DNA from: an uncultured Chthoniobacterales bacterium | Lineage (GTDB): Bacteria; Verrucomicrobiota; Verrucomicrobiia; Chthoniobacterales; JAATET01 | Assembly (NCBI GenBank): GCA_964247025.1 | Contig: CAXTSM010000001.1 | Span: forward strand, 92,050-156,049 | Direction of reading: 5' to 3' | Length of the DNA stretch: 64,000 nucleotides | Part shown: positions 1 to 64,000 of the stretch, in pieces | How positions within the stretch are numbered: position 1 is the stretch's first letter | How the letters are laid out: every line of letters starts with the position of its first letter | Position numbers and translations under genes: made by a program | Notes under the pieces: model-generated | The model's input: the letters and a program-made list of their open reading frames with translations, nothing else | Database searches by the model: none | What the model was told of the DNA's origin: nothing

Positions 1-2
1 CC

Positions 3-3000
3 GCCGACTTCACCGAGTCCCGCCGCCTCCGCGTGCGGCGGGGCGACGTCTTCGTCGGCGGCCTGGCGCACGCGCACGAATTCCTGCTCTCGGCCGACGC
101 GGGCTCGATCACGGTCGGCGGCTCGATCGACGCCTCCGGCGAACGCGGTGGCGTCATCGGATTGAGCGCCTCCGGCAGTCTCGTCCTGACCTCGACGGCC
201 GACCTCACGGTCGCCGCGGACCAGTTCGACGCCGCCGGCAAGGGCGGCGCCATCTCGCTCGCCGCCGGCTCGGAGATCGACGGCGTGATCGATCCGGCCG
301 CCCTGCTCGACCTGCGCCGCGGGGCGATGATCGACCTCGGCGTGGCGGCGCAGACCCCCGCCAGCGCGGCGGCGGGCGACTTCTCGGGCACGCTCCACCT
401 GCGCGCCCCCCAGCTCGCCGACGGCTCCGATCTCCGCCTCGCGGCCATCGACGCCACCATCCGCGGCGCTTCGAGCATCGAGGCCGAGGGCTACAAATTG
501 TTCGACCTCACGCCGTCCGACCCCGCCGCCCCGGCCGCCACGATCACCACCGCGATCCAGAACGCCGTGAAGGCCAGCGGCGTCGCCTTCCTCGGCGACG
601 GCGCCGTCGAGACGGCAGCCTACGCGGCCATGCACGACCGCCTGCTCGCCCACAATGCGCGGCTCGATTCCCTCTTCACCATCCGCGCCGGGGCCGAACT
701 CATCAACCGCACCGGCGACCTCCTCCTCGGCTCCGCGAACTCCGACGGCTTCGGCAATTGGAACCTGCAAACCGATCGCTTCGGCCCTCGCCGCGCCCCG
801 GGCGTGCTCACGCTGCGGGCGAAAGGCGACCTCGTCTTCAACAACGCCCTGCAGGACGGCTTCGACGTCGCGAACGCCGGCCGCGCCTACCTCGCGCCGC
901 TCCTGGCCGCGAATCCGCTCCTGCCCGTGAACGCCCAGTCCTGGTCCTTCCACCTCACCGCCGGCGCCGACCTCGGCGCCGCCGATTACCGCCGCGTGCT
1001 GGCGCTGCCGCGGCTCGCCGACGGCAAGGGCTCGCTGCTCCTCGGAAAAAACGCGGTCCTCGCCACGGCGGGCGCGGGCGACGATGGCACGATCCGCGAC
1101 GCGCTCGGCGCGGGCGGGAAGTATTATCAGGTCATCCGCACCGGCAGCGGCGACATCGACATCTCCGCGGGCCGCGACGTGCTGTTCCGGAATCAATTCG
1201 CGGCCATCTACACCGCGGGCACCCTCGTCGACGACGCCACGCTGAACGGCCGCTTCGACCTGCCGATCCCCAGCGACAACGGCATCTCCTCGTACTATCC
1301 GCCGCAATATTCCCTCGCCGGCGGCGACGTCTCCATCTTCGCGCAAAACGACATCAGCCACGTCACGCTCCTCAATGGCGCCACCGAGCCGGTCGACGAC
1401 TCGTCCCGGCAGCTGCCGATGAACTGGCTGATGCGGCGCGGATTCGTCGATCCCGCCACCGGCCAGTTCGGCCGCGCGATCTACGGCGACATCGCCTCCA
1501 CCACCTGGTGGGTGAACTTCTCGAACTTCTTCGAGGGCGTCGGCGCCCTCGGCGGCGGCAACGTCTCGCTCTTCGCCGGCCGCGACGTGAAGAATATCGA
1601 CGCCGTCGCGCCCACGAACGCGCGCCTGCCGATCGGCCGCCCCGACGCCAGCCGGCTGGTGGAACTCGGCGGCGGCGACGTCCGCGTCCGCTCCGGCCGC
1701 GACATCGACGGCGGCGTCTATTACGCCGAGCGCGGCGACATCGCGCTGGACGCGGGCCGCGTCATCACGACGAACGCCACCCGGTCGCCGTCCCTCACGA
1801 TCCTCACCACCGAGGACCCCCTGCCAGCCGCCACCTGGCTGCCGACGACCCTGTTCCTCGGCCGGGGGAACGCCTTCGTCCAGGCCCTCGGCGACGTGCT
1901 GCTTGGGCCGACCGTCAACGCCTTCCTCCTCCCCGGCGGACTGACCAACACCTTCTGGTACAAAACCTATTTTTCCACCTACGGCCCGGAGACCGCCGTC
2001 AACGTGACCTCCGTCGGCGGCAGCGTCACCCTGCGCGAGAGCGCCACGCTGCCGACCGACAGCGGCCCGCTCCCGATCCTCCAGACCTGGTTGAGAAACG
2101 TGATGGTGTTGAACGCCAAAACTGCCGCGTATTACCACCCCTGGATCCGGCTCAACGAGACCGACGTGGATTCCTTCGACCTCGCCGCCTCCCTGCTCCC
2201 GCCCACCCTGCGGGTCTCCGCCCTTTCCGGGGACATCGATCTCGTCGGCGATCTCACCCTTTCGCCCGCCGCCCGCGGCACCCTCGACCTCGTCGCCTCC
2301 GGCGCCATCAACGGTCTCCAGCCCAACGGCGAACTCACCGATCTCGACGGCCCGGTCACCGCCTGGAGCTCCTCCCGCGTCAACCTCTCCGACGCCAATC
2401 CCGCCGCCATCCCCGGGGTCGCGACGCCGTTCGCCTACCAGTCCCTCGTCGGCGCCGTGCCGAGCGCGGGCATCTCCGGCTTCCAGTTCCTTTCGTTCAT
2501 CGACAACCTTTTCGCGGAGACCGGCTCCCTCGCCACCGTCCTCCAGACCAAGCAGTCCCTCCACGGCCGCGAGCTCCTTCACGCCGGGGATCCCGACCCG
2601 CTCCACCTCTACGCGCGGGAAGGCGACATCACCGGGCTCACGCTCTTCGCCGGAAAATCCGCCCGCATCGTCGCCGGCAACGACATTTCCGACATCGCCT
2701 TCTACCTTCAAAACGTCGCCGACCGCGACGTCAGCGTCGTCTCCGCCGGCCGCGATATCGTGGCCTACAATGCGAACACTCCCTCCCGCACCGCCGCGCA
2801 GGCCGCCGGAAACATCCTGAACATCGGCGAGTCGCCCCTCGCGGGCGACATCCAGCTCGGCGGCCCGGGCGCCCTCGAGGTGCTGGCCGGCCGCGACCTC
2901 GATCTCGGCACCGGCGCCAACAACGCCGACGGCACCGGCACCGGCATCGTCACCATCGGCAACGCCCGCAACCCCTACCTGCCCTTCGACGGGGCCAGCC

Positions 3001-4091
3001 TCACGATCGGCGCCGGCGTCGGCCCATCCCACGGCCTCGCGGGCAGCGCCCTCGACTTCGATGCGTTCATCGACACCTATGTTCGCGGCCCCGCGGGCGA
3101 GCGTTATTTCGCGAGCCTTTCCGCCGACGGCGGGAACGAGGCGCTCACCCTGGCCGCTTTCGAATCCCTTGCTCCGGACGCCCAGCGCCGCGCGGCGCTC
3201 GACGTGTTTTATCGCGTGCTCCGGGACACGGGTCGCGATTACAACGACCCTTCGAGCGCCCGCTATCGCGACCTCTCCGCGTATCAGGCCGGTTACGACG
3301 CCATCGACACGCTCTTCGGCGCCGGTCCGTTCCAGGGTGAAATCAAGACGGAATCCCGCGACATCCGCACGAAGTCCGGCGGCGATCTCACCATCTTCGC
3401 CCCCGGCGGCGGTCTCGAGCTCGCCGCCGGCAACCCCGACGAAGCCCCGCTGGCCCCCCCCGGCATCATCACGGAAACCGGCGGGAACGTGAGCATCTTC
3501 ACCGACGGCGACGTCGACATTGGCGTGGGTCGCATCTTCACCCTGCGCGGCGGCGACCTGGTCATCTGGTCCTCCCACGGCGACATCGCCGCCGGCTCGG
3601 CTTCGAAAACCGTGGCCTCCGCCCCGCCGACCCGCGTCCTCATCGATCCGCAAAGCGCCGACGTCGAGACCGATCTCGCCGGTCTTTCCACCGGCGGCGG
3701 CATCGGCGTGCTCGCGACCGTGGCCGGGGTTCCGCCTGGTTTCGTGGACCTCGTCGCCCCGGTCGGCGTCGTGGACGCGGGCGACGCCGGCATCCGGGCC
3801 ACCGGCGGGGTGAACATCGCCGCCGAAGCCGTGCTGAATGCCGGGAACATCACGTCCCCCAGCGTCGCCGGCGTGCCGACCGTCGCCCCCGTGGCCGCCC
3901 CAAATCTGGCCGGGCTGACCTCCGCGAACACCACCGCAGGAGCCGCGAACAGCGCCGCGAACGATCTCGCGAACCAGGCCCGTCAGCCACCCGCGCCGGA
4001 GGAGATGCCTTCCACCATCACGGTCGAGGTGCTCGGCTACGGCGGATCGGAGGACAGCGCCCGCGCCGCGATCCCGCGCGATGGCGCCTGA
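3..4091 (+). CDS. Filamentous haemagglutinin (FhaB)-family exoprotein, C-terminal about 1350 aa; 5' end lies outside the window
   Basis: The frame is open from nt 3 with no upstream stop. The protein is Gly/Asp/Ala-rich and beta-helix-like, with repeated 'GGDV/GRDI' motifs. The C-terminal block 'GGDLVIWSSHGDIAAGSASKT...VDLVAPVGVVDAGDAGIRATGGVNIAAEAVLNAGNI' is typical of FhaB-family proteins. Confidence 0.8.
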   Translation, partial: ADFTESRRLRVRRGDVFVGGLAHAHEFLLSADAGSITVGGSIDASGERGGVIGLSASGSLVLTSTADLTVAADQFDAAGKGGAISLAAGSEIDGVIDPAALLDLRRGAMIDLGVAAQTPASAAAGDFSGTLHLRAPQLADGSDLRLAAIDATIRGASSIEAEGYKLFDLTPSDPAAPAATITTAIQNAVKASGVAFLGDGAVETAAYAAMHDRLLAHNARLDSLFTIRAGAELINRTGDLLLGSANSDGFGNWNLQTDRFGPRRAPGVLTLRAKGDLVFNNALQDGFDVANAGRAYLAPLLAANPLLPVNAQSWSFHLTAGADLGAADYRRVLALPRLADGKGSLLLGKNAVLATAGAGDDGTIRDALGAGGKYYQVIRTGSGDIDISAGRDVLFRNQFAAIYTAGTLVDDATLNGRFDLPIPSDNGISSYYPPQYSLAGGDVSIFAQNDISHVTLLNGATEPVDDSSRQLPMNWLMRRGFVDPATGQFGRAIYGDIASTTWWVNFSNFFEGVGALGGGNVSLFAGRDVKNIDAVAPTNARLPIGRPDASRLVELGGGDVRVRSGRDIDGGVYYAERGDIALDAGRVITTNATRSPSLTILTTEDPLPAATWLPTTLFLGRGNAFVQALGDVLLGPTVNAFLLPGGLTNTFWYKTYFSTYGPETAVNVTSVGGSVTLRESATLPTDSGPLPILQTWLRNVMVLNAKTAAYYHPWIRLNETDVDSFDLAASLLPPTLRVSALSGDIDLVGDLTLSPAARGTLDLVASGAINGLQPNGELTDLDGPVTAWSSSRVNLSDANPAAIPGVATPFAYQSLVGAVPSAGISGFQFLSFIDNLFAETGSLATVLQTKQSLHGRELLHAGDPDPLHLYAREGDITGLTLFAGKSARIVAGNDISDIAFYLQNVADRDVSVVSAGRDIVAYNANTPSRTAAQAAGNILNIGESPLAGDIQLGGPGALEVLAGRDLDLGTGANNADGTGTGIVTIGNARNPYLPFDGASLTIGAGVGPSHGLAGSALDFDAFIDTYVRGPAGERYFASLSADGGNEALTLAAFESLAPDAQRRAALDVFYRVLRDTGRDYNDPSSARYRDLSAYQAGYDAIDTLFGAGPFQGEIKTESRDIRTKSGGDLTIFAPGGGLELAAGNPDEAPLAPPGIITETGGNVSIFTDGDVDIGVGRIFTLRGGDLVIWSSHGDIAAGSASKTVASAPPTRVLIDPQSADVETDLAGLSTGGGIGVLATVAGVPPGFVDLVAPVGVVDAGDAGIRATGGVNIAAEAVLNAGNITSPSVAGVPTVAPVAAPNLAGLTSANTTAGAANSAANDLANQARQPPAPEEMPSTITVEVLGYGGSEDSARAAIPRDGA

Positions 4092-4150
4092 CCGCGCGCG
4101 CTTTTTTGCATCGAACCGCGGATGCCTTCGGCCCACGATCCCTCCCCGAC

Positions 4151-4513
4151 ATGATTCGCACCTCGATCTTTCGCGTCACCGCCTACAGCGCCAGCACCTC
4201 CCATTTCACCGTGTGCGCCGAGCGCGCGGCGCATTTGCACCAATTCCTGACGTCCCAAGGCATCCACGTGGAGCCCATGGTCGAAGCCACCGGCACGATT
4301 CTCCGCGGCTACGTCGACGAAGCCGACGCCATGTGCCTGGACGCCGAGCCCGCCATCATCACCTTCGTCGCCGACGCCACGCCGATCATGTTGCAGCCCC
4401 TGCTCCAGCTCTGGTTCTCCGCGTCAGGTGCAGCCCCGAAGCACGAAGAGAATCAACAGGACGGGAACGGGAATGCCGATGAGCCACATCGCGACCCATC
4501 CCCAGGCGCCTGA
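4151..4513 (+). CDS. Hypothetical protein downstream of the FhaB-like gene
   Basis: I place the start at MIRTSIFRV within ORF 4106..4513. Third-position GC is high up to about nt 4420. The last ~30 codons (low-complexity tail) are antisense to a better-looking small ORF, so the 3' end is uncertain. Confidence 0.35.
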   Translation: MIRTSIFRVTAYSASTSHFTVCAERAAHLHQFLTSQGIHVEPMVEATGTILRGYVDEADAMCLDAEPAIITFVADATPIMLQPLLQLWFSASGAAPKHEENQQDGNGNADEPHRDPSPGA

Positions 4514-4540
4514 TTGCGTCTTGCCGTAGAGGTATTTCAT
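4424..4540 (-). CDS. Small (38 aa) single-pass membrane protein, below the ORF-track length cutoff
   Basis: My own translation gives MKYLYGKTQSGAWGWVAMWLIGIPVPVLLILFVLRGCT. It has a clear hydrophobic helix and high third-position GC (about 30 of 38 codons). It overlaps the tail of 4151..4513 convergently. Confidence 0.45.
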   Translation of the reverse strand: MKYLYGKTQSGAWGWVAMWLIGIPVPVLLILFVLRGCT

Positions 4541-4627
4541 CGTCGGAGGTTCGCGCTTCCCCGATCCCCCGGACGCCTCCAGGCCCCGACCAATGAATAA
4601 GCGACCGCGCCCCGCGTTAGCGCTTCC

Positions 4628-4894
4628 ATGAAAATCCCTCTCCGCGGCCCGGCCCTGTCGTCCCTGGCCGCAAGCTTCGCCTTGCTCGGCGGGTGCGCGC
4701 TCTACGGTCCCGATGGCTCGGCCGCCGTGCTTCTGCCGCCCCCGCCGCCCATCGTCGTCGCCGCCCCGCCGGCCGTCGTCGTTGCCAGCCCGGTCTACGC
4801 GTACCGGCCCGCTTACGGCTATTACCGCGGCGGCTATTATAACCGTGGCTACTACCGCGGCGGGTACGGCTATCGCGGCTATGGCTGGCGATGA
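4628..4894 (+). CDS. Small lipoprotein with a Pro-rich linker and a Gly/Tyr/Arg-rich tail
   Basis: Signal peptide with lipobox 'LLGGC', a PPPPP stretch, then a 'YYRGGYYNRGYYRGGYGYRGYGWR' tail. Codon usage looks genuine. Confidence 0.5.
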   Translation: MKIPLRGPALSSLAASFALLGGCALYGPDGSAAVLLPPPPPIVVAAPPAVVVASPVYAYRPAYGYYRGGYYNRGYYRGGYGYRGYGWR

Positions 4895-4980
4895 TCGCGC
4901 CGTGAAGCTTTTCCCGCGCTCGACTTCCGCCCATTTTGGCCGAGGGTGACGGCTCGAAAGCTGCTTTCCTCTTCCGCCCC

Positions 4981-5808
4981 ATGCGTCTTCTCCTCGCCCT
5001 CTCCTGCTGGTTCGCCCTGTCGCTTCCCGCCTTCGCCTCGCCTCTCACCGTGGTCACCTGGAATACGAAATGGCTGCCCGGCGGCCGACCCGACGCGGGC
5101 GAAAAAGCCAAGGCCAACCAGATGAAAAAGGCGCAGGCCATCGTCAAGGCGCTCGATCCCGACATCCTCCTGCTCCAAGAGGTCGCCGACTGGAAGGCCG
5201 CGCAGGAGCTCTGCTCGGTCGTTCCCGGCCTCACCGTCCAGACCGTCAGCAACTTCACGACGCGCCCGCAAAATCTCGTCGTCGCCTCGAAGACGCCCGC
5301 CGATTCCTCCTGGTGGTCGCCGTGGAAGCCCACCCTCGGGCCCGACCTCCCGCCGCGCGGCTACGCCTTCGCCGCCTTGAAAATGCCCGGCGGAGGCTTT
5401 CTCCTCACCTACTCCGTCCACCTCAAAAGCAACCTCGGCGGCATCGCGCCGAACGTAAAAACGCGCGAGGAAGGCGCCCGGCAGCTCGTCGCCCACATCC
5501 AGGCCATGACCGCCCTTTACGCCCCCCGCGGGAAAGTTTCCATCCTCGTGGGCGGCGACTTCAATTCCGACCCCGCCGACCCCCGCTACGCCGCCGACCA
5601 CACCCTCGCCACGCTCTGGGATTCCGGCCTCGACTGGGCCTGGAAAGGCGCGCCGCACCGCGAGGCCGTCACCATCCCCGCCTCGCGCGACTACCCCTCC
5701 GGCACGTTCGACCACATCTTTTCCCGCGGCCTGAAGCTCGCGCGCGTGAAATCCCCCGACGGCTCCGCCTCCAGCGACCACAACCCCGTCGTCGCCGTCT
5801 TCCAGTAG
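4981..5808 (+). CDS. Secreted endonuclease/exonuclease/phosphatase (EEP) family protein
   Basis: Start placed at MRLLLALSCWFALSLPAFA (signal peptide). EEP motifs seen: 'VVTWNTKWL', 'ILLLQEV', 'GGDFNSD' and C-terminal 'SDHNPVVAVF'. Confidence 0.8.
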   Translation: MRLLLALSCWFALSLPAFASPLTVVTWNTKWLPGGRPDAGEKAKANQMKKAQAIVKALDPDILLLQEVADWKAAQELCSVVPGLTVQTVSNFTTRPQNLVVASKTPADSSWWSPWKPTLGPDLPPRGYAFAALKMPGGGFLLTYSVHLKSNLGGIAPNVKTREEGARQLVAHIQAMTALYAPRGKVSILVGGDFNSDPADPRYAADHTLATLWDSGLDWAWKGAPHREAVTIPASRDYPSGTFDHIFSRGLKLARVKSPDGSASSDHNPVVAVFQ

Positions 5809-5969
5809 CACCGCGCCACCTTCGTTCTCGCGGCCCGCGCCCGTCGCCTGTTAGATGCCCGGATGCGCGTCCGAACCCAGCTGGCCATCGCCCCGTCGGC
5901 GCGCGCCGGTTTCCCCGCGGCCCTCGTCCGCGCGTCGCCGATGAAAATCCTCCCGCTCGCCGATTGATC

Positions 5970-6605
5970 ATGCGCGACGCCTGGCTGCAGTGGATGACCC
6001 AAAGCCTCGACTGGGTGGAAAAAAGCGGCTGGCTCGGGTGGCTCGTCTTCATCGCGATCTACACCGTCACCTGCGTGCTGTTCCTGCCCGGCTCCGTGCT
6101 CACCGTCGGCGCCGGCGCGATCTACGGCTTCTGGGGCGGCACGCTCCTCGTCTCCATCAGCAACCTCGTGGGGGCCGTCGTCAATTTCCTCACCAGCCGC
6201 TACCTCCTCCGCGCGTGGCTGCAGCGCCGCTTCGCGCACAACCGGAAATTCCACGCCCTCGACGACGCCATCGCCGAGGGCGGCTGGCGCATCCTGCTGC
6301 TCAGCCGCATCTCGCCGGTCGTGCCGCACAGCGTCGTGAGCTACGCCTGCGGCCTCACCCGGCTGTCGCTCGCGAAATTCTCCCTCGCCTCGTGGCTGGG
6401 CTTCATCCCCATCAGCGCCGCGTATTCCTACGCCGGCGCCTTCCTCGGCAAATTCGCCCGCCTTCATCTCGGCCGGTCCCACGGCGGGGAATCCTCGGTG
6501 ACGTGGGCGCTCTACGCCCTCGGCCTGGTCGTCACGCTCGTCGTCACCGTCTGGTCCACGCGCCTCGCCGCGCGCGCGCTGAACGTCAAGCCGCCTCCTT
6601 CGTGA
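5970..6605 (+). CDS. TVP38/TMEM64 (DedA-related) family membrane protein
   Basis: An internal ATG of ORF 5070..6605 opens 'MRDAWLQWMTQSLDWVEKSGWLGWLVFIAIYTVTCVLFLPGSVLTVGAGAIYG', a multi-TM protein. The upstream part of the ORF is Arg/Pro junk. Confidence 0.8.
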   Translation: MRDAWLQWMTQSLDWVEKSGWLGWLVFIAIYTVTCVLFLPGSVLTVGAGAIYGFWGGTLLVSISNLVGAVVNFLTSRYLLRAWLQRRFAHNRKFHALDDAIAEGGWRILLLSRISPVVPHSVVSYACGLTRLSLAKFSLASWLGFIPISAAYSYAGAFLGKFARLHLGRSHGGESSVTWALYALGLVVTLVVTVWSTRLAARALNVKPPPS

Positions 6606-6638
6606 AAAGCGGGAAACGACGAAGCGCTTCCGGCGCCG

Positions 6639-8435
6639 TCACGCCTCGGCGGCGAGGCGCAGCGCGTCGAGCTCCTCCCACCGCGCGTAGGCCGCCTTCG
6701 TGCGGGCCTCGAGCTCCTTCGCCTCGACCTCGAGCTTGGGCAGAATCCCCGGCTCGCGCTGATACGTCTCCGGCGCGAGCAAACGCGCGGCGACCGCGGC
6801 TTGCTCGGCCTCCAGTTTTTCGATGACGCCCGGCAGCGACTCGAGCTCCGCGCGCTCGCGGTTCAGGAACTTGCGCGCCTTTTCCATTTTGGCCCGGGGC
6901 TTCTCCCCGACGGGATCGAGCGCCGGTTTTTCGGCCGCGACCTTGCGCATCCGCACCCAATCCTCGTAGCCGCCCGGGTATTCCGCAACGTGGCCCCCGC
7001 CCTCGAAGATCAGCGTGCTCGTCACGACGTTGTTCAGGAATTCGCGATCGTGCGAGACGAGCAGCAGCGTGCCGGCGTAGTCGATGAGCAGCTCCTCGAG
7101 CAGCTCGAGCGTCTCGGCGTCGAGGTCGTTGGTCGGCTCGTCGAGCACGAGGACGTTCGCCGGCTGGAGGAACAAGCGCGCGAGCAGCAGGCGGTTGCGC
7201 TCGCCGCCCGAGAGCAGTTTCGCCGGCATGCGGATGCGGTCCGAGCGGAACAGGAAGTCGTTCAGGTAGCTGTGAATGTGGCGGTCGCGGCCCTGGAAGG
7301 TCACGCGCTCCGAGTCGCCCGCGACGTTTTGCGCGACCGTCTTGTCGCCGTCGATCTGGTCGCGCAACTGGTCGAGGTAGACGACCTGCAACGCCGTGCC
7401 GATCTTCACCGCGCCGTCCCGCGGCGGCAGCTTGCCGAGCAGCAGGCGCAGCAGCGTCGTCTTGCCCGTGCCGTTCGGCCCGATGATGCCGATCTTGTCG
7501 CCGCGCCAGATCGTCGCGGTGAAATCGCGGACGATGGGATCTTCGCCGTAATCGAAGCTCACGCCCTTGGCCTCGATGACCTTCTGGCCGGACATCGCGC
7601 CCTCGGAGAGTTCGATCCGCGCCTTGCCGTCGCGCTCGCGGCGGGCGCTGCGCTCCTTGCGCAGCTTGAGGAGCGCGGTGACGCGGCCCTCGTTGCGCGT
7701 GCGGCGGGCCTTGACGCCCTGGCGGAGCCAGGCCTCCTCCTGCGCGAGTTTTTTGTCGAACGCGGCCCACTGCTTTTCCTCGGCCTCCAGCGCCGCGGCC
7801 TTCCGCTCGAGGAACTGATCGTAGCCGCACGACCAGCTCGTGAGCTTGCCGCGGTCGAGCTCCACGATGCGGGTGGCGAGCTTGCGCAGAAACGCCCGGT
7901 CGTGGGTGACGAAAAAGAGCGTGATGCCCTTCGCGAGCAGGAATCTCTCGAGCCACAGGATCGACTCGAGGTCGAGGTGGTTCGTCGGCTCGTCGAGCAG
8001 CAGCGCGTCGGGCCGGCCGGCGAGCGCGCGGGCGAGCAGCACGCGGCGCTTCAATCCGCCGGAAAGCGACGTGAACTCCGCCGGCTCGGGCAATTTCATC
8101 TCCTCGGCCAGCGTGTAGAGGCGGTGGTCGATCTCCCAATCCTCCTCGTGCCGCTCGGGCGAGACGCCGGCGCGGATCACCTCCTCGACGCGGCCGGTGA
8201 TGTCGGCGGGAATCTCCTGTTCCAGCCGCGTGATGACGGTGCCGCCCGGCCGGATGACCTCGCCGCCGCTCGGCGTTTCCTCGCCCGTGAGCACGCGCAT
8301 GAGGCTGGTCTTGCCCGCGCCGTTGCGGCCGATGAGACAGACGCGCTCGCCGGGATCGATCTGGAAATCGACCTGGTCGAGCACGGGGGCGCCGCCGTAG
8401 CGGAGGGTGAGATTGCGAAGCTGGAGAACGGGCAT
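6639..8435 (-). CDS. uup: ABC-F family ATPase, Uup-like, with two ABC domains and a C-terminal coiled coil
   Basis: Two Walker A motifs ('GRNGAGKTS', 'GPNGTGKTT'), signatures 'LSGGLKRR' and 'LSGGERNR', no TM domain, and a coiled-coil C-terminal domain. Confidence 0.88.
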   Translation of the reverse strand: MPVLQLRNLTLRYGGAPVLDQVDFQIDPGERVCLIGRNGAGKTSLMRVLTGEETPSGGEVIRPGGTVITRLEQEIPADITGRVEEVIRAGVSPERHEEDWEIDHRLYTLAEEMKLPEPAEFTSLSGGLKRRVLLARALAGRPDALLLDEPTNHLDLESILWLERFLLAKGITLFFVTHDRAFLRKLATRIVELDRGKLTSWSCGYDQFLERKAAALEAEEKQWAAFDKKLAQEEAWLRQGVKARRTRNEGRVTALLKLRKERSARRERDGKARIELSEGAMSGQKVIEAKGVSFDYGEDPIVRDFTATIWRGDKIGIIGPNGTGKTTLLRLLLGKLPPRDGAVKIGTALQVVYLDQLRDQIDGDKTVAQNVAGDSERVTFQGRDRHIHSYLNDFLFRSDRIRMPAKLLSGGERNRLLLARLFLQPANVLVLDEPTNDLDAETLELLEELLIDYAGTLLLVSHDREFLNNVVTSTLIFEGGGHVAEYPGGYEDWVRMRKVAAEKPALDPVGEKPRAKMEKARKFLNRERAELESLPGVIEKLEAEQAAVAARLLAPETYQREPGILPKLEVEAKELEARTKAAYARWEELDALRLAAEA

Positions 8436-8873
8436 GGAAAGGAGTGAGAACTAAGCAGGATTTGGCCGGGATCGAGAGGATTTACGGGATTCGGGATCTG
8501 AATTTTTCCATTTCCTGACCGCCCGGCGGCTCCGTTCGACCCTTCACCAAACCGGCCTCCCTCGCCCGCCCGCCCATCCACCTCCCGAAGGGGCGGATGA
8601 TGTTTGGCCCATCGCGGCGTCGAAGGCCGATTCGACCTAGGGCGGGTCAATCGAGAGTGCCGACCGCCGCCCGGCCGTCGTGCGTGAGAGGGAGGGCTCC
8701 GTCGCGGGACGCCTTGGGAGAGCGAGCGGCGATCGCCTTCATTGAAATGCGGGGGCAGCGGCAGCGTGTTGTCAGGTCAACGGCGAAGAACAAGGCCGAA
8801 CCCAAACCTCGTCCACGCCGACTTGGTCATGACGCACGCCGAGTTGGTTAACCTCCACACTGACTTGGTTGGC

Positions 8874-8947
8874 ACGAACACCGAACTGATGACGTTCAAC
8901 GCCGGCCGGATGAGAACGAACACCGAGCTGATGACGTTCAACGCCGG
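8874..8947. repeat. Two 32-bp direct repeats (period 42 bp)
   Basis: 'acgaacaccga[a/g]ctgatgacgttcaacgccgg' occurs at 8874..8905 and 8916..8947. Confidence 0.7.
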
Positions 8948-8980
8948 GCTGATTATGGCGGGTGCCGAGCCGATCATGGC

Positions 8981-9680
8981 GCCGCGGTCCGAAAGTCCTT
9001 GTAGCCGCCCCGCTCCGTCGGGGCGCTGGGGGGGCGCGTGATCTCACGCCACACGGCGACGGAGCGCCGTGGCTACAAGGAGACATACCCCGAGGCGCAC
9101 CTCGCCTTCGGGCAAACCGCCGCGGTCCGAAGGTCCTTGTCGCCGCCCCGCTCCGTCGGGGCGCTGGGGGGCGCGTGATCTCGCGCCACACGGCGACGGA
9201 GCGCCGTGGCGACAAGGAAACATGCGGGGCGCGCTTCGTCTTCGGGCAAACCGCCGCGGTCCGAAGGCCCTTGTAGCCGCCCCGCTCCGTCGGGGCGCCG
9301 GGGGGCGCGTGATCTCACGCCACACGGCGACGGAGCGCCGTGGCTACAAAGAAATGTGCCGGGGCGCACCTCGCCTTCGGGCAAACCGCCGCAGTCCGAG
9401 GGTCCTTGTAGCCGCCCCGCTCCGTCGGGGCGCCGGGGGGACGCGTGATCTCGCGCCACACGGCGACGGGGCGCCGTGGCGACAAGGAAACATGCGGGGC
9501 GCGCTTCGTCTTCAGGCAAACCGCCGCGGTCCGAAGGCCCTTGTCGCCGCCCCGCTCCGTCGGGGCGCCGGGGGGCGCGTGATCTCGCGCCACACGGCGA
9601 CGGAGCGCCGTGGCGACAAAGTCGGAGCGCCGTGGCGACAAAGTCGAGGCGCCGCGGCGACAAGGAAACATGGCCGGGAC
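8981..9680. repeat. Tandem array of 5 copies of a ~134-138-bp nested-palindromic REP/MITE-like element
   Basis: Units start at 8981, 9119, 9253, 9388 and 9523. Each contains the closing inverted repeat CCTTGT[A/C]GCC...GGC[T/G]ACAAGG around three small hairpins (GCCCCG-CTCCGT-CGGGGC; GCGTGA-TC-TC[A/G]CGC; CACGGCG-ACGGAG-CGCCGTG). The last unit has its 3' arm triplicated with a ~22-bp period. Confidence 0.85.
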
Positions 9681-9864
9681 GCGTTCCTCCGACGAGGGGC
9701 TTCGTCTTCGCGCGGGCGCGAAAAAAAGCCGGGCGAACCGGCGCGCGGCGGCAGCGGACGGAAAGACGCCCTCCCGCATCGCCGGGGCGCCGGAGGGTGA
9801 CCGCGGCTCCCCGGCAAAATGTCCACCCGCGTCTCCGCCCGCGTCATCTGAACGTCGATCCGCC

Positions 9865-11748
9865 CTAGTTCGCGTTCGCCGTGGCCGTTTCCCACGCGGC
9901 GGTGGCTCGCTCGATCCGGTCGGCGATCTCGGCGAGCTCGCGGTTGGCGCGATGGGCTTTGCCCGGGTCGTCGTAGGTCGCGGAGTCTTCGAGGGTCGCG
10001 GTGAGCTCCTTCCGGCGAGCCTCGAGCGCGAGCACTTCGGCCTCGAGTTTTTCCGCCTTTGCGGCGGCTTCGCGGCGTTCCTTCGCCTTGGCGTTGCGCG
10101 CCTCGGCTTCCGCGCGCTTTGCCTCCTTTGTCTTGAAGATGCGCGCGCGCTCGGGCGCGGCGGCCTTTGGCGCCTCGCTCAGGCGTTCGCCGGATACGAG
10201 GGCCTCGCGCTCGGAGGTGGCCGCGGTCTTGTCGAGGAAATACTGGTAGTCGCCGGGGTAGAACTTCGTGCTGCCGGCCTGCACGTGGAGCACCTGCTTC
10301 GCGATGGCGCGGATGAAATACACGTCGTGGCTGATGAAGACGACCGTGCCCGAGAACTGCTTGAGCGCGGTGATGAGCGCGTCGATGCTCGGGATGTCGA
10401 GGTGCGTGGTCGGCTCGTCCATGAGCAGCAGATTCGGCGGGTCGAGCAGCAGCTTCACGAGCGCGAGCCGGCTTTTTTCGCCGCCGCTGAGCACGCCGAC
10501 GTTCTTGAAAACGTCGTCGCCGCGAAAGAGGAACGCGCCGAGCACGGTGCGCACGAACTCCTCGTTCACGCCCCGGGCGCCGGCCGCCGCCTCCTGGAGG
10601 ACGGTGCGCTTCTCGTCGAGCATCTCGACGCGATACTGCGCGTAGTAGCCGATCTTCGCGTTGTGCCCGGGCTCGCGCGTGCCGCCCTGGATCGGGATGA
10701 CGTCGGCGAGGATCTTGAGCAGCGTGGACTTGCCCGCGCCGTTCGGGCCGACGAGCACGAGCCGCTGCTCGCGCTCGATCTCGAGGCTCAATCCGCGGTA
10801 GATCTGCTTTTCGCCGTAGGCCTGGTCGACGCTCTCGAGCCGGATCACCCGCTGGCCGGAGCGCGGCGGCTGCGGGAACGAAAAGCGCACGACCGGCGCC
10901 ATCGCCTCGGGCGGCTCGATGCGCTCCATGCGGGCGAGCTGCTTCACGCGGTCCTGCGCCTGCGCGGCCTTGCTGGCCTTCGCGCGGAAGCGGTCGATGA
11001 AGGACTGGAGCGCGGCGATCTCGCGCTGCTGGTTTTCGTAGGCGGCCTGCTGCTGGACCTGCTGCGCCTCGCGTTGGGTGAGGAAGCCGTCGTAGTTGCC
11101 GACGTAGCGCCAGAGCCGCCGGTTGCGGATCTCGATGATCGTGTTGCAGAGCACGTTGAGGAATTCCCGGTCGTGCGAGATCACGAAAAACGCGCCGGGG
11201 TAGGCGATGAGATATTCCTGGAACCACCGCAGCGCCTCGAGGTCGAGGTGGTTCGTCGGCTCGTCCAGCAGCAACAGGTCGGGCTCGAGCACGAGCAGCC
11301 GCGCGAGGTGGGCGCGCATCACCCAGCCGCCGCTGAAGGTGTGGGCGGGCTGGTCGAAATCGGTCTCGCGGAAGCCGAGGCCGGAGAGGATGCGCTTGGC
11401 CTTCGGCTCGCGGCTCATCGCCTCGTAGTCGTCGGAGAAATCCGCGTCGGGGTCCTCGGGGTCCATTTCCCCGGTGGCGATCTCGCGACCGGTCGCGAGG
11501 TCGAGCACGGTCTCGTTGCCGGCGGGCGCGCTCTCCTGCGGGAGGAAGCCGAGGGAGGAGCCGCGCTGGAGGCTCACGCTGCCCTCGTCGGGCGAGTCGT
11601 GGCCGAGGATGAGCGAAAAGAGGGTGGACTTGCCGGCGCCGTTCGGCCCGACGAGGCCGATGCGGTCGCCGCGGTTGATCTGGACCGACGCGTTTTCGAA
11701 GAGCACGCGACCCGCGAAGGATTTGGTCACGCCGGAAATGGAAAGCAT
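9865..11748 (-). CDS. ABC-F family ATPase (second paralogue)
   Basis: Start placed at MLSISGVTKSF (internal Met of ORF 9865..11805). Walker A motifs 'GPNGAGKST' x2, signatures 'FSGGWVMR' and 'LSGGEKSR', and a Lys/Glu/Ala-rich coiled-coil tail. Confidence 0.88.
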   Translation of the reverse strand: MLSISGVTKSFAGRVLFENASVQINRGDRIGLVGPNGAGKSTLFSLILGHDSPDEGSVSLQRGSSLGFLPQESAPAGNETVLDLATGREIATGEMDPEDPDADFSDDYEAMSREPKAKRILSGLGFRETDFDQPAHTFSGGWVMRAHLARLLVLEPDLLLLDEPTNHLDLEALRWFQEYLIAYPGAFFVISHDREFLNVLCNTIIEIRNRRLWRYVGNYDGFLTQREAQQVQQQAAYENQQREIAALQSFIDRFRAKASKAAQAQDRVKQLARMERIEPPEAMAPVVRFSFPQPPRSGQRVIRLESVDQAYGEKQIYRGLSLEIEREQRLVLVGPNGAGKSTLLKILADVIPIQGGTREPGHNAKIGYYAQYRVEMLDEKRTVLQEAAAGARGVNEEFVRTVLGAFLFRGDDVFKNVGVLSGGEKSRLALVKLLLDPPNLLLMDEPTTHLDIPSIDALITALKQFSGTVVFISHDVYFIRAIAKQVLHVQAGSTKFYPGDYQYFLDKTAATSEREALVSGERLSEAPKAAAPERARIFKTKEAKRAEAEARNAKAKERREAAAKAEKLEAEVLALEARRKELTATLEDSATYDDPGKAHRANRELAEIADRIERATAAWETATANAN

Positions 11749-11803
11749 CCGCGACCTTGGCAGAAATCCTGCCGTCGCCGCAACGTCCGGCGTGCGTATT
11801 CTC

Positions 11804-14470
11804 ATGACGATGATCGAAGTGCGTTACGAATGGGGCGTGCACCTGCCGGCCGAGCACCTGTGGCTCGACCCGCGCGGGCCGCGGGAATTCGCCTTCGTCT
11901 CGCACGCGCATAGCGACCACACCGGCCGCCACCGCGAGACCATCCTGACCGAGGCGACGTCGCGGCTCATGCGCGCGCGCATGGGCGAGCCGCCCGGCCG
12001 GGAGCACGTGCTGGGCTACCGGGAGCGGCGGCGGCTGCGGAACTTCGAGATCGAGCTGCTGCCCGCCGGGCACGTCCTCGGCTCCGCGCAATGCCTGGTC
12101 ACCGCCGACGCGGGCACGCTGCTCTACACCGGAGATTTCAAGCTGCGCTCCGGGCTGAGCTCGGAGCCGGCCGAGGCCGCGCCGGCCGACACGCTCATCA
12201 TGGAAACGACGTTCGGCCTGCCGCGCTACGCCTTCCCGCCGGCGGAGCGCGTCGTCGCGGACGTCGTGAAATTCTGCCTCGAGGCCCGCGAGGACGGCGC
12301 CACGCCCGTGCTGCTCGGCTACTCGCTCGGCAAGGCGCAGGAAATCCTTTTCGCCGTCGCCGCCGCGGGCCTGCCGATCATGCTGCACGCGTCGGTCTGG
12401 AACATGTCGCAGGTCTACGAGTCGATGGGCGTGAAATTTCCCCCGCACGAGAAGTACGCCGCGGGGACGGTCGGCGATCACGTCCTCATCTGCCCGCCGA
12501 GCGTGGCCGGCTCGGCCATGCTGCGGAAAATCTCGCCGCGCCGCGTCGCCGTGCTCACGGGCTGGGCGATGGACGGCGCCGCCGCGCATCGCTACCAGGT
12601 GGACGCCGCGTTCCCGCTCTCCGACCACGCCGATTACCCCGACCTGATCCGTTACGTCGAGATGGTGCGGCCCCGGCGCGTGCTCACGCTGCACGGCTTC
12701 GCCCGCGAGTTCGCGCGCGACCTCCGCGCGCGCGGCATCGAGGCCTGGGCGCTCACCGCGCACGACCAGCTCGAGTTCGCGCTGGCGACGCCTTCCGCGG
12801 TCGTGGCGATACCGGGCGAAATCCGACCCCCCGCCGCGGCGGACCACGGATTCTCGGGCTTCTCCGCCCTGTGCGAGCGGATCGCCGCCACCACCGGCAA
12901 GCTCGTGAAGACGAACCTGCTCGCGGACTATTTTCGCCGCCTCGACGACGAGGAGCTTCCGCTCGCCGCCACCTGGCTGACCGGCCGGGCTTTTCCGCAA
13001 ACGGCCGCGCGCCCGCTGCAACTCGGCGGCGCGATCATCCGGCGCGCGTTGCTCGCCGCCTCGGGCCTGACGCCCTCCGACCTCCAGGCGATCTCCCGGC
13101 GCCATAACGACGCGGGGCTCATGACCGAGGAGGCGCTGGCCGCGAACGCCGGCGGCGAGCCGTGGACGCTCCCGGCGGCGAACGCGTTTTTCGAACGCCT
13201 CGGGCAGGCGCGCGGCCCCATCGCAAAGGGCCAGCTGCTCGAGGGCCGGCTGCGCGGGCTCTCCGCCCTCGACGCGAAGCACCTGGTGAAAATCCTCACC
13301 GGCGACCTGCGCATCGGGCTGAAGGAGGGCCTCGTCGAGGACGCCGTTGCCGCGGCTTTTCTCCGCGCGCCCGAAGCCGTCCGCGAGGCGCACATGCTGC
13401 TCGGCGACCTCGGCGAAACCGCGCGGCGCGCCCGGCACGACGATCTCGCGTCGATCGAGCTGCGGCCCTTCCGGCCGGTGAAATGCATGCTCGCGGGGCC
13501 GGAGCCGGACGGCGAATCGGTCTGGGATCGCATGACGGCGGACGGGAGCGGGGAGGTCTGGCTCGAGGACAAGCTGGACGGAATCCGCGCGCAGCTGCAT
13601 TGCGCCGGCGGCGAGGTCGAGATCTATTCACGCGACCTGCGGCGGATCACGGCGACGTTTCCCGAGATCGCCGCGGCCGCGCGGGGGGCGGGGGCGGAGT
13701 TCGTGCTCGACGGCGAGATCGTCGCGTGGCGCGAAGGGCGGCCGCTGGGATTCTTCGAGCTGCAGAAGCGGCTCGGGCGCGTGGAGCGCGATCTGTTCAT
13801 GAGCGAGGAGGTGCCGGTCACCTTCACGGCCTTCGACGTGCTGTGGCTGGACGGCGCATCCGTTTTCCGAAGGCCTCTGGAGGAGCGCCGCGCGTGGCTG
13901 GAGGCGCTGCCGCTGGCCGATCCGCTGCAGACGATTCCCATCGCGCGGGCCAGGTCCGCGGAGGAGATCGAGATCGCCTTCCTGGCGGCGCGCGGCCGGA
14001 ACAACGAGGGGCTTATCGCGAAGTCGCCGCGGAGCCTCTACACGCCGGGGCGGCGCGGGCTGTCGTGGGTGAAGTTGAAAAAGGCGTTCGCGACCCTCGA
14101 TTGCGTCGTGGTTTCCGTCGAATACGGGAACGGCAAACGCAAGGGCGTGCTGAGCGACTACACCTTCGCCGTGCGCGACGAGAGGGGCGCGCTGGCGAAT
14201 ATCGGCAAGGCCTACAGCGGGCTCACGGACGTCGAGATCGCCGCGCTTACGGAGCGGTTTCAGGCGATGATCGTGCGGCAGCGTGGCCGGGTGTTCGACG
14301 TGCGGCCCGAGGTCGTGCTGGAGATCGCGTTCGACGCGATCCAGCCGAGCGACCGGCACGCGAGCGGGCTGGCGCTGCGTTTCCCGCGCATTCATCGCAT
14401 CCGGGACGACAAGACCGCGGAGGACATCGACACGGTGGCGGACGCGAGGCGGTTGGCGGGGATCGCGTGA
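11804..14470 (+). CDS. Fusion protein: MBL/beta-CASP 'ligase-associated' exonuclease (N-terminal) plus ATP-dependent DNA ligase (C-terminal)
   Basis: Start at MTMIEVRYEWG. MBL motif 'SHAHSDHTG' and a beta-CASP-like region run to about aa 340. This is followed by a ligase DNA-binding region ('FSALCERIAATTGKLVKTNLLADYF'), adenylation motif I 'EDKLDGIRAQLH', and an OB-fold tail. It is a single uninterrupted frame of 888 aa. Confidence 0.85.
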   Translation: MTMIEVRYEWGVHLPAEHLWLDPRGPREFAFVSHAHSDHTGRHRETILTEATSRLMRARMGEPPGREHVLGYRERRRLRNFEIELLPAGHVLGSAQCLVTADAGTLLYTGDFKLRSGLSSEPAEAAPADTLIMETTFGLPRYAFPPAERVVADVVKFCLEAREDGATPVLLGYSLGKAQEILFAVAAAGLPIMLHASVWNMSQVYESMGVKFPPHEKYAAGTVGDHVLICPPSVAGSAMLRKISPRRVAVLTGWAMDGAAAHRYQVDAAFPLSDHADYPDLIRYVEMVRPRRVLTLHGFAREFARDLRARGIEAWALTAHDQLEFALATPSAVVAIPGEIRPPAAADHGFSGFSALCERIAATTGKLVKTNLLADYFRRLDDEELPLAATWLTGRAFPQTAARPLQLGGAIIRRALLAASGLTPSDLQAISRRHNDAGLMTEEALAANAGGEPWTLPAANAFFERLGQARGPIAKGQLLEGRLRGLSALDAKHLVKILTGDLRIGLKEGLVEDAVAAAFLRAPEAVREAHMLLGDLGETARRARHDDLASIELRPFRPVKCMLAGPEPDGESVWDRMTADGSGEVWLEDKLDGIRAQLHCAGGEVEIYSRDLRRITATFPEIAAAARGAGAEFVLDGEIVAWREGRPLGFFELQKRLGRVERDLFMSEEVPVTFTAFDVLWLDGASVFRRPLEERRAWLEALPLADPLQTIPIARARSAEEIEIAFLAARGRNNEGLIAKSPRSLYTPGRRGLSWVKLKKAFATLDCVVVSVEYGNGKRKGVLSDYTFAVRDERGALANIGKAYSGLTDVEIAALTERFQAMIVRQRGRVFDVRPEVVLEIAFDAIQPSDRHASGLALRFPRIHRIRDDKTAEDIDTVADARRLAGIA

Positions 14471-14554
14471 GGGGGAGGGGAGATCGCCTTCGGTGCGGTT
14501 TTCGGCGGGAGGCCGAAGACCGCGCGCCGGAAGCGTGCGCTCCCCGTCGCGGCG

Positions 14555-14686
14555 CTACTTTTTTTTGCAGCTGCCCTGGCTGCCGGGCTTCTTTCCGGGC
14601 ACGGGCTCGTAGCCGGGCTTGCAGGGATTGCCGCCCTGCTTTTTGCGGTGCTCTTTCATCTCCTGGGCTTTGGCTTGCTTGGTCAT
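14555..14686 (-). CDS. Possible 43-aa Lys-rich small protein downstream of gabD
   Basis: My own translation gives MTKQAKAQEMKEHRKKQGGNPCKPGYEPVPGKKPGSQGSCKKK. It is below the ORF-track cutoff. No homology was recognised. Confidence 0.25.
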   Translation of the reverse strand: MTKQAKAQEMKEHRKKQGGNPCKPGYEPVPGKKPGSQGSCKKK

Positions 14687-14728
14687 CTTGACCGGTTTTT
14701 CGCTCGTCGAAGCGGGCGCGGACGTGAC

Positions 14729-16183
14729 TTACAGGCCGGCCAGGCAGACGTATTTCAACGTGAGGTAGTCTTCCAGGCCGTATTTCGAGCCTTCGCGGCC
14801 GAGGCCGGATTCCTTGATGCCGCCGAAGGGCGCCATCGCGTTCGAGATCGCGCCGGTGTTCACGCCGGCCATTCCGCATTCGAGCGCCTCGGCGACGCGC
14901 CAGGCGCGGGCGAGATCCCTCGTGTAAAAGTAACCGGCGAGGCCGACGCTGGTGTCGTTCGCGAGGGCGATGGCTTCCGCCTCGGTCTCGAAGCGAAAGA
15001 GCGGGGAAACGGGGCCGAAGATTTCCTCCTGGGCGAGCGCCATGTCCGGCGTGGCCTCGACGAGGATCGTGGGCTCGTAGAAAGTGCCGCCAAGCGGGTG
15101 GCGCCGGCCGCCGAGCAGGACTTTCGCGCCCTTGGAGACGGCGTCCGCGACGAGCGTCTCGACTTTCTCGATCGCGTGATCGTCGATGAGCGGACCCTGC
15201 TGCACGCCGGGGTCGCGGCCGGGGCCGACGCGAAGTTTTTTCACGGCGGCGAGAAGTTTTGCGAGGAAGGCGTCGTGGATGCCGGATTGCACGAGCAGAC
15301 GGTTCGCGCAGACGCAGGTCTGGCCGGCGTTGCGGTATTTCGCGGTGATCGCGCCCTCGACGGCGGCGTCGAGGTCGGCGTCTTCGAAGACGATGAACGG
15401 GGCGTTGCCGCCGAGCTCCAGCGTGACTTTTTTCACGGTGGCGGCGCAGGCGGCCATGAGTTTTTTGCCCACCGCGGTCGAGCCGGTGAAGGTGAGCTTG
15501 CGCACGATGGGGCTGGACGTGAAGGCCTCGCCGATCTCGGCGGCCGGGCCGGGGAGCACGCTGAAGAGGCCGGGCGGCACGCCGGCGCGTTCGCCGAGCG
15601 CGGCGAGCGCGAGGGCGGAGAGCGGGGTCTGCGCGGCGGGCTTGAGGACCATGGCGCAGCCGGCGGCGAGGGCGGGCGCGACCTTGCGGGTGAGCATGGC
15701 GTGGGGAAAATTCCACGGCGTGATGGCGGCGCAGACCCCGACCGGCTGGCGCAGCACGACGATGCGGCGGTCGTTCGACGGGGGCGCGACGAGGTCGCCG
15801 CCGATGCGTTTGGCCTCCTCGGCGAACCATTCGACGTAGCTCGCGCCGTAGGTGATCTCCCCGCGGGCTTCCTCGAGCGGCTTGCCCTGCTCGGCCGTGA
15901 GGATGAGCGCGAGGTCGTCCGTGTTCGCGACGAGGAGGTCGAACCAGCGGCGGAGGATCCTTGAGCGTTCGGACGCGGTGCGGGTCCGCCATTCCTCCAT
16001 TCGTCGGGCGGCGACGGCGATGGCCTCGTGCGCGTCGCGGGCGTCGAGCTCCGGCACGGTGGCGATGAGTTCGCCGGTGGCGGGATCGCGGACCTCGATC
16101 GTGCGACCGGAGCGGGCGTCGCGCCATTCGCCGCCGACGTAGGCCTGGGTTTTCAGGAGCGAGGGGTCGGCGAGCGGGAGCAT
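14729..16183 (-). CDS. gabD: NAD(P)-dependent succinate-semialdehyde dehydrogenase
   Basis: 484-aa aldehyde dehydrogenase family protein with 'VTLELGGNAPFIVF' and 'GQTCVCANR' (catalytic Cys), and a GabD-like N-terminus 'QAYVGGEWRDA'. Confidence 0.88.
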   Translation of the reverse strand: MLPLADPSLLKTQAYVGGEWRDARSGRTIEVRDPATGELIATVPELDARDAHEAIAVAARRMEEWRTRTASERSRILRRWFDLLVANTDDLALILTAEQGKPLEEARGEITYGASYVEWFAEEAKRIGGDLVAPPSNDRRIVVLRQPVGVCAAITPWNFPHAMLTRKVAPALAAGCAMVLKPAAQTPLSALALAALGERAGVPPGLFSVLPGPAAEIGEAFTSSPIVRKLTFTGSTAVGKKLMAACAATVKKVTLELGGNAPFIVFEDADLDAAVEGAITAKYRNAGQTCVCANRLLVQSGIHDAFLAKLLAAVKKLRVGPGRDPGVQQGPLIDDHAIEKVETLVADAVSKGAKVLLGGRRHPLGGTFYEPTILVEATPDMALAQEEIFGPVSPLFRFETEAEAIALANDTSVGLAGYFYTRDLARAWRVAEALECGMAGVNTGAISNAMAPFGGIKESGLGREGSKYGLEDYLTLKYVCLAGL

Positions 16184-16238
16184 GGAAAAAAATTTAACAT
16201 GCCGCGGCCGGATGCAAAAGGACGCGGGTCATGGCAAC

Positions 16239-16550
16239 ATGATGGCCATGGCGATCTGCGCGCTTTGCGGCCGGGAGGAGGAGGTGACCCGTCATCATCT
16301 CGTGCCGCGCTGCCGCCATGCGAACAAGCGCAACAAACGGGAGTTCGACCGCGCGACGGTCCGCCAGACGGCGCCGTTCTGCCGGCCCTGCCACCGCCAG
16401 GTGCATGCCGTGCTGACGGAGAAGGAACTCGAGCGCGAGTGGAATACGGTCGAGAAATTGCGCGCGCATCCCGAGATCGCCCGCTTCCTGGCCTGGATTC
16501 GCGCGAAGCCGACGGGTTTTCGCTGCCCGGCGCGCCGGCGCCTCGGTTGA
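16239..16550 (+). CDS. Small HNH-like zinc-finger nuclease family protein
   Basis: Start placed at MMAMAICALCG. 'CALCG...HHLVPRC...CRPCHRQVH' fits an HNH/CxxC pattern. Confidence 0.5.
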   Translation: MMAMAICALCGREEEVTRHHLVPRCRHANKRNKREFDRATVRQTAPFCRPCHRQVHAVLTEKELEREWNTVEKLRAHPEIARFLAWIRAKPTGFRCPARRRLG

Positions 16551-16780
16551 TGGAGGGCGGCGCTTCGTCGGGGCCCATTTTTCCAGCGGCGAACGTGGGC
16601 GGAGACGAGTTCCGCCCTTTTTTTCGCCGATTCGCGGGTCGCGTGGGAGGGAGCGCGCGGCGTCGCGGAGGATGAAGCCGATTTCCTCCTTGGGCGCGCG
16701 GGGCTCGTCCATCGCGCGGATGGCGTCGGCAAAGATGCCGGCGGCTTCGTCTCGTTTCACGAGTTTTGGATTTCGAACCG

Positions 16781-16854
16781 CGGAGGCACGGAGGCACGGA
16801 GGCACGAGGCACGAGGCACGAGGCACGGAGGCACGGAGGCACGGAGGCACGGAG
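16781..16854. repeat. Short tandem repeat (CGGAGGCA)3-(CGAGGCA)3-(CGGAGGCA)3
   Basis: The 8-mer/7-mer/8-mer blocks are read directly, in the ~610-bp non-coding region upstream of pgm. Confidence 0.9.
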
Positions 16855-17162
16855 ATCGACGGGGTTGTTTGTCTCCTCGGTGTCTCGGTGCCTCCGGGGT
16901 GCAAGGACTCCCGTTCCGGGCGCCCGGCCGGGGGAAAATGCGGCGTGAACTCGCGTTGCGCCGACGTGAGCGGCGCGCATCGATCGTCGTGAACGATCGC
17001 GCGGGAGCGGGTCGTGCCCTGGTCGAGGGCGGGGAGATATTTTCTGGCGGGCATCGAACCGGAGGGAATTTTGCCGGATCTTTACGATTTCCGGGACGAT
17101 CAAATCGTCCTTTTCCGCCTCGAAATCCTGTCAATCCTGTTTCGTTCGATCATTTTGCTTCC

Positions 17163-18806
17163 ATGAGCCTGAGCCCTCTCGCCGGCAAGCCCGCCCCCGC
17201 CTCGATCCTCACGAACATTCCGCGCCTCGTCGCCAGCTACTACTCCGAGTCGCCCGACCCCGCGGTGGCGGCCGAGCGCGTCGCCTTCGGCACCTCGGGC
17301 CACCGCGGATCGTCCTTCAAGCGCACGTTCAACGAGGCCCACATCCTCGCGATCTGCCAGGCGATCTGCGAATATCGAGCCGGCATCGGCACGGACGGAC
17401 CGCTTTTCCTCGGCATGGACACCCACCCGCTCTCGGAGCCCGCGTGGATCTCGGCGGTGGAGGTCTTCGCCGCCAACGGCGTCACCCTCATGCTCGACCA
17501 CGACGGCGGCTACACGCCCACGCCCGCCGTTTCGCACGCCATCATTACCTACAACCGAAGCCGCGCCACCGGCCTCGCGGACGGCGTCGTCATCACGCCC
17601 TCGCACAATCCGCCCACCGACGGCGGCATCAAATACAACCCGACGAACGGCGGCCCGGCCGATACCGACATCACCGGCTGGATGGAAAAACGCGCGAACG
17701 AACTGCTCGCGGGCGGCTTGCGCGAGGTGCGGCGGACCACCCTCGCAAAGGCCCGCGCCGCCGCCACCACCCGCGAGTTCGATTACGTCTCCCACTACGT
17801 GAACGACCTCGGCTCCGTCATCGATTTCGCCGCGATCAAGGCCAGCGGCCTGCGCATCGGCGTCGACCCCATCGGCAACGCCTCGCTCGCCTACTGGCCG
17901 CCCATCGCGGACCGCTACGGCCTCGACCTCACGATCGTGAACCAGGAAATCGACTTCACGTTCCGCTTCATGAGCGTGGACTGGGACGGCAAGATCCGCA
18001 TGGACTGCTCGTCGCCCTACGCGATGGCTGGGCTGATCGGATTGAAGGATCAATTCGACATCGCCTTCGCCAACGACACCGACGCCGACCGCCACGGCAT
18101 CGTCACGCCGAACGCCGGGCTGATGAACCCCAATCATTACCTCGCCGTCGCCATCTCCTATCTTTTTGCAAATCGTCCCGGCTGGCCGGCCGCGGCGCGC
18201 ATCGGCAAGACGCTCGTGAGCAGCAGCATGATCGACCGCGTGGCCGCGAAGCTCGGCCGTCCGCTCGTCGAGGTGCCGGTCGGGTTCAAGTGGTTCGTCG
18301 ACGGCCTGTTCGCCGGCACGCTCGGCTTCGGCGGCGAGGAGAGCGCCGGCGCGTCGTTCCTGCGCCGCAACGGCGACGTCTGGACCACGGACAAGGATGG
18401 TCCGATCCTCGGCCTGCTCGCCGCCGAAATCACCGCGACGACCGGGCGCGACCCCGGCGAGCACTACGTCGCGCTCACCGAGGAATTCGGCGCCCCGGTC
18501 TACGAGCGCATCGACGCCCCGGCGAACGCCGCGCAGAAGGCGGTCTTGAAAAATCTCTCCCCCGCCCAGGTCCCCGCCACCGAATTGGCCGGCGAGCCGA
18601 TCACCCGCATGCTCACCACCGCCCCTGGAAACGGCGCGGCCCTCGGTGGCCTGAAAATCGAAACCGCCTCCGGATGGGCCGCCGCCCGCCCGAGCGGCAC
18701 GGAGGAGGTCTATAAGATCTACGCCGAAAGCTTCCGGGACGCGGACCACCTGGGCCGCATCCAGGCGGAGACCCAGGAAATCCTGGCCCAAGCCTTCGCG
18801 TTATAG
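17163..18806 (+). CDS. pgm: Phosphoglucomutase, alpha-D-glucose phosphate-specific
   Basis: Start at [12 protein letters not shown] (internal Met of ORF 16869..18806). Active-site '[11 protein letters not shown]', 'GTSGHRG' and 'GEESAGASF' motifs. 547 aa. Confidence 0.92.
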
Positions 18807-18829
18807 CCACCGCGCTCTGGCCGCGCCCT

Positions 18830-18926
18830 CTTTGTAGCCACGGCGCTCCGTCGCCGTGTCCCCGCGCTCCGCTCGGAAGACGGCCATCATCCCGCGCCCC
18901 GCCCCCGCGGAGCGGGGCGGCGACAA
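18830..18926. repeat. REP/MITE-like palindromic element (same family as the 8981-9680 array, inverted orientation)
   Basis: 'ctttgtagccacggcgctccgtcgccgtgt...ggagcggggcggcgacaa' shares the arms of the tandem-array unit in reverse complement. It lies just after the pgm stop. Confidence 0.7.
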
Positions 18927-18991
18927 CTTGCGGCCGCGCATCATCCAAGATCGCGCTTGCCTCGCCGGGAGACTTCCCTATTCCTGCGCGG

Positions 18992-19381
18992 ATGAAATCG
19001 ATCCTGAGAGTTATACCGGTCGTTCTGGGAATTTCCGCTGGCGTGGCCGTCGCGGCGGACAAGCGGGACGCGCAGCTGCAGGAAATCTCCGCGATCAAGG
19101 AGGAACTGAAACCGCTGCGCGAGCGGGCCTACGTCGAGCCGGAAGTCATTGCCGCGCGCCGGAAACTGGACGCCGCCTACCGCGAGTATTGGGAGTCGGT
19201 CCGCGGCGCCATGGAGCGGCTCGACCCGGCGAAGAAAAAGCTCATCAAAAAAGAAATCGCCCTGCGCAAGGAAACCGGCGCCGTCGCCGGCGGCAGCCGC
19301 GCCGAGGACTACGAAAAAAAGGCGGCGCAGGCAAAAGCGGCCGAGACGCCTTCGTCGAAAGCGAAAAAACCCGGCGACTAG
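18992..19381 (+). CDS. Hypothetical secreted helical Lys/Glu-rich protein (copy 1)
   Basis: Signal peptide MKSILRVIPVVLGISAGVAVAA followed by coiled-coil-like sequence. Its duplicate at 20627..21016 differs by 2 aa. Confidence 0.55.
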   Translation: MKSILRVIPVVLGISAGVAVAADKRDAQLQEISAIKEELKPLRERAYVEPEVIAARRKLDAAYREYWESVRGAMERLDPAKKKLIKKEIALRKETGAVAGGSRAEDYEKKAAQAKAAETPSSKAKKPGD

Positions 19382-19421
19382 GACCATATCTGTCCGATGC
19401 CGGTTCATAAACTCCGTTGAA

Positions 19422-19531
19422 ATGAGCCTGGAATATGAAGTGCACACCGATCCGAAGTCATCGGACGCGCGCAACGGGGAATCCCGCTCTTCACGCCGGA
19501 GCGCAACGCGTTTGCCGAAGGCGAGTGCGCC
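19422..19531 (+). pseudogene. cas3 5'-end remnant (diverged, frameshifted)
   Basis: 'MSLEYEVHTDPKSSDAR...' aligns with the cas3 start 'MSPEFYAHTDPESSDVR' at offset 1635. An indel breaks the frame, and similarity ends after 'ggcgagtgcgcc'. Confidence 0.6.
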
Positions 19532-19612
19532 TGGGCCCAAAGCGATCCAAGCGGACGGACCCTTAGCCGAATCGGATTGCGAAAACTTGCATGTCAAACG
19601 ATATTCGAACGT

Positions 19613-19828
19613 ATGACAACGTCACTTTTATCACCCAAATACCAAGTTGTTATCCCGAAGGAAATTCGGAAGCGGCTCACCCTGAGACCCGGACAACGCC
19701 TGCAAGTCCTGGAAAAAGACGGCTACATTGAAATCCGCCCCATCCTCCGGCCCGACCAACTCATCGGGATCCTTTCCGACTGCAAGCATATCGCATTCGA
19801 GCGGGAACCAGATCGCGAACTCCCATGA
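19613..19828 (+). CDS. vapB: AbrB/MazE/SpoVT-family antitoxin (VapB-like)
   Basis: 'KYQVVIPKEIRKRLTLRPGQRLQV' is a swapped-hairpin DNA-binding motif. 71 aa. ATGA overlap with the downstream PIN gene. Confidence 0.8.
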   Translation: MTTSLLSPKYQVVIPKEIRKRLTLRPGQRLQVLEKDGYIEIRPILRPDQLIGILSDCKHIAFEREPDRELP

Positions 19829-20214
19829 GGAGGCCCCCCTCGCTCGATAGTTCCGCCTGGATCGAGATCTTTCACGGCGGGCCGAACGCCGAACGATTTC
19901 TCGACGCGCTGGGAGATCCCGCTGCCGTCATTGTTTCACCCGTCGCCATCTACGAAGTGTGGAAATACACCATTCTTCACGCCGACGAATCGCGCGCGCA
20001 GGTCATCTTGGCATTCATGCGCCAAGGCACCCTCGTCCCCGTCGATGCCGATATCGCCATCCTCGCAGCCGCTCTAAGCATCAAGAAGAAAACCCCCATG
20101 GCAGACAGCCTCATCTACGCCACCGCCGTCAGCCGGCAGGCCACCCTCTGGACGCAGGACCAGCATTTCGAAGGACTCGACCACGTCCGCTACTTCCCCA
20201 AAATCAACCCCTGA
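19825..20214 (+). CDS. vapC: PIN-domain ribonuclease toxin (VapC-like)
   Basis: 129 aa with the acidic residues of a PIN fold ('LDSSAWIE', 'IYEV', 'MADSLIYATA', 'TQDQHF'). Visibly lower GC than the flanks. Confidence 0.8.
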   Translation: MRRPPSLDSSAWIEIFHGGPNAERFLDALGDPAAVIVSPVAIYEVWKYTILHADESRAQVILAFMRQGTLVPVDADIAILAAALSIKKKTPMADSLIYATAVSRQATLWTQDQHFEGLDHVRYFPKINP

Positions 20215-20276
20215 CCCTCTCTCCATGGCCTACGGCGGTCAAACGCCATGCCTCAGGCGACTTTGCCCGCTTCACC

Positions 20277-20441
20277 GGCCCTGAAATGAAAGTCGGGCGC
20301 GAGTCCGACTGTTTCGCCGCCCGCTGGAGCGACACGGAGGAGGTCTCTAAAATCTACGCCGAAAGCTTCCGGGACGCGGACCACCTGGGCCGCGTCCAGG
20401 CGGAGACCCAGGAAATCCTGGCCCAAGCCTTCGCGTTATAG
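20277..20441 (+). pseudogene. pgm 3'-end fragment (duplicated, no 5' part)
   Basis: '...[36 protein letters not shown]' matches the pgm C-terminus. Upstream similarity decays by about 20277. Confidence 0.75.
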
Positions 20442-20464
20442 CCACCGCGCTCTGGCCGCGCCCT

Positions 20465-20561
20465 CTTTGTAGCCACGGCGCTCCGTCGCCGTGTCCCCGC
20501 GCTCCGCTCGGAAGACGGCCATCATCCCGCGCCCCGCCCCCGCGGAGCGGGGCGGCGACAA
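20465..20561. repeat. REP/MITE-like palindromic element (duplicate of 18830..18926)
   Basis: Identical sequence at offset 1635. Confidence 0.7.
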
Positions 20562-20626
20562 CTTGCGGCCGCGCATCATCCAAGATCGCGCTTGCCTCGC
20601 CGGGAGACTTCCCTATTCCTGCGCGG

Positions 20627-21016
20627 ATGAAATCGATCCTGAGAGTTATACCGGTCGTTCTGGGAATTTCCGCTGGCGTGGCCGTCGCGGCGGACAAGCG
20701 GGACGCGCAGCTGCAGGAAATCTCCGCGATCAAGGAGGAACTGAAACCGCTGCGCGAGCGGGCCTACGTCGAGCCGGAAGTCATTGCCGCGCGCCGGAAA
20801 CTGGACGCCGCCTACCGCGAGTATTGGGAGTCGGTCCGCGGCGCCATGGAGCGGCTCGACCCGGCGAAGAAAAAGCTCATCAAAAAAGAAATCGCCCTGC
20901 GCAAGGAAACCGGCGCCGTCGCCGGCGGCAGCCGCGCCGAGGACTACGAAAAAAAGGCGGCCCAGGCAAAAACGGCCGAGACGCCTTCGTCGCAAGCGAA
21001 AAAACCCGGCGACTAG
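20627..21016 (+). CDS. Hypothetical secreted helical Lys/Glu-rich protein (copy 2)
   Basis: 129 aa, 2 substitutions relative to 18992..19381. Confidence 0.55.
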   Translation: MKSILRVIPVVLGISAGVAVAADKRDAQLQEISAIKEELKPLRERAYVEPEVIAARRKLDAAYREYWESVRGAMERLDPAKKKLIKKEIALRKETGAVAGGSRAEDYEKKAAQAKTAETPSSQAKKPGD

Positions 21017-21056
21017 GACCGCGTTTGTCCCATGCCAGATCATAGACTCGTTTGAA

Positions 21057-23462
21057 ATGAGCCCGGAGTTTTACGCGCACACCGACCCGGAATCATCGGA
21101 CGTGCGCGACTGGGAACCGCTCTTCACGCCGGAGTGTCCCGCGCTTGCCGGAGGCGAGTGCGCCAAATGCGAAAGCCTAGACCGCTTCCACGGCCACCTC
21201 AACAAAGTCGCCTGGTGGACCGCGAAGTTCGCCGCGGAAATGTTCCCGCCCGGCCCCGACCGCGAAGCCGCTCGCGAGTGGGGCCGCCTTGCCGGCCTGT
21301 GGCACGACCTCGGGAAGTTTCATTCCCGCTTTCAGCAAAAGTTGAACGGTGAGCGCCTCCAAATCGAACATGCCGGAGCGGGCGCGGCTTTGGCGCGACG
21401 CTGTCAGATCCCGGGCTGGGAATTAATTGCCTTTGCCATTGCAGGACATCACTGCGGCCTGGCGAACATGTTGAATGCCGAGGCCATTGGTGATCGGCTG
21501 ACACCTCTCGACGAGAGACTGACGAGAGGGGCGGGGACTCTCCGCGAATGTGAGGCGACGGCCGGTTTTCAAATCGGTGAGGTCGCCAATGTTCAGTTTA
21601 CCGCTGAGCGGAATGCCATCTTGGCATCTGTTTTCGCGCATTGCCCGGACCGCGGCCATTTCATCCGCCGGCTCTTCTCGGCGCTGGTCGATGCGGATGG
21701 CCTTGCGACCGAGGCATTCTGTTCGCCGTCAGAACGCAAAACCCGATTTCGCCAGGACTGGATTTACGATTCCGTGGAGGCGCTCCTCGATCGACTTGAC
21801 GGTCATTTGGACAGCTTCTCGCGGTGCGGCGCGCAATCTGCGGTGAATGAGGAGCGGGCTCGCATCCTGCAGTGGAGCCGATTGGCGGCCGCGGAGTCAC
21901 CTGGATTCTTCCAGCTCAATGTTCCAACCGGGGGCGGAAAAACGCTATCCGCGATGGCGTTTGCATTGCGCCACATAAAAACACATGCAGGCAAAGGCCT
22001 TCGTCGTGTCGTGATCGCCGTGCCCTACACGAGTATCATCGAACAGAATGCCGGCATCTATCGGGACATCTTGGGGGCGCACAATGTCATCGAGCACCAC
22101 TCGAACCTTGACGATTTTGCCGAAGGCGAAGAAGGCGGTGACGAGTTGGCGGTGCGTCGCCGTCTCGCGTGCGAAAATTGGGATGCGCCGATCGTCGTGA
22201 CGACGAACGTGCAGTTGTTCGAATCGCTTTTCGCGAACAAGCGACGTCGCGCCCGCAAGTTGCACAACTTGGCGGGCAGCGTGATCATCCTCGACGAGGC
22301 ACAGTGCGTTCCGGCCGAGTATCTGCACCTCATCCTTTCCGCGACGCGAGGTCTTGTTGAGAAACATGGCTGCACCGTCGTCATCTCGACGGCGACCCAA
22401 CCAGCCTGGAAGCACCGAGCCAAGCTCCCGTTCGGTATCCCCGCGGAACAAATCCGGCCAATTGTTCCTCCCGGTGTCGAACTGGCCAAGGTGGACGCCT
22501 TCGACCGCGTAACCGTTGAATGGCCGCGATCTTTGGTGCCGACCACGCATGAGGAACTGGCCTCATTGCTCCTGGATGAAAATTGCGTGATGGCCATCGT
22601 CCATCGGAAAAAGGACGCGCGAAACCTCGCTCGACGCCTTCGGGAGGAGCGACCGGACGAGTCGGTCTTTCACCTTTCGACCAACATGTGTCCGGTCCAT
22701 CGACGGAAGGTGCTCGAGGAAATCCGCTTTGCGCTTTCGGATTTTCGCAAGAGCGGCACGCCGTGCCGCGTGGTCAGCACCCAGCTTGTGGAAGCGGGGG
22801 TCGACCTTGATTTTCCGGTGATTTATCGGGCTCTGGCAGGACTTGACTCCATCGCGCAGGCAGCGGGCCGGTGTAATCGGGAAGGCCGCTTAGTTGGCAA
22901 AAAAGGAAGGGTCGTAGTTTTCATTGCGGAGACCGATCCGCCAGATGGGCATCTCAAGCACTGCGCGGAAATCACGCAAAAGATGCTCGCGGAATACGAG
23001 GGAAAGCTAGACTTGCGGAATCCTTCAATCTTCGAGGGATTTTTTTTCCGGCTTTATCGAGATCGCAACCTCGACGCGAAAAATCTCGTCCGCCACGCAA
23101 TGGATCTGAATTTCGAAACGCTGGGACGCGAGTTCCGACTTATCGAAGAGGGCGATCAGATGCCCGTCGTCATTCTCTTCGATAAGGAAGCTCGAAAGCG
23201 TCTCGCCGATATTGAGCGGATCGTGCAAAACGCGGATGAACCCGTTGCCGCCCGTTTTGCCCTGCGTGCCCTCCAACCCTACACGGTGCTCGTGCGCCCG
23301 GCTGACCAAAGAAAGCTCAGCAACGCATCACGTCCTCTTTCCGCAGGAAATGCCGTCTCCGTTCTAGATCCCGATTTCTACTCCGGCTCCTACGACTCCG
23401 TTTTTGGACTCTCCACCGATGATGAACCACGAATTTATCCTGACCAACTTATTGCAGAGTAA
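21057..23462 (+). CDS. cas3: CRISPR-associated helicase/nuclease Cas3 (HD domain plus DEAD/DEAH helicase)
   Basis: Start at MSPEFYAHTD (internal Met of ORF 20784..23462). HD motifs 'HGHL', 'LWHDLGKF' and 'AGHHCGL'. Helicase motifs 'VPTGGGKT', 'IILDEAQ', 'STATQP' and 'QAAGRCNREG'. 801 aa. Lower GC than the surrounding genome. Confidence 0.9.
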   Translation: MSPEFYAHTDPESSDVRDWEPLFTPECPALAGGECAKCESLDRFHGHLNKVAWWTAKFAAEMFPPGPDREAAREWGRLAGLWHDLGKFHSRFQQKLNGERLQIEHAGAGAALARRCQIPGWELIAFAIAGHHCGLANMLNAEAIGDRLTPLDERLTRGAGTLRECEATAGFQIGEVANVQFTAERNAILASVFAHCPDRGHFIRRLFSALVDADGLATEAFCSPSERKTRFRQDWIYDSVEALLDRLDGHLDSFSRCGAQSAVNEERARILQWSRLAAAESPGFFQLNVPTGGGKTLSAMAFALRHIKTHAGKGLRRVVIAVPYTSIIEQNAGIYRDILGAHNVIEHHSNLDDFAEGEEGGDELAVRRRLACENWDAPIVVTTNVQLFESLFANKRRRARKLHNLAGSVIILDEAQCVPAEYLHLILSATRGLVEKHGCTVVISTATQPAWKHRAKLPFGIPAEQIRPIVPPGVELAKVDAFDRVTVEWPRSLVPTTHEELASLLLDENCVMAIVHRKKDARNLARRLREERPDESVFHLSTNMCPVHRRKVLEEIRFALSDFRKSGTPCRVVSTQLVEAGVDLDFPVIYRALAGLDSIAQAAGRCNREGRLVGKKGRVVVFIAETDPPDGHLKHCAEITQKMLAEYEGKLDLRNPSIFEGFFFRLYRDRNLDAKNLVRHAMDLNFETLGREFRLIEEGDQMPVVILFDKEARKRLADIERIVQNADEPVAARFALRALQPYTVLVRPADQRKLSNASRPLSAGNAVSVLDPDFYSGSYDSVFGLSTDDEPRIYPDQLIAE

Positions 23463-23492
23463 AAACCGCTCCCTCAGATGGGAGCGGTTTCT
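23463..23492 (+). terminator. Stem-loop immediately after the cas3 stop; repeat-core-like hairpin
   Basis: 'AAACCGCTCCC-TCAGAT-GGGAGCGGTTT' is a perfect 11-bp stem followed by 'ctatt'. The stem core CGCTCCCTCA..GGGAGCG mimics the CRISPR repeat stem. Confidence 0.5.
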
Positions 23493-23514
23493 ATTCGATC
23501 CGCCAAACCTACAG

Positions 23515-23547
23515 GTTTCAATCCGCGCTCCCGCGTCGGGAGCGAAC
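23515..23547 (-). repeat. Solitary inverted, degenerate CRISPR repeat copy ('anti-repeat') 14 bp upstream of repeat 1
   Basis: GTTTCAATCCGCGCTCCCG-CGTC-GGGAGCGAAC compared with the reverse complement of the repeat, GTTTCAATCCGCGCTCCCG-TGA-GGGAGCGAC. The first 19 nt are identical and the stem is retained with a different loop. Confidence 0.8.
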
Positions 23548-23561
23548 TTCTACTCATATCG

Positions 23562-24175
23562 GTCGCTCCCTCACGGGAGCGCGGATTGAAACGATTTCCT
23601 CCCACTCGAAAGAGTGGCAACCTACGTCGCTCCCTCACGGGAGCGCGGATTGAAACGTCGCGCTGAGCTTAGCTAATTTCGCCGTTGCGGGTCGCTCCCT
23701 CACGGGAGCGCGGATTGAAACATGAAGCCCGAGGGCATTGTAATCTTTCATGTCGGTCGCTCCCTCACGGGAGCGCGGATTGAAACTGGCGCGGATGGCA
23801 GACAAGGTCTTGGAGCCTGGGTCGCTCCCTCACGGGAGCGCGGATTGAAACGCGACCTGCCGCAGCTCGGTGAACTCATCGGGCGGTCGCTCCCTCACGG
23901 GAGCGCGGATTGAAACCATGAAGCGATCAAAAGATAAGATAGAAGCTTTTGTCGCTCCCTCACGGGAGCGCGGATTGAAACGTGAACGGGAAGGGCTCGT
24001 CCCCTGCCCGGCCGCGTCGCTCCCTCACGGGAGCGCGGATTGAAACACCGATCGGGAAACGGAGCGTGCATCCCGAGAGGTCGCTCCTTCACGGGAGCGC
24101 GGATTGAAATACGGCGCGGCCGATGGGCGTCGCGGCGGGCACTTGTCGCTCCCTCATGGGAGCGCGGATCTCGGG
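23562..24175 (+). CRISPR. CRISPR array with 10 repeats and 9 spacers; type I-C-like repeat
   Basis: 31-bp repeat GTCGCTCCCTCACGGGAGCGCGGATTGAAAC at 23562, 23626, 23691, 23756, 23821, 23886, 23951, 24016, 24080 (2 mismatches) and 24145 (3' end degenerate). Spacers are 33-34 bp and all different. The degenerate repeats sit at the cas3-distal end. Confidence 0.95.
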
Positions 24176-24182
24176 GCGGAGG

Positions 24183-24716
24183 TTACTTGAAGGAATAGGT
24201 GCCGCCGGTGGGCGCGCCGGGGAAGGGGGAGGAGATGGTGAATTTTCCAACGATGCTCAGCTTTGTGCCGGAGTAGCTGGCGGTGCCGTCGACGACGTAA
24301 CTGCCGCCGGAGTCGCGACCCTTCACGTGGTAGGTGAGGATGCGGCCTTTCACGCTCCAGGTGCCTTTACCGCTGGCATCGCTGTAGCCGGGGATGATCG
24401 AGGCGGCGGTGCACTTGCCTTTGTCGCCGAAGGTGAGCGTGGTGGAGTAGGTGATCGCGGGATTCGACTTGTCATGCGCGGAGACGACGAGCGAGCCCTG
24501 GGTGTCTGCCTTCTTCGTGGTGAAGACCGACTTGCCGGGGCCGCTGCCCGCGAAATTTTGGAAGGAACCGCCCGAGGTCATGAAGGTGAAGGTGCCCTTG
24601 CGGTTGCCCTTGAATTTGACGAGCGGTCCGCTCTTGGCGACCGCGGCGCCGGCGACGGCGAGCGTGCAGATAGCGGTAAGGACGAGACGGGTGACGAGGG
24701 AGCGAGGAAATTTCAT
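24183..24716 (-). CDS. Hypothetical secreted beta-rich protein
   Basis: Signal peptide MKFPRSLVTRLVLTAICTLAVAGAAVA followed by Ser/Thr/Gly/Lys-rich sequence with alternating beta-strand character. No family was recognised. Confidence 0.6.
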   Translation of the reverse strand: MKFPRSLVTRLVLTAICTLAVAGAAVAKSGPLVKFKGNRKGTFTFMTSGGSFQNFAGSGPGKSVFTTKKADTQGSLVVSAHDKSNPAITYSTTLTFGDKGKCTAASIIPGYSDASGKGTWSVKGRILTYHVKGRDSGGSYVVDGTASYSGTKLSIVGKFTISSPFPGAPTGGTYSFK

Positions 24717-24888
24717 TTTTGGAGAGAAGATAAAATCATGTCGAAGGCCCGTCGGGCTGTAAATCAGGACAAATCCCTAGATGTCGGTAGGCGGACCTGG
24801 CCCTCGCGCGGGGAGTTGATCTCGAGCCTGCCGACGGGGCTCCTTCCGGGTTCTTGCGGCCGGCAACCGTCGTCGTTACGCTGTCGCC

Positions 24889-25566
24889 ATGAGCAAGCCC
24901 GCGGAATCGGTGGCCTTTTTCTTCGACGTCGATAATACGCTTCTCGACAACGACCGAGTCACCGAGGACATCCGGCACACGCTCGTGTCCCGCTTCGGCC
25001 GGGAGGCGAGCGTGCATTATTGGGATGCGTTCGAGGGGTTGCGCGCCGAGCTCGGCTACGCCGATTACCTCGGCGCGTTGCAGCGCTACCGGTTGCGGGA
25101 AATGCACGACGCCCGCCTGCTGCGCCTGTCATCCTTCCTCGTCGATTACCCGTTCGCGAACCGCCTTTTCCCCGGCTCCCTCGACGCGATCGAGCATTGC
25201 CGCCAATGGGGCACGGTCGCGATTCTTTCCGATGGCGACGCGGTTTTCCAGCCGCGCAAGGTGGAGCGGTCCGGGCTGTTCGAGGCCGTGCGTCGGCACG
25301 TGCTCATCTACATTCACAAGGAGGAGGAGCTCGCGCGCGTCGAGGCCATCCATCCGGCGGCGCATTACGTCATGGTCGACGACAAACTGCGCATCCTCGC
25401 CGCGATGAAAACGATCTGGGGCGACCGCCTCACCACCGTGTTCGTCCGGCAAGGGCACTACGCGCTCGAGCCGGGGATCGAGGAGAAGTATCCGACCGCG
25501 GATCTCGTAATCGACCGCATTGGCGATCTCGTCAGGCATGACTTTTCCCGCCTGGTGAATAAATGA
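24889..25566 (+). CDS. HAD-superfamily hydrolase
   Basis: Motif I 'FFFDVDNTLLDND' and motif 'AILSDGD'. 225 aa. Confidence 0.75.
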   Translation: MSKPAESVAFFFDVDNTLLDNDRVTEDIRHTLVSRFGREASVHYWDAFEGLRAELGYADYLGALQRYRLREMHDARLLRLSSFLVDYPFANRLFPGSLDAIEHCRQWGTVAILSDGDAVFQPRKVERSGLFEAVRRHVLIYIHKEEELARVEAIHPAAHYVMVDDKLRILAAMKTIWGDRLTTVFVRQGHYALEPGIEEKYPTADLVIDRIGDLVRHDFSRLVNK

Positions 25567-25666
25567 AGACGGTCCGCCGATGTCGCCGATCTCCGCCGAT
25601 TCATGCGGAGGCCGGACGCTTCGATCTTCGATCTGCGAAACCGTCGTAATCAAAAAAAACACCAAA

Positions 25667-26533
25667 ATGAACCACGATCAATTTCGAGTCGAACCGGGCA
25701 CGAAAGCCCGGTTGCACAAGCGCGATACGGCCGCCACCGGCGGCTACAAATCGAAGGAGGAGGCCGCGGAAAAACTCGAGCGTGACATCGCGCGGATGCA
25801 GAAGTTGCAGGACGTCTTCTACGCCGCGGACACGCATTCGCTGCTCATCGTTTTTCAGGCCCTCGACGCCGCCGGCAAGGACGGCGCGATCAAGCACGTC
25901 ATGTCGGGCGTGAACCCGCAGGGCTGCCAGGTCGCCGCGTTCAAGACCCCGAGCGCGACCGAGCTGGACCACGATTACCTCTGGCGGTGCAACGTCCACC
26001 TCCCGGAACGCGGGCGCATCGGCATCTTCAACCGCTCCTACTACGAGGAGGTGCTCGTCACGCGCGTGCATCCGGAAATCCTCGCGCACCAGAGGCTGCC
26101 CGCCGAGGCCCGCCGCGGCAACGTCTGGAAGCGCCGCTTCGAGGAGATCAACGCCTACGAAAAATACCTCCACGCGAACGGCACCCACGTCGTGAAGTTT
26201 TTCCTGCACCTCTCGAAGGACGAGCAGAAACGCCGGTTCCTCGCGCGCATCGACCGACCCGAAAAGAACTGGAAACTTTCGCCGGGCGACGTCGTCGAGC
26301 GCGCCCGCTGGGACGATTACCAGCGCGCCTACGAGGATGCCATCACACACACCAGCACGGAGGATTCGCCCTGGTACGTGATCCCCGCGGACCACAAGTG
26401 GTTCGCGCGCGTCGCCATCGCCGACGTCCTCGTCAAGACCCTCAAGGGGTTGAACTTGAAGTATCCCGTCGTCACGGATGCCCAGCGGGCGCAGCTCGCG
26501 GAGACCAAGCGCGCGCTGCTCGCGGAGGGCTGA
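25667..26533 (+). CDS. Polyphosphate kinase 2 (PPK2) family polyphosphate:nucleotide phosphotransferase
   Basis: Start at MNHDQFRV. 'LLIVFQALDAAGKDGAIKHV' (Walker A-like), 'DHDYLWR' and 'IGIFNRSYYE' are typical of PPK2. Confidence 0.88.
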   Translation: MNHDQFRVEPGTKARLHKRDTAATGGYKSKEEAAEKLERDIARMQKLQDVFYAADTHSLLIVFQALDAAGKDGAIKHVMSGVNPQGCQVAAFKTPSATELDHDYLWRCNVHLPERGRIGIFNRSYYEEVLVTRVHPEILAHQRLPAEARRGNVWKRRFEEINAYEKYLHANGTHVVKFFLHLSKDEQKRRFLARIDRPEKNWKLSPGDVVERARWDDYQRAYEDAITHTSTEDSPWYVIPADHKWFARVAIADVLVKTLKGLNLKYPVVTDAQRAQLAETKRALLAEG

Positions 26534-26622
26534 ACACCACCGGGGATGAGCACGGGTGGGACGCGGATGAACAAGGCGGCGGTTTCTTCCGTCCCGGAAA
26601 ACCCGGGTCCATTCGCGGCGGC

Positions 26623-28242
26623 ATGGCGATGCATGGCCTGAACGCGCTCGTCCTCGGGCTCGGGCTGTTTTTTCTCGGCATCCAGCTCGTGGGCGAAAAT
26701 CTCCGCCGGCTTTCCGGCGCCACGTTTCGCCATGCGATTCATCGCGTGAGCGAGCGGCCGCTTCTTGCGGGCCTCGCCGGCGTCGGTTTCGGCGCGTTGA
26801 TGCAGAGCGCGACGGCGGTCACTTTCATCGTGGCCGGAATGGCGCGCAGCGGGCTCGTCACGGCCCGCGGCGCGGCGCCGGTCATCCTCTGGTGCAACGT
26901 GGGGCTTACCGCCCTCGCGTTCATCGTCACGTTCGACATCCATCCCTCCGTGGCCTACCTCGTCGGAGCGGCCGGCATTTTTTCCGGCCTGGTGCGGGAG
27001 CCGAAATGGCGGGCCGCCGCGGGCGTGCTGCTCGGCGTGGGGCTGGTGCTCTTCGGACTGCAGAGCATGGGCGACGGGGCGGCGCCGATGCACGGGCAAC
27101 CTTGGTTCCGGCACATGCTGGCCGCCACCGTGGGCGCGCCCGGCATCGCGTTCGGCATCGGGGTTCTCGCGGCGGCGATCCTGCAATCGAATACCGGCGC
27201 GGCGATGCTCGTGATCACGCTGGCGGGAGTCGGCTCGTTCGCGCTCGAGTCCGCGGCGATGCTGATCTACGGGACGAACCTCGGCGCGATCGTGCTGCGG
27301 ATCTTTCTGGCGCTGAATTTCGACCGTCCGTCGCGCCGCTTGGTGCGGTTCGAGGATATCTTCTGCGTCGCGAGCGGAGCGCTGATGGCGGCGCTGTTCC
27401 TGCTCGAAAAATCCGGGGTGCCGCTCGTGCTCGCGGCGGTGCAGGCGGCCATGCCCGGGAATCTCAAGCTGCAGCTCGCGGCGGTTTTCCTGCTCTCGAA
27501 CCTGCTGCCGGCGGCGGCCTTGAGCTTCGCCATCGGACCCATTCTCCGCCGCCTCGAGGGGTGGTTGCCCGGCGAGTCCTCCGCCGCGCTGGCCCAGCCG
27601 AAATTTTTGTCCGAGTCCGCGATTTCCGATCCGGCGACCGGGGTGGAACTCATGTCGAAGGAGCTCGCGCGCCTGCTGGAGGCCGTGCACGTCGAGGCGC
27701 GGCGGGCGGAGTTCGGCGAGGATGGGGAGCCCGAGGGCGATCCGGCGTTCGGTCAGCTGAGCGCGGAGATCGAGCGCTTCGGGGCGCGGCTTGCGGCGAA
27801 GAACGAGCTGAGCGAGAAGCAGGCGCACCACCTGCACCTGTTGCGCGCGGAGCTCTCGCTCGTGCGGTATTTCGAGGATTCGGTGCGCGAGTTCAACGAC
27901 GCGCTCTTCGAGTTGCGCGCGGATCGGGAAGCGGAGGCGGCGACCTACACGCTCAAGCACGGCCTCCACGAGCTGATCCGATCGGCGCGGCGCGCGACGC
28001 AGGAACGCAACGCCGGCACGGTCGAGCAACTTCGCGCGCAGACGAAGCGACGCGGGGATTTCGTGACGGCGCAGGTGAGCCGGGCGAAGGCGGAATCGGC
28101 CGGCCCGCAGATCGCCGCGCTGGCGGACGCGTTCGAGCTCGGCGCGTGGATGCTGCACCGGCTCTCGAAGGTGCTGGGGCAGTTCGTGGCGGAAGAAGGC
28201 GGGGCGGCGGCGCCCTCAGCCGCCGGCAAGAATCCGGGTTAA
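26623..28242 (+). CDS. Na+/phosphate cotransporter family protein with a PhoU-like C-terminal domain
   Basis: Start at MAMHGLNALVLGLGLFFLGIQLVGENL. It has multi-TM Na/Pi-cotransporter repeats and then a helical cytoplasmic tail. Confidence 0.8.
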   Translation: MAMHGLNALVLGLGLFFLGIQLVGENLRRLSGATFRHAIHRVSERPLLAGLAGVGFGALMQSATAVTFIVAGMARSGLVTARGAAPVILWCNVGLTALAFIVTFDIHPSVAYLVGAAGIFSGLVREPKWRAAAGVLLGVGLVLFGLQSMGDGAAPMHGQPWFRHMLAATVGAPGIAFGIGVLAAAILQSNTGAAMLVITLAGVGSFALESAAMLIYGTNLGAIVLRIFLALNFDRPSRRLVRFEDIFCVASGALMAALFLLEKSGVPLVLAAVQAAMPGNLKLQLAAVFLLSNLLPAAALSFAIGPILRRLEGWLPGESSAALAQPKFLSESAISDPATGVELMSKELARLLEAVHVEARRAEFGEDGEPEGDPAFGQLSAEIERFGARLAAKNELSEKQAHHLHLLRAELSLVRYFEDSVREFNDALFELRADREAEAATYTLKHGLHELIRSARRATQERNAGTVEQLRAQTKRRGDFVTAQVSRAKAESAGPQIAALADAFELGAWMLHRLSKVLGQFVAEEGGAAAPSAAGKNPG

Positions 28243-29835
28243 CGCGTCGACCAGCTTCGACGGCGCGCCGTCCCGCGAGCGCCAGCCGACCACGCCGTCG
28301 GGACGCACGAGGACCGCGCCGCCGGGATTCAGGCCGTAAAGCGCGAGAAATCGGCCTTCGGGATCCCCGTAGCCGTCTTCCCGGCCCACGCTGAAAATCT
28401 CCAGGTAGAAGCCGGCGAATCGGGTGGTGGCATCGGCGCCCGCGCGCCAGGGCGCGGCGTTTCCGGCGACGAGAAGGACGAAGCTGGCGCCGAAAAGATC
28501 GAGCGTGGAGAACGTGCGGGCCGGCCCCTCGAGGAGGACGTGCGGGGCGCGGCGACCGGGCGCGGCGTCGGGGAAGTAGGCGTCGTCGTCGCCGCGCGGG
28601 CCGGGCTCGCCCGCGTCGGGGATGAACGCGCCGCGTTCGTAGCTCCAGCCGAGATCGAGGCCGAGACCGGAGCCGCGCCGGCGGCTGCCCGCGACGAGCT
28701 CCCGGACGCGCGCAAAGTCCTCCGCGAGGCCGGCGGCGATGGTCTCGCCGATTTCGGATCCGAAGCTTGCGGAGCGTTCGAAGGTGCGCATGACCTGGGT
28801 GCGGCGTTCGGCGTCGTAGCTGTCGAGCAGCGCGGCGGGGGCCCCGCGCAGGACGGCGGAGAGTTTCCACGCGAGGTTGTGGGCGGATTGCAGGCCGGTG
28901 TTCATCCCGAGGCCGCCGGAGGGCGAGAGCCGGGCGGCGGCATCGCCGGTGAGAAAGGCGCGGCCCTCGCGAAACCGGACGGCGACCTTCGGACTCATGA
29001 CCCAGGGACTGACGCCGAGCACGTCGACGGGCACGGCGGGCAGCCCGGCGGCGAGCTTCACGATTTCGGCCAGGACCGCCGGCGGGAAGTCGGCGGGCGT
29101 TTCGCCGGGCCGCAAAAAATGATGCATGAGCCAGAGGTCGTCGCCGTTCACCGCGACGAACAACTCGAAGAAATCCTTTCGCAGGACGTGGGTGAGCACG
29201 GCGGCGCGGTCCTTCAAATACGCGGCGTAGGGCGCACGGAAAAAGACGTTCAGGAAGGACCCGAGATCGCCGGGGCCGACGGCGTCGATGCCGAGCGCGC
29301 GCCGGGCGGGGCTGCCCGCGCCATCCGCGGCAACGACGTATTCGCACGAGAGATCGAGCTCTTTCTCGAGGCCGGCGCGGCGGGTCAGGACGCTCACGGC
29401 GTTGCCGACGTCGACGAGACCGGTGACCTCGTGATCGAAAAAAATGCTCGCGTCGACCTCCTGCTCGAGCGCGCCGAGGAGGACGGATTCCGTGAGCGTC
29501 TGCGGGCAATGGATGCCGGGATAGGGGACCAGCGCGGGGTCGTCGTCGGCGCGGGGGATGACCCCGTAGACCTCGCCGGTGAAAGATTCCATCCACGCGC
29601 CGACGGGCTGCCCGGCCGCGCGTCGGTCCTCGGCGCGCATCGCTTCGCGGAGGCCGAGTTGCTGGAAGATCTCCGCGCTGCGACGGCTGATGGCCATGGC
29701 CCTCGGGTGGAGCAGCGGCTCGGCGCGGCGCTCGAAGAGGGCGCAGCGCACGCCCTGCCGCGCCAGCAACAATGCGGTGAGCAGGCCGCAGGGGCCGGCT
29801 CCGACGATGCCGACCTCGTAGTCGGCCGCGTTCAT
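28216..29835 (-). CDS. FAD-dependent aromatic-ring monooxygenase family protein
   Basis: Start at MNAADYEVGIVGAGPCGLL (GxGxxG). 'GDAAARLSPSGGLGMNTGLQSAHNLAWKL' is an FAD fingerprint. The 5' extension in the ORF track is Arg-rich junk. Confidence 0.85.
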   Translation of the reverse strand: MNAADYEVGIVGAGPCGLLTALLLARQGVRCALFERRAEPLLHPRAMAISRRSAEIFQQLGLREAMRAEDRRAAGQPVGAWMESFTGEVYGVIPRADDDPALVPYPGIHCPQTLTESVLLGALEQEVDASIFFDHEVTGLVDVGNAVSVLTRRAGLEKELDLSCEYVVAADGAGSPARRALGIDAVGPGDLGSFLNVFFRAPYAAYLKDRAAVLTHVLRKDFFELFVAVNGDDLWLMHHFLRPGETPADFPPAVLAEIVKLAAGLPAVPVDVLGVSPWVMSPKVAVRFREGRAFLTGDAAARLSPSGGLGMNTGLQSAHNLAWKLSAVLRGAPAALLDSYDAERRTQVMRTFERSASFGSEIGETIAAGLAEDFARVRELVAGSRRRGSGLGLDLGWSYERGAFIPDAGEPGPRGDDDAYFPDAAPGRRAPHVLLEGPARTFSTLDLFGASFVLLVAGNAAPWRAGADATTRFAGFYLEIFSVGREDGYGDPEGRFLALYGLNPGGAVLVRPDGVVGWRSRDGAPSKLVDALTRILAGG

Positions 29836-30068
29836 TGCAGGTCGTCGTGGGTGACGGTGGTCTGCGCGCGGGCGGCGAGGGATTTCGCCTGCGCGATCAC
29901 GGCCGCGGCTTCTTCGTCGAAGCGGTAGCCGTTGCAGTTCGGGCAGAGGGCGACGCGCCGCGCGACGATCGAGTCGCAGCTTTCGCACACCTTGAAATTC
30001 CCGGGCTGCGCGATGATTTTCGCGGCCTTTTCGGAACGGTCGGTGAGGTGGGGATCCTCCATGGGCAT
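29832..30068 (-). CDS. Small zinc-ribbon protein
   Basis: 'CESCDS...CPNCNG' forms two CxxC pairs. 78 aa. Its stop overlaps the monooxygenase start (ATGA). Confidence 0.55.
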   Translation of the reverse strand: MPMEDPHLTDRSEKAAKIIAQPGNFKVCESCDSIVARRVALCPNCNGYRFDEEAAAVIAQAKSLAARAQTTVTHDDLQ

Positions 30069-30112
30069 CGGGGTTGGAACCTCGGTCCGGACCGGGGGGA
30101 ACGCAAGTGCGA

Positions 30113-30901
30113 TCAGGCGTCGACGTGAGCCGACACGCCGACGGTGATCCGGCTCAGCTGCAGGGGGCCGAACTGCGTGAGCAGGGCGACGTCGGCGGCG
30201 TCGCGGCCGTAGGCGATGGCGATGCGGTTGCCCTTCGGACCGGACTGCGTGGCGTCGAACGTGAACCAGCGCGTGCCGACGTAGGCCTCGAACCAGGCGT
30301 GAAGATCCATGGGATCGAGTTCGTGGAGGAAACCGCAGACGAAGCGGGCGGGAATGTTCAGCGAACGAGTGAGCGCGATGCCGAGGTGGGCCATGTCGCG
30401 ACAGACGCCCTGGCGCGAGTCGGCGGTCTCGACGGCGGAGGTCGAGGCGTTGCTCGTGCCGTATTGATAGGTGACGTTTTCATGGATCCAGCGCGTGATC
30501 GCCTCGATCTGCGGGTAGCCGGGCGCGAGGTTGCCGACGATGGAGTGGGCGAGACGGGAAAGCTGGTCGGACTGGCAGTAGCGGCTGGGGAGAAGAAACT
30601 TGAGGATGGCGTCGGGCACGTATTCGACCGGCACGAAGTCGGCGCCGGGATCGACGTCGATCCGGTCGGAGGTGTCGACGACGCAGCTTGCGCGCAGGTT
30701 GAGCGGACCGGCGGGAAGCATCGCCCGCTGGCAGAGATTACCGTAATCGTCGGTGTATTCGGCCATGGGGAGGTGGGGCTCGATGACGTATTCCTCCCGC
30801 ATGACCCACTGGCCCCAGCCGCTGCGGGGGCGAAGCATGAAGATGGCGGGCGTGGGCGCGGAGGCCATGAGTTCAAGGTGGCAGTGGGCTTCGAGGATCA
30901 T
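30113..30901 (-). CDS. Transglutaminase-like cysteine peptidase family protein
   Basis: 'GVCRDMAHLGIALTRSLNIPARFVCGF' contains the transglutaminase-core Cys. 262 aa. Confidence 0.8.
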   Translation of the reverse strand: MILEAHCHLELMASAPTPAIFMLRPRSGWGQWVMREEYVIEPHLPMAEYTDDYGNLCQRAMLPAGPLNLRASCVVDTSDRIDVDPGADFVPVEYVPDAILKFLLPSRYCQSDQLSRLAHSIVGNLAPGYPQIEAITRWIHENVTYQYGTSNASTSAVETADSRQGVCRDMAHLGIALTRSLNIPARFVCGFLHELDPMDLHAWFEAYVGTRWFTFDATQSGPKGNRIAIAYGRDAADVALLTQFGPLQLSRITVGVSAHVDA

Positions 30902-30988
30902 GGATCGAACGGCGGAAAATACGCCAGGCGGCGACGATTGTAACGCGCGTTTCGGCGGGGGATCGCGGTCCGCCGAGAGAGCGGCGCC

Positions 30989-32557
30989 TCAGGGGGTCGG
31001 GGAGGCGGCTGCGTCGAACGGGTTCGAGATCGCCGGGGTCCCCGCCGGCGGAGCGGGTGAAGCCGGGGGCTCCGGCTCCGGCGCGGGGGTTCCGGCCGGC
31101 GCGGGAGGGGGCGGCTCGATTGGGGCGGGAGCGGGGGTTGCGGCGGGCGCGGCGAACGCGAGCTGGATCACGCCATCGGCGGGTTTTCGCACCGCGAAGT
31201 GGCCGGTGATTTTACCGGCGGTAAAAATCGTCTGGAGCCGGGGGCCGAGATTTTTCCAAAGCTGGGCCGCGAGGGATGGCGGGCAGTCGAGCGCGCCGAT
31301 GCGCACGCCGGCCATGACGGGAGCGGCCTGGTCTTCGAGCCCGAGGTCGTAGCGCACGATCCAGGTGAGGCCGAGGCAGCGGACCAGCTCGAAGATCATC
31401 AGGCGGCCGGGCAGTGACCGCGCGGCGATCGCCTGGCGCGTGGCGGACCAGGGATCGAAGGCGTCCGGCCGGGCCAGGCGCACGTGCCGGGAGAGAAAGG
31501 AATTCAGGGCGGCGTCGGAGATCGAGCGGGTCGCCGGGGGATCGGGGGTGATCCCGGCGGCGTCCGCCAGGGCGGAAATGACCGCGGGGCTTTCATCGGT
31601 CGCGACCGAACCGGGCAGGAAATCCGGCGTGCGCGTGGCCAGAAAAAAAAGCGCGGCGAGCGCCAGCGGCGAGGCGGCGACCAGCATCGCGCCCGCGAGC
31701 CGCCACCTGCCGCGATGGCGCATGAAGACAACGAGGGCGACGCCCACCAGGAAGACGGCGGCGGCGGCGGCGAGGAGCTCGAGGACGAGGCCGCGCACGA
31801 CGGAGGCCGACAGGACTTCGGCGGGCAATTCGTGGTCGAGACCGCGCCGGAAGGCGGCTTCGCGCTCCGCCTCGACTCGTTGCGCGAGCTCCTCCCGCGT
31901 GACCCAGCCGCCGTTTTCGTAGCGGCTTCCCGCCTTCAACTTCAGGAGGTGATCGCGAAACGGAGCGGCCCATCGATCGATCCGATCAGCGGTTTCGGGC
32001 CTCGCGGAGCGGACCTCGTCGGCGGGAGAAAGGATCGCCTCGAGCGCGGCTTCGTCGTAGCCGGCCTCGGGGCGGTAGACGGCGGAGGTGGCGGCGGCAA
32101 GCCGGTCGGCGGCGGCTTTCTCAAGCGCGAGGCGCTCGTTTGCGCGGGCCTCGACGATGCCGCGGAAGCGGGCGGCCTCGTCGGTGAGGAGCTTGCGCAT
32201 GGCGGGCAGGCGCAGCGCGTAGGTCTCGTAGGCGGTCGCGAGGGCGGCGAGGTCGACCTTGCCGCCGGCGATTTCCTCGTCGGAGAACCAGGGCACGTGA
32301 CCGGCGACCGTGCTCATCTGCACCACCGCGCGGCCGCCGGCGTCGTCCACGAGCACGAGCACGGCACCCTGGCGTTGAAACGATACGGCCCGGATGGCGG
32401 TGAAGCGGTCGGGCGTGCGAACGAAAAAAAGCGTTTTGACGGATGAGACGGCGGCCGCCGGAGCGGGCGCGGTCTGCGCGGGCAGGGAGGAGGAAAGCGC
32501 GGCGAGGCCGAGGACTCCGGCCAGGCAGGCGAGAATCGGGAGAGCGAAGAGACGCAT
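30989..32557 (-). CDS. Hypothetical exported/membrane protein with a Pro/Ala-rich C-terminus
   Basis: Start placed at MRLFALPILACLAGVLGLAALSS (signal peptide). It has an internal TM pair and a tail 'PPPPAPAGTPAPEPEPPASPAPPAGTP'. The upstream part of ORF 30989..33016 is junk. Confidence 0.6.
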   Translation of the reverse strand: MRLFALPILACLAGVLGLAALSSSLPAQTAPAPAAAVSSVKTLFFVRTPDRFTAIRAVSFQRQGAVLVLVDDAGGRAVVQMSTVAGHVPWFSDEEIAGGKVDLAALATAYETYALRLPAMRKLLTDEAARFRGIVEARANERLALEKAAADRLAAATSAVYRPEAGYDEAALEAILSPADEVRSARPETADRIDRWAAPFRDHLLKLKAGSRYENGGWVTREELAQRVEAEREAAFRRGLDHELPAEVLSASVVRGLVLELLAAAAAVFLVGVALVVFMRHRGRWRLAGAMLVAASPLALAALFFLATRTPDFLPGSVATDESPAVISALADAAGITPDPPATRSISDAALNSFLSRHVRLARPDAFDPWSATRQAIAARSLPGRLMIFELVRCLGLTWIVRYDLGLEDQAAPVMAGVRIGALDCPPSLAAQLWKNLGPRLQTIFTAGKITGHFAVRKPADGVIQLAFAAPAATPAPAPIEPPPPAPAGTPAPEPEPPASPAPPAGTPAISNPFDAAASPTP

Positions 32558-32659
32558 GGATGCAGGATGAACCCCGCGAGCCAATCCGAGTTTCCCAGGT
32601 CGGGCAAGTCCGGCGAAATCGAGCCGGCGGGCGCGGCGGGTTTGTGGCATGGTCGGCGC

Positions 32660-33067
32660 GTGAACCTGGAGGAAAAGCAGGCGGCGTGGCGCGAGAGATA
32701 CGCGGTGATCCCGGATCCGCAGGAGCGGCTTGCCGCCATCGTGAGCCGCCGGCCGCGCGTGGCCCCGGTGGACGAGGTCGACCGGACCGACGCGAATCTG
32801 GTGCCCGGCTGCCTCTCGCGCGTGTGGCTGGTCGGCGGCGCGATCGACGGCCGGCTCTGGCTGCGGGTGAGCGCGGAGGCGACGGTCGTGGCGGCGCTCG
32901 CGGCGTTCCTGGCGGAGTTCTCCGACGGGGAGGCGGCGAAGGAGGCCGCGGCGTTCGAACCGTCGCTGCTCGACGATCTCGGCGTGGGCCGGCTGCTCAC
33001 GCCGACGCGCCGGCACGGCCTGGAAAAAGTCGCCGCGCGCATTCGTGCGCTGGCGGGGAAATCATGA
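32660..33067 (+). CDS. SufE-like sulfur-acceptor protein
   Basis: 'VPGCLSRVWLV' is the SufE active-site Cys motif. The start is uncertain (GTG 32660 preferred; ATG 32567 possible). Confidence 0.7.
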   Translation: MNLEEKQAAWRERYAVIPDPQERLAAIVSRRPRVAPVDEVDRTDANLVPGCLSRVWLVGGAIDGRLWLRVSAEATVVAALAAFLAEFSDGEAAKEAAAFEPSLLDDLGVGRLLTPTRRHGLEKVAARIRALAGKS

Positions 33068-33843
33068 GGCTCTTCGACGCGCACAATCATCTCCAAGCCG
33101 GCGAACTTGCGCCGCATCTCGGCGCCATCCTCGCGGGCCGATGCGCGGCGGGGATGGTCGTGAACGGGACGAGCGAGGCGGACTGGCCGGCGGTCGCGCG
33201 GCTGGCGGGCGAGCACGATTGGATCCGGCCGAGCTACGGGGTGCATCCGTGGGAGGTCGCGGGCGTGACGAGCGGCTGGCGCGAGCGGCTGGGCGGATTT
33301 CTGGATGCGGGGGGATGCGTCGGCGAGATCGGACTCGACCGCGGAAAGACCGACGCGAATTTTGGCCGGCAACGGGAAATCTTCCGCTGGCAATGGCGCG
33401 AGGCGGCGCGGCGCGGCGTGCCGGTCACGGTGCATTGCGGGCATGCCTGGGGCGCGCTGGCGGAGGAATTGGCGGAATTGCCGGCGGCGGCATTTTTACT
33501 GCACGCGTATGGCGGCCCGGTGGAAATGGTGGCGGGATTCGTGGAGCGCGGCGCGTATTTTTCGTTTTCCGGATCGTTTCTCGGGGATCGGGCCCGAAAG
33601 AAGCGGGCGCCGTTCGAGGCGATGCCGACCGGGCGATTGCTGGTCGAAACGGACGCGCCGTCGCGGGCGCTGCCGCCGGAGCTCGCGCGGGAGACGCTGC
33701 CGGACGCGCCGGACGGGCGGCGCGTGAATCATCCCGGCAATCTCGTCGTCGCCTACGAGGGACTCGCGGATCTGCGGGGCTGGCCGCTCGCGGAACTCGC
33801 GGAAATGGTGGCGGAGAATTACGCGCGCCTGTTCGGCGCCTGA
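33064..33843 (+). CDS. TatD-family metal-dependent hydrolase
   Basis: 'MRLFDAHNHL', 'GEIGLD', 'VTVHC' and 'ETDAP' motifs. ATGA overlap with the SufE-like gene. Confidence 0.85.
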   Translation: MRLFDAHNHLQAGELAPHLGAILAGRCAAGMVVNGTSEADWPAVARLAGEHDWIRPSYGVHPWEVAGVTSGWRERLGGFLDAGGCVGEIGLDRGKTDANFGRQREIFRWQWREAARRGVPVTVHCGHAWGALAEELAELPAAAFLLHAYGGPVEMVAGFVERGAYFSFSGSFLGDRARKKRAPFEAMPTGRLLVETDAPSRALPPELARETLPDAPDGRRVNHPGNLVVAYEGLADLRGWPLAELAEMVAENYARLFGA

Positions 33844-34619
33844 CCCGCGATGCGGCGGACGACTTCGCCGGCCGCGAGGAAGCCGAAGGCGCCGGTGACG
33901 AAGCAGGCCGCGCCGAAGCCGGTGGCGCAGTCCATTTTCAGATCGGCGCCGGGCTCGGGGTCCGGGCGAACGGTGCCGTCGCTCCACGGGTGCGCCGGAG
34001 GCTCGGAGGAAATGATCGTCGGGACGTCGTAGAAGTTCCCGTTGCCGCCGGCCCATCCGTGGTCGCGCCGCAGTTTTCGCCGCACCTGGCGGATGAGCTC
34101 GTCGCCGCCGGCCCGGGCGAGATCCACGCAACGGATGCGGGTGGCGTCGGAGCGTCCGCCGGCGCTGCCGACCGTGAGCGCGGGCGAACCGCGCTCGCGG
34201 GCGCGGGCGAGGATGGCGGCCTTCACGGACATGCGGTCCGTGGCGTCGATCACGAAGTCGAAGCGGTCGCCGAGCAGGCGCGGAGCGTTCGAACCGGTGA
34301 GGAACTCGCGGATCTCCCGCACGGCGCAGGCGGGATGGATCCCGGCGATGCGCGCGGCGAGCACGGCGACCTTCGGCTGGCCGACCGTGGCGGTGAGGGC
34401 GGGCAGCTGGCGGTTGACGTTCGTGACGCAGACGTCGTCCATGTCGATCAAGGTGAGCGCGCCGATCCCGGAGCGGGCGAGGGCTTCGACGGCCCAGGAG
34501 CCGACGCCGCCGACGCCGACCACGGCCACGTGCGCGGCGCCCAGCCGCTCGAGGGCGGAGGCGCCGAGCAGGCGGCCGAGGCTGGAAAAACGGGGGTCGG
34601 AGGCGACCGGGGGGCTCAC
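33819..34619 (-). CDS. tcdA: tRNA threonylcarbamoyladenosine dehydratase (ThiF/E1-like)
   Basis: 'HVAVVGVGGVGSWAVEALARSGIGALTLIDMDDVCVTNVNRQ'. 266 aa. Confidence 0.82.
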   Translation of the reverse strand: MSPPVASDPRFSSLGRLLGASALERLGAAHVAVVGVGGVGSWAVEALARSGIGALTLIDMDDVCVTNVNRQLPALTATVGQPKVAVLAARIAGIHPACAVREIREFLTGSNAPRLLGDRFDFVIDATDRMSVKAAILARARERGSPALTVGSAGGRSDATRIRCVDLARAGGDELIRQVRRKLRRDHGWAGGNGNFYDVPTIISSEPPAHPWSDGTVRPDPEPGADLKMDCATGFGAACFVTGAFGFLAAGEVVRRIAGQAPNRRA

Positions 34620-34623
34620 GGGA

Positions 34624-37302
34624 TCAGGCGGCGACGGATTCGGAGGCGGCGTCGCGGCGGGTGCGCGCGGCGAAGTCGATGGCTTCCCAGACGCTGAGGT
34701 CGCGGCCTTCGTTCCATTCGCGGAGGCGCCGGGAGGCGTCGAGATTTTCGTCGAGCCGCTGCATCGTCGCGTCCCATTCGGGGCGATCCACGGCGTCGAG
34801 CATGATGCCGAGGGCTTCGCGGCCGGCCTCGGCGGCGCCGAGCACCCGCGCGGCGGCGGCGAACTCGCCTTCGGAGACCAGGACGTTGCCGTAGATGTGA
34901 AGCAGGTAGGGCGTGACCCAGCGGTTGCCGAGCCGGCGGGCGATGGCGGTCCATTCCTCGAGGGCGTCGCGGGCGGCGGGTGAGTCGCCGCCCGCGACGC
35001 AGGCGGTGGCGATGCCCCATAAAAGGTAGCCGGTGACCCATTGGTCGCCGGTGGCGCGATAGATCGCGAGGCTCTCCTCGCGCAGGCGGCGGGCTTCGGC
35101 CATGTCGCCCCGCGCGGCGGCGGCGCTGCCGAGACCGCTCAGGCCGACGGCGGTGAGCGTGACGTCGTTCATTTCGCGGCCCGCGGCGAGGCAGCGGTGA
35201 AAGCGCTCCTCGATCCCGTCGGTGAGGCCGAGGTTGCGCTCGACGAAGCCCATGAAGGCGGATTGCAGGACAAAATCGCGCTCGCGGCCGAACTTCTCGA
35301 GCAGCGTCACGCCCTCGCGGTAAAAACGGAGGGCGTCGCCGGAGTTGTCCCGGCACCAGGCGATCCGGCCGGCGCCGACGAGGGCGTAGGCGCGGGCGAG
35401 CGTGGGCTCCTCCGCGCCGGGGGCGTTCATCAGATCGTCGAAGATGGTGCGGTTCTCCTCGAGGTTCCCGCGGATTTCCCCGAAGCGGGTGAGCGAGCCG
35501 GCGATACGCAGGCCTTTTTGCGCGCGCTCGGGCGAAGTGGCCGCCCACTCGATCGCGAGGCGGATGTTGAATTGATCGGCGCTGATGCGGTCGAGCCAGA
35601 CGGTCATCTGGTGGCCGTCGAGGTGGGGGCGGGCCCGCTCGGCGAGGATGACGAAGTAGTCGAGATGGCGGTCGCGGAGCCGGTCGAACTCGCCGGAGGC
35701 CGAGAGTCGCTCGCGGGCGTATTGCCAGACGGACTCGATCATCGTGTAGCGGGTCTCGTCGTTCGCGTCCGACTCGACGGAGAGGAGGGATTTTTCCACG
35801 AGGAGCTGGAGGAGGTCGAGCGCGTCGTAGGCGTCCACGCCGTCGCCGGCGCAGACCGCTTCCACGGCCTCGAGCGAGCGCCCGCCGCCGAAGACGCTGA
35901 GGCGGAGGAAGAGCACGCGCTCGCTTTCGGAAAGGAGGTCGTAGCTCCAGTCGATGAGGGTGCGGAGCGTCTGCTGGTGCGGAAGGACGGAGCGTCCGCC
36001 GCCGGTGAGCAGGCGGAAGCGGTCGTCGAGCCGCCGGGCGATCTGCTCGGGGGTGAGGACGCGGGCGCGGGCGGCGGCGAGCTCGATGGCGAGCGGGATG
36101 CCGTCGAGCCGCCAGCAGATCTGGGCGATGGCGGCGGCGTTTTCGCGGGTGAGCGCGAAACCGGGCTTGACGGCGGCGGCGCGGTCGATGAAGAGGCGCA
36201 CGGCCTCGTATTGGGAGACGCGGGCGACGACGTCGACGACCTGGAAGAGGTCGCGGACGGGATCGAGCACGGAGAGCGGGGGCACGGGCCAGACGCGCTC
36301 GCCGGCGATGCCGAGGGCGGCCCGGCTGGTGGCGAGGATTTTGATCGTGCCGCAGTTTCGCATGATCTCGGCGGCGAGCTCGGCGCAGGCGGCGAGCAGG
36401 TGCTCGCAGTTGTCGATGATGAGAAGGATGCGGCGGCCGGAGAGAAAACGGATGAGGGTGGCGCGCAGGGATTCGCCGGGCTCCTCGCGCAGGCCGACGG
36501 CGCCGGCCGCGATCTCGACGACGAGGTCGGGATCGGTGACGGTCGCCAGCTCCACGAACCAGACGCCGTCGGAGAAATCGCCGAGCGACTCTTCGGCGAC
36601 CTGCAGGGTGAGGCGGGTTTTTCCCGTGCCGCCCGTGCCGGTGAGCGTGAGCAGGCGGGTGTCGGCGAGCAGGCGCTTCACCTGGTCGCGCTCGCGTTCG
36701 CGGCCGACGAAGGTGTTCAGTAGCGTGGGCAGGTTGTTCGGCGTGATCTCGAGCGAGCGCAGCGGGGGAAATTCCGACGGCAGGCCGGAGAGGACGAGCT
36801 GAAACAAATGCTCGGGGCGCGTCACGTCGCGCAGGCGCCGCTCGCCGAGATCGCGAAGCAGGATGCCGGGCGCGAGCTGGTCGCGCACGAGCTCTTCGAC
36901 GGGCAGCGAGAGCAGGACCTGCCCGCCGTGGGCGGCGGCGAGGATGCGGGCGACGCGGTTGAGGCTGTTGCCGAAATAGTCGTCGTCGCGAAATTCCGCC
37001 GCGCCGGCGTGGATCGACATGCGGACCTTGAGCGGCCCGGTCTCCGGCCATTCCTCCTCGTGCAGGAGGTTCTGGGCCAGGGCGGCGGCGGAGACCGCGT
37101 CGCCGGCGACATCGAAGGCCACGCAGAACGCGTCTCCGATGGTCTTGAAAATATGGCCGGAATGCGCGGCGGCGGCTTCGCGCATGATGTCGTCGTGCCG
37201 GCGCAGGGCCACGCGCATCGCCTCGGGATAACGCTCCCAGAGGCGCGTGCTCCCCTCGATGTCGCTGAAGAGGAAGGTGATGGTTCCCGTGGGCACGGCC
37301 AT
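34624..37302 (-). CDS. Class III adenylate/guanylate cyclase - STAND (AAA/NB-ARC-like) ATPase - TPR protein
   Basis: N-terminal 'ITFLFSDIEGSTRLWE...KTIGDAFCVAF' cyclase domain, P-loop 'LTGTGGTGKTRL', 'LLIIDNCEH', then TPR-like helices to the C-terminus. No terminal HTH was seen. Confidence 0.85.
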   Translation of the reverse strand: MAVPTGTITFLFSDIEGSTRLWERYPEAMRVALRRHDDIMREAAAAHSGHIFKTIGDAFCVAFDVAGDAVSAAALAQNLLHEEEWPETGPLKVRMSIHAGAAEFRDDDYFGNSLNRVARILAAAHGGQVLLSLPVEELVRDQLAPGILLRDLGERRLRDVTRPEHLFQLVLSGLPSEFPPLRSLEITPNNLPTLLNTFVGRERERDQVKRLLADTRLLTLTGTGGTGKTRLTLQVAEESLGDFSDGVWFVELATVTDPDLVVEIAAGAVGLREEPGESLRATLIRFLSGRRILLIIDNCEHLLAACAELAAEIMRNCGTIKILATSRAALGIAGERVWPVPPLSVLDPVRDLFQVVDVVARVSQYEAVRLFIDRAAAVKPGFALTRENAAAIAQICWRLDGIPLAIELAAARARVLTPEQIARRLDDRFRLLTGGGRSVLPHQQTLRTLIDWSYDLLSESERVLFLRLSVFGGGRSLEAVEAVCAGDGVDAYDALDLLQLLVEKSLLSVESDANDETRYTMIESVWQYARERLSASGEFDRLRDRHLDYFVILAERARPHLDGHQMTVWLDRISADQFNIRLAIEWAATSPERAQKGLRIAGSLTRFGEIRGNLEENRTIFDDLMNAPGAEEPTLARAYALVGAGRIAWCRDNSGDALRFYREGVTLLEKFGRERDFVLQSAFMGFVERNLGLTDGIEERFHRCLAAGREMNDVTLTAVGLSGLGSAAAARGDMAEARRLREESLAIYRATGDQWVTGYLLWGIATACVAGGDSPAARDALEEWTAIARRLGNRWVTPYLLHIYGNVLVSEGEFAAAARVLGAAEAGREALGIMLDAVDRPEWDATMQRLDENLDASRRLREWNEGRDLSVWEAIDFAARTRRDAASESVAA

Positions 37303-37375
37303 GATTTCCGGCCAGCCTACCGTCGCTCGCGCCTCGCGCCAAATGGAATGCGCGTCATGCGGCCGCGAGATGGAA

Positions 37376-37723
37376 TCATTCGCGGAAGGTGGCGCGCACG
37401 GCGGGTCGCGTGAGCAGGATCAGCGCGCAGATTCCCAGGACGGTGCCGACGGGGAAAAAAAGAATCGTGACCGCCGAGAAGAGCCGGGTGCGTTTCCAAT
37501 TTCTCCGCTGCCAGATGGATCGTGCGATGGTCGCGTAGATGCCCGCGAAGGCGAGGCCGCCCGTGGTGATGAGGGAGTCGGCGAGCAGGTGCTTGTTGTC
37601 GATGGGCAGGGTGCCGCGCTGCGCGTCGAGCATGGCGGCGGCCACGAAGGCGAGCACCGCGGCGACGGCGAGGACGGCGGCGGTGGCGAAGAGGGCGGCA
37701 AGGATGGGAACGGCGCGTTGCAT
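37376..37723 (-). CDS. Hypothetical membrane protein (3-4 TM)
   Basis: 115 aa with hydrophobic segments 'VPILAALFATAAVLAVAAVLAFVAAA' and 'LFSAVTILFFPVGTVLGICALILL'. Confidence 0.55.
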   Translation of the reverse strand: MQRAVPILAALFATAAVLAVAAVLAFVAAAMLDAQRGTLPIDNKHLLADSLITTGGLAFAGIYATIARSIWQRRNWKRTRLFSAVTILFFPVGTVLGICALILLTRPAVRATFRE

Positions 37724-37764
37724 CGGGCGGCGTCCGGTTTCGCACGGCAGGACGGCGGAATCAA

Positions 37765-37797
37765 GGCGGCGTCAGGGCGGCGTCAGGGCGGCGTCAG
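37765..37797. repeat. 11-bp tandem repeat x3 (GGCGGCGTCAG)
   Basis: Read directly. It spans the stop codon region of ORF 37783..38049. Confidence 0.85.
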
Positions 37798-38049
37798 GGC
37801 GGGCCAGCGCCCGAGCGGACAGGAGGCCGTGCGCCAGGCGATTTTTTTCGGCACCGAGCAGCCGCATTCGCCGCAGCGTTCGGTCGCGGCCAGGTAGCGG
37901 CCGCAGGCGTCCGAGCGGCAGATCGCGTGGCGGCGGGAGATTTCCGCCGCGGGCATGCCGGGATCCCCGCGATGGATGGCGGCCCGCTCGCGGGCGGCGG
38001 CGCGGAGGTATTCGCGCAGCATCACGAGAAATCCGGGCGGACGATTCAT
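37783..38049 (-). CDS. Hypothetical small Cys-rich (putative zinc-binding) protein
   Basis: 88 aa with 'CRSDACGRY...CGECGC...SC'. No family was recognised. Confidence 0.4.
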   Translation of the reverse strand: MNRPPGFLVMLREYLRAAARERAAIHRGDPGMPAAEISRRHAICRSDACGRYLAATERCGECGCSVPKKIAWRTASCPLGRWPALTPP

Positions 38050-38058
38050 CGGAAAAAA

Positions 38059-38132
38059 TCGGGGCGACAGGATTCGAACCTGCGACCTCCTGGTCCCAAA
38101 CCAGGCGCTCTACCAAGCTAAGCTACGCCCCG
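38059..38132 (-). tRNA. tRNA-Pro (anticodon UGG)
   Basis: The reverse complement folds as a cloverleaf: acceptor CGGGGCG/CGCCCCG, anticodon stem CCTGG/CCAGG with loop TT-TGG-GA, and T-arm GCAGG-TTCGAAT-CCTGT. No CCA is encoded. Confidence 0.9.
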
Positions 38133-38211
38133 AAAGGAAAAGGATGCCCGAGATCGCCGGCGGTGGCAAGCGATGGTCGGGTTTATCTTTCCACCGCGAT
38201 GGTGGTCCCGT

Positions 38212-38934
38212 TCAACCCGCCAGCCGGGCGACGTAGACCGTGCTGGCGGAGTCCTCGTCGAGAAGCGGATTCGCGAAAGGGACGACTTCCGCCCGCGCCT
38301 CCGCGAAGACCAGGCGAAGCGCCCGCAGGAAATCCCCGTCCGGCGGATCATCCGACCACAGCCCGAACGTGCCTCCCGGATGCAAGTGCGCGGCCAGCGC
38401 GCGCAAACCGCCCGGCTCGTAAAACGCGGCGTGGCGCGGATGCAGCAGGTTGCGCGGGGAATGGTCCACATCGAGCAGCACGGCATGAAACCGACGGCCG
38501 GGCGACGCGGGATCGAACCCCCGCCCGGGCTCCGCCGCCCAGGCGAAAAAATCCCCTTCCACGAGCCGGCAGCGGGGATCCGCGACGAGCGTCGAGCCGA
38601 GCGGCACGAGCCCGCGCTCGTGCCAGCCGATCACCGGCGCGAGCGCGTCGACGACCACCAGCGAACGCACCGCGGCATGCCGCAGCGCCGCGGCGGCGGT
38701 GTAGCCGAGCCCGAGTCCGCCCACGACCACGTCCAGCGGCGGCGCGAGATCCGCGAGGCTGAGGTTGGCCAGCGCGACTTCGACTTCATGAAACAGGCTG
38801 GACATCAGATAGGCGTCCCCGAGCTTCACCTCGAAGACCTCGAGATCGTCGAGAAGACGGACCCTTCGTCGTTGCAGAACGAGCTCGCCCATCGATGTCG
38901 ATTGGAAGTCCAGCTCTTCGAAATCGCGGCTCAT
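38212..38934 (-). CDS. Spermidine-synthase-like SAM-dependent methyltransferase family protein
   Basis: Start placed at MSRDFEELDFQ. 'VVVGGLGLGYTAAAAL' (SAM-binding) and 'FHAVLLDVDHSP'. Confidence 0.7.
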   Translation of the reverse strand: MSRDFEELDFQSTSMGELVLQRRRVRLLDDLEVFEVKLGDAYLMSSLFHEVEVALANLSLADLAPPLDVVVGGLGLGYTAAAALRHAAVRSLVVVDALAPVIGWHERGLVPLGSTLVADPRCRLVEGDFFAWAAEPGRGFDPASPGRRFHAVLLDVDHSPRNLLHPRHAAFYEPGGLRALAAHLHPGGTFGLWSDDPPDGDFLRALRLVFAEARAEVVPFANPLLDEDSASTVYVARLAG

Positions 38935-39070
38935 CCGGATGATGCTGAGGGATTCGGCGGGAAACGCCAGTTCGGCGACGACGGATGAATAAATGGACGG
39001 AACGGGGAAATATTTTTTGCGCGATAAGAAAATGGCCCTAGCCTTGCTCCTGATCGTTGAAATTGCTCCC

Positions 39071-39298
39071 ATGGACCGCCGAAAAAACCGCATGTCACGG
39101 ACCCCGAAGACACCGGTCTTCATTCTCTGCCTCCTGTTCGGCGTCTTCGGAATTCACCGATTCTACGTGCAAAAATTTCGTTCCGGCGCGTTGCAGCTTT
39201 TTACGCTGGGCGGCCTCGGGCTCTGGGTGATCCGTGATCTGATCCGGATCCTCAGCGGGGAATTCACCGACCACCGCGGTCTGCGCATCCAGCGCTGA
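39071..39298 (+). CDS. TM2 domain-containing membrane protein
   Basis: 'LLFGVFGIHRFYVQKFRSGALQLFTLGGLGLWVIRDLIRI' is a TM2 signature. The start is uncertain (39071 or 38993). Confidence 0.7.
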   Translation: MDRRKNRMSRTPKTPVFILCLLFGVFGIHRFYVQKFRSGALQLFTLGGLGLWVIRDLIRILSGEFTDHRGLRIQR

Positions 39299-39351
39299 GG
39301 CGACCCGTCTCTTTGTTGCCGGCCCGGCGAAGTTGCGCGTAGTCTCGCCCG

Positions 39352-40248
39352 ATGCCGAGACCGTTCACCGTGCGAGCGCCCGCCGCCTTGCTTGCCCAGT
39401 GCTTCGCCGAATGGCCCGAGGTGAAAAAAACCCAGGTCCGCACATGGCTGAAGTTTCAGGCCATCACCGTGAACGGCCGGGCCACCTCCCAGTTCGACCA
39501 GCCGCTCGTTCCCGGCGACGTGGTCGCCGTTCGCACCGAGCGGTTCGCGGCGCCGAAGACCGTGCTCGGCTCGGGCCTGAAAGTTTTTTTCGAGGACGCC
39601 CACCTCATCGTCGTCGACAAGCCGGCCGACCTGCTGAGCATCGCGAGCGAGTCCGAGCAGGAGCGCACCGCCTACCGCCAGCTCACCGATCACGTGCGCC
39701 GGGGGAAGCCCCACGGCCGCGAGCGCGTCTGGATCGTCCATCGCCTCGACCGCGAGACGTCCGGCCTGATGATTTTTGCCAAGACCGCGCAGGCGAAGGA
39801 GATCCTGCAAAGCGGCTGGGACGAGGCCGAAAAATGCTACGAGGCCGTCGTCGAAGGCCGTCCCGCCGAGCCGAAAGGCACGTTCGAGAGCCACCTCGAC
39901 GAGTCGAATCCCTTCCGGGTCATCAGCACGCAATCCGGCTCCGGCACGCGGCACGCCGTCACCCACTACCGCGTGCTCGGGAACACGGAATGGCGCTCGC
40001 TGGTCGAGCTCACCCTCGAGACCGGTCGCCGCCACCAGATTCGCGTGCAACTTTCCGACGCGGGCTGCCCGATCGTCGGCGATAAAAAATACGGCGCGAA
40101 GAGCGACCCGGCGAAACGGCTCGGGCTCCACGCCTGCGCGCTGCGTTTTCCGCATCCCATCACGCGGAAGGACCTCCGCTTCGAATCGCCGCTGCCGAAG
40201 GAACTCGCCCGGCTCGTGCCGGTGGTCCGCCGAGAGGCCCGGGAATAA
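39352..40248 (+). CDS. RluA-family pseudouridine synthase with an N-terminal S4-like domain
   Basis: 'VHRLDRETSGLMIFAKT' (catalytic Asp) and 'GRRHQIRVQL'. Confidence 0.85.
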   Translation: MPRPFTVRAPAALLAQCFAEWPEVKKTQVRTWLKFQAITVNGRATSQFDQPLVPGDVVAVRTERFAAPKTVLGSGLKVFFEDAHLIVVDKPADLLSIASESEQERTAYRQLTDHVRRGKPHGRERVWIVHRLDRETSGLMIFAKTAQAKEILQSGWDEAEKCYEAVVEGRPAEPKGTFESHLDESNPFRVISTQSGSGTRHAVTHYRVLGNTEWRSLVELTLETGRRHQIRVQLSDAGCPIVGDKKYGAKSDPAKRLGLHACALRFPHPITRKDLRFESPLPKELARLVPVVRREARE

Positions 40249-40710
40249 ACCGCCCGCCCGTCGAGGCCTGGCTCGCCGCGTCACCGGCGGATCCAGGATT
40301 CTGGAAACGATTCGGGCCGGTCGCGTTTCACGTGGACGATTGGGATAATCTGGGCTCGCCGGATCGGTTGCCTCCCCCGACTTCACGCGCCGCCCGCGGG
40401 ATGACGCCGCCACGGTCTCCCCCCGCCGGATTTCGTGGGCCATGGCCGGGAACGGCGCGCGCGCACGTTGCCGCGCGGCGGGGACGAGCCGGGCGTCCCC
40501 GCGCGTGGGAGCCGACGGGCGCGAGGCGCGACGTCGTGGTCTCCTTCGCTCCGGCCGACGCGCCCCGCCTCGCGGCGCGGATGCACGCCGTCGACGACCG
40601 GAAGCCGCCCCAACGCCGCCGGCGGGTGGCTGCCCAAAGATCCGCCCCACGGACCGAGTAGTAGAAATATCCTGTCGCCGGCACCGGTATTTCTGCTAAT
40701 CCGCTCCACC

Positions 40711-46941
<6,231 letters not shown>

Positions 46942-46962
46942 ACCCCCAACCAGAATACCAGC

Positions 46963-48360
46963 GTGGAAAAAGCCCTGCCCGGCATCGACAGCGTCGTCGC
47001 TTTCACCAACACCTCCGGCGTGAAGGGGCGGGGCACCCTCGTTCACATCTCCCGCTCGCTCGCGGTCTTCGAGGTTTATAACCCCTACTCGCTCATCCAG
47101 CTCAGCGAGGTGCTCCAGGAGCTCACCGTCATGCGCGGCGAGCGGGTGATCTACGCGGGCAAGGGCGTGGTGACGAGCATCGTGGCCACTGGATTGATGG
47201 TGATCATTTCCGTCACGCTCATCGATGCCTGGAACAATCTCGACCACCTCCAGCCCGGTCCGGCCCTCAGCGGCGAGCTTGAGCGGTTCATCCGTGACTG
47301 GGAGGAAGGGCAGGACCTTTCCGAAAGCTACCAGCTCGTCGTGAACCGCTTCGCGAGCTTTCTCGCGGAGGCGAGCCGCTGGATCACCGAGGCCGAGACC
47401 GCCATCGTCGGGCCGATCGACGACGATCCGAAAAAATCCGCCGACTTCCGCGCCGCGGTCCAGAATCCGGTCGCGGAGAAATTGCAGGAGCTCATGACGA
47501 TGTTCGAGGGCGAGGCCGCGCAGGTGCCGCCCGAGGAGGTGACGGTCTACAAGGCCTTCGCGCGCCGCGAGATCCACCCCTTCATGCTCTGCGCGCCGTT
47601 CGCCTACCGCTGCTACACGAAGCCGCTCGGTTACGCCGGCGATTACGAGATGGTGAACATGATGCTCAAGGAATCGCCGTCCGTCGGGACGAGCACCTAC
47701 GCCCGCATCTTCCAGGATCTCACCACCGACGTGGCCGCCGCCGCCGCCCACCGCAACCGCATCGACATCCTCGTGGCCTCCCTCGTCGAAGAAGCCGGGC
47801 GCGTGACCGAAGAGCAGCGCATCTTCACCGTCCTGAGCGTCGGCTGCGGGCCGGCCGTCGAGGTGCAGCGGTTCATCCGGCATCACGACCTCGCGAACCA
47901 GAGCGTGATCCACCTCATGGATTTCAACGACGAAACCATCGCCTACACGAAGCAGCGCACCGCGCTCTCGATGGAGGCCTCCGGTCGCCGGCCGACGCTC
48001 AAGTTCATCCAGAAATCCATCGACGAGCTGCTCAAGGACGTCCACCAGGACGCCGGCGCCTTCCCGCCGACCTACGACATGATCTACTGCGCCGGCCTGT
48101 TCGATTATTTTCCCGACAACGTCTGCCGCAACCTCGTCGCGCTCTACCACCGCTGGGTGCGGCCCGGCGGTCTGCTCCTGCTCACGAACGTTCATCCCAA
48201 AAACCCCGAGCGCTTCACGATGGAGCACCTGCTCGAATGGTATCTCATCTACCGCGACGAGCGGCAGATGGAGACGCTCGCCCCCCGGGGCGCCGAGCCG
48301 GAGGTCTTCGCCGACGAGACCGGCGTGAACGTCTTCATGAAGATTCGTAAAATGGGATGA
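46963..48360 (+). CDS. Two-domain protein: unknown N-terminal domain plus C-terminal class I SAM-dependent methyltransferase (PhcB-like architecture)
   Basis: 465 aa with SAM motifs 'VLSVGCGPAVE', 'IYCAGLFDYF' and 'VRPGGLLLLTNV'. The N-terminal ~90 aa is beta-rich ('GRGTLVHISRSLAVFEVYNP'). It lies 21 nt after the PKS stop, and its stop overlaps the next start. Confidence 0.8.
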   Translation: MEKALPGIDSVVAFTNTSGVKGRGTLVHISRSLAVFEVYNPYSLIQLSEVLQELTVMRGERVIYAGKGVVTSIVATGLMVIISVTLIDAWNNLDHLQPGPALSGELERFIRDWEEGQDLSESYQLVVNRFASFLAEASRWITEAETAIVGPIDDDPKKSADFRAAVQNPVAEKLQELMTMFEGEAAQVPPEEVTVYKAFARREIHPFMLCAPFAYRCYTKPLGYAGDYEMVNMMLKESPSVGTSTYARIFQDLTTDVAAAAAHRNRIDILVASLVEEAGRVTEEQRIFTVLSVGCGPAVEVQRFIRHHDLANQSVIHLMDFNDETIAYTKQRTALSMEASGRRPTLKFIQKSIDELLKDVHQDAGAFPPTYDMIYCAGLFDYFPDNVCRNLVALYHRWVRPGGLLLLTNVHPKNPERFTMEHLLEWYLIYRDERQMETLAPRGAEPEVFADETGVNVFMKIRKMG

Positions 48361-50963
48361 TCGCCGACCCCACCGCGGACGAGGCCGCCGCCTTCCGCGC
48401 CGCCTACCGGGAATACGACGACCGGCTGCGGGCCCGCCGCCTGGTGATCGCGAACGGCATCGCCATGGCCGGCATGATCAGCGGCGTCTCGCTCGATCAT
48501 TTCATCTATCCGCGGATGCTCGGCCCGTTCTTCGGCATCCGCGTCGGGGTCGACGCCATCCTGCTCGCCGTCATCGCGTCGATCGTTCTCTCGCGCCGGT
48601 CCCACCCCGGCTGGCTGCGCGTGAAAGGCGTCTTCTCCGGCCTGGTCGTGAGCTTCTCGTTTTGCCTGATGATGTTTCTCACCGACGGCGCGCGGTCCCC
48701 TTACATCGTCGCGCTGAATCTCATCATCATGGCGCTTTCCGTCATGCTGCCATGGACGGTGATCGAAACCGCGGTCATGTGCCTCGGCTCCCTGCTGCTC
48801 TACGTGGCGGCCTGCGCGGCGAACTCCCGGTTCTCCCGCCCCGAGGAGCACGCGCTCTTCGCCTACAACGCCTCGTTCGTCCTCATCACCGCCGCCGTCT
48901 GCATCGCCATCACCTACTTCCTCGCCCGCGCGCGCTTCGAGGACTTCCGCCTGCGCCATCAGCTCGACCGGCAGAACCGCAAGCTGCAGGATCTCGACCG
49001 GCTCAAGACCGAGTTTTTCTCGAACGTCAGCCACGAGCTGCGCACCCCGCTCACCCTCATCCTCGGCCCCGTGGAATCCCTCCTCGGCCGCGAGGACCCG
49101 CTCGACGCCCGGGCCCACGAGGGATTGATGCTCGTCCACCGCAACAGCCTCCGCCTGTTGAAACTCATCAACGACCTGCTCGACCTCACCCGCCTCGACG
49201 AGGGCGCCGACCTCCTGCGCAAGGAGACGTTCACCGTCGGCCCGCATCTCCGGGGCATCGTGGAATCCGTGCGGCACCTCGGCCTCTCGAAGAACCTCCG
49301 CTTCAAGGTCGAGGAAGGCGACCCCGCCCTCGCGGTGACCGCCGACCCGTCCCGCCTCGAAAAAGTGCTCGTGAACCTGCTCACGAACGCCATCAAATAC
49401 ACCCCGCCCGGCGGCACGATCACCGCCCGCTGGCTCGCCGCGGAAGACGCCACCGTGATCGAGATCGCGGACACCGGCGTCGGCATCCCCCCCGGGGACC
49501 TCGGCCGCATCTTCGACCGTTTTCACCAGGTGCGCGGAAACGCCGCGAACCAGGTGCAGGGCGTCGGCCTCGGCCTCGCGCTCGCGAAGGAGCTCGTCGA
49601 GCAGCACGACGGCCGGCTCGAGGTCGACAGCGCCGTCGGGCGCGGCTCCACGTTTCGCATCATGCTGCCGGAACCCGTCGGCGCGGCCGCGCGGGTGGAA
49701 GCGGTGGGGATCCCGGCCGACGAGCCGTTCGAGAGAGCCTTCCGTTCCGCCGACCGCACGCTGCGCAGCTACGTGGACGAACCCGACGACGCCCGGCCCA
49801 CGCTCGGCAAAGGCCGCGACGTCGTGCTCGTCGCGGACGACGAAAACGACATGCGCCAGTTCGTCGTCTCGCTCCTCGCGGAGGACCATCGCGTCGTCCA
49901 GACCCGCCACGGCGGCAACGTCCGCGAGCTCGTCGCCCGGCACGCGCCCGCGCTCGTGTTGCTCGACTGGATGATGCCCGGCCAGGACGGCCTCGCCGTG
50001 TGCCGCGAGCTCCGCGCCGACCCCGCCCACCGCGACCTGAAGATCATGCTGCTCACCGCGCGCATCGACGAGAGATCCAAGCTCGAGGCGCTCCGCTCCG
50101 GCGCCGACGACTTCCTCACGAAGCCGTTCAGCAGCGTCGAGGTGAAGACCCGCGTCGCGAACCTGCTGCGCGCCGCCCGGCTCCAGCGCGACCTGCGCGC
50201 GCGCAACGACGAGCTCACCGCCGCGATCGGGAAATTGCAGCGCACCGAGCTCATGCTCGTCCAAAGCGAAAAGATGAACGCCATCGGCTCCCTCTCCGCC
50301 GGCCTCCTGCACGAGATCAACAACCCGCTGAACTACACCCTCACCGCCATCAGCCTCGCCCGCCGGAGCCGCGACGCGCTCAGCGACGACATGAAGGAAC
50401 TCGTCGACGACATCCAGGAGGGCATGATCCGCATCCGCGACGTGATCACGCACCTGAAGAATTTTGCCTATCCCGAGAAAGCGGACCAAAAATCCACGTT
50501 CACGCTCGGCGACGCCTTTCGAGACGCGCAAAAAATCGTCGCCAAGGAGCTGCTCGATCTCCGCGTCGACGTCGACCTTCCCGACGATCTGACCGTGCGC
50601 GGCCAGCGGACCCAGCTCACGCACGTCTTCATGAACCTGCTCGGAAACGCCGCCCGGGCGCTTGCCGGCAAGCCGCGCGGCGAGACCGGCATCGTGTCCG
50701 TGCGGGGCTCGGCCGGCGGGGAAATGGCCACCCTCGAAGTGAGCGACAACGGGCCCGGCATGCCGCCGGAAGTCCTCCCCCGCGTGTTCGAACCGTTCTT
50801 CACGACGGCCGACGTCGGTTCCGGCATGGGCATGGGACTGAGCATCTGCCACACGATCCTGGAGTCCCACGGCGGCACCATCCGCGCGGGCAACCGCCCG
50901 GAAGGCGGCGCCGTTTTTACGATCCACATCCCACTGGCCGTTCCGGCCCCCAAACCATGCTGA
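48357..50963 (+). CDS. Membrane hybrid sensor with two complete kinase cores: TM sensor - HisKA/HATPase - REC - HisKA/HATPase
   Basis: About 6 TM helices in the N-terminal 190 aa. H-box 1 is 'SHELRTPL' with 'DTGVGIP' and 'GVGLGLA'. The receiver is 'LLDWMMPGQDG...LLTAR...LTKPF'. H-box 2 is 'LLHEINNPLN' with 'SDNGPGMP' and 'GMGMGLS'. Confidence 0.88.
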   Translation: MIADPTADEAAAFRAAYREYDDRLRARRLVIANGIAMAGMISGVSLDHFIYPRMLGPFFGIRVGVDAILLAVIASIVLSRRSHPGWLRVKGVFSGLVVSFSFCLMMFLTDGARSPYIVALNLIIMALSVMLPWTVIETAVMCLGSLLLYVAACAANSRFSRPEEHALFAYNASFVLITAAVCIAITYFLARARFEDFRLRHQLDRQNRKLQDLDRLKTEFFSNVSHELRTPLTLILGPVESLLGREDPLDARAHEGLMLVHRNSLRLLKLINDLLDLTRLDEGADLLRKETFTVGPHLRGIVESVRHLGLSKNLRFKVEEGDPALAVTADPSRLEKVLVNLLTNAIKYTPPGGTITARWLAAEDATVIEIADTGVGIPPGDLGRIFDRFHQVRGNAANQVQGVGLGLALAKELVEQHDGRLEVDSAVGRGSTFRIMLPEPVGAAARVEAVGIPADEPFERAFRSADRTLRSYVDEPDDARPTLGKGRDVVLVADDENDMRQFVVSLLAEDHRVVQTRHGGNVRELVARHAPALVLLDWMMPGQDGLAVCRELRADPAHRDLKIMLLTARIDERSKLEALRSGADDFLTKPFSSVEVKTRVANLLRAARLQRDLRARNDELTAAIGKLQRTELMLVQSEKMNAIGSLSAGLLHEINNPLNYTLTAISLARRSRDALSDDMKELVDDIQEGMIRIRDVITHLKNFAYPEKADQKSTFTLGDAFRDAQKIVAKELLDLRVDVDLPDDLTVRGQRTQLTHVFMNLLGNAARALAGKPRGETGIVSVRGSAGGEMATLEVSDNGPGMPPEVLPRVFEPFFTTADVGSGMGMGLSICHTILESHGGTIRAGNRPEGGAVFTIHIPLAVPAPKPC

Positions 50964-52063
50964 AGCACGAAACCAAATCCCCCCGCGGCATCCTTTACGT
51001 CGACGACGAAGACAAATCCCTCAAATATTTCCAGAAGGCCTACGCGACGAAGTTCGAGGTCTTCACGGCGATGTCACCCGCCGAAGGCATGGAGATTCTC
51101 CGTCGCGAAGCGGGGAAGATCGTGGTCGTCGTGTCCGATCAACGCATGCCCGAGACCTCCGGCGCGCAATTTCTCGGCGCCGTGCGCGAGGAATTTCCCC
51201 GGATCATTCGCATCTTGACCACGGCCTACGCGGATCTCTCCTCCACCATCTCCGCGGTGAACGTCGCTTACATCTACCAATACGTCGTCAAGCCATGGGA
51301 CGTCGACGTCCTCGAACTCGTGCTCGAGCGCGCCCTGGATTATTCCCGCATCCTTTCCGAGCGCAACGAGCTTCTCGCGGTCAAGCTGTCCACGCTCCAG
51401 CGCATCCTCTGCAGCGACCGCGTGAAGTGGCTCCTGCTCCATGCGCGCGTGCTCCCGGGGCCCGACCGGGCCACGTTCTCGCGATCCCTCGTCTCGCTCA
51501 TCAAAGCCCTGCCCGAGAATTTGAATCCCGTGACCGCGACGGAGGATCCGGCGCATCGGCGCTTCGAAATCGGCGGATTGATCCGGGACGAATTCGACAA
51601 CGCCACCCGCATCCTCGACCTTTTGGCCGCGCCGTCCGGGGCTTCCCCCGTCGTTCTTCCCGCGGCGCTCGTCGCCGGTCTCGGAACGGACCCAGGGACG
51701 ACCCCGGCGCTGCAACGTCTTCTCGGCGCGATGCTGGCCGGGCCCGGAGTGACCGCGGAATCGCTCTCCGTGGAGATGGAGACACCGGCCGATTTCCGGG
51801 TGAGCGTGAGAGCGACCAGCGGGCGCCAGGCATTGGCCGTCGAGTCCCGGCTTTTCGGCCTGTTGACCGAACGGGAATCCCCCGAGCTCGGCGTCATCCT
51901 GCTGCACACGCTCCAGGCTTTCGCCTCCGCGGGCGCCACGCTCCGCCTCGCGGTCGGCCCCGACGAATTCACGTTTGCGCCCGGCGCCGAGTCCGATTCC
52001 GCCGTCGAGGCCATCGACGCGCTCTACGAGAAATTTTCCGCCGCCGACATATCGCGTTTGTAA
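50957..52063 (+). CDS. Response-regulator receiver protein with a ~240-aa C-terminal domain of unknown type (PhcQ-like layout)
   Basis: Start at MLKHETKSPRGILYVDDED. Receiver motifs 'VVVSDQRMPETSG', 'LTTAY' and 'VVKPW'. No motif was recognised in the C-terminus. Its start overlaps the kinase stop by 7 nt. Confidence 0.8.
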   Translation: MLKHETKSPRGILYVDDEDKSLKYFQKAYATKFEVFTAMSPAEGMEILRREAGKIVVVVSDQRMPETSGAQFLGAVREEFPRIIRILTTAYADLSSTISAVNVAYIYQYVVKPWDVDVLELVLERALDYSRILSERNELLAVKLSTLQRILCSDRVKWLLLHARVLPGPDRATFSRSLVSLIKALPENLNPVTATEDPAHRRFEIGGLIRDEFDNATRILDLLAAPSGASPVVLPAALVAGLGTDPGTTPALQRLLGAMLAGPGVTAESLSVEMETPADFRVSVRATSGRQALAVESRLFGLLTERESPELGVILLHTLQAFASAGATLRLAVGPDEFTFAPGAESDSAVEAIDALYEKFSAADISRL

Positions 52064-52105
52064 AAACGGACCGGCCCGCGTAATTAGGTGATTCTACCTA
52101 AAACC

Positions 52106-53290
52106 ATGACGCGAAACGGAGTGTTGCTGGTCGACGACGAGGCGAAAGCCCTGAAATATTTCAGCCGCGCCTTCTCGCACCGGTTCACCGTGTTTTCCGC
52201 CTTGTCGGCCCGCGAGGCCCTCGCGGTGCTCGCCGCCCATCATCGGGAAATCGGCGTCATCGTCACCGATCAGCGCATGCCCGAGGCCAACGGCGTCGAG
52301 CTTCTGCAAACCGTGCGGCGGGATTATCCCCGCACGGTGCGCATCCTCACCACGGCGTATTCCGAACTCGACCTGCTCATCCAGGCGATCAACAGCGGGG
52401 CGATCTATTCCTTCGTCTCGAAGCCCTGGCAGCTCGACGATCTCGAGCGCACCCTGGCCGGCGCGCTCGAGCACCACGAGACGGAGACGCGCAATCACCA
52501 GCTGCTCGAGCAAAATCTCGACCGGTTTCAGGACAAGATCCGCGAGGGGCGGACCTACGACATCGCCCTGATCGCCGCGAAGATCGGCCATTACGTCCAC
52601 AATGCGCTCTGCCCCGTCACGCTGCTGATCGACCAGCTCATCGAGGAACAGGACCGCCGCGGCGACCTCTCCGGGGAGTTTCTCCAGAACGTGCGTGCCC
52701 ACGTGCACGAGATCGCCCGCACGCTCAAGGATCTGGCCCAGGTCAGCGTGCCGCCGGATCCCGCCGAGTTCGAACGGATCGACCTGCCGGCCGTTCTCGC
52801 CGGAGCCATGGCGCGCACGGAGATTCTTCGCGCGGAAAAAGACATCCGGTTCGAATGCGACATTCAGGCCGGTCTTCCGCCCGTGGCCGGCGTGCCCGCG
52901 CAGATCGAGAAACTTTTCCGGTTCATGATCGCCGAGGAGGTCGTCTCCCTCTCCCCGGGCAGCCTGGTGCAGGTCCGGATGCGCGCCGCTTCCGGAACGG
53001 ACGGGCCGCCCGGGCTCCGGGTCGAGTTCGAGGATTTCGAACCGATCCGGCCGAATACCTTCCGCGACCGTCTGCTCCATCCGTTCGAGCTTCGCGGAGA
53101 GAATCCCCGGGAGTTCGGCCTCTTCCTGGCGTCGAGCTACTTCATCGCCAACCATCACGGGGGCTCGCTGGCCGTGCGGATCAAGCCCAACGAGAGCCTG
53201 TTGTTCACGTTCCATTTGCCCGCGCACCCCGGCCCGGGCGTTGACAAGACCGCTCGACGCGGCTTTATCAGGGGCGATATTTCCCGCTAA
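52106..53290 (+). CDS. Receiver domain fused to a degenerate histidine-kinase-like domain (PhcR-like layout)
   Basis: 'VLLVDDEAKALKYF', 'VIVTDQRMPEANG', 'LTTAY' and 'VSKPW', then 'IGHYVHNALCPV' (H-box-like) and an ATPase-like tail lacking clear N/G boxes. An alternative GTG start lies at 52088. Confidence 0.78.
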   Translation: MTRNGVLLVDDEAKALKYFSRAFSHRFTVFSALSAREALAVLAAHHREIGVIVTDQRMPEANGVELLQTVRRDYPRTVRILTTAYSELDLLIQAINSGAIYSFVSKPWQLDDLERTLAGALEHHETETRNHQLLEQNLDRFQDKIREGRTYDIALIAAKIGHYVHNALCPVTLLIDQLIEEQDRRGDLSGEFLQNVRAHVHEIARTLKDLAQVSVPPDPAEFERIDLPAVLAGAMARTEILRAEKDIRFECDIQAGLPPVAGVPAQIEKLFRFMIAEEVVSLSPGSLVQVRMRAASGTDGPPGLRVEFEDFEPIRPNTFRDRLLHPFELRGENPREFGLFLASSYFIANHHGGSLAVRIKPNESLLFTFHLPAHPGPGVDKTARRGFIRGDISR

Positions 53291-53291
53291 G

Positions 53292-54395
53292 ATGGTGACG
53301 GAACGTCCTTCGCGTAAGCTTTTGGTGGTCGACGACGAGCCTCTCGTCCGTCAGACGCTGAGCTTTGTCCTGCAGGACGAATACGAAATCGTCGCCGTCG
53401 GCAGCGGCGAGGAAGCGGTGGCCGCCTCGGAGAAGGAGGACTTTCCCGTCGTCATCCTCGACCTTTGCATGCAGGGGCTGTCGGGCATCGAGACGCTCCA
53501 GCGCCTCAAGAAGCTTCGCGAGAGCCAGAACGTCATCGTTCTCACGGCCTACGAGAGCACGGAGACCGCCATCGATGCGCTCAACCTTGGCGCCTTCAAT
53601 TATCTCACGAAGCCGTTCGAGCGCGTCCACCTCAAGCGGGTCGTCGCGCGCGGGTTCGATCTTTACGAGCAAAGCGTGGCGCGGAAGGAGGATCTCCAGC
53701 AACGCCTCATGGGCGTGCACGACACGTTCTTCTCGCTGCTTTGCCACGAGTTCAACACGCCCCTCAACGTCATTCTCGGCTTCTCCGATCTGCTTTCGAC
53801 GACCACGGACGACCCCGAGCACACGGCCTGGGTGAGTCATATCCGCGAGGCTGGCACCCATCTCCATGACATCCTGATGGAAATCGTCGACTACACCGCG
53901 GCATCCCATCTCGCCACGGCCGGCATCGAGAGGCCGTTCGTGCCGCGGGAAATCTTCCGGCCGGCCCTGCTCGGCTACGCCGAGAAAGGCGTGACCGTCG
54001 AGTTCGCGGACGGCGCCGCCGCCCGCGCCCGCTGCCACGGTCCGGCCGAAGCCGTGGCCATGATCGCGAAAAAGCTGGTGCGCATGGCCGCGCAGCGTTC
54101 CCCGCGCGTGCGACTCTCCGTGGAGATCGAGGACCAGGACGGCCCCCACCTCAAGATGGTCGTCGGCGGCACGGGCATCCGCCGCGACGGCCTGAACGGC
54201 CGGGATCTCGAGCAGCTCTTCCAGCCCTACGAAGTCGTCACGCACGACGACTCCGCCTGTGCCATGAGCCTCGGCCTCGAGCTCGCGACCTGCCGGAAGA
54301 TCGCGGATTACGCGCATGCCGTCGTGGAGGGGAAATTCGACGCCCACGGCGAACTGGAGCTGATTTCGCGGATCCCGGTTCATGTCCTGAGCTAG
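53292..54395 (+). CDS. Receiver domain fused to HisKA plus a degenerate ATPase domain
   Basis: 'LLVVDDEPLVRQ', 'VILDLCMQGLSG', 'VLTAY' and 'LTKPF', then H-box 'LCHEFNTPLNVILGF'. The C-terminal domain has no clear G1/G2 boxes. The start is 1 nt after the previous stop. Confidence 0.8.
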   Translation: MVTERPSRKLLVVDDEPLVRQTLSFVLQDEYEIVAVGSGEEAVAASEKEDFPVVILDLCMQGLSGIETLQRLKKLRESQNVIVLTAYESTETAIDALNLGAFNYLTKPFERVHLKRVVARGFDLYEQSVARKEDLQQRLMGVHDTFFSLLCHEFNTPLNVILGFSDLLSTTTDDPEHTAWVSHIREAGTHLHDILMEIVDYTAASHLATAGIERPFVPREIFRPALLGYAEKGVTVEFADGAAARARCHGPAEAVAMIAKKLVRMAAQRSPRVRLSVEIEDQDGPHLKMVVGGTGIRRDGLNGRDLEQLFQPYEVVTHDDSACAMSLGLELATCRKIADYAHAVVEGKFDAHGELELISRIPVHVLS

Positions 54396-54549
54396 GACGG
54401 TCCGCCCGGCGGGACGACCGGCGGATTCTCCCGGCTCCCGGCTCCCCACGAAGCGACGGGCTTCGACCGCCGTCGTGGCGCCCGTCGCATCTTTTCCGGG
54501 CGCCGAAAGCAATCCTTCCGCGCCGGCGCCGGGGATCTGCAAGCCCCGG

Positions 54550-54680
54550 GGTGCCCCGCTCCATCGGGGCGCTTGGTGGCCGGGGATCGCGCGAGATGGC
54601 GGGACGCGCGCGACGGAGCGCCGTGACTCCCCGGAAACCCCGCGCCGGAGTTGGACCGTTGTCGCCGCCCCGTTCTGCTT
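54550..54680. repeat. Degenerate member of the REP/MITE-like family
   Basis: 'gccccgctccatcggggc' ... 'gcgacggagcgccgtg' ... 'ttgtcgccgccccg' share the hairpin modules of the 8981-9680 units. It lies in the convergent intergenic region. Confidence 0.4.
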
Positions 54681-54793
54681 TCGGATCGATGCCCGCTCCC
54701 CTCCGCCTTGGACCCGCCCCAGGCCGCGCAGTGGCCGATCGCGCCGAAAAGTGCGTCTCTGCGCTCTCGGCGTTCTCCGCGGCTGGGCTCCCT

Positions 54794-56251
54794 CTAGTTC
54801 CTCAGGAAGAGGTAATAGCGCTTCTCGTTCTTATCGAGCAGCGGCCCGGAATCGAGCGCGGGTCTCGGCGTCGCGTCCGGAAGGAAAAAATCCTTCGCCG
54901 CGCGATCCGACAACACCAGCGCCACCGGGCCGCTTGAACGCCAGCGGGTCTGGGCGGCGTTTTTTCCCGTCGGCCGCAACCGGTCGAAATAAAGCAGGAG
55001 ACCTTCGTCGCGCGGCCGCGGCAGCGTGACTTCCGAAACGCCTCGCGAGGCCGCCATCGCCCGGGCCCGGCGCGAGAAATCCACGATGGCGGGCGTGCGC
55101 TCCCGCAGGCTCAGCGGCACGAGGCCGACGAAATAACCACCCGCGAAGGCGAGCCCCGCGAGGATGGCCGCCCCCGTGGCGACGCGCACCCGCCGGTCGG
55201 TCCACCGCGCGGCGCACCATTCCACCACGAGCAGGCAGAGCGGCGGAATCACCGGGTAGATGCGGTCGACGCGCTTGGCGGGGATGAACGTCATCAGCAG
55301 CAGGCCGCCCAGGGACCAGAGCACGAGCCAGAGCACCGCCGGGCGCGAGCGAAGATCCCGGCGGATGGCCGGAAAGCAGACCGGAAGCGCGACGAGCAGC
55401 GCGCTCCATGGCGCGAACTTATGGAGGAGATGCGGGAAGTAGAACCAGAGGGGCTGCGGGCGTTCGTCGGATCGGCCGGCGATTTCGAAGCGGGAGAAAA
55501 ATTCGCGCTCCACGACGTCGTGGTAGAAGGCGGGATGCGTCAGGAGGAACGCCGCGCCCCACGCCAGGAACAACGCGAGCGGAACGAGCCACGTCCACGC
55601 GCCGCTCCAGGCGAGCCCGCGGCGCTCGCGCGCGAGCAGGGGGAACGCGATGACGCCGGGCAGCAGGAAGGCGTAGATGACCGGGCCCTTCGTGAAGAGC
55701 GCGGCGACCATCAGGCCGAAAACGATCCACTTTTCACGGGGCGTCCACGCGGCCCCGGCGCGGATCTTTTGGTAGATCATCCAGCCGATGAAAAAGATCA
55801 GCGCCGCGAGCAGCATGTCCGTGCGGACGAGCGTCGCGAGCCGCGGGGTGAGCAGATTCAGGCCGAACGCCGCCGCCGCGATCGTGGCCCCGGCCGGCCC
55901 GAGCGCGGCGCGGCCCTCGCGGATCAGGGCCGCGAGGATGGCGAGCGCGGCGAGGAGGGAGGGCAGGCGCCACGCGAGGTCCCACGACAATCCCGCCGCG
56001 CGCAGGCCGGCCGAGAGCCACCCCAGGAGCGGGGGCTTCGAGGCGGAGAGACCGGCCGGCGTGTGCTGGAACCAAAGCTCGCCCGTTTTCGCGATCTCGA
56101 GGGAGACGAACGCCTGCTTGGCCTGGTCGTAATTGTCGAGGTGCCACGGCAGGTTTCCCGTCGCGAAGATCAGCAGAACAAGGGCCAGCAGCCCGAAGAA
56201 AAACGGGCGGCTTTCCGGCACGCGCGCGAGGAACGTGGCGGCGCGGTTCAC
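54794..56251 (-). CDS. GT39/ArnT-like glycosyltransferase (dolichyl/undecaprenyl-phosphate-sugar dependent), polytopic membrane protein
   Basis: GTG start at 'VNRAATFLARV'. 'WHLDNYDQAKQAFVSLEIAKTGELW' fits the GT-C loop with a DxD-like motif, followed by about 11 TM helices. The upstream part of ORF 54794..56686 is Arg/Pro junk. Confidence 0.75.
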   Translation of the reverse strand: MNRAATFLARVPESRPFFFGLLALVLLIFATGNLPWHLDNYDQAKQAFVSLEIAKTGELWFQHTPAGLSASKPPLLGWLSAGLRAAGLSWDLAWRLPSLLAALAILAALIREGRAALGPAGATIAAAAFGLNLLTPRLATLVRTDMLLAALIFFIGWMIYQKIRAGAAWTPREKWIVFGLMVAALFTKGPVIYAFLLPGVIAFPLLARERRGLAWSGAWTWLVPLALFLAWGAAFLLTHPAFYHDVVEREFFSRFEIAGRSDERPQPLWFYFPHLLHKFAPWSALLVALPVCFPAIRRDLRSRPAVLWLVLWSLGGLLLMTFIPAKRVDRIYPVIPPLCLLVVEWCAARWTDRRVRVATGAAILAGLAFAGGYFVGLVPLSLRERTPAIVDFSRRARAMAASRGVSEVTLPRPRDEGLLLYFDRLRPTGKNAAQTRWRSSGPVALVLSDRAAKDFFLPDATPRPALDSGPLLDKNEKRYYLFLRN

Positions 56252-56988
56252 GGCCGGCGGGCGAGCTTTTGGCGAAGCCACGCGGAGATGGCGTCGCCGC
56301 GGAAGCGGGCGGCGCGCCAGCACAGCCACGCGATCCAGAGGGCGACGATCGCGGCCGTCACCACGTCGGAAAGATGGTGCGCGCCGAGCAGCATGCGGGA
56401 GAGGCCGATGGCGAGGGCGGCGACGAGGGCGAGCGAGCCGAACAGCGGCCGGGCGAAGAGCAGGACGCCGGCGAAGCCGACGGCGGTGGCGGTGTGGCCG
56501 GAGGGAAAGGAGTTGTAGGCCGGGTTGCCGATGGTGGTTTTGCCGTTGTGCCAGGGGCCGACCCAAGCCTGCTCGATGCGGGGGCTTTCGCGCGGGCGCG
56601 TGCGGCCGGTCGTGAGCCGCAGGGCGTTGACGAGCAGGCCGGCGAGGGTCGAGGCGACCATGGCGGCGACGAGGATGCGCGTCCATTCGCGGCTTTTCGC
56701 CCGGCGGGCGGCGAGCAGGCCGGCGGCGGCCAGGGCCATGAGCGGCGGCCAGTCGCCGTAGCGGCTCACGTTGCCCTGGAGGCGGTGGGCCTCGCTTTTT
56801 TTCCAGCGTTTGTCCTGCGAGGCGACGATGCGCGCGCGGACCGCGCCGTCCCAGCGGAGGGCCGCGATGGGCGCGGCGACGGAGGCCGCGACGAGGGCGA
56901 CCAGGAGCCAGCGACGGGCGAAATTTGATTTCCTTTCAGGTGCGGGCATGGGAGCGTCCGCCGCTAGAGAAGCGAAAGAAATCTTCAT
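56248..56988 (-). CDS. PAP2-family lipid phosphatase
   Basis: Motifs 'TGRTRP', 'PSGHTA' and 'SRMLLGAHHLSDV'. Start at MKISFASL (alternative 56949). The stop overlaps the GT39 GTG start (GTGA). Confidence 0.82.
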   Translation of the reverse strand: MKISFASLAADAPMPAPERKSNFARRWLLVALVAASVAAPIAALRWDGAVRARIVASQDKRWKKSEAHRLQGNVSRYGDWPPLMALAAAGLLAARRAKSREWTRILVAAMVASTLAGLLVNALRLTTGRTRPRESPRIEQAWVGPWHNGKTTIGNPAYNSFPSGHTATAVGFAGVLLFARPLFGSLALVAALAIGLSRMLLGAHHLSDVVTAAIVALWIAWLCWRAARFRGDAISAWLRQKLARRP

Positions 56989-57042
56989 GCGCGAGCGAAT
57001 CCGAAACGGCCCCGGCGCCGCGGGCCCCACCCTTTTCCGCGG

Positions 57043-58851
57043 ATGAGCGACGCCGGCCCGGGGCGCCCGCGCAACCTCGACTGGCCGCGCGCGGCGGCGC
57101 TGCTCTACGGCGATTGGGGCACGAGCAAGGCCTACGTGATCGGCCTCGCGTTCATGGCGGCGGGCTTCGGTTCGCTTCCGATCATCCTGGCCGTCTGCCT
57201 GCTCACGGCGCTCGTCGGCTACAACTACATGACGGTCTGCCGGTGTTTCCCCGACGGCGGCGGCGTGTATTCCGCGGCGCGCTCGCAGGGAAAGACCCTG
57301 GCCGTGGTCGGCGCGCTTCTGCTCGTGGCGGATCTCACGGTCACCGCGTCGCTGAGCGCGTGGGAGGCGTTGAGCTATCTCGGGGTGCCGGGGCCGTTCG
57401 TCGCGCCGTGCTCGATGGCGGCGATCCTCGTGGTCGGGGCGCTGAATTATTACGGCCCGCGCCACAGCGGCTCGCTCGCGGTCGGGCTGGCCGTGCCGAC
57501 CGCGCTCGTGGTGATCGCGATCATCCTGTTCGCCTTGCCGCACCTCACGCTCGCGAACCTCGAGCCGCCGCACGAGGATTTCGCCCGGTCCTGGGTCGCC
57601 TTCGTCGGCGTGATCCTCGCGCTGAGCGGGGTGGAGGCGGTCGCCAATCTCACCGGCACGATGAAGCCGGACCGCGGGTCGCCGCCGGGCGCGCCGAGCG
57701 TGGGCCGCAACGCCTTCAAGGCCATCCTGCCCGTCGGGCTCGAGGTGACCATCGGCACGGCGCTGCTCGGCTGGGCGATGCTGTCGCTGCCGAAGTCGCT
57801 GGCGCCGCAGATGGACGCGCGGCACGAGGACATGCTGCGGTTCGTGGCGGAGCAATACGGGCAAATGGCGTTCGGCCCGCATTTCGGCCAGGTCTTCGGC
57901 CTCGTGGTCGGCATCATCTTCGCGCTGCTTTTGCTGAGCGCGGTGAACACGGCCGTCGCGGCGTTGATCGGGCTTTTTTTCATGGTCGCGCGCGACGGCG
58001 AGATGCCGAAATCCTTCACGCGGCTGAATCCCCACGGCGTGCCGTGGATTCCGCTGGCGATCGCCGCGGGCTCGCCGGTCGTCGTCCTGCTTTTCACGCA
58101 AAATCTCGGCGCGCTCGCCGGGCTTTACGCGATCGGCGTCGTCGGCGCGATCAGCGTGAACCTCGGCTCGTGCACGCTGAATCGCGCGCTGGCGATGAAC
58201 TGGCGCGAGCGCGGCGTGATGGCCGCGACCGCGCTGCTGCTCATCGCGGTGGAGATCACGCTGGCGAAGACGAAGCCGGACGCGCTGTTTTTCGTGAGCT
58301 GCGTGCTGATCGGCGGGCTTGGCCTTCGCGCCTGGTCCCAGCGCAACGCCGTTCCGGCCCCGGACGGCGCGGCCGCCCCGCCGCCGAACGTGACCGACGA
58401 GCGGGTGCTCGCGCGGGCGAAGGCGCCGCCGATCGACGCGCCGCGGATTCTGCTGTGCCTGCGCGGCATCACCCCGGTGCTCGCCTTCGCGATCGAGGAG
58501 TCGCGGCTGCGCGGCGCGACGCTCTACATTCTCTACGTGCGGGAGGTCGCGGTGCTCTACCAGGGCGGTCACGCGCCCCGCATCACATGGCAGGACGATC
58601 CGCGCGCGGCGATGGTGCTTCGCACGGCCTTGCGCGCGGCGGAAGAGGCGGGCGTGGCCGCGCTGCCGGTCTTCGCGAGCGCCGCGGCGCCTGGCCCGAT
58701 CATCGTGGACAGCGCGTGCACGCTGGGCGCGGATTTCGTGATGCTCGGCGCGACGCACCGCCACTCGGTGACCCGGCTGCTCAAGGGCGATGTCGTGAGC
58801 GAGGTGGCGGGTCGTTTGCCGGAGTCGATCCGCTTGATCATTCACGGCTGA
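57043..58851 (+). CDS. APC-superfamily permease fused to a C-terminal universal-stress-protein (USP) domain
   Basis: About 12 TM helices ('LYGDWGTSKAYVIGLAF...') followed by a USP-like tail 'ILLCLRGITPVLAFAIEES...VMLGATHRHSVTRLLKGDV'. Confidence 0.75.
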   Translation: MSDAGPGRPRNLDWPRAAALLYGDWGTSKAYVIGLAFMAAGFGSLPIILAVCLLTALVGYNYMTVCRCFPDGGGVYSAARSQGKTLAVVGALLLVADLTVTASLSAWEALSYLGVPGPFVAPCSMAAILVVGALNYYGPRHSGSLAVGLAVPTALVVIAIILFALPHLTLANLEPPHEDFARSWVAFVGVILALSGVEAVANLTGTMKPDRGSPPGAPSVGRNAFKAILPVGLEVTIGTALLGWAMLSLPKSLAPQMDARHEDMLRFVAEQYGQMAFGPHFGQVFGLVVGIIFALLLLSAVNTAVAALIGLFFMVARDGEMPKSFTRLNPHGVPWIPLAIAAGSPVVVLLFTQNLGALAGLYAIGVVGAISVNLGSCTLNRALAMNWRERGVMAATALLLIAVEITLAKTKPDALFFVSCVLIGGLGLRAWSQRNAVPAPDGAAAPPPNVTDERVLARAKAPPIDAPRILLCLRGITPVLAFAIEESRLRGATLYILYVREVAVLYQGGHAPRITWQDDPRAAMVLRTALRAAEEAGVAALPVFASAAAPGPIIVDSACTLGADFVMLGATHRHSVTRLLKGDVVSEVAGRLPESIRLIIHG

Positions 58852-58911
58852 CGCGTCCCGGGGCCGATTTTAGTTGGCCCGGCGGGCCGGCGTCCTTAAA
58901 ACGCGGCGGTC

Positions 58912-59820
58912 GTGAGGGAATGGATCCGCTTTTGCAGTTTGGCCGTGGCGCTGGCGTTGACGGGTTGCTCGGTCATCGAGCACGAGCGGCGGCCCGCGCC
59001 CGCCCTCACGCTGCGGGCGACGGGCCTGCCGGCCGAGCCTCCGCCCGGGATCGCGCTGCCGCCCGCGGGCGCGCCGGAATCGTGGCCCGTGGACGCTCCG
59101 GCCATCCGCGCGACGTCGGCGATCCTCATCGACGCGGATACCGGCCGCACGTTGTTCCAGAAAAATGCCGACGCGCCGCGGCAGGTCGCCAGCACGCAGA
59201 AGCTGCTCACGGCGCTCATCGTCGCGGAGGGCGGCAACCTCGAGGCGCCGGTTCGCATCGTGGCCTCCGACACCTTCGTCGAGCCGACGAAGGCGGGCTT
59301 CCGCGCGGGGCAGGTGTATCCGCGGCGGCAATTGCTCATGGCCCTGCTCGTGCACAGCTGCAACGACGCGGCCGTCGCGCTCGCGCGGGATCACGCCGGC
59401 AGCGTCGCCGCGTTCGCCGGGGACATGAACGCCCGCGCGGAGTCGATGGGGGCGCGGTCGAGCCATTTCGTGAATCCGAACGGATTGCCCGCGCCGCAGC
59501 ACTCCACGGCCCGCGACATGGCGCGCATCGCCCACCGCGTCTACCGCCACCCGGAGCTGCGCGAGATCATGCGGCAGCCCGGATTTTATTTTGAATTCAG
59601 CGATGGCCACCGGTCTTTCTTCAAGACGACGAACAAGCTGCTCGGGGTGTTCCCCGGCGTGGACGGCATGAAGACCGGTTACACCGACGCGGCCGGGCGG
59701 TGCCTGGTGACGAGCGCCACGATCGGCGGGCGGAGCTTCATCCTGGTGCAGCTCGGCAGCCGCACGAGCTTCATCTTCGACGACGCCGCGCGCGTGCTTT
59801 CGTGGGCGGCGTCGCGCTGA
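58912..59820 (+). CDS. D-alanyl-D-alanine carboxypeptidase (S11 low-MW PBP)
   Basis: Lipoprotein-type signal ('LALTGCS'), SxxK 'ASTQK', SxN 'SCND' and KTG 'MKTGYT'. Confidence 0.85.
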   Translation: MREWIRFCSLAVALALTGCSVIEHERRPAPALTLRATGLPAEPPPGIALPPAGAPESWPVDAPAIRATSAILIDADTGRTLFQKNADAPRQVASTQKLLTALIVAEGGNLEAPVRIVASDTFVEPTKAGFRAGQVYPRRQLLMALLVHSCNDAAVALARDHAGSVAAFAGDMNARAESMGARSSHFVNPNGLPAPQHSTARDMARIAHRVYRHPELREIMRQPGFYFEFSDGHRSFFKTTNKLLGVFPGVDGMKTGYTDAAGRCLVTSATIGGRSFILVQLGSRTSFIFDDAARVLSWAASR

Positions 59821-59826
59821 CGGCGC

Positions 59827-60378
59827 TCAATCCCGCCACTTGATGCCGCAACCCAGGCTGGGCGATTGCGGCTGGGGGGCGGGCCGGCCGGCCATCACGG
59901 CCACGAGGGCCGCGCGCAGGTCGGCGCCGGTGAGCGGCTTCCCGTTGCCGGGCGTGCTGTCGTCGAGGCGGCCGCGGTAGGCGAGTTTTTGGTCCGCGTC
60001 GAAAAGAAAAAAGTCCGGCGTGCAGGCCGCGGTGAACGCGCGGGCGACCGATTGCGATTCGTCGTAGAGCATGGGAAACGGGAAGCCGCATTCGACGGCC
60101 ATCGCGCGCAGGCCGTCGGGGCCGTCATCGGGATATTTCACCGCGTCGTTCGACGAGATCGCGACGAAGCCGGCGGTCGGAAATTCCTTGGCCAGGCGCA
60201 CGAGCTCCGGGCGCACGTGCACGACGTAGGGGCAATGCGCGCAGAGGAACATGACGAGCAGCGCGGGACGGCCGGCGAAATCCGCGCGGGCGACGCGCGA
60301 GCGGGTCACCACGTCGGGCAGCGAAAAATCGGGGGCGGCGGTTCCGGACGGCAGGGAATCGGGGGCGATCGTGGGCAT
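59827..60378 (-). CDS. Thioredoxin-fold (redoxin/AhpC-TSA-like) protein
   Basis: 'LLVMFLCAHCPYV' is a CxxC motif. 183 aa. Confidence 0.75.
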   Translation of the reverse strand: MPTIAPDSLPSGTAAPDFSLPDVVTRSRVARADFAGRPALLVMFLCAHCPYVVHVRPELVRLAKEFPTAGFVAISSNDAVKYPDDGPDGLRAMAVECGFPFPMLYDESQSVARAFTAACTPDFFLFDADQKLAYRGRLDDSTPGNGKPLTGADLRAALVAVMAGRPAPQPQSPSLGCGIKWRD

Positions 60379-60456
60379 GGCGCGATCCTCGGCCGCGGCG
60401 GGGCGGAGAGCAATGGAGTTTGACCCGCTCCGATGCTTTCGTTAGCAGCGGGAGAC

Positions 60457-61356
60457 ATGAGCAGGCTTCACCTCAACCGCGACCGGCAGAATCTCGGCCA
60501 GTTCCCGCCCGAGGAAGTCGCGGCGGGCCTCGCCAGCGGGCGGTTTTTGCCGACCGATCTCGCCTGGCGCGAGGGGATGGAAACCTGGCAACCGCTTGCG
60601 GCGATCACGGATCTGCCGGTGATCGCGGAGGTTATCCCGCCCGCGGACGATCCGGATGCGACGGAGATCCGGCCGACTTCCCCGGGTGGGACGGAGCCCG
60701 CGTGGGAACGCCGCGACGAGATCGGCCACGCCCGCGCGGCGTTCGACACCGTCCGCCAGGTGATCACCGACCCGATCGCCACGTTTCGAAACATGGCGAG
60801 AACGGGCGGGCTGCTCTGGCCGTTCCTGTTCTTCTACGTGCTCCAAATCGCGTGCGGCCTCGTTGGCGTGCTCGAGTCCCTCGTCTGGGTGCGCGTGCTT
60901 CCCGCGAGCCTCGTCCAGCATCTGGGCAAGGACCCGGTGAACGCCATGACGAGCGGGCTGATTTTTTCCGTGCCCGCGATGTTTTTGAGCGGGGTGATCA
61001 TGCCGTTCGTTCTGTCCGGGACCTATTACGGCGCGGTGCGGCTGCTCACGAAAAAGGAGACGACCTTCGAGACGATCTTCCGCTCGTATTGCTACCTGGC
61101 GGGCGCGATTTCGGCGCTCAATCTCCTGCCCGTGCCGCCGATCATTTTCGTCCAGATCACGTTCGCGGTGTTCCTCGTGGTCGTCGTCATCACCTACCAG
61201 GTCATCGCGCTGCGGGAGGCCGTCGGCCTGACGACCCCCGAGGCGGCCATGGTGGTGTTCCTGCCCATTTTGCTGTGCTGCTTCTGCCTGGTCGCGGCGG
61301 GCGGGGTGATCGGAATGGCGGGCGCCCTCCCGGCGCTGCAAAATCTCGGCCGGTGA
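60457..61356 (+). CDS. GYF_2 (DUF4339) domain plus Yip1-like multi-TM protein
   Basis: 'HLNRDRQNLGQFPPEEVAAGLASGRFLPTDLAWREGMETWQPL' followed by 5 TM helices. A ggaga sequence lies upstream of the ATG. Confidence 0.7.
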   Translation: MSRLHLNRDRQNLGQFPPEEVAAGLASGRFLPTDLAWREGMETWQPLAAITDLPVIAEVIPPADDPDATEIRPTSPGGTEPAWERRDEIGHARAAFDTVRQVITDPIATFRNMARTGGLLWPFLFFYVLQIACGLVGVLESLVWVRVLPASLVQHLGKDPVNAMTSGLIFSVPAMFLSGVIMPFVLSGTYYGAVRLLTKKETTFETIFRSYCYLAGAISALNLLPVPPIIFVQITFAVFLVVVVITYQVIALREAVGLTTPEAAMVVFLPILLCCFCLVAAGGVIGMAGALPALQNLGR

Positions 61357-61360
61357 TCGC

Positions 61361-61783
61361 ATGCTGGCGCTTCGGTCCCGCCGGCCGGACGAGCCGGACT
61401 ACGAACTTTGGGGGCTTGCCGTCGTCGTCTCGACCGGCCTGCTCGGGTTCGCGTGGCTGAAGTTTGGGCCGCCGCCGCCGGTTTGCTGGTTCCACGCCCT
61501 CACCGGCGTGCCCTGCCTGACCTGCGGCGGCACGCGCTGCCTGCGGAGCCTGATCGATGGACGCGTGCTCGCCGCGGCGGGCTGGAATCCCCTGATCTTC
61601 GTCGGGGCGCTGGCGGCGGCGGGTTTCGCGGCCTACGCGGCGATGGTCACGATCTTTCGCCTGCCCCGCGTGCGCGTCGCCGCCCGGTCCCGCCGGCAGA
61701 TGAACGGTCTGCGCGCGGGCGCCGCTTTTCTGCTCGCGGCGAACTGGATCTACCTCGTCTTCCGGCTGTCACGCGGACCGTGA
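61361..61783 (+). CDS. DUF2752-family membrane protein
   Basis: 'CWFHALTGVPCLTCGGTRC' signature. 140 aa. Confidence 0.7.
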   Translation: MLALRSRRPDEPDYELWGLAVVVSTGLLGFAWLKFGPPPPVCWFHALTGVPCLTCGGTRCLRSLIDGRVLAAAGWNPLIFVGALAAAGFAAYAAMVTIFRLPRVRVAARSRRQMNGLRAGAAFLLAANWIYLVFRLSRGP

Positions 61784-62566
61784 GGCCACCACGAAGCGCG
61801 GGCTCACGACCTCCTGGGCCGCGCAATGGATCGTCACGTCGTCGCGGCCCACGCGGGCCAGCGGGGCGGCGACCGCGGCCACCGCGAGCGCGGCGGAGTT
61901 GCAGTCGCGGCTCAGGTGCCCGAGCAGGATCGAGGTCAGGCGGCCCCCGGCGAGTTCCGCGATCACGCCGGCCGCCGCGCGGTTCGAGAGGTGGCCGTGG
62001 CGCGAGGTGATGCGCTGCTTCACGGACCACGGGCGCCGCTCGTCGCGCTGGAGGAGTTCCTCGTCGTAGTTCGTCTCGATGAGCAGCGCGTCGGCTTCCC
62101 GCATGCGGTCGATGACGAGCGTCGTGGCGTGGCCGAGGTCGGTGAGCAGGCCGAACGTGGCGGCGGAGTTGCGAATCAGGAAGCCCACCGGGTCGGCCGC
62201 GTCGTGCGGCACGGAGAAGGCCTCGACCGAGAGCTCGCCGATGGAAAACGCCGATCCGCTCGCGAAATAGCGCCAGTTCCGATGGGCGTCCATCGAGCCG
62301 GCCTGCAGCGCGGCGGCGGTCATGCGATTCGCGTAGACGGGAATTTCCCGCTTCGCGCACAGGACGCGCAGGGCGGCGGTGTGGTCGCCGTGCTCGTGCG
62401 TGAGCACGATGCCGTCGAGTGAATCCGGCGTTGCGCCGCAGGCCGCCAGGCGCTCGCCCAGGCGCCGCGCGCTCAGCCCGGCGTCGAGCAGGATCGTCGT
62501 GGCCCCGCACCGCACGAGCGCGGAATTTCCCGCGCTGCCGCTGGCGAGAATCGTGACTTCGAGCAT
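61769..62566 (-). CDS. MBL-fold metallo-hydrolase (YycJ/WalJ-like)
   Basis: Start at MLEVTILASGSAGNS. 'THEHGDH' motif. The upstream ORF extension is unlikely to be coding. Confidence 0.8.
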   Translation of the reverse strand: MLEVTILASGSAGNSALVRCGATTILLDAGLSARRLGERLAACGATPDSLDGIVLTHEHGDHTAALRVLCAKREIPVYANRMTAAALQAGSMDAHRNWRYFASGSAFSIGELSVEAFSVPHDAADPVGFLIRNSAATFGLLTDLGHATTLVIDRMREADALLIETNYDEELLQRDERRPWSVKQRITSRHGHLSNRAAAGVIAELAGGRLTSILLGHLSRDCNSAALAVAAVAAPLARVGRDDVTIHCAAQEVVSPRFVVASRSA

Positions 62567-62672
62567 GGCTTCGAAAATACGCGGTTTTTGAACCTGGAAA
62601 ACAGGAAAGCAGGAAAGGAATGCGATCCGGAATCTTTCCTGTTTTCCTGTGTTCCCAGATTCCAGATCTCCG

Positions 62673-63467
62673 ATGCAGCAATACCACCGCCTCCTCCGCC
62701 TCGTGCTCGAACACGGCCGGCCGAAGCCGGATCGCACCGGCACCGGCACGCTCTCCGTTTTCGGCGCGCAGGAGCGATTTGACCTGCGCGACGGTTTTCC
62801 GCTGCTCACCACCAAGAAGCTGCACCTGCGTTCCATCATTCATGAGTTGCTGTGGTTCCTGCGCGGCGACACGAACGTCGCCTATTTACACGAAAACAAG
62901 GTCACGATCTGGGACGAGTGGGCGGACGCCAGCGGCGACCTCGGCCGGATCTACGGCGCGCAATGGAGCGACTGGCGCACCCCCGACGGCGGCTCGATCA
63001 ACCAGATCGACGAGGTCATCGCGCAGATCAGACGCACGCCCGACAGCCGCCGCCTCGTCGTGAGCGCGTGGAATCCCGGGGAGCTCGACCGCATGGCCCT
63101 CGCGCCCTGTCACGCGCTGTTTCAATTCTTCGTGCAGGACGGCGAGCTGAGCTGCCAGCTCTACCAGCGCAGCGCGGACCTCTTCCTCGGCGTGCCGTTC
63201 AACGTCGCGTCCTACGCCCTGCTCACCCTCATGGTGGCGCAGGTCTGCGGGCTCCGGCCCGGCGATTTCGTGCACACGTTCGGCGACCTGCACCTGTATG
63301 CGAACCACCTCGGCCAGGCCCGCGAGCAGCTCGCCCGCGATTTTCGCCCCCGGCCGCGCATGCGTTTGAATCCCGCCGTGGCCGACATCCACGGCTTCCG
63401 GTTCGAGGATTTCACCCTCGAGGGCTATGACCCGCATCCCGCGATCAAGGCGCCGATCTCCGTCTGA
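62673..63467 (+). CDS. thyA: Thymidylate synthase
   Basis: '[27 protein letters not shown]', '[12 protein letters not shown]' (catalytic Cys) and 'DLHLYANH'. Confidence 0.95.
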
Positions 63468-63519
63468 CTTCCCGCCATCGTCCTCTCAACCCTCAACTCT
63501 CAAAACCATCGACCAACCC

Positions 63520-63972
63520 ATGATCGCCATCGCCGCCATGGCGCTGAACCGCGCGATCGGGCGCGGGGGCCGCATCCCCTGGCACCTCTCGAAGGATCTC
63601 CAATTCTTCAAGCGCACCACGCTCGGGCACGCCGTCGTGATGGGCCGCAAGACCTTCGAATCCATCGGCCGCCCCCTGCCGGGACGGGAAAATTTCGTTC
63701 TCTCCCGCGGCGGATTTCAATCCCCCGGCATCATCGCCGCGACGAGTCCCCGGGAGCTTCCCCGCGCGACCGCGGCGAAAAAAGTCTTCGTGATCGGCGG
63801 CGCGGAAATCTACCGCGCGCTGCTCCCGCAATGCGGCGAGTTGCTGCTCACGCTCGTGAAGCTCACGCCGCCCGCCGACACGTTTTTTCCCGAGTTCGAA
63901 TCGCGGTTCGATTTCGCCGGGACGCTCGACGAGGACGGCGACCTGGAAATCCGCCGCTACGTGCGCCGCTAG
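63520..63972 (+). CDS. folA: Dihydrofolate reductase
   Basis: 'MIAIAAMALNRAIGRGGRIPWHLSKDLQFFKRTTLGHAVVMGRKTFESIG'. 150 aa, directly downstream of thyA. Confidence 0.92.
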   Translation: MIAIAAMALNRAIGRGGRIPWHLSKDLQFFKRTTLGHAVVMGRKTFESIGRPLPGRENFVLSRGGFQSPGIIAATSPRELPRATAAKKVFVIGGAEIYRALLPQCGELLLTLVKLTPPADTFFPEFESRFDFAGTLDEDGDLEIRRYVRR

Positions 63973-64000
63973 TTTTTCTTCGCGGCGGCGGCCTTGATCT

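Follow-up and report, generated by a model that had tools for sequence, protein, structure and literature searches.

How did a toxin-antitoxin gene pair come to lie between two direct repeats of its neighbouring genes in an uncultured Chthoniobacterales bacterium, and why has the repeat persisted? The window analysed is the whole 64,000 nucleotide stretch of DNA, whose own positions are used throughout (features lie on the + strand unless noted). Gapped alignment of the window placed copy 1 of the repeat at 18652-19531 and copy 2 at 20287-21164, the unit of about 880 bp running from the pgm 3' end through a REP-like spacer and orf129 to the cas3 5' end. A mismatch map was in agreement, and self-blastn of the window paired 18680-19531 with 20315-21164 (95.4% over 852 nt, E=0); a repeat search and an offset scan found 1635 bp as the sole offset. 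The direct repeat is confirmed as genuine and far beyond chance. A sequence-only reading of this DNA had described the duplication, its 1635-bp spacing and the layout of repeat, unique vapBC and repeat, each of which the alignment upheld, but had taken the offset to be constant; it becomes 1633 bp beyond 19482-83, where copy 1 carries a 2-bp insertion. The left limits given in that reading (18642 and 20277) are about 10 nt too far out, and the unique junction DNA measures 755 bp (19532-20286) rather than 745 bp.

The gene content had been read as pgm, two 129-aa ORFs, vapB, vapC and cas3, and this was borne out by Pfam and by homologues. The phosphoglucomutase gene pgm (17172-18806) is intact, with Pfam PGM_PMM domains I-IV and 86% amino acid identity to the syntenic pgm of the relative L005, and its last 155 nt form the left part of copy 1. 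The spacer between pgm and orf129 contains a REP-like hairpin (18834-18863, - strand; second copy at 20469-20498), the 30-nt pattern of which occurs four times in the window versus 0 expected, including at 9047 and 9318 within a cluster of 135-bp period (8980-9620). Then follows orf129 (copy 1, 18992-19381; copy 2, 20627-21016), a gene for a small conserved protein; the copies differ by one synonymous and two replacement changes, in the C-terminal tail. A Pfam search with both 129-aa ORFs gave no match; alignment joined them to 15 homologues in Chthoniobacterales/Terrimicrobiaceae-type contigs, with 21 invariant columns, and the signal-peptide-like N-terminus suggests, by eye, that the protein may be secreted. 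Intact cas3 (21057-23462; 801 aa, HD and helicase by Pfam) is followed directly by a CRISPR array found by repeat search (23562-24175; 10 repeats, the last two degenerate, and 9 spacers). The Cas3 protein is identical to P0137, and its nearest relatives (66-71%) are located in complete type I-C operons. A complete type I-C locus would have the cas5c-cas8c-cas7 effector genes and the cas4-cas1-cas2 adaptation genes beside cas3 and the array. Those relatives carry the full operon, whereas only cas3 and the array occur here; a tblastn search of the 64 kb with the Cas proteins of L017 found no other cas gene.

The junction DNA (GC 0.58, versus 0.68 for the whole window) was correctly seen as essentially a lower-GC vapB-vapC pair, these being its only genes, and no cas3 or pgm flank homology above shuffle level was found in it. 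The antitoxin gene vapB (19613-19828) is of AbrB/MazE type (Pfam MazE_antitoxin, 4.3e-09), and its stop overlaps the start of vapC in an ATGA at 19825-19828. The PIN-domain toxin gene vapC (19825-20214; Pfam PIN, 1.6e-14) is apparently intact, with D8, E44, D94 and D112 in invariant columns of the family alignment; the closest homologue is 67% identical. A PIN toxin with its acidic residues and a small upstream antitoxin with a DNA-binding fold, encoded by an overlapping gene, are features of type II VapBC systems that this pair shows; toxicity neutralised by a labile antitoxin is a further one, predicted here. GC at third codon positions is 0.60-0.76 for vapBC and 0.66 for cas3, versus 0.90 for pgm and roughly 0.9 for core genes in general, which marks both vapBC and cas3 as foreign in composition. 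The vapBC module, apparently functional, would be a horizontal acquisition. Insertion by an IS or a transposon was considered and rejected, as the sequence-only reading had done: a transposase is lacking, vapB and vapC being the only junction genes, and neither terminal inverted repeats nor a short target-site duplication was found at the ends of 19532-20286.

The divergence between the two copies is stepped rather than uniform (0% in the core, about 5% in the zones flanking it, 19-38% at the outer edges). The core, 18760-19326 versus 20395-20961, is 567 bp long and 100% identical as assembled, a value that the assembler's consensus may exaggerate. A short-read assembler that pops bubbles could have removed a handful of true differences there. 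On each side of the core lie three substitutions (in 18698-18759 and in 19327-19385), followed by 15 substitutions at the left outer edge (18652-18697) and by 28 plus an indel at the right outer edge (19386-19531). The 313 nt outside the core contain 49 substitutions and the 2-bp indel, versus none in the 567 nt inside; by our own calculation, if about 50 differences were spread uniformly over 880 nt, a gap of 567 nt would arise with P ~1e-21. The identical core takes in 185 bp of intergenic sequence along with 47 nt of dead pgm', so selection is unable to explain it. The sequence-only reading had proposed an identity profile as a check of its view that the edges differ more than the centres; the profile is indeed not flat and the centres are nearly identical, although the few central substitutions noted by eye are absent from the 567-bp run. 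That check cannot discriminate between a Campbell-type single crossover, a linear fragment and a duplication in situ. The contrast between edge and centre is attributable to later gene conversion and to age, and is not informative on the mechanism of integration.

The truncated and more diverged gene ends next to vapBC, a frameshifted cas3 remnant in copy 1 and a pgm remnant in copy 2, were likewise borne out by alignment. Both show decay of a pseudogene-like kind, with invariant residues changed, no third-codon-position bias, and a frameshift. The pgm' remnant (20287-20441) corresponds to the last ~51 codons of pgm, with decay at the 5' edge (RPSGTE now reads RWSDTE, and there are Y-to-S and W-to-C changes as well); it has the derived state in 18 of 23 differences. 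Of the 11 changes confined to the remnant on this side, nine affect the first or second position of a codon and strike residues invariant in the outgroups. The cas3' remnant (19422-19531, aligned to cas3 21057-21164) represents the first ~110 nt of cas3, in which the 2-bp insertion at 19482-83 causes a +2 frameshift; it is without the conserved YAH, the W of WEPLF and one Cys. Nine of the 11 polarised changes on the cas3 side fall in the remnant, eight of those nine at codon positions 1 or 2. Remnant-only divergence is 0.19-0.24, versus 0.39 at four-fold sites between the window pgm and that of L005, from which we take the event to be old.

Differences on the pgm side were polarised with three outgroup pgm genes (L005, L013 and L016). 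Right of about 18686, nine polarised sites were derived in both copies and none in copy 1 only; left of 18680, none was shared and five were derived in copy 1 only (Fisher p = 5e-4, for 14 sites and a deep outer part of 34 nt). All five window-specific pgm substitutions within 18760-18800 are common to both copies. At the far outer end of the pgm' remnant (~30 nt), none of the five changes that the resident pgm alone has there is present, which fits DNA from another lineage. Gene conversion would be recognised by an identity tract far exceeding that expected from the flanking divergence, and by lineage-specific substitutions common to the copies inside the tract only; both were found, the second on small numbers of sites. 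The pattern of sites indicates that copy 1 has converted copy 2 across an outer edge that is old or foreign, and the zero mismatches between 18759 and 19327, together with the five shared pgm substitutions, would make 18760-19326 the most recent conversion tract.

The adjacency of pgm and orf129 is kept in L005, L013 and L016. L005, the sole relative readable past orf129, has a single copy without vapBC, as the sequence-only reading had suggested might be found, and its synteny with the window ends directly after orf129. L013 and L016 end too early to reveal the DNA beyond orf129, and these relatives are distant (pgm 80-86% at the amino acid level), with no cas3 at the site in L005. The search yielded no genome near enough for dating or polarising the event, and these sequences occur in the source contig alone.

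We favour, at somewhat better than even probability, an account in which an old, homology-assisted additive insertion was followed by concerted evolution of the repeats and by counter-selection of their collapse through VapC addiction. One such recombination would have taken place at a variable site downstream of orf129, either as a Campbell-type single crossover with a circularised fragment or, equally, by way of a linear fragment with a homology anchor at one end and illegitimate joining at the other; either form would leave a truncated cas3' and a truncated pgm' at the vapBC junction. The later history is shown by the sequence itself: both dead gene ends decayed neutrally, and non-crossover gene conversion acted again and again to homogenise the inner 567-690 bp, in part at least from copy 1 to copy 2.

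An origin in situ, where an illegitimate sister-chromatid exchange duplicated the pgm'...cas3' segment and vapBC was captured or later inserted at the dead junction, dispenses with a foreign homologous fragment, and we regard it as unlikely. It agrees with the polarisable differences on the cas3 side, all of which are remnant decay with none derived in the functional copy, with the GGCC microhomology at the vapBC/pgm' junction, and with the dead junction being the sole harmless (neutral) insertion spot; yet two events must coincide at one point, or else the capture of 755 bp goes unexplained, and the cas3 sequence that might have been left over to the right of vapBC was sought with a negative result. 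Further, the outer pgm' remnant shares none of the five lineage changes of the resident pgm, which puts the split early on the branch that descends from the ancestor shared with L005; had the duplication occurred halfway along this branch, such an absence of sharing would have P ~0.03.

The sequence-only reading took the pattern as the signature of Campbell integration. Such integration is possible, but the pattern does not diagnose it, since homology-facilitated illegitimate recombination or duplication in situ gives the same architecture and fits equally well, and the 567-bp core has no differences. In its plain and fairly recent form, a circle from a related strain, bearing vapBC and pgm'-orf129-cas3', entered by one crossover and the edges reflect divergence between donor and recipient; this we consider distinctly improbable. 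The insert is bracketed by direct repeats of a homologous segment, is foreign in composition and has no IS, terminal inverted repeat or target-site duplication, and the outermost pgm' remnant lacks the lineage-specific changes of the resident pgm, all as this explanation would have it. A single crossover, however, predicts donor-recipient divergence along the full repeat, whereas 567 bp including non-coding DNA are identical and the pgm' remnant holds 9/9 window-specific alleles right of 18686; only the addition of later gene conversion rescues the prediction. The edge differences, being mostly non-synonymous at invariant residues and accompanied by a frameshift, are those of decay in place and not of a functional foreign allele. 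The search for a circular donor or donor genome was negative, the junction DNA had no match in plasmid DNA, and neither a replication gene nor an integrase was found in or next to the insert. An assembly artefact or population mixture, with two strain haplotypes or the locus and a free 1.6-kb circle stitched in tandem, might be suspected from a source that is a single metagenome-type contig (299,729 bp) with a 567-bp exact repeat that is difficult for short reads, but is very improbable, because the cas3'-vapBC and vapBC-pgm' junctions are unique and must exist in the reads, any other topology would have to be a 1,635-bp circle that lacks a replication gene, and the remnants on both sides of vapBC are decayed as predicted for a real integration, where haplotype stitching would give functional-looking ends.

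The duplication is an old scar in which gene conversion has preserved an identical middle; as a rearrangement it is of an ordinary, known kind, with a single twist of mild interest. Campbell single-crossover integration (insertion-duplication, as with suicide plasmids) likewise yields direct repeats that bracket unique DNA, truncated copies of flanking genes adjoining the insert, and reversion by repeat recombination; unlike there, no circular donor, replicon or integrase is evident here, and the core is identical with decayed edges. Additive homology-facilitated illegitimate recombination with displaced gene ends is a proposed mechanism, documented in principle, for orphan immunity genes and Rhs/T6SS arrays (PMC5361080), and it resembles our locus in that a conserved anchor gene is the point where foreign DNA enters, the resident sequence shifts downstream and gene ends are orphaned, all without mobile-element machinery. 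Our locus differs from those arrays: a complete small gene is part of what was displaced or duplicated, a toxin-antitoxin pair forms the cargo, microhomology is limited to the 4-nt GGCC, and either copy could be the foreign one. Long-lasting concerted evolution has been documented for prokaryotic paralogues, tuf and rrn being examples (PMC6053082), with a long identity tract, shared lineage-specific substitutions and divergence rising towards the repeat ends, as found here; tuf and rrn are, however, dispersed essential genes kept alike by selection, whereas most of our homogenised tract consists of one small gene together with non-coding and pseudogene sequence, and its two copies form a tandem direct repeat.

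If RecA recombined the two identical cores by crossing over, vapBC would be lost and the order pgm-orf129-cas3 would return, and yet the structure has outlasted 19-24% neutral decay of the dead gene ends. Chromosomal type II toxin-antitoxin modules have been reviewed as anti-deletion or addiction elements (PMC7167474), and excision of toxin-antitoxin cassettes from chromosomal integrons kills cells (PMC13108822). As in those integrons, an intact vapBC lies exactly in the excisable segment and its loss is predicted to free a stable toxin; in contrast, RecA acting on duplicated host DNA, and not an integrase at attC sites, would carry out the excision here, and the effect is one that we infer. 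Repeat collapse is probably counter-selected by predicted VapC addiction, with post-segregational toxicity acting against deletion so that only conversion outcomes would survive. Benefit from two orf129 copies, or from vapBC itself, could equally maintain the structure. Since the core has been kept identical, recombination between the repeats would be frequent on the addiction reading, and the locus may then be a natural record of toxin-antitoxin addiction on a chromosome, where predicted VapC killing removes every crossover (deletion) product and lets non-crossover conversions alone pass; we offer this tentatively and think it rather doubtful. If true, a tandem duplication of a kind that is normally quick to collapse would have been "locked" by vapBC, and the adjoining cas3/CRISPR remnant would incidentally be guarded too.

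The gene content proposed in the sequence-only reading was borne out. pgm (17172-18806, with Pfam PGM domains I-IV) is followed by two copies of orf129, a small conserved ORF of 129 aa (18992-19381 and 20627-21016), between which lie vapB (19613-19828, of the MazE/AbrB type) and vapC (19825-20214, encoding a PIN-domain protein; its start overlaps the vapB stop as ATGA); cas3 (21057-23462, with HD and helicase domains) stands to the right. All four acidic PIN residues are retained in VapC and stand in columns invariant across the family. The orf129 reading frame is evidently a real gene, since its 15 homologues on Chthoniobacterales/Terrimicrobiaceae-type contigs share 21 invariant columns. This small, conserved family is without a Pfam match and is limited to contigs of those types (alignment A2); its N-terminus is signal-peptide-like, its tail is rich in lysine and alanine, and its invariant core reads LKPL...A..E..V...R..LD.AY..YW..VR.AM.RL.P. 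Scanning with the family alignment gave 4 distant loci in public genome contigs, and a metagenome scan gave 8; in orf129, none of these loci was above about 70% aa identity.

The duplication around vapBC was likewise confirmed, with its limits slightly corrected by gapped alignment and a per-site map: copy 1 (18652-19531) and copy 2 (20287-21164) each run from the pgm 3' end through a spacer and orf129 into the cas3 5' end, and the unique junction DNA between them (19532-20286) measures 755 bp. A repeat search and offset scan of the window gave one direct-repeat offset only, 1635 bp, which becomes 1633 beyond a 2-bp insertion in copy 1 at 19482-83; blastn of the window against itself aligned 18680-19531 with 20315-21164 (852 nt, 95.4% identity, E=0). 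Between pgm and orf129, the spacer includes a REP-like hairpin, which recurs within a cluster of 135-bp period at 8980-9620. In this cluster a unit of 135 bp, made up of two GC-rich hairpins, is repeated in tandem ~4.7 times, and one 31-nt hairpin of the cluster is found inverted in both spacers (18829-18859 and 20464-20494); the hairpin repeats look like a REP/BIME-like family. At 16781-16854, upstream of pgm, an octamer is repeated as a microsatellite (CGGAGGCA x 9.6) in a region without conservation with the syntenic relative L005. A scan for sigma-70-type promoters and terminators across the repeat gave none above shuffle expectation, and no Rfam families were found in 16-26 kb of the window.

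The identity profile of copy 1 against copy 2, drawn from the per-site map, was stepped. An outer left edge of 46 nt (18652-18697, 15 substitutions) leads through an inner left zone of 62 nt (18698-18759, 3 substitutions) to a core of 567 nt with no differences (18760-19326), followed by an inner right zone of 59 nt (19327-19385, 3 substitutions) and an outer right edge of 146 nt (19386-19531, 28 substitutions and an indel). The core holds the final 47 nt of pgm (dead in copy 2), the entire 185-bp non-coding spacer and almost all of orf129, the two copies of which differ by one synonymous change and by two replacement changes in the C-terminal tail. Were about 50 differences spread evenly over 880 nt, the calculated probability of a 567-nt gap would be ~1e-21; a short-read assembler may have removed some true differences from the core, although the contrast with the edges would stand. 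Purifying selection cannot explain the identity of the core, because non-coding and pseudogene DNA is identical there while the neighbouring 150 nt are 19-38% divergent.

We polarised the differences in the truncated pgm end of copy 2 (pgm') over the final 52 codons of pgm, with three relatives that have pgm directly upstream of an orf129 homologue as outgroups (L005, a MAG of Chthoniobacterales whose pgm is 86% identical in amino acids, and L013 and L016, from JGI metagenomes). Of the 23 pgm differences between copies, 18 arose in the copy-2 remnant, where they hit outgroup-invariant residues (RPSGTE to RWSDTE, Y to S, W to C) and are without third-position bias, 9 of the 11 remnant-only sites (18652-18759) being at codon positions 1 or 2. 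The 5 differences derived in functional pgm all fall at 18657-18679. Sites at which the window lineage departs from the outgroups comprise 0 shared and 5 copy-1-only left of 18680, and 9 shared and 0 copy-1-only right of 18686 (Fisher's exact p = 5e-4 for the switch at 18680/18686). Most of the pgm' remnant appears to have been overwritten from copy 1, since it has the resident pgm's own recent alleles; deep divergence is confined to its outermost ~30 nt.

At the truncated cas3 start in copy 1 (cas3'), the remnant has the derived state at 9 of the 11 polarised differences (8 of these 9 at codon positions 1 or 2) and functional cas3 at none, and the frameshift is also in the remnant. This edge says little on foreign versus resident origin, because at the DNA level only two short conserved blocks are alignable to the nearest relatives (70% identity). 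Together, the remnant-derived changes and the frameshift argue that both truncated gene ends decayed in place. After the +2 insertion the cas3' frame (19422-19616) is open up to a TGA at 19614-19616, which overlaps the vapB ATG (19613) as ATGA; by rough estimate such an overlap has a ~7% probability of chance origin, and vapB translation could be coupled through it to the old cas3 start. Remnant-only divergence reached 0.19 at the right edge and 0.24 at the outer left edge, against a raw divergence of 0.39 at four-fold degenerate sites between the pgm genes of the window and L005 (both lineages together), and by this comparison the event is old when set against how far the window lies from its closest sequenced relative with synteny, whatever the event's origin.

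The sequence-only reading had taken the edge-specific divergence, with vapBC at the junction, for the signature of Campbell-type integration. That interpretation was supported in part: homology-dependent integration is plausible, but the pattern is not diagnostic of a Campbell event, given the identical core and the decayed ends. One crossover that joins a circle with a fragment from a related strain to the chromosome produces repeat-insert-repeat, and since every position then compares donor with recipient, it cannot by itself give both of these features. The edges instead point to gene conversion and pseudogene decay, which would follow any duplication-creating event, and the dominant signal is of an old event together with gene conversion.

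A circularised fragment that integrated in the Campbell manner fits the locus, as does a linear fragment with homology-based anchoring on one side and an illegitimate join on the other; this linear mechanism has been put forward for the arrayed, displaced gene ends of T6SS/Rhs loci (PMC5361080). A GGCC microhomology is present at the vapBC/pgm' junction. A fragment from another lineage, by either route, is mildly favoured by the outer pgm' edge, where 0/5 sites are shared over 34 nt only. An in-situ illegitimate duplication, with vapBC captured at the dead junction, also fits. No vapBC donor was found (the nearest VapC was 67% identical), nor any DNA match of vapBC among 72,556 plasmids; searches for terminal inverted repeats, target duplications and attC-like symmetry at the insert ends gave short chance matches only, and gene calls and Pfam showed no transposase at the insert. 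Insertion of vapBC into a longer cas3' was rejected, as the weak candidate match (20249-20280 with cas3 nt 92-139, 17-nt gap) scored no better than shuffles or random segments of the window, whichever of several scoring schemes was used (p = 0.05-0.3), and no leftover cas3 sequence was found right of vapBC. From the architecture, the outer pgm' edge and the negative searches for a donor, IS features and leftover cas3, a homology-assisted additive insertion, by circle or linear fragment, with the repeats later homogenised, would be most likely. The locus adds a further case of known processes, and no new kind of element or mechanism. An assembly artefact is unlikely: both junctions, cas3'-vapBC and vapBC-pgm', are unique and must be present in the data, the sole alternative topology with the same junctions is a 1,635-bp circle without a replication gene, and two stitched strain haplotypes would not give two decayed gene ends.

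Synteny between the window and L005 covers an aldehyde dehydrogenase gene, pgm and orf129 and ends right after orf129; L005 has a single copy of the segment, without vapBC and without cas3. The site 3' of orf129 is variable, because downstream neighbours also differ among the other orf129 homologues. Both vapBC and cas3 look acquired, their GC3 (vapB 0.60, vapC 0.76, cas3 0.66) being below that of pgm (0.90). The closest Cas3 relatives are 66-71% identical, all within complete type I-C operons at unrelated loci. Here an intact cas3 (801 aa) lies directly 5' of a 10-repeat/9-spacer array (21057-24175), cas5, cas8c, cas7, cas4, cas1 and cas2 are all missing from the 64-kb window, and cas3 with the array is probably a degenerate type I-C locus within what appears to be a reworked, partly degraded island. 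Between cas3 and the array are, in order, a hairpin similar to the stem of the repeat (23466-23494) and a single variant repeat in inverted orientation (~23516-23548); the spacers of the array gave no self-target in the window.

Toxin-antitoxin or Abi-like pairs occur ahead of cas4 in related type I cas operons (type I-C in L017 and L018): Phd, PIN and nucleotidyltransferase ORFs 3' of cas7 in L017 (11975-13225), an AbiEii-like gene and a small ORF 3' of cas7 in L018 (12097-12814), and a pair 3' of cas3 in L003 (9267-9978); addiction-type modules beside cas operons seem recurrent in this clade. In L013 (441-1152, between pgm and orf129) and L003 (539-1290), the orf129 homologue is immediately preceded by a pair of ORFs, one nucleotidyltransferase-like (weakly matching NTP_transf_5 / DUF6036) and one of 82 aa, which may be another small cassette at the orf129 locus. 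Exact-protein look-ups for VapC, aldehyde dehydrogenase, orf129 (P0001) and Cas3 (P0137, identical to the window protein) returned no contig, a cluster look-up returned the 299,729-bp source contig alone (no empty site, donor or second assembly), and orf129 alone had no match in public genome contigs.

The two direct repeats, whose 567-bp cores are identical and separated by 1.07 kb, should be a substrate for RecA-mediated deletion, which would restore an intact pgm-orf129-cas3 at the cost of vapBC and one orf129 copy only. Tandem duplications in bacteria are in general unstable. Counter-selection of deletants would be the simplest explanation of persistence, because this duplication has outlasted about 20% neutral decay although its repeats interact, as conversion indicates. 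Intact VapBC would be the obvious candidate, by post-segregational toxicity against deletants; toxin-antitoxin cassettes kill cells upon excision from chromosomal integrons (PMC13108822; see also the review PMC7167474). A benefit from vapBC itself, or from the double orf129 dose, is a possible alternative. That a toxin-antitoxin pair may lock a tandem duplication in place is mildly interesting and testable. If this is true, the locus would be a natural example of three known processes at one spot: a small defence-type cassette was added at a variable site by homologous or illegitimate integration, the tandem repeat that this created underwent concerted evolution, and a chromosomal toxin-antitoxin pair probably stabilised the repeat. 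The role of chromosomal toxin-antitoxin modules as natural anti-deletion devices is still debated, and the repeat-flanked vapBC would allow a simple, direct assay of it, by comparing how often deletion occurs with an active and with an inactive toxin; otherwise, the locus would be a common kind of rearrangement scar, in a verrucomicrobial lineage of which few members have been sampled.

Follow-up and report, generated by a model that had tools for sequence, protein, structure and literature searches.

A probable remnant of a canonical type I-C CRISPR-Cas locus, with an intact cas3, a leaderless array and a putative antisense mini-array, in a verrucomicrobial defence hot spot

The locus lies within a 64-kb stretch of DNA (referred to as the window), between a phosphoglucomutase gene (pgm, 17163..18806, plus strand; TIGR01132, E=8e-270), which belongs to the host backbone and forms the left anchor of a variable island, and a HAD hydrolase gene (24889..25566, plus strand; match to PF00702), which forms the right anchor. 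The window pgm is orthologous to that of the relatives L095-L098 (80-85% nucleotide identity), and the hydrolase gene to the one found next after pgm in relatives (77-83%). Because these two genes are either side by side in the relatives or parted by other defence or toxin-antitoxin (TA) cargo, the interval is a variable defence hot spot of a Terrimicrobiaceae-like verrucomicrobium. A first copy of a gene for a hypothetical protein of 129 amino acids (gene A, 18992..19381, plus strand) is found in the island. Profile scans for a protein family yielded no match for its product, and a homologue (68% identical) is located immediately 3' of pgm in the closest relative, L099.

The island contains a full-length cas3 (21057..23462, plus strand), encoding a type I-C HD nuclease-helicase of 801 amino acids. 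The protein was called Cas3c by PADLOC (E=1e-184), scored above the respective cutoffs of the NCBIfam models cas3_core (TIGR01587) and cas3_HD (TIGR01596), and has 8zns_A and 8g9u_P as its nearest solved structures (E~1e-101 to 1e-103). Its sequence places it in the I-C clade and includes the motifs of an HD nuclease and of an SF2 helicase. A preliminary description of the locus had stated that these motifs are complete, and indeed all columns that are invariant among 20 homologues (HD, Walker A, DExx, motifs III and VI) have been retained. The same description had allowed for inactivating changes that it might have missed; none were found, the protein deviating at 2 of 93 near-invariant columns, which is as few as in the Cas3 of intact operons. 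The GC content of cas3 varies between 0.51 and 0.66 per 300-nt interval (mostly 0.55-0.62) versus 0.68 for the whole 64 kb, and both cas3 and the array are low in GC compared to their flanks.

The cas3 stop codon is separated by 99 bp (23463-23561), the distance given before, from a leaderless I-C CRISPR array of ten repeats and nine spacers (23562..24175, plus strand). The 31-nt repeat GTCGCTCCCTCACGGGAGCGCGGATTGAAAC is present in eight exact copies and one copy with two mismatches (0 expected in shuffled sequences); the last repeat (24145-24175) is degenerate, and the degenerate repeats are those on the right, at the trailer end of the array. Repeats recur every 64-65 nt, and the nine spacers, all unique, measure 33-34 nt, in agreement with the earlier count. 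The earlier assignment of the repeat to type I-C likewise stands: it has the form typical of that type (around 32 nt, 5' GTCGC, an internal stem-loop, 3' ATTGAAAC and spacers of 33-35 nt), and an identical repeat was recovered in arrays beside the I-C cas3/cas operons of L003/L004 (exact) and L006. A scan for the repeat in one genome per species yielded 11 loci, every one in other organisms, and a search of Rfam gave only sub-threshold matches to CRISPR-DR9. No recognisable promoter or leader was found for the array, and the I-C leader motif TTCGCGnAA, which in most of the relatives examined is situated around 50 nt 5' of repeat 1, does not precede repeat 1 in the window. The 8 nt before repeat 1 are identical at 7 of 8 positions to the end of spacer 3, which we take as probable chance.

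The spacer search that had been proposed in the preliminary description brought one target to light. Spacer 3 matches a viral contig in IMG/VR over 26 consecutive nucleotides (29-nt blastn alignment, 96.6%). The protospacer has a 5' flank TTT, the PAM of type I-C being 5'-TTC, and this single match concerns a virus that is related, though not identical. Given this match, the spacers seem to represent true immune memory. For seven of the eight spacers scanned an exact 24-26-mer was absent from IMG/VR, 50,697 phage records contained no match, the matches to plasmids were other I-C arrays only, and no self-targets were present within the 64-kb window.

A tblastn search of the 64 kb with Cas5c, Cas8c, Cas7, Cas4, Cas1 and Cas2 of the two closest operons returned nothing (best E=0.09), and profile HMM searches with the remaining predicted proteins returned housekeeping families only, among the top 25 families listed in each of the two whole-set scans. 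The only trace of a Cascade gene is a frameshifted cas5c stub of around 100 nt upstream of cas3 (see below). The earlier claim that nothing resembling cas5, cas8, cas7, cas4, cas1 or cas2 occurs in the window therefore holds for functional genes and fails for this remnant. Of the elements that define a type I-C system, the Cas5c/Cas8c/Cas7 Cascade, the cas4-cas1-cas2 module and a leader beside repeat 1 are absent from the window. The closest homologues of Cas3, those of L001 and L002 (71% and 66% identity, respectively), are encoded in canonical cas3-cas5c-cas8c-cas7-cas4-cas1-cas2-array operons. In fact, cas5c is the next gene in around 70 metagenomic relatives of Cas3 with enough downstream sequence, the sole exception with enough flank being the hybrid locus L091, in which type III genes follow cas3; an array directly 3' of cas3 was encountered in none of the approximately 70 related loci. 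Since the relatives carry cas5c after cas3, a deletion of ~6.5-7.6 kb between position 23547 and repeat 1, with its junction probably within 23548-23561, is well supported, the breakpoints having been placed against operons with no more than 59-71% identity in Cas3.

The preliminary description had proposed either a recent internal deletion, running from cas5 through the leader, or a cas3-plus-array unit relying on effector genes in trans, and its interpretation is thus supported in part, namely with respect to the deletion: in comparison with canonical relatives, the sequence after the stop codon corresponds to the start of the cas3-cas5c region and the leader motif is absent. That the event was recent is suggested only by the intact state of cas3 and the repeats. 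The comparison with orthologous loci that was recommended at the time succeeded insofar as relatives with an operon reveal the lost segment from cas5c to the leader. At the hot spot itself there were no cas genes in the seven relatives inspected (six pgm relatives and one gene-A relative), and therefore the breakpoints are not mappable against a sister strain.

By comparison with the canonical operons, the 99 bp following cas3 are the cas3-proximal part of a cas3-cas5c intergenic region and not a leader. They had been regarded as plain spacing, which is incorrect, as they contain an antisense crRNA-like mini-array. Read along the minus strand, this consists of a repeat-like copy GTTCGCTCCCGACGCGGGAGCGCGGATTGAAAC (psiR1, 23515..23547), a pseudo-spacer CTGTAGGTTTGGCGGATCGAATAG (psiS, 23491..23514) and a hairpin (psiR2, 23466..23487) that is made up of the 7-bp stem of the repeat (CGCTCCC/GGGAGCG) followed by TTTTT on the minus strand, interpreted here as both the 3' element of the mini-array and its terminator. 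The psiR1 element shares with the repeat its 3' 18 nt, as an exact 18-mer, and the stem, of which psiR2 retains the latter, and its orientation is opposite to that of repeat 1 of the array. The remaining 14 nt, TTCTACTCATATCG (23548..23561, no strand assigned), hold the deletion junction; they are unlike the sequence that follows psiR1 in L001 and L002 and unlike the leader ends of relatives, and could be a leftover of a leader or spacer. Promoter prediction gave no result for the minus strand beside psiR1. The preliminary description had overlooked the mini-array, as well as the older cas3 and cas5c stubs, the vapBC pair and an 850-bp duplication upstream.

The psiR1 motif recurs 48-90 nt past the cas3 stop codon in 12 other locus records of type I-C, two of which are identical, leaving 11 distinct loci; a 13th match, in L040, was a false positive. 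The window and these 11 loci have a common layout, with a hairpin at the stop codon, around 25 nt and then an inverted ...GGATTGAAAC, and the gap between cas3 and cas5c measures at least 190 bp in all further loci with the motif. Within the relatives, a TTC-flanked partial target for the pseudo-spacer was identified in 8 of 12 loci, a result matched by at most 8 of 2000 shuffles. The paired sequences are often mismatched at positions 6 and 12, and the targets precede cas5c or cargo genes, 10-225 nt past psiR1. In L002, L017 and L022 the target is positioned 6-28 nt 5' of the cas5c ATG, and L001 has a weaker match (8/15) at the equivalent position before cas5c, which alone is not significant. 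For psiS of the window no TTC-flanked target was present in the 64 kb, the best seed score being no better than in shuffled sequence, and nothing convincing emerged without the TTC requirement; the target has presumably been deleted.

Regulators of the CreR/CreA type have been tested in I-B, I-E, I-F and V-A systems, and candidates have been noted in I-C (bioRxiv 10.1101/2023.03.10.532045; PMC10120712; bioRxiv 10.1101/2024.01.05.574328). The mini-array resembles them in its intergenic position beside cas3 and in its make-up, in which two repeat-derived elements, one similar to the repeat and the other a hairpin, enclose a short spacer-like sequence. In the relatives the resemblance extends to the pseudo-spacer, which pairs in part with a site next to a PAM at promoters of effector genes or TA cargo (8 of the 12, and not in the window). 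Unlike the established regulators, the element in the window is orphaned, as both the target and the Cascade that it would guide are missing, and the I-C examples identified here are candidates. By analogy, we consider the mini-array a putative crRNA-like regulator of the CreR/CreA type.

Older relics of cas genes are situated between gene A and cas3. A 5' remnant of a cas3 (19422..19531, 110 nt, plus strand) covers the first ~108 nt, frameshifted by a 2-nt insertion, and is 82% identical to the start of the intact cas3 at the nucleotide level (141-nt blastn alignment) and 67% at the amino acid level. It is followed by two cargo genes: vapB (19613..19828, plus strand), encoding an AbrB/MazE-type antitoxin (TIGR01439, 48.8 bits against a cutoff of 28.3), and vapC (19825..20214, plus strand), encoding a PIN-domain toxin (NF047959, E=5e-7, below the curated cutoff). 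The two genes overlap by 4 nt, the AbrB/MazE antitoxin gene overlapping that of the PIN toxin as in a type II VapBC system. VapB is 74% identical to the product of an ORF between cas3 and cas5c in the I-C loci L025-L027, and VapC is 45-47% identical to that of the ORF following vapB in L025-L027 and L016; PIN ORFs were also observed in the cas3-cas5c gap of L020, L043, L047 and L052. Next comes the decayed 5' remnant of cas5c (20225..20324, plus strand), one frame of which reads HASGDFARFTGPEMKVGRESDCFAARW when compared with Cas5c of L025; a frameshift is located between the ATG and this motif, and positions 20111-20290 are 74.7% identical to the vapC-cas5c junction of L025.

The cas5c stub is fused to a duplicated 3' tail of pgm (20316..20441, plus strand) at a 9-nt microhomology, GCCGCCCGC, positions 20316-20324 being equal to 18681-18689. 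The tail is part of an 850-bp duplication (18681-19531 versus 20316-21164) that includes a second copy of gene A (gene A', 20627..21016, plus strand). The core of the duplication (18760-19326, 567 bp) is 100% identical, whereas the left edge is ~91% and the right edge ~80% identical. Positions 20262-20315 could also be taken for a decayed continuation of the duplicated pgm tail, a reading that was rejected because their translation and the comparison with L025 identify them as cas5c. Both vapBC and the cas5c stub are similar to the L025 type and the intact cas3 to the L001 type; the I-C system from which the relics derive may therefore not be the one to which the intact cas3 belonged.

We consider it likely, with a probability of about 75%, that the locus descends from a canonical type I-C system that was acquired horizontally, resides in a defence hot spot and has been reduced to a remnant by the loss of its middle part; it is most likely the wreck of an ordinary I-C locus and not a new minimal system or architecture. 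In type I-C, transcription of the array is driven by the leader, every repeat is cleaved by Cas5c, leaving an 11-nt ...GGATTGAAAC 5' handle (there is no Cas6), and Cascade locates TTC-flanked targets and then recruits Cas3. The ancestor would have comprised cas3, the antisense mini-array psiR1-psiS-psiR2, possibly vapBC cargo after it, cas5c-cas8c-cas7-cas4-cas1-cas2, a leader and the array. By analogy with CreR/CreA, the mini-array RNA may have served as a guide, its pseudo-spacer pairing over no more than ~11-17 nt with a TTC-flanked stretch at the promoter of cas5c or of cargo genes, and Cascade parked on such a partly matched site would repress transcription without cleavage. With the ~6.5-7.6-kb deletion, everything between psiR1 and the first retained repeat disappeared, including the likely promoter of the mini-array and its target, the leader and every gene for Cascade and for adaptation. 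The upstream cas3 stub, vapBC and the cas5c stub fused to the pgm tail were left by an older rearrangement; an illegitimate crossover at GCCGCCCGC may have created the tandem duplication, after which most of the first cas3 copy would have been lost, an order and mechanism that we infer. What is left should by itself be incapable of processing crRNAs, recognising targets, recruiting Cas3 or acquiring spacers. Its array could be transcribed solely by read-through from cas3, and in the resulting transcript psiR1 and repeat 1 would form a 31-bp hairpin. Two other origins of the arrangement were rejected: birth of the array from psiR1 by ectopic integration, as psiR1 is oriented opposite to the array, and deletion through crossing-over of psiR1 with one of the repeats in the array, since between copies in opposite orientation the intervening sequence would be inverted, not deleted.

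The absence of decay in cas3 and the eight identical repeats are compatible with a very recent deletion or with continued selection. The latter would apply if cas3 and the array formed one part of a split system, with Cascade, and perhaps Cas1-Cas2-Cas4, provided from elsewhere in the genome, a Cas5c acting in trans to process the array and that Cascade recruiting the local Cas3. The conservation of Cas3 at all but 2 of 93 near-invariant columns, no worse than in intact operons, and the eight perfect repeats agree with this scenario, and so do the stubs 1.5-3.5 kb upstream, which are frameshifted and ~20% diverged, so that unselected cas DNA evidently does decay here. This last comparison is a weak one, however, as the stubs may be older than the deletion or differ from it in origin. 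Moreover, the array lacks a leader or recognisable promoter, the target of the mini-array is gone, none of the ~70 related loci has this arrangement, and the repeat scan, in which one genome per species was represented and which did not return the source genome itself, revealed no second locus attributable to this organism. We thus regard a split system as unlikely. A more elaborate form, in which the I-C half has been under selection since the loss of Cascade, for long enough that nearby cas stubs could diverge by ~20%, is served in trans, and carries an orphan mini-array whose RNA may cross-regulate a distant operon, appears quite unlikely.

An artefact of assembly, by which repeat-like sequence misjoined the region after cas3 to the array in a genome that has the full operon, is conceivable given the exact 18-mer and stem that psiR1 and the repeat share, the 567-bp identical core of the duplication and a source that may be a metagenome assembly. 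Yet psiR1 is inverted relative to repeat 1 and both are complete, with 14 unique nucleotides in between, while a collapse at the 18-mer would look different; each copy of the duplication has edges of its own, which have diverged, and a unique flanking sequence, and the contig measures ~300 kb with conserved synteny on either side. Such an error is therefore very improbable. Just as improbable is a scar of autoimmunity, in which Cascade, guided by the mini-array and otherwise parked without harm on the partly matched site shortly past psiR1, once recruited Cas3, whose processive degradation took away the neighbouring cas genes as far as the array. I-C Cascade-Cas3 is able to make multi-kb deletions from its target, and the left breakpoint (23548-23561) is found where relatives have the target of the mini-array, 10-225 nt past psiR1. 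Nevertheless, the window holds no self-targeting spacer, and any illegitimate deletion of a costly or self-toxic system would look alike.

Placed beside known systems, the locus is a degenerate version of one of them and a routine example of CRISPR-Cas decay. It shares with type I-C (Dvulg) the Cas3c clade and nearest structures (8zns/8g9u), the GTCGC-stem-GGATTGAAAC repeat, spacers of 33-34 nt, degeneration of the repeat at the trailer end and a T-rich 5' flank of the viral protospacer, but differs in the absence of the genes for Cas5c, Cas8c, Cas7, Cas4, Cas1 and Cas2 and of a leader, and in the ~100-nt cas5c stub upstream of cas3. As in orphan and degenerate CRISPR loci, the array has outlived the cas genes needed for its use; unlike in these, an apparently functional cas3 is still attached and datable older relics adjoin. 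Similarly, vapBC has counterparts in the TA cargo of cas operons (VapBC/PIN, AbiEii), with homologues between cas3 and cas5c in L025-L027, but has as its neighbours in the window the dead stubs of cas3 and cas5c, not live genes.

The crRNA-like elements of type I-C have been mentioned only in passing in two surveys (bioRxiv 10.1101/2023.03.10.532045; PMC10120712), and the comparison made here shows that I-C loci with a long cas3-cas5c gap commonly bear an antisense crRNA-like mini-array with a pseudo-spacer matching a TTC-flanked site at the promoter of cas5c or TA cargo. The locus itself presents a dated series of decay at one hot spot, from frameshifted cas3 and cas5c stubs and a surviving TA pair to an intact cas3 and a leaderless array, and the vapBC pair beside dead cas genes provides a natural case for the question whether TA cargo prevents the loss of cas operons.

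The 801-codon ORF at 21057-23462 was matched to Cas3c by PADLOC (E=1e-184) and to the NCBIfam models cas3_core and cas3_HD above their cutoffs; the nearest solved chains are 8zns_A and 8g9u_P (E~1e-101 to 1e-103). By these matches it is a type I-C Cas3. The preliminary description had it intact with HD and helicase motifs, and this was borne out by an alignment with 19 homologues, in which all invariant columns are kept, including HD, Walker A, DExx, motif III and motif VI. Of 93 near-invariant columns the protein deviates at only 2, a count as low as that of Cas3 proteins encoded in intact operons. The claimed absence of Cascade and adaptation genes from the 64 kb also held: tblastn with Cas5c, Cas8c, Cas7, Cas4, Cas1 and Cas2 of the two closest operons gave a best E of 0.09, and in HMM scans of 36 other predicted proteins no Cas family was among the matches listed (top 25 per whole-set scan), which were ABC-F ATPases, two-component regulators, a polyketide synthase, DNA ligase, thymidylate synthase and similar housekeeping families. 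Measured over 300 nt at a time, cas3 and array have a GC content of 0.51-0.66 (for the most part 0.55-0.62), below the 0.68 of the whole window, as expected of acquired DNA.

The regularly spaced array starts 99 bp past the cas3 stop. Its 31-nt repeat, GTCGCTCCCTCACGGGAGCGCGGATTGAAAC, occurs in eight exact copies and one with two mismatches, where shuffles expect zero, and a truncated tenth copy ends the array at 24145-24175. The nine spacers (33-34 nt, GC 32% to 79%) are all different, so that the I-C-type array with unique spacers stands as first described. The array has its degenerate repeats on the right, and the leader is therefore expected on the left, beside cas3; promoter prediction on the plus strand gave nothing sigma-70-like near the array. 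The spacers had no match in a phage or a plasmid collection and no self-target in the window. The first 26 nt of spacer 3 match IMG/VR contig UViG_3300028837_000690 (29-nt blastn alignment, 96.6%), with TTT as the 5' flank, on the side expected from the array orientation; the seven other spacers scanned had no exact match in IMG/VR. Given the viral match, the array looks like genuine past immune memory. A 177-aa minus-strand ORF (24183-24716) has its stop codon 7 nt away from the array's final degenerate repeat; its N-terminus is signal-peptide-like and its GC3 host-like, and we found for it no family match and no homologue at the corresponding position in relatives.

The two Cas3 proteins nearest in sequence (71% and 66% identity) both belong to canonical operons, L001 and L002, with the order cas3-cas5c-cas8c-cas7-(cargo)-cas4-cas1-cas2-array. 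A metagenome scan added 80 loci, the gene order of which was mapped by tblastn, and in every locus with enough downstream sequence cas5c immediately follows cas3, except in L091, which carries type III genes. There (L091, 8337-10802), an I-C-type cas3 (39% identical) has after it, in place of cas5c, a 412-aa ORF and then a RAMP-like ORF beginning MSIITATYRIVTPMFLGD, an arrangement that points to a hybrid with a type III module. The exact repeat of the window recurs in arrays of a Eubacteriales MAG (L003, 68-2728) and an Opitutales MAG (L004, 5166-7833), both arranged head-to-head as array, leader and divergently transcribed cas3; one repeat thus serves distantly related hosts, with Cas3 only 36-38% identical. 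A lone I-C-type repeat (GGTCGCTCCCGCGAGGGAGCGCGGATTGAAAC) was seen in a Planctomycetales MAG contig of 68% GC (L005, 2139-2170), with no I-C cas genes in the 8 kb around it.

The 99 bp between cas3 and repeat 1 are not a leader. Past the cas3 stop, L001 and L002 have a GC hairpin at the stop codon, about 25 nt, and then the reverse complement of the repeat 3' end, and the gap in the window shows this arrangement too, at an equal distance. On its minus strand we recognized a crRNA-like mini-array, composed of psiR1 (23547 to 23515; GTTCGCTCCCGACGCGGGAGCGCGGATTGAAAC), which has the stem and last 18 nt in common with the true repeat, a pseudo-spacer, psiS (CTGTAGGTTTGGCGGATCGAATAG), and psiR2 (23487 to 23466), a hairpin that has the 7-bp stem of the repeat itself, with TTTTT after it. 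The motif is found at 48-90 nt past the end of cas3, both in the window and in 11 other loci that differ from one another; these come from 12 locus records, since L020 and L021 are identical, and a thirteenth match, L040, was left out as a false positive. The cas3-cas5c gap is at least 190 bp in all 11 further loci, and short-gap loci lack the motif. The terminal hairpins are wholly unlike in sequence and all stable.

In 8 of 12 loci the downstream intergenic region contains a TTC-flanked partial match to the pseudo-spacer (at most 8 of 2000 shuffles reach the score), with pairing at positions 1-5 and 7-11 and mismatches often exactly at 6 and 12. This target lies 6-28 nt upstream of the cas5c start codon in L002, L017 and L022; L001 has a weaker match (8/15) at the equivalent position, not significant alone. 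In long-gap loci it lies beside cargo ORFs, several of which are PIN toxins. A mini-array with TTC-flanked partial targets is the signature of CreR/CreA-type crRNA-like regulators, making the element a putative regulator; such regulators have been tested in I-B, I-E, I-F and V-A systems, and I-C candidates have been noted (bioRxiv 10.1101/2023.03.10.532045; PMC10120712; bioRxiv 10.1101/2024.01.05.574328). PIN-domain ORFs occur within cas3-cas5c gaps of 750-975 bp in L020 (3280-4214), L043 (5032-6007), L047 (2887-3753) and L052 (2688-3435). In the first three the antisense pseudo-spacer matches a TTC-flanked site beside the PIN cargo at 13-15 of 15 counted positions, and this cargo is a possible Cascade-repressed protein TA in I-C. 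For the pseudo-spacer of the window no TTC-flanked target was found in the 64 kb, the best seed (7/9 counted positions) being no better than shuffled.

Only 14 nt (23548-23561, TTCTACTCATATCG) separate psiR1 from repeat 1. They resemble neither the sequence that follows psiR1 in relatives nor the ends of their leaders, and the motif TTCGCGnAA, found about 50 nt upstream of repeat 1 in most relatives examined, is missing, which places a deletion junction inside 23548-23561. Judged from L001 and L002, the lost segment measures ~6.5-7.6 kb and comprises the likely promoter and the target of the mini-array, cas5c through cas2, and the leader. The right-hand break may lie either in the leader or within what was once a spacer. 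The 8 nt preceding repeat 1 (23554-23561, TCATATCG) are identical at 7/8 positions to the end of spacer 3 (23748-23755, TCATGTCG), probably by chance, although this would fit a right-hand breakpoint in a former spacer. As a result of the junction, psiR1 and repeat 1 form a 31-bp inverted repeat, and a transcript across both folds at -86 kcal/mol (z-score -10).

Upstream of cas3 older relics are found. An 850-bp segment is present twice (18681-19531 and 20316-21164) and contains the tail of pgm, a gene for a 129-aa hypothetical protein (gene A) and the ~108 nt with which cas3 begins; its core (18760-19326) is 100% identical, the left edge ~91% and the right edge ~80%. The cas3 stub (19422-19531) has a 2-nt insertion and 67% protein identity to the intact cas3 start. 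Between the copies lies a vapBC pair (19613-20214), whose homologues occupy the cas3-cas5c gap of I-C loci L025-L027, and the similarity (74.7% nt) continues beyond the vapC stop into the cas5c start. The resulting cas5c stub (20225-20324), one frame of which, HASGDFARFTGPEMKVGRESDCFAARW, was compared with Cas5c (31 protein letters, not shown), has a frameshift past the ATG and altered conserved residues. It is joined to the duplicated pgm tail at the 9-nt GCCGCCCGC, a string that occurs in both parents. In the simplest history, an illegitimate crossover between cas5c and pgm would have produced the tandem duplication, after which most of the first cas3 copy would have been lost.

For pgm, identity is 88% with the gene of a Terrimicrobiaceae MAG and 78-81% with those of Chthoniobacterales MAGs. 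The genes that come after it in the window (HAD hydrolase, Na/Pi cotransporter and FAD monooxygenase) also follow pgm in relatives. The pgm-hydrolase interval is empty in three relatives (L098, L100, L102), holds a TA, methylase, NurA, HerA and PIN island in L095, and in L096/L097 (11656-12213) an AbiEii-like gene 72% identical to the cas7-cas4 cargo of L002, which could either have remained from an I-C locus now lost or be a TA that moves on its own. In the closest relative, L099, pgm is followed by gene A and an aldo-keto reductase gene, and the contig ends before any hydrolase. Considering this varied content, 18807-24881 is a variable defence hot spot. A tandem array at 8980-9619, between two ABC-F ATPase genes (134-bp unit, 4.7 copies, 90% matches), has in each unit GC-rich hairpins of the form TTGTAGCC-stem-GCTCCGTC-stem; the same motif (CTTTGTAGCCACGGCGCTCCGTCGCCGTG) stands just past pgm (18822-18850) and in the pgm duplicate (20457-20485). 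The stem of the motif at these two sites differs from the 8980-9619 copies by compensating changes, and the hairpin resembles a dispersed element of the REP type. At gathering threshold, Rfam has a single match in the window, a tRNA gene (38059-38132, minus strand).

The preliminary description had left the choice between an internal deletion and a minimal unit served in trans. The canonical relatives, the gap that matches their post-cas3 layout and the missing leader motif support the deletion. That a Cascade encoded elsewhere in the genome processes this array and recruits this Cas3 is less likely; none of the related loci mapped by tblastn has an array directly after cas3, so that the arrangement is a one-off departure and not a recurrent architecture. 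An assembly error at the array or the duplication is unlikely, as psiR1 and repeat 1 are both complete and mutually inverted with unique sequence between them, and both duplication copies have distinct edges. The relic stubs may stem from an earlier, different I-C system, since the intact cas3 is L001-like, whereas the cas5c stub and vapBC are L025-like. The intact cas3 and perfect repeats beside stubs that have decayed by ~20% mean either that the large deletion happened long after the upstream rearrangement or that cas3 is still selected. The locus is a degenerate representative of a system already well known.
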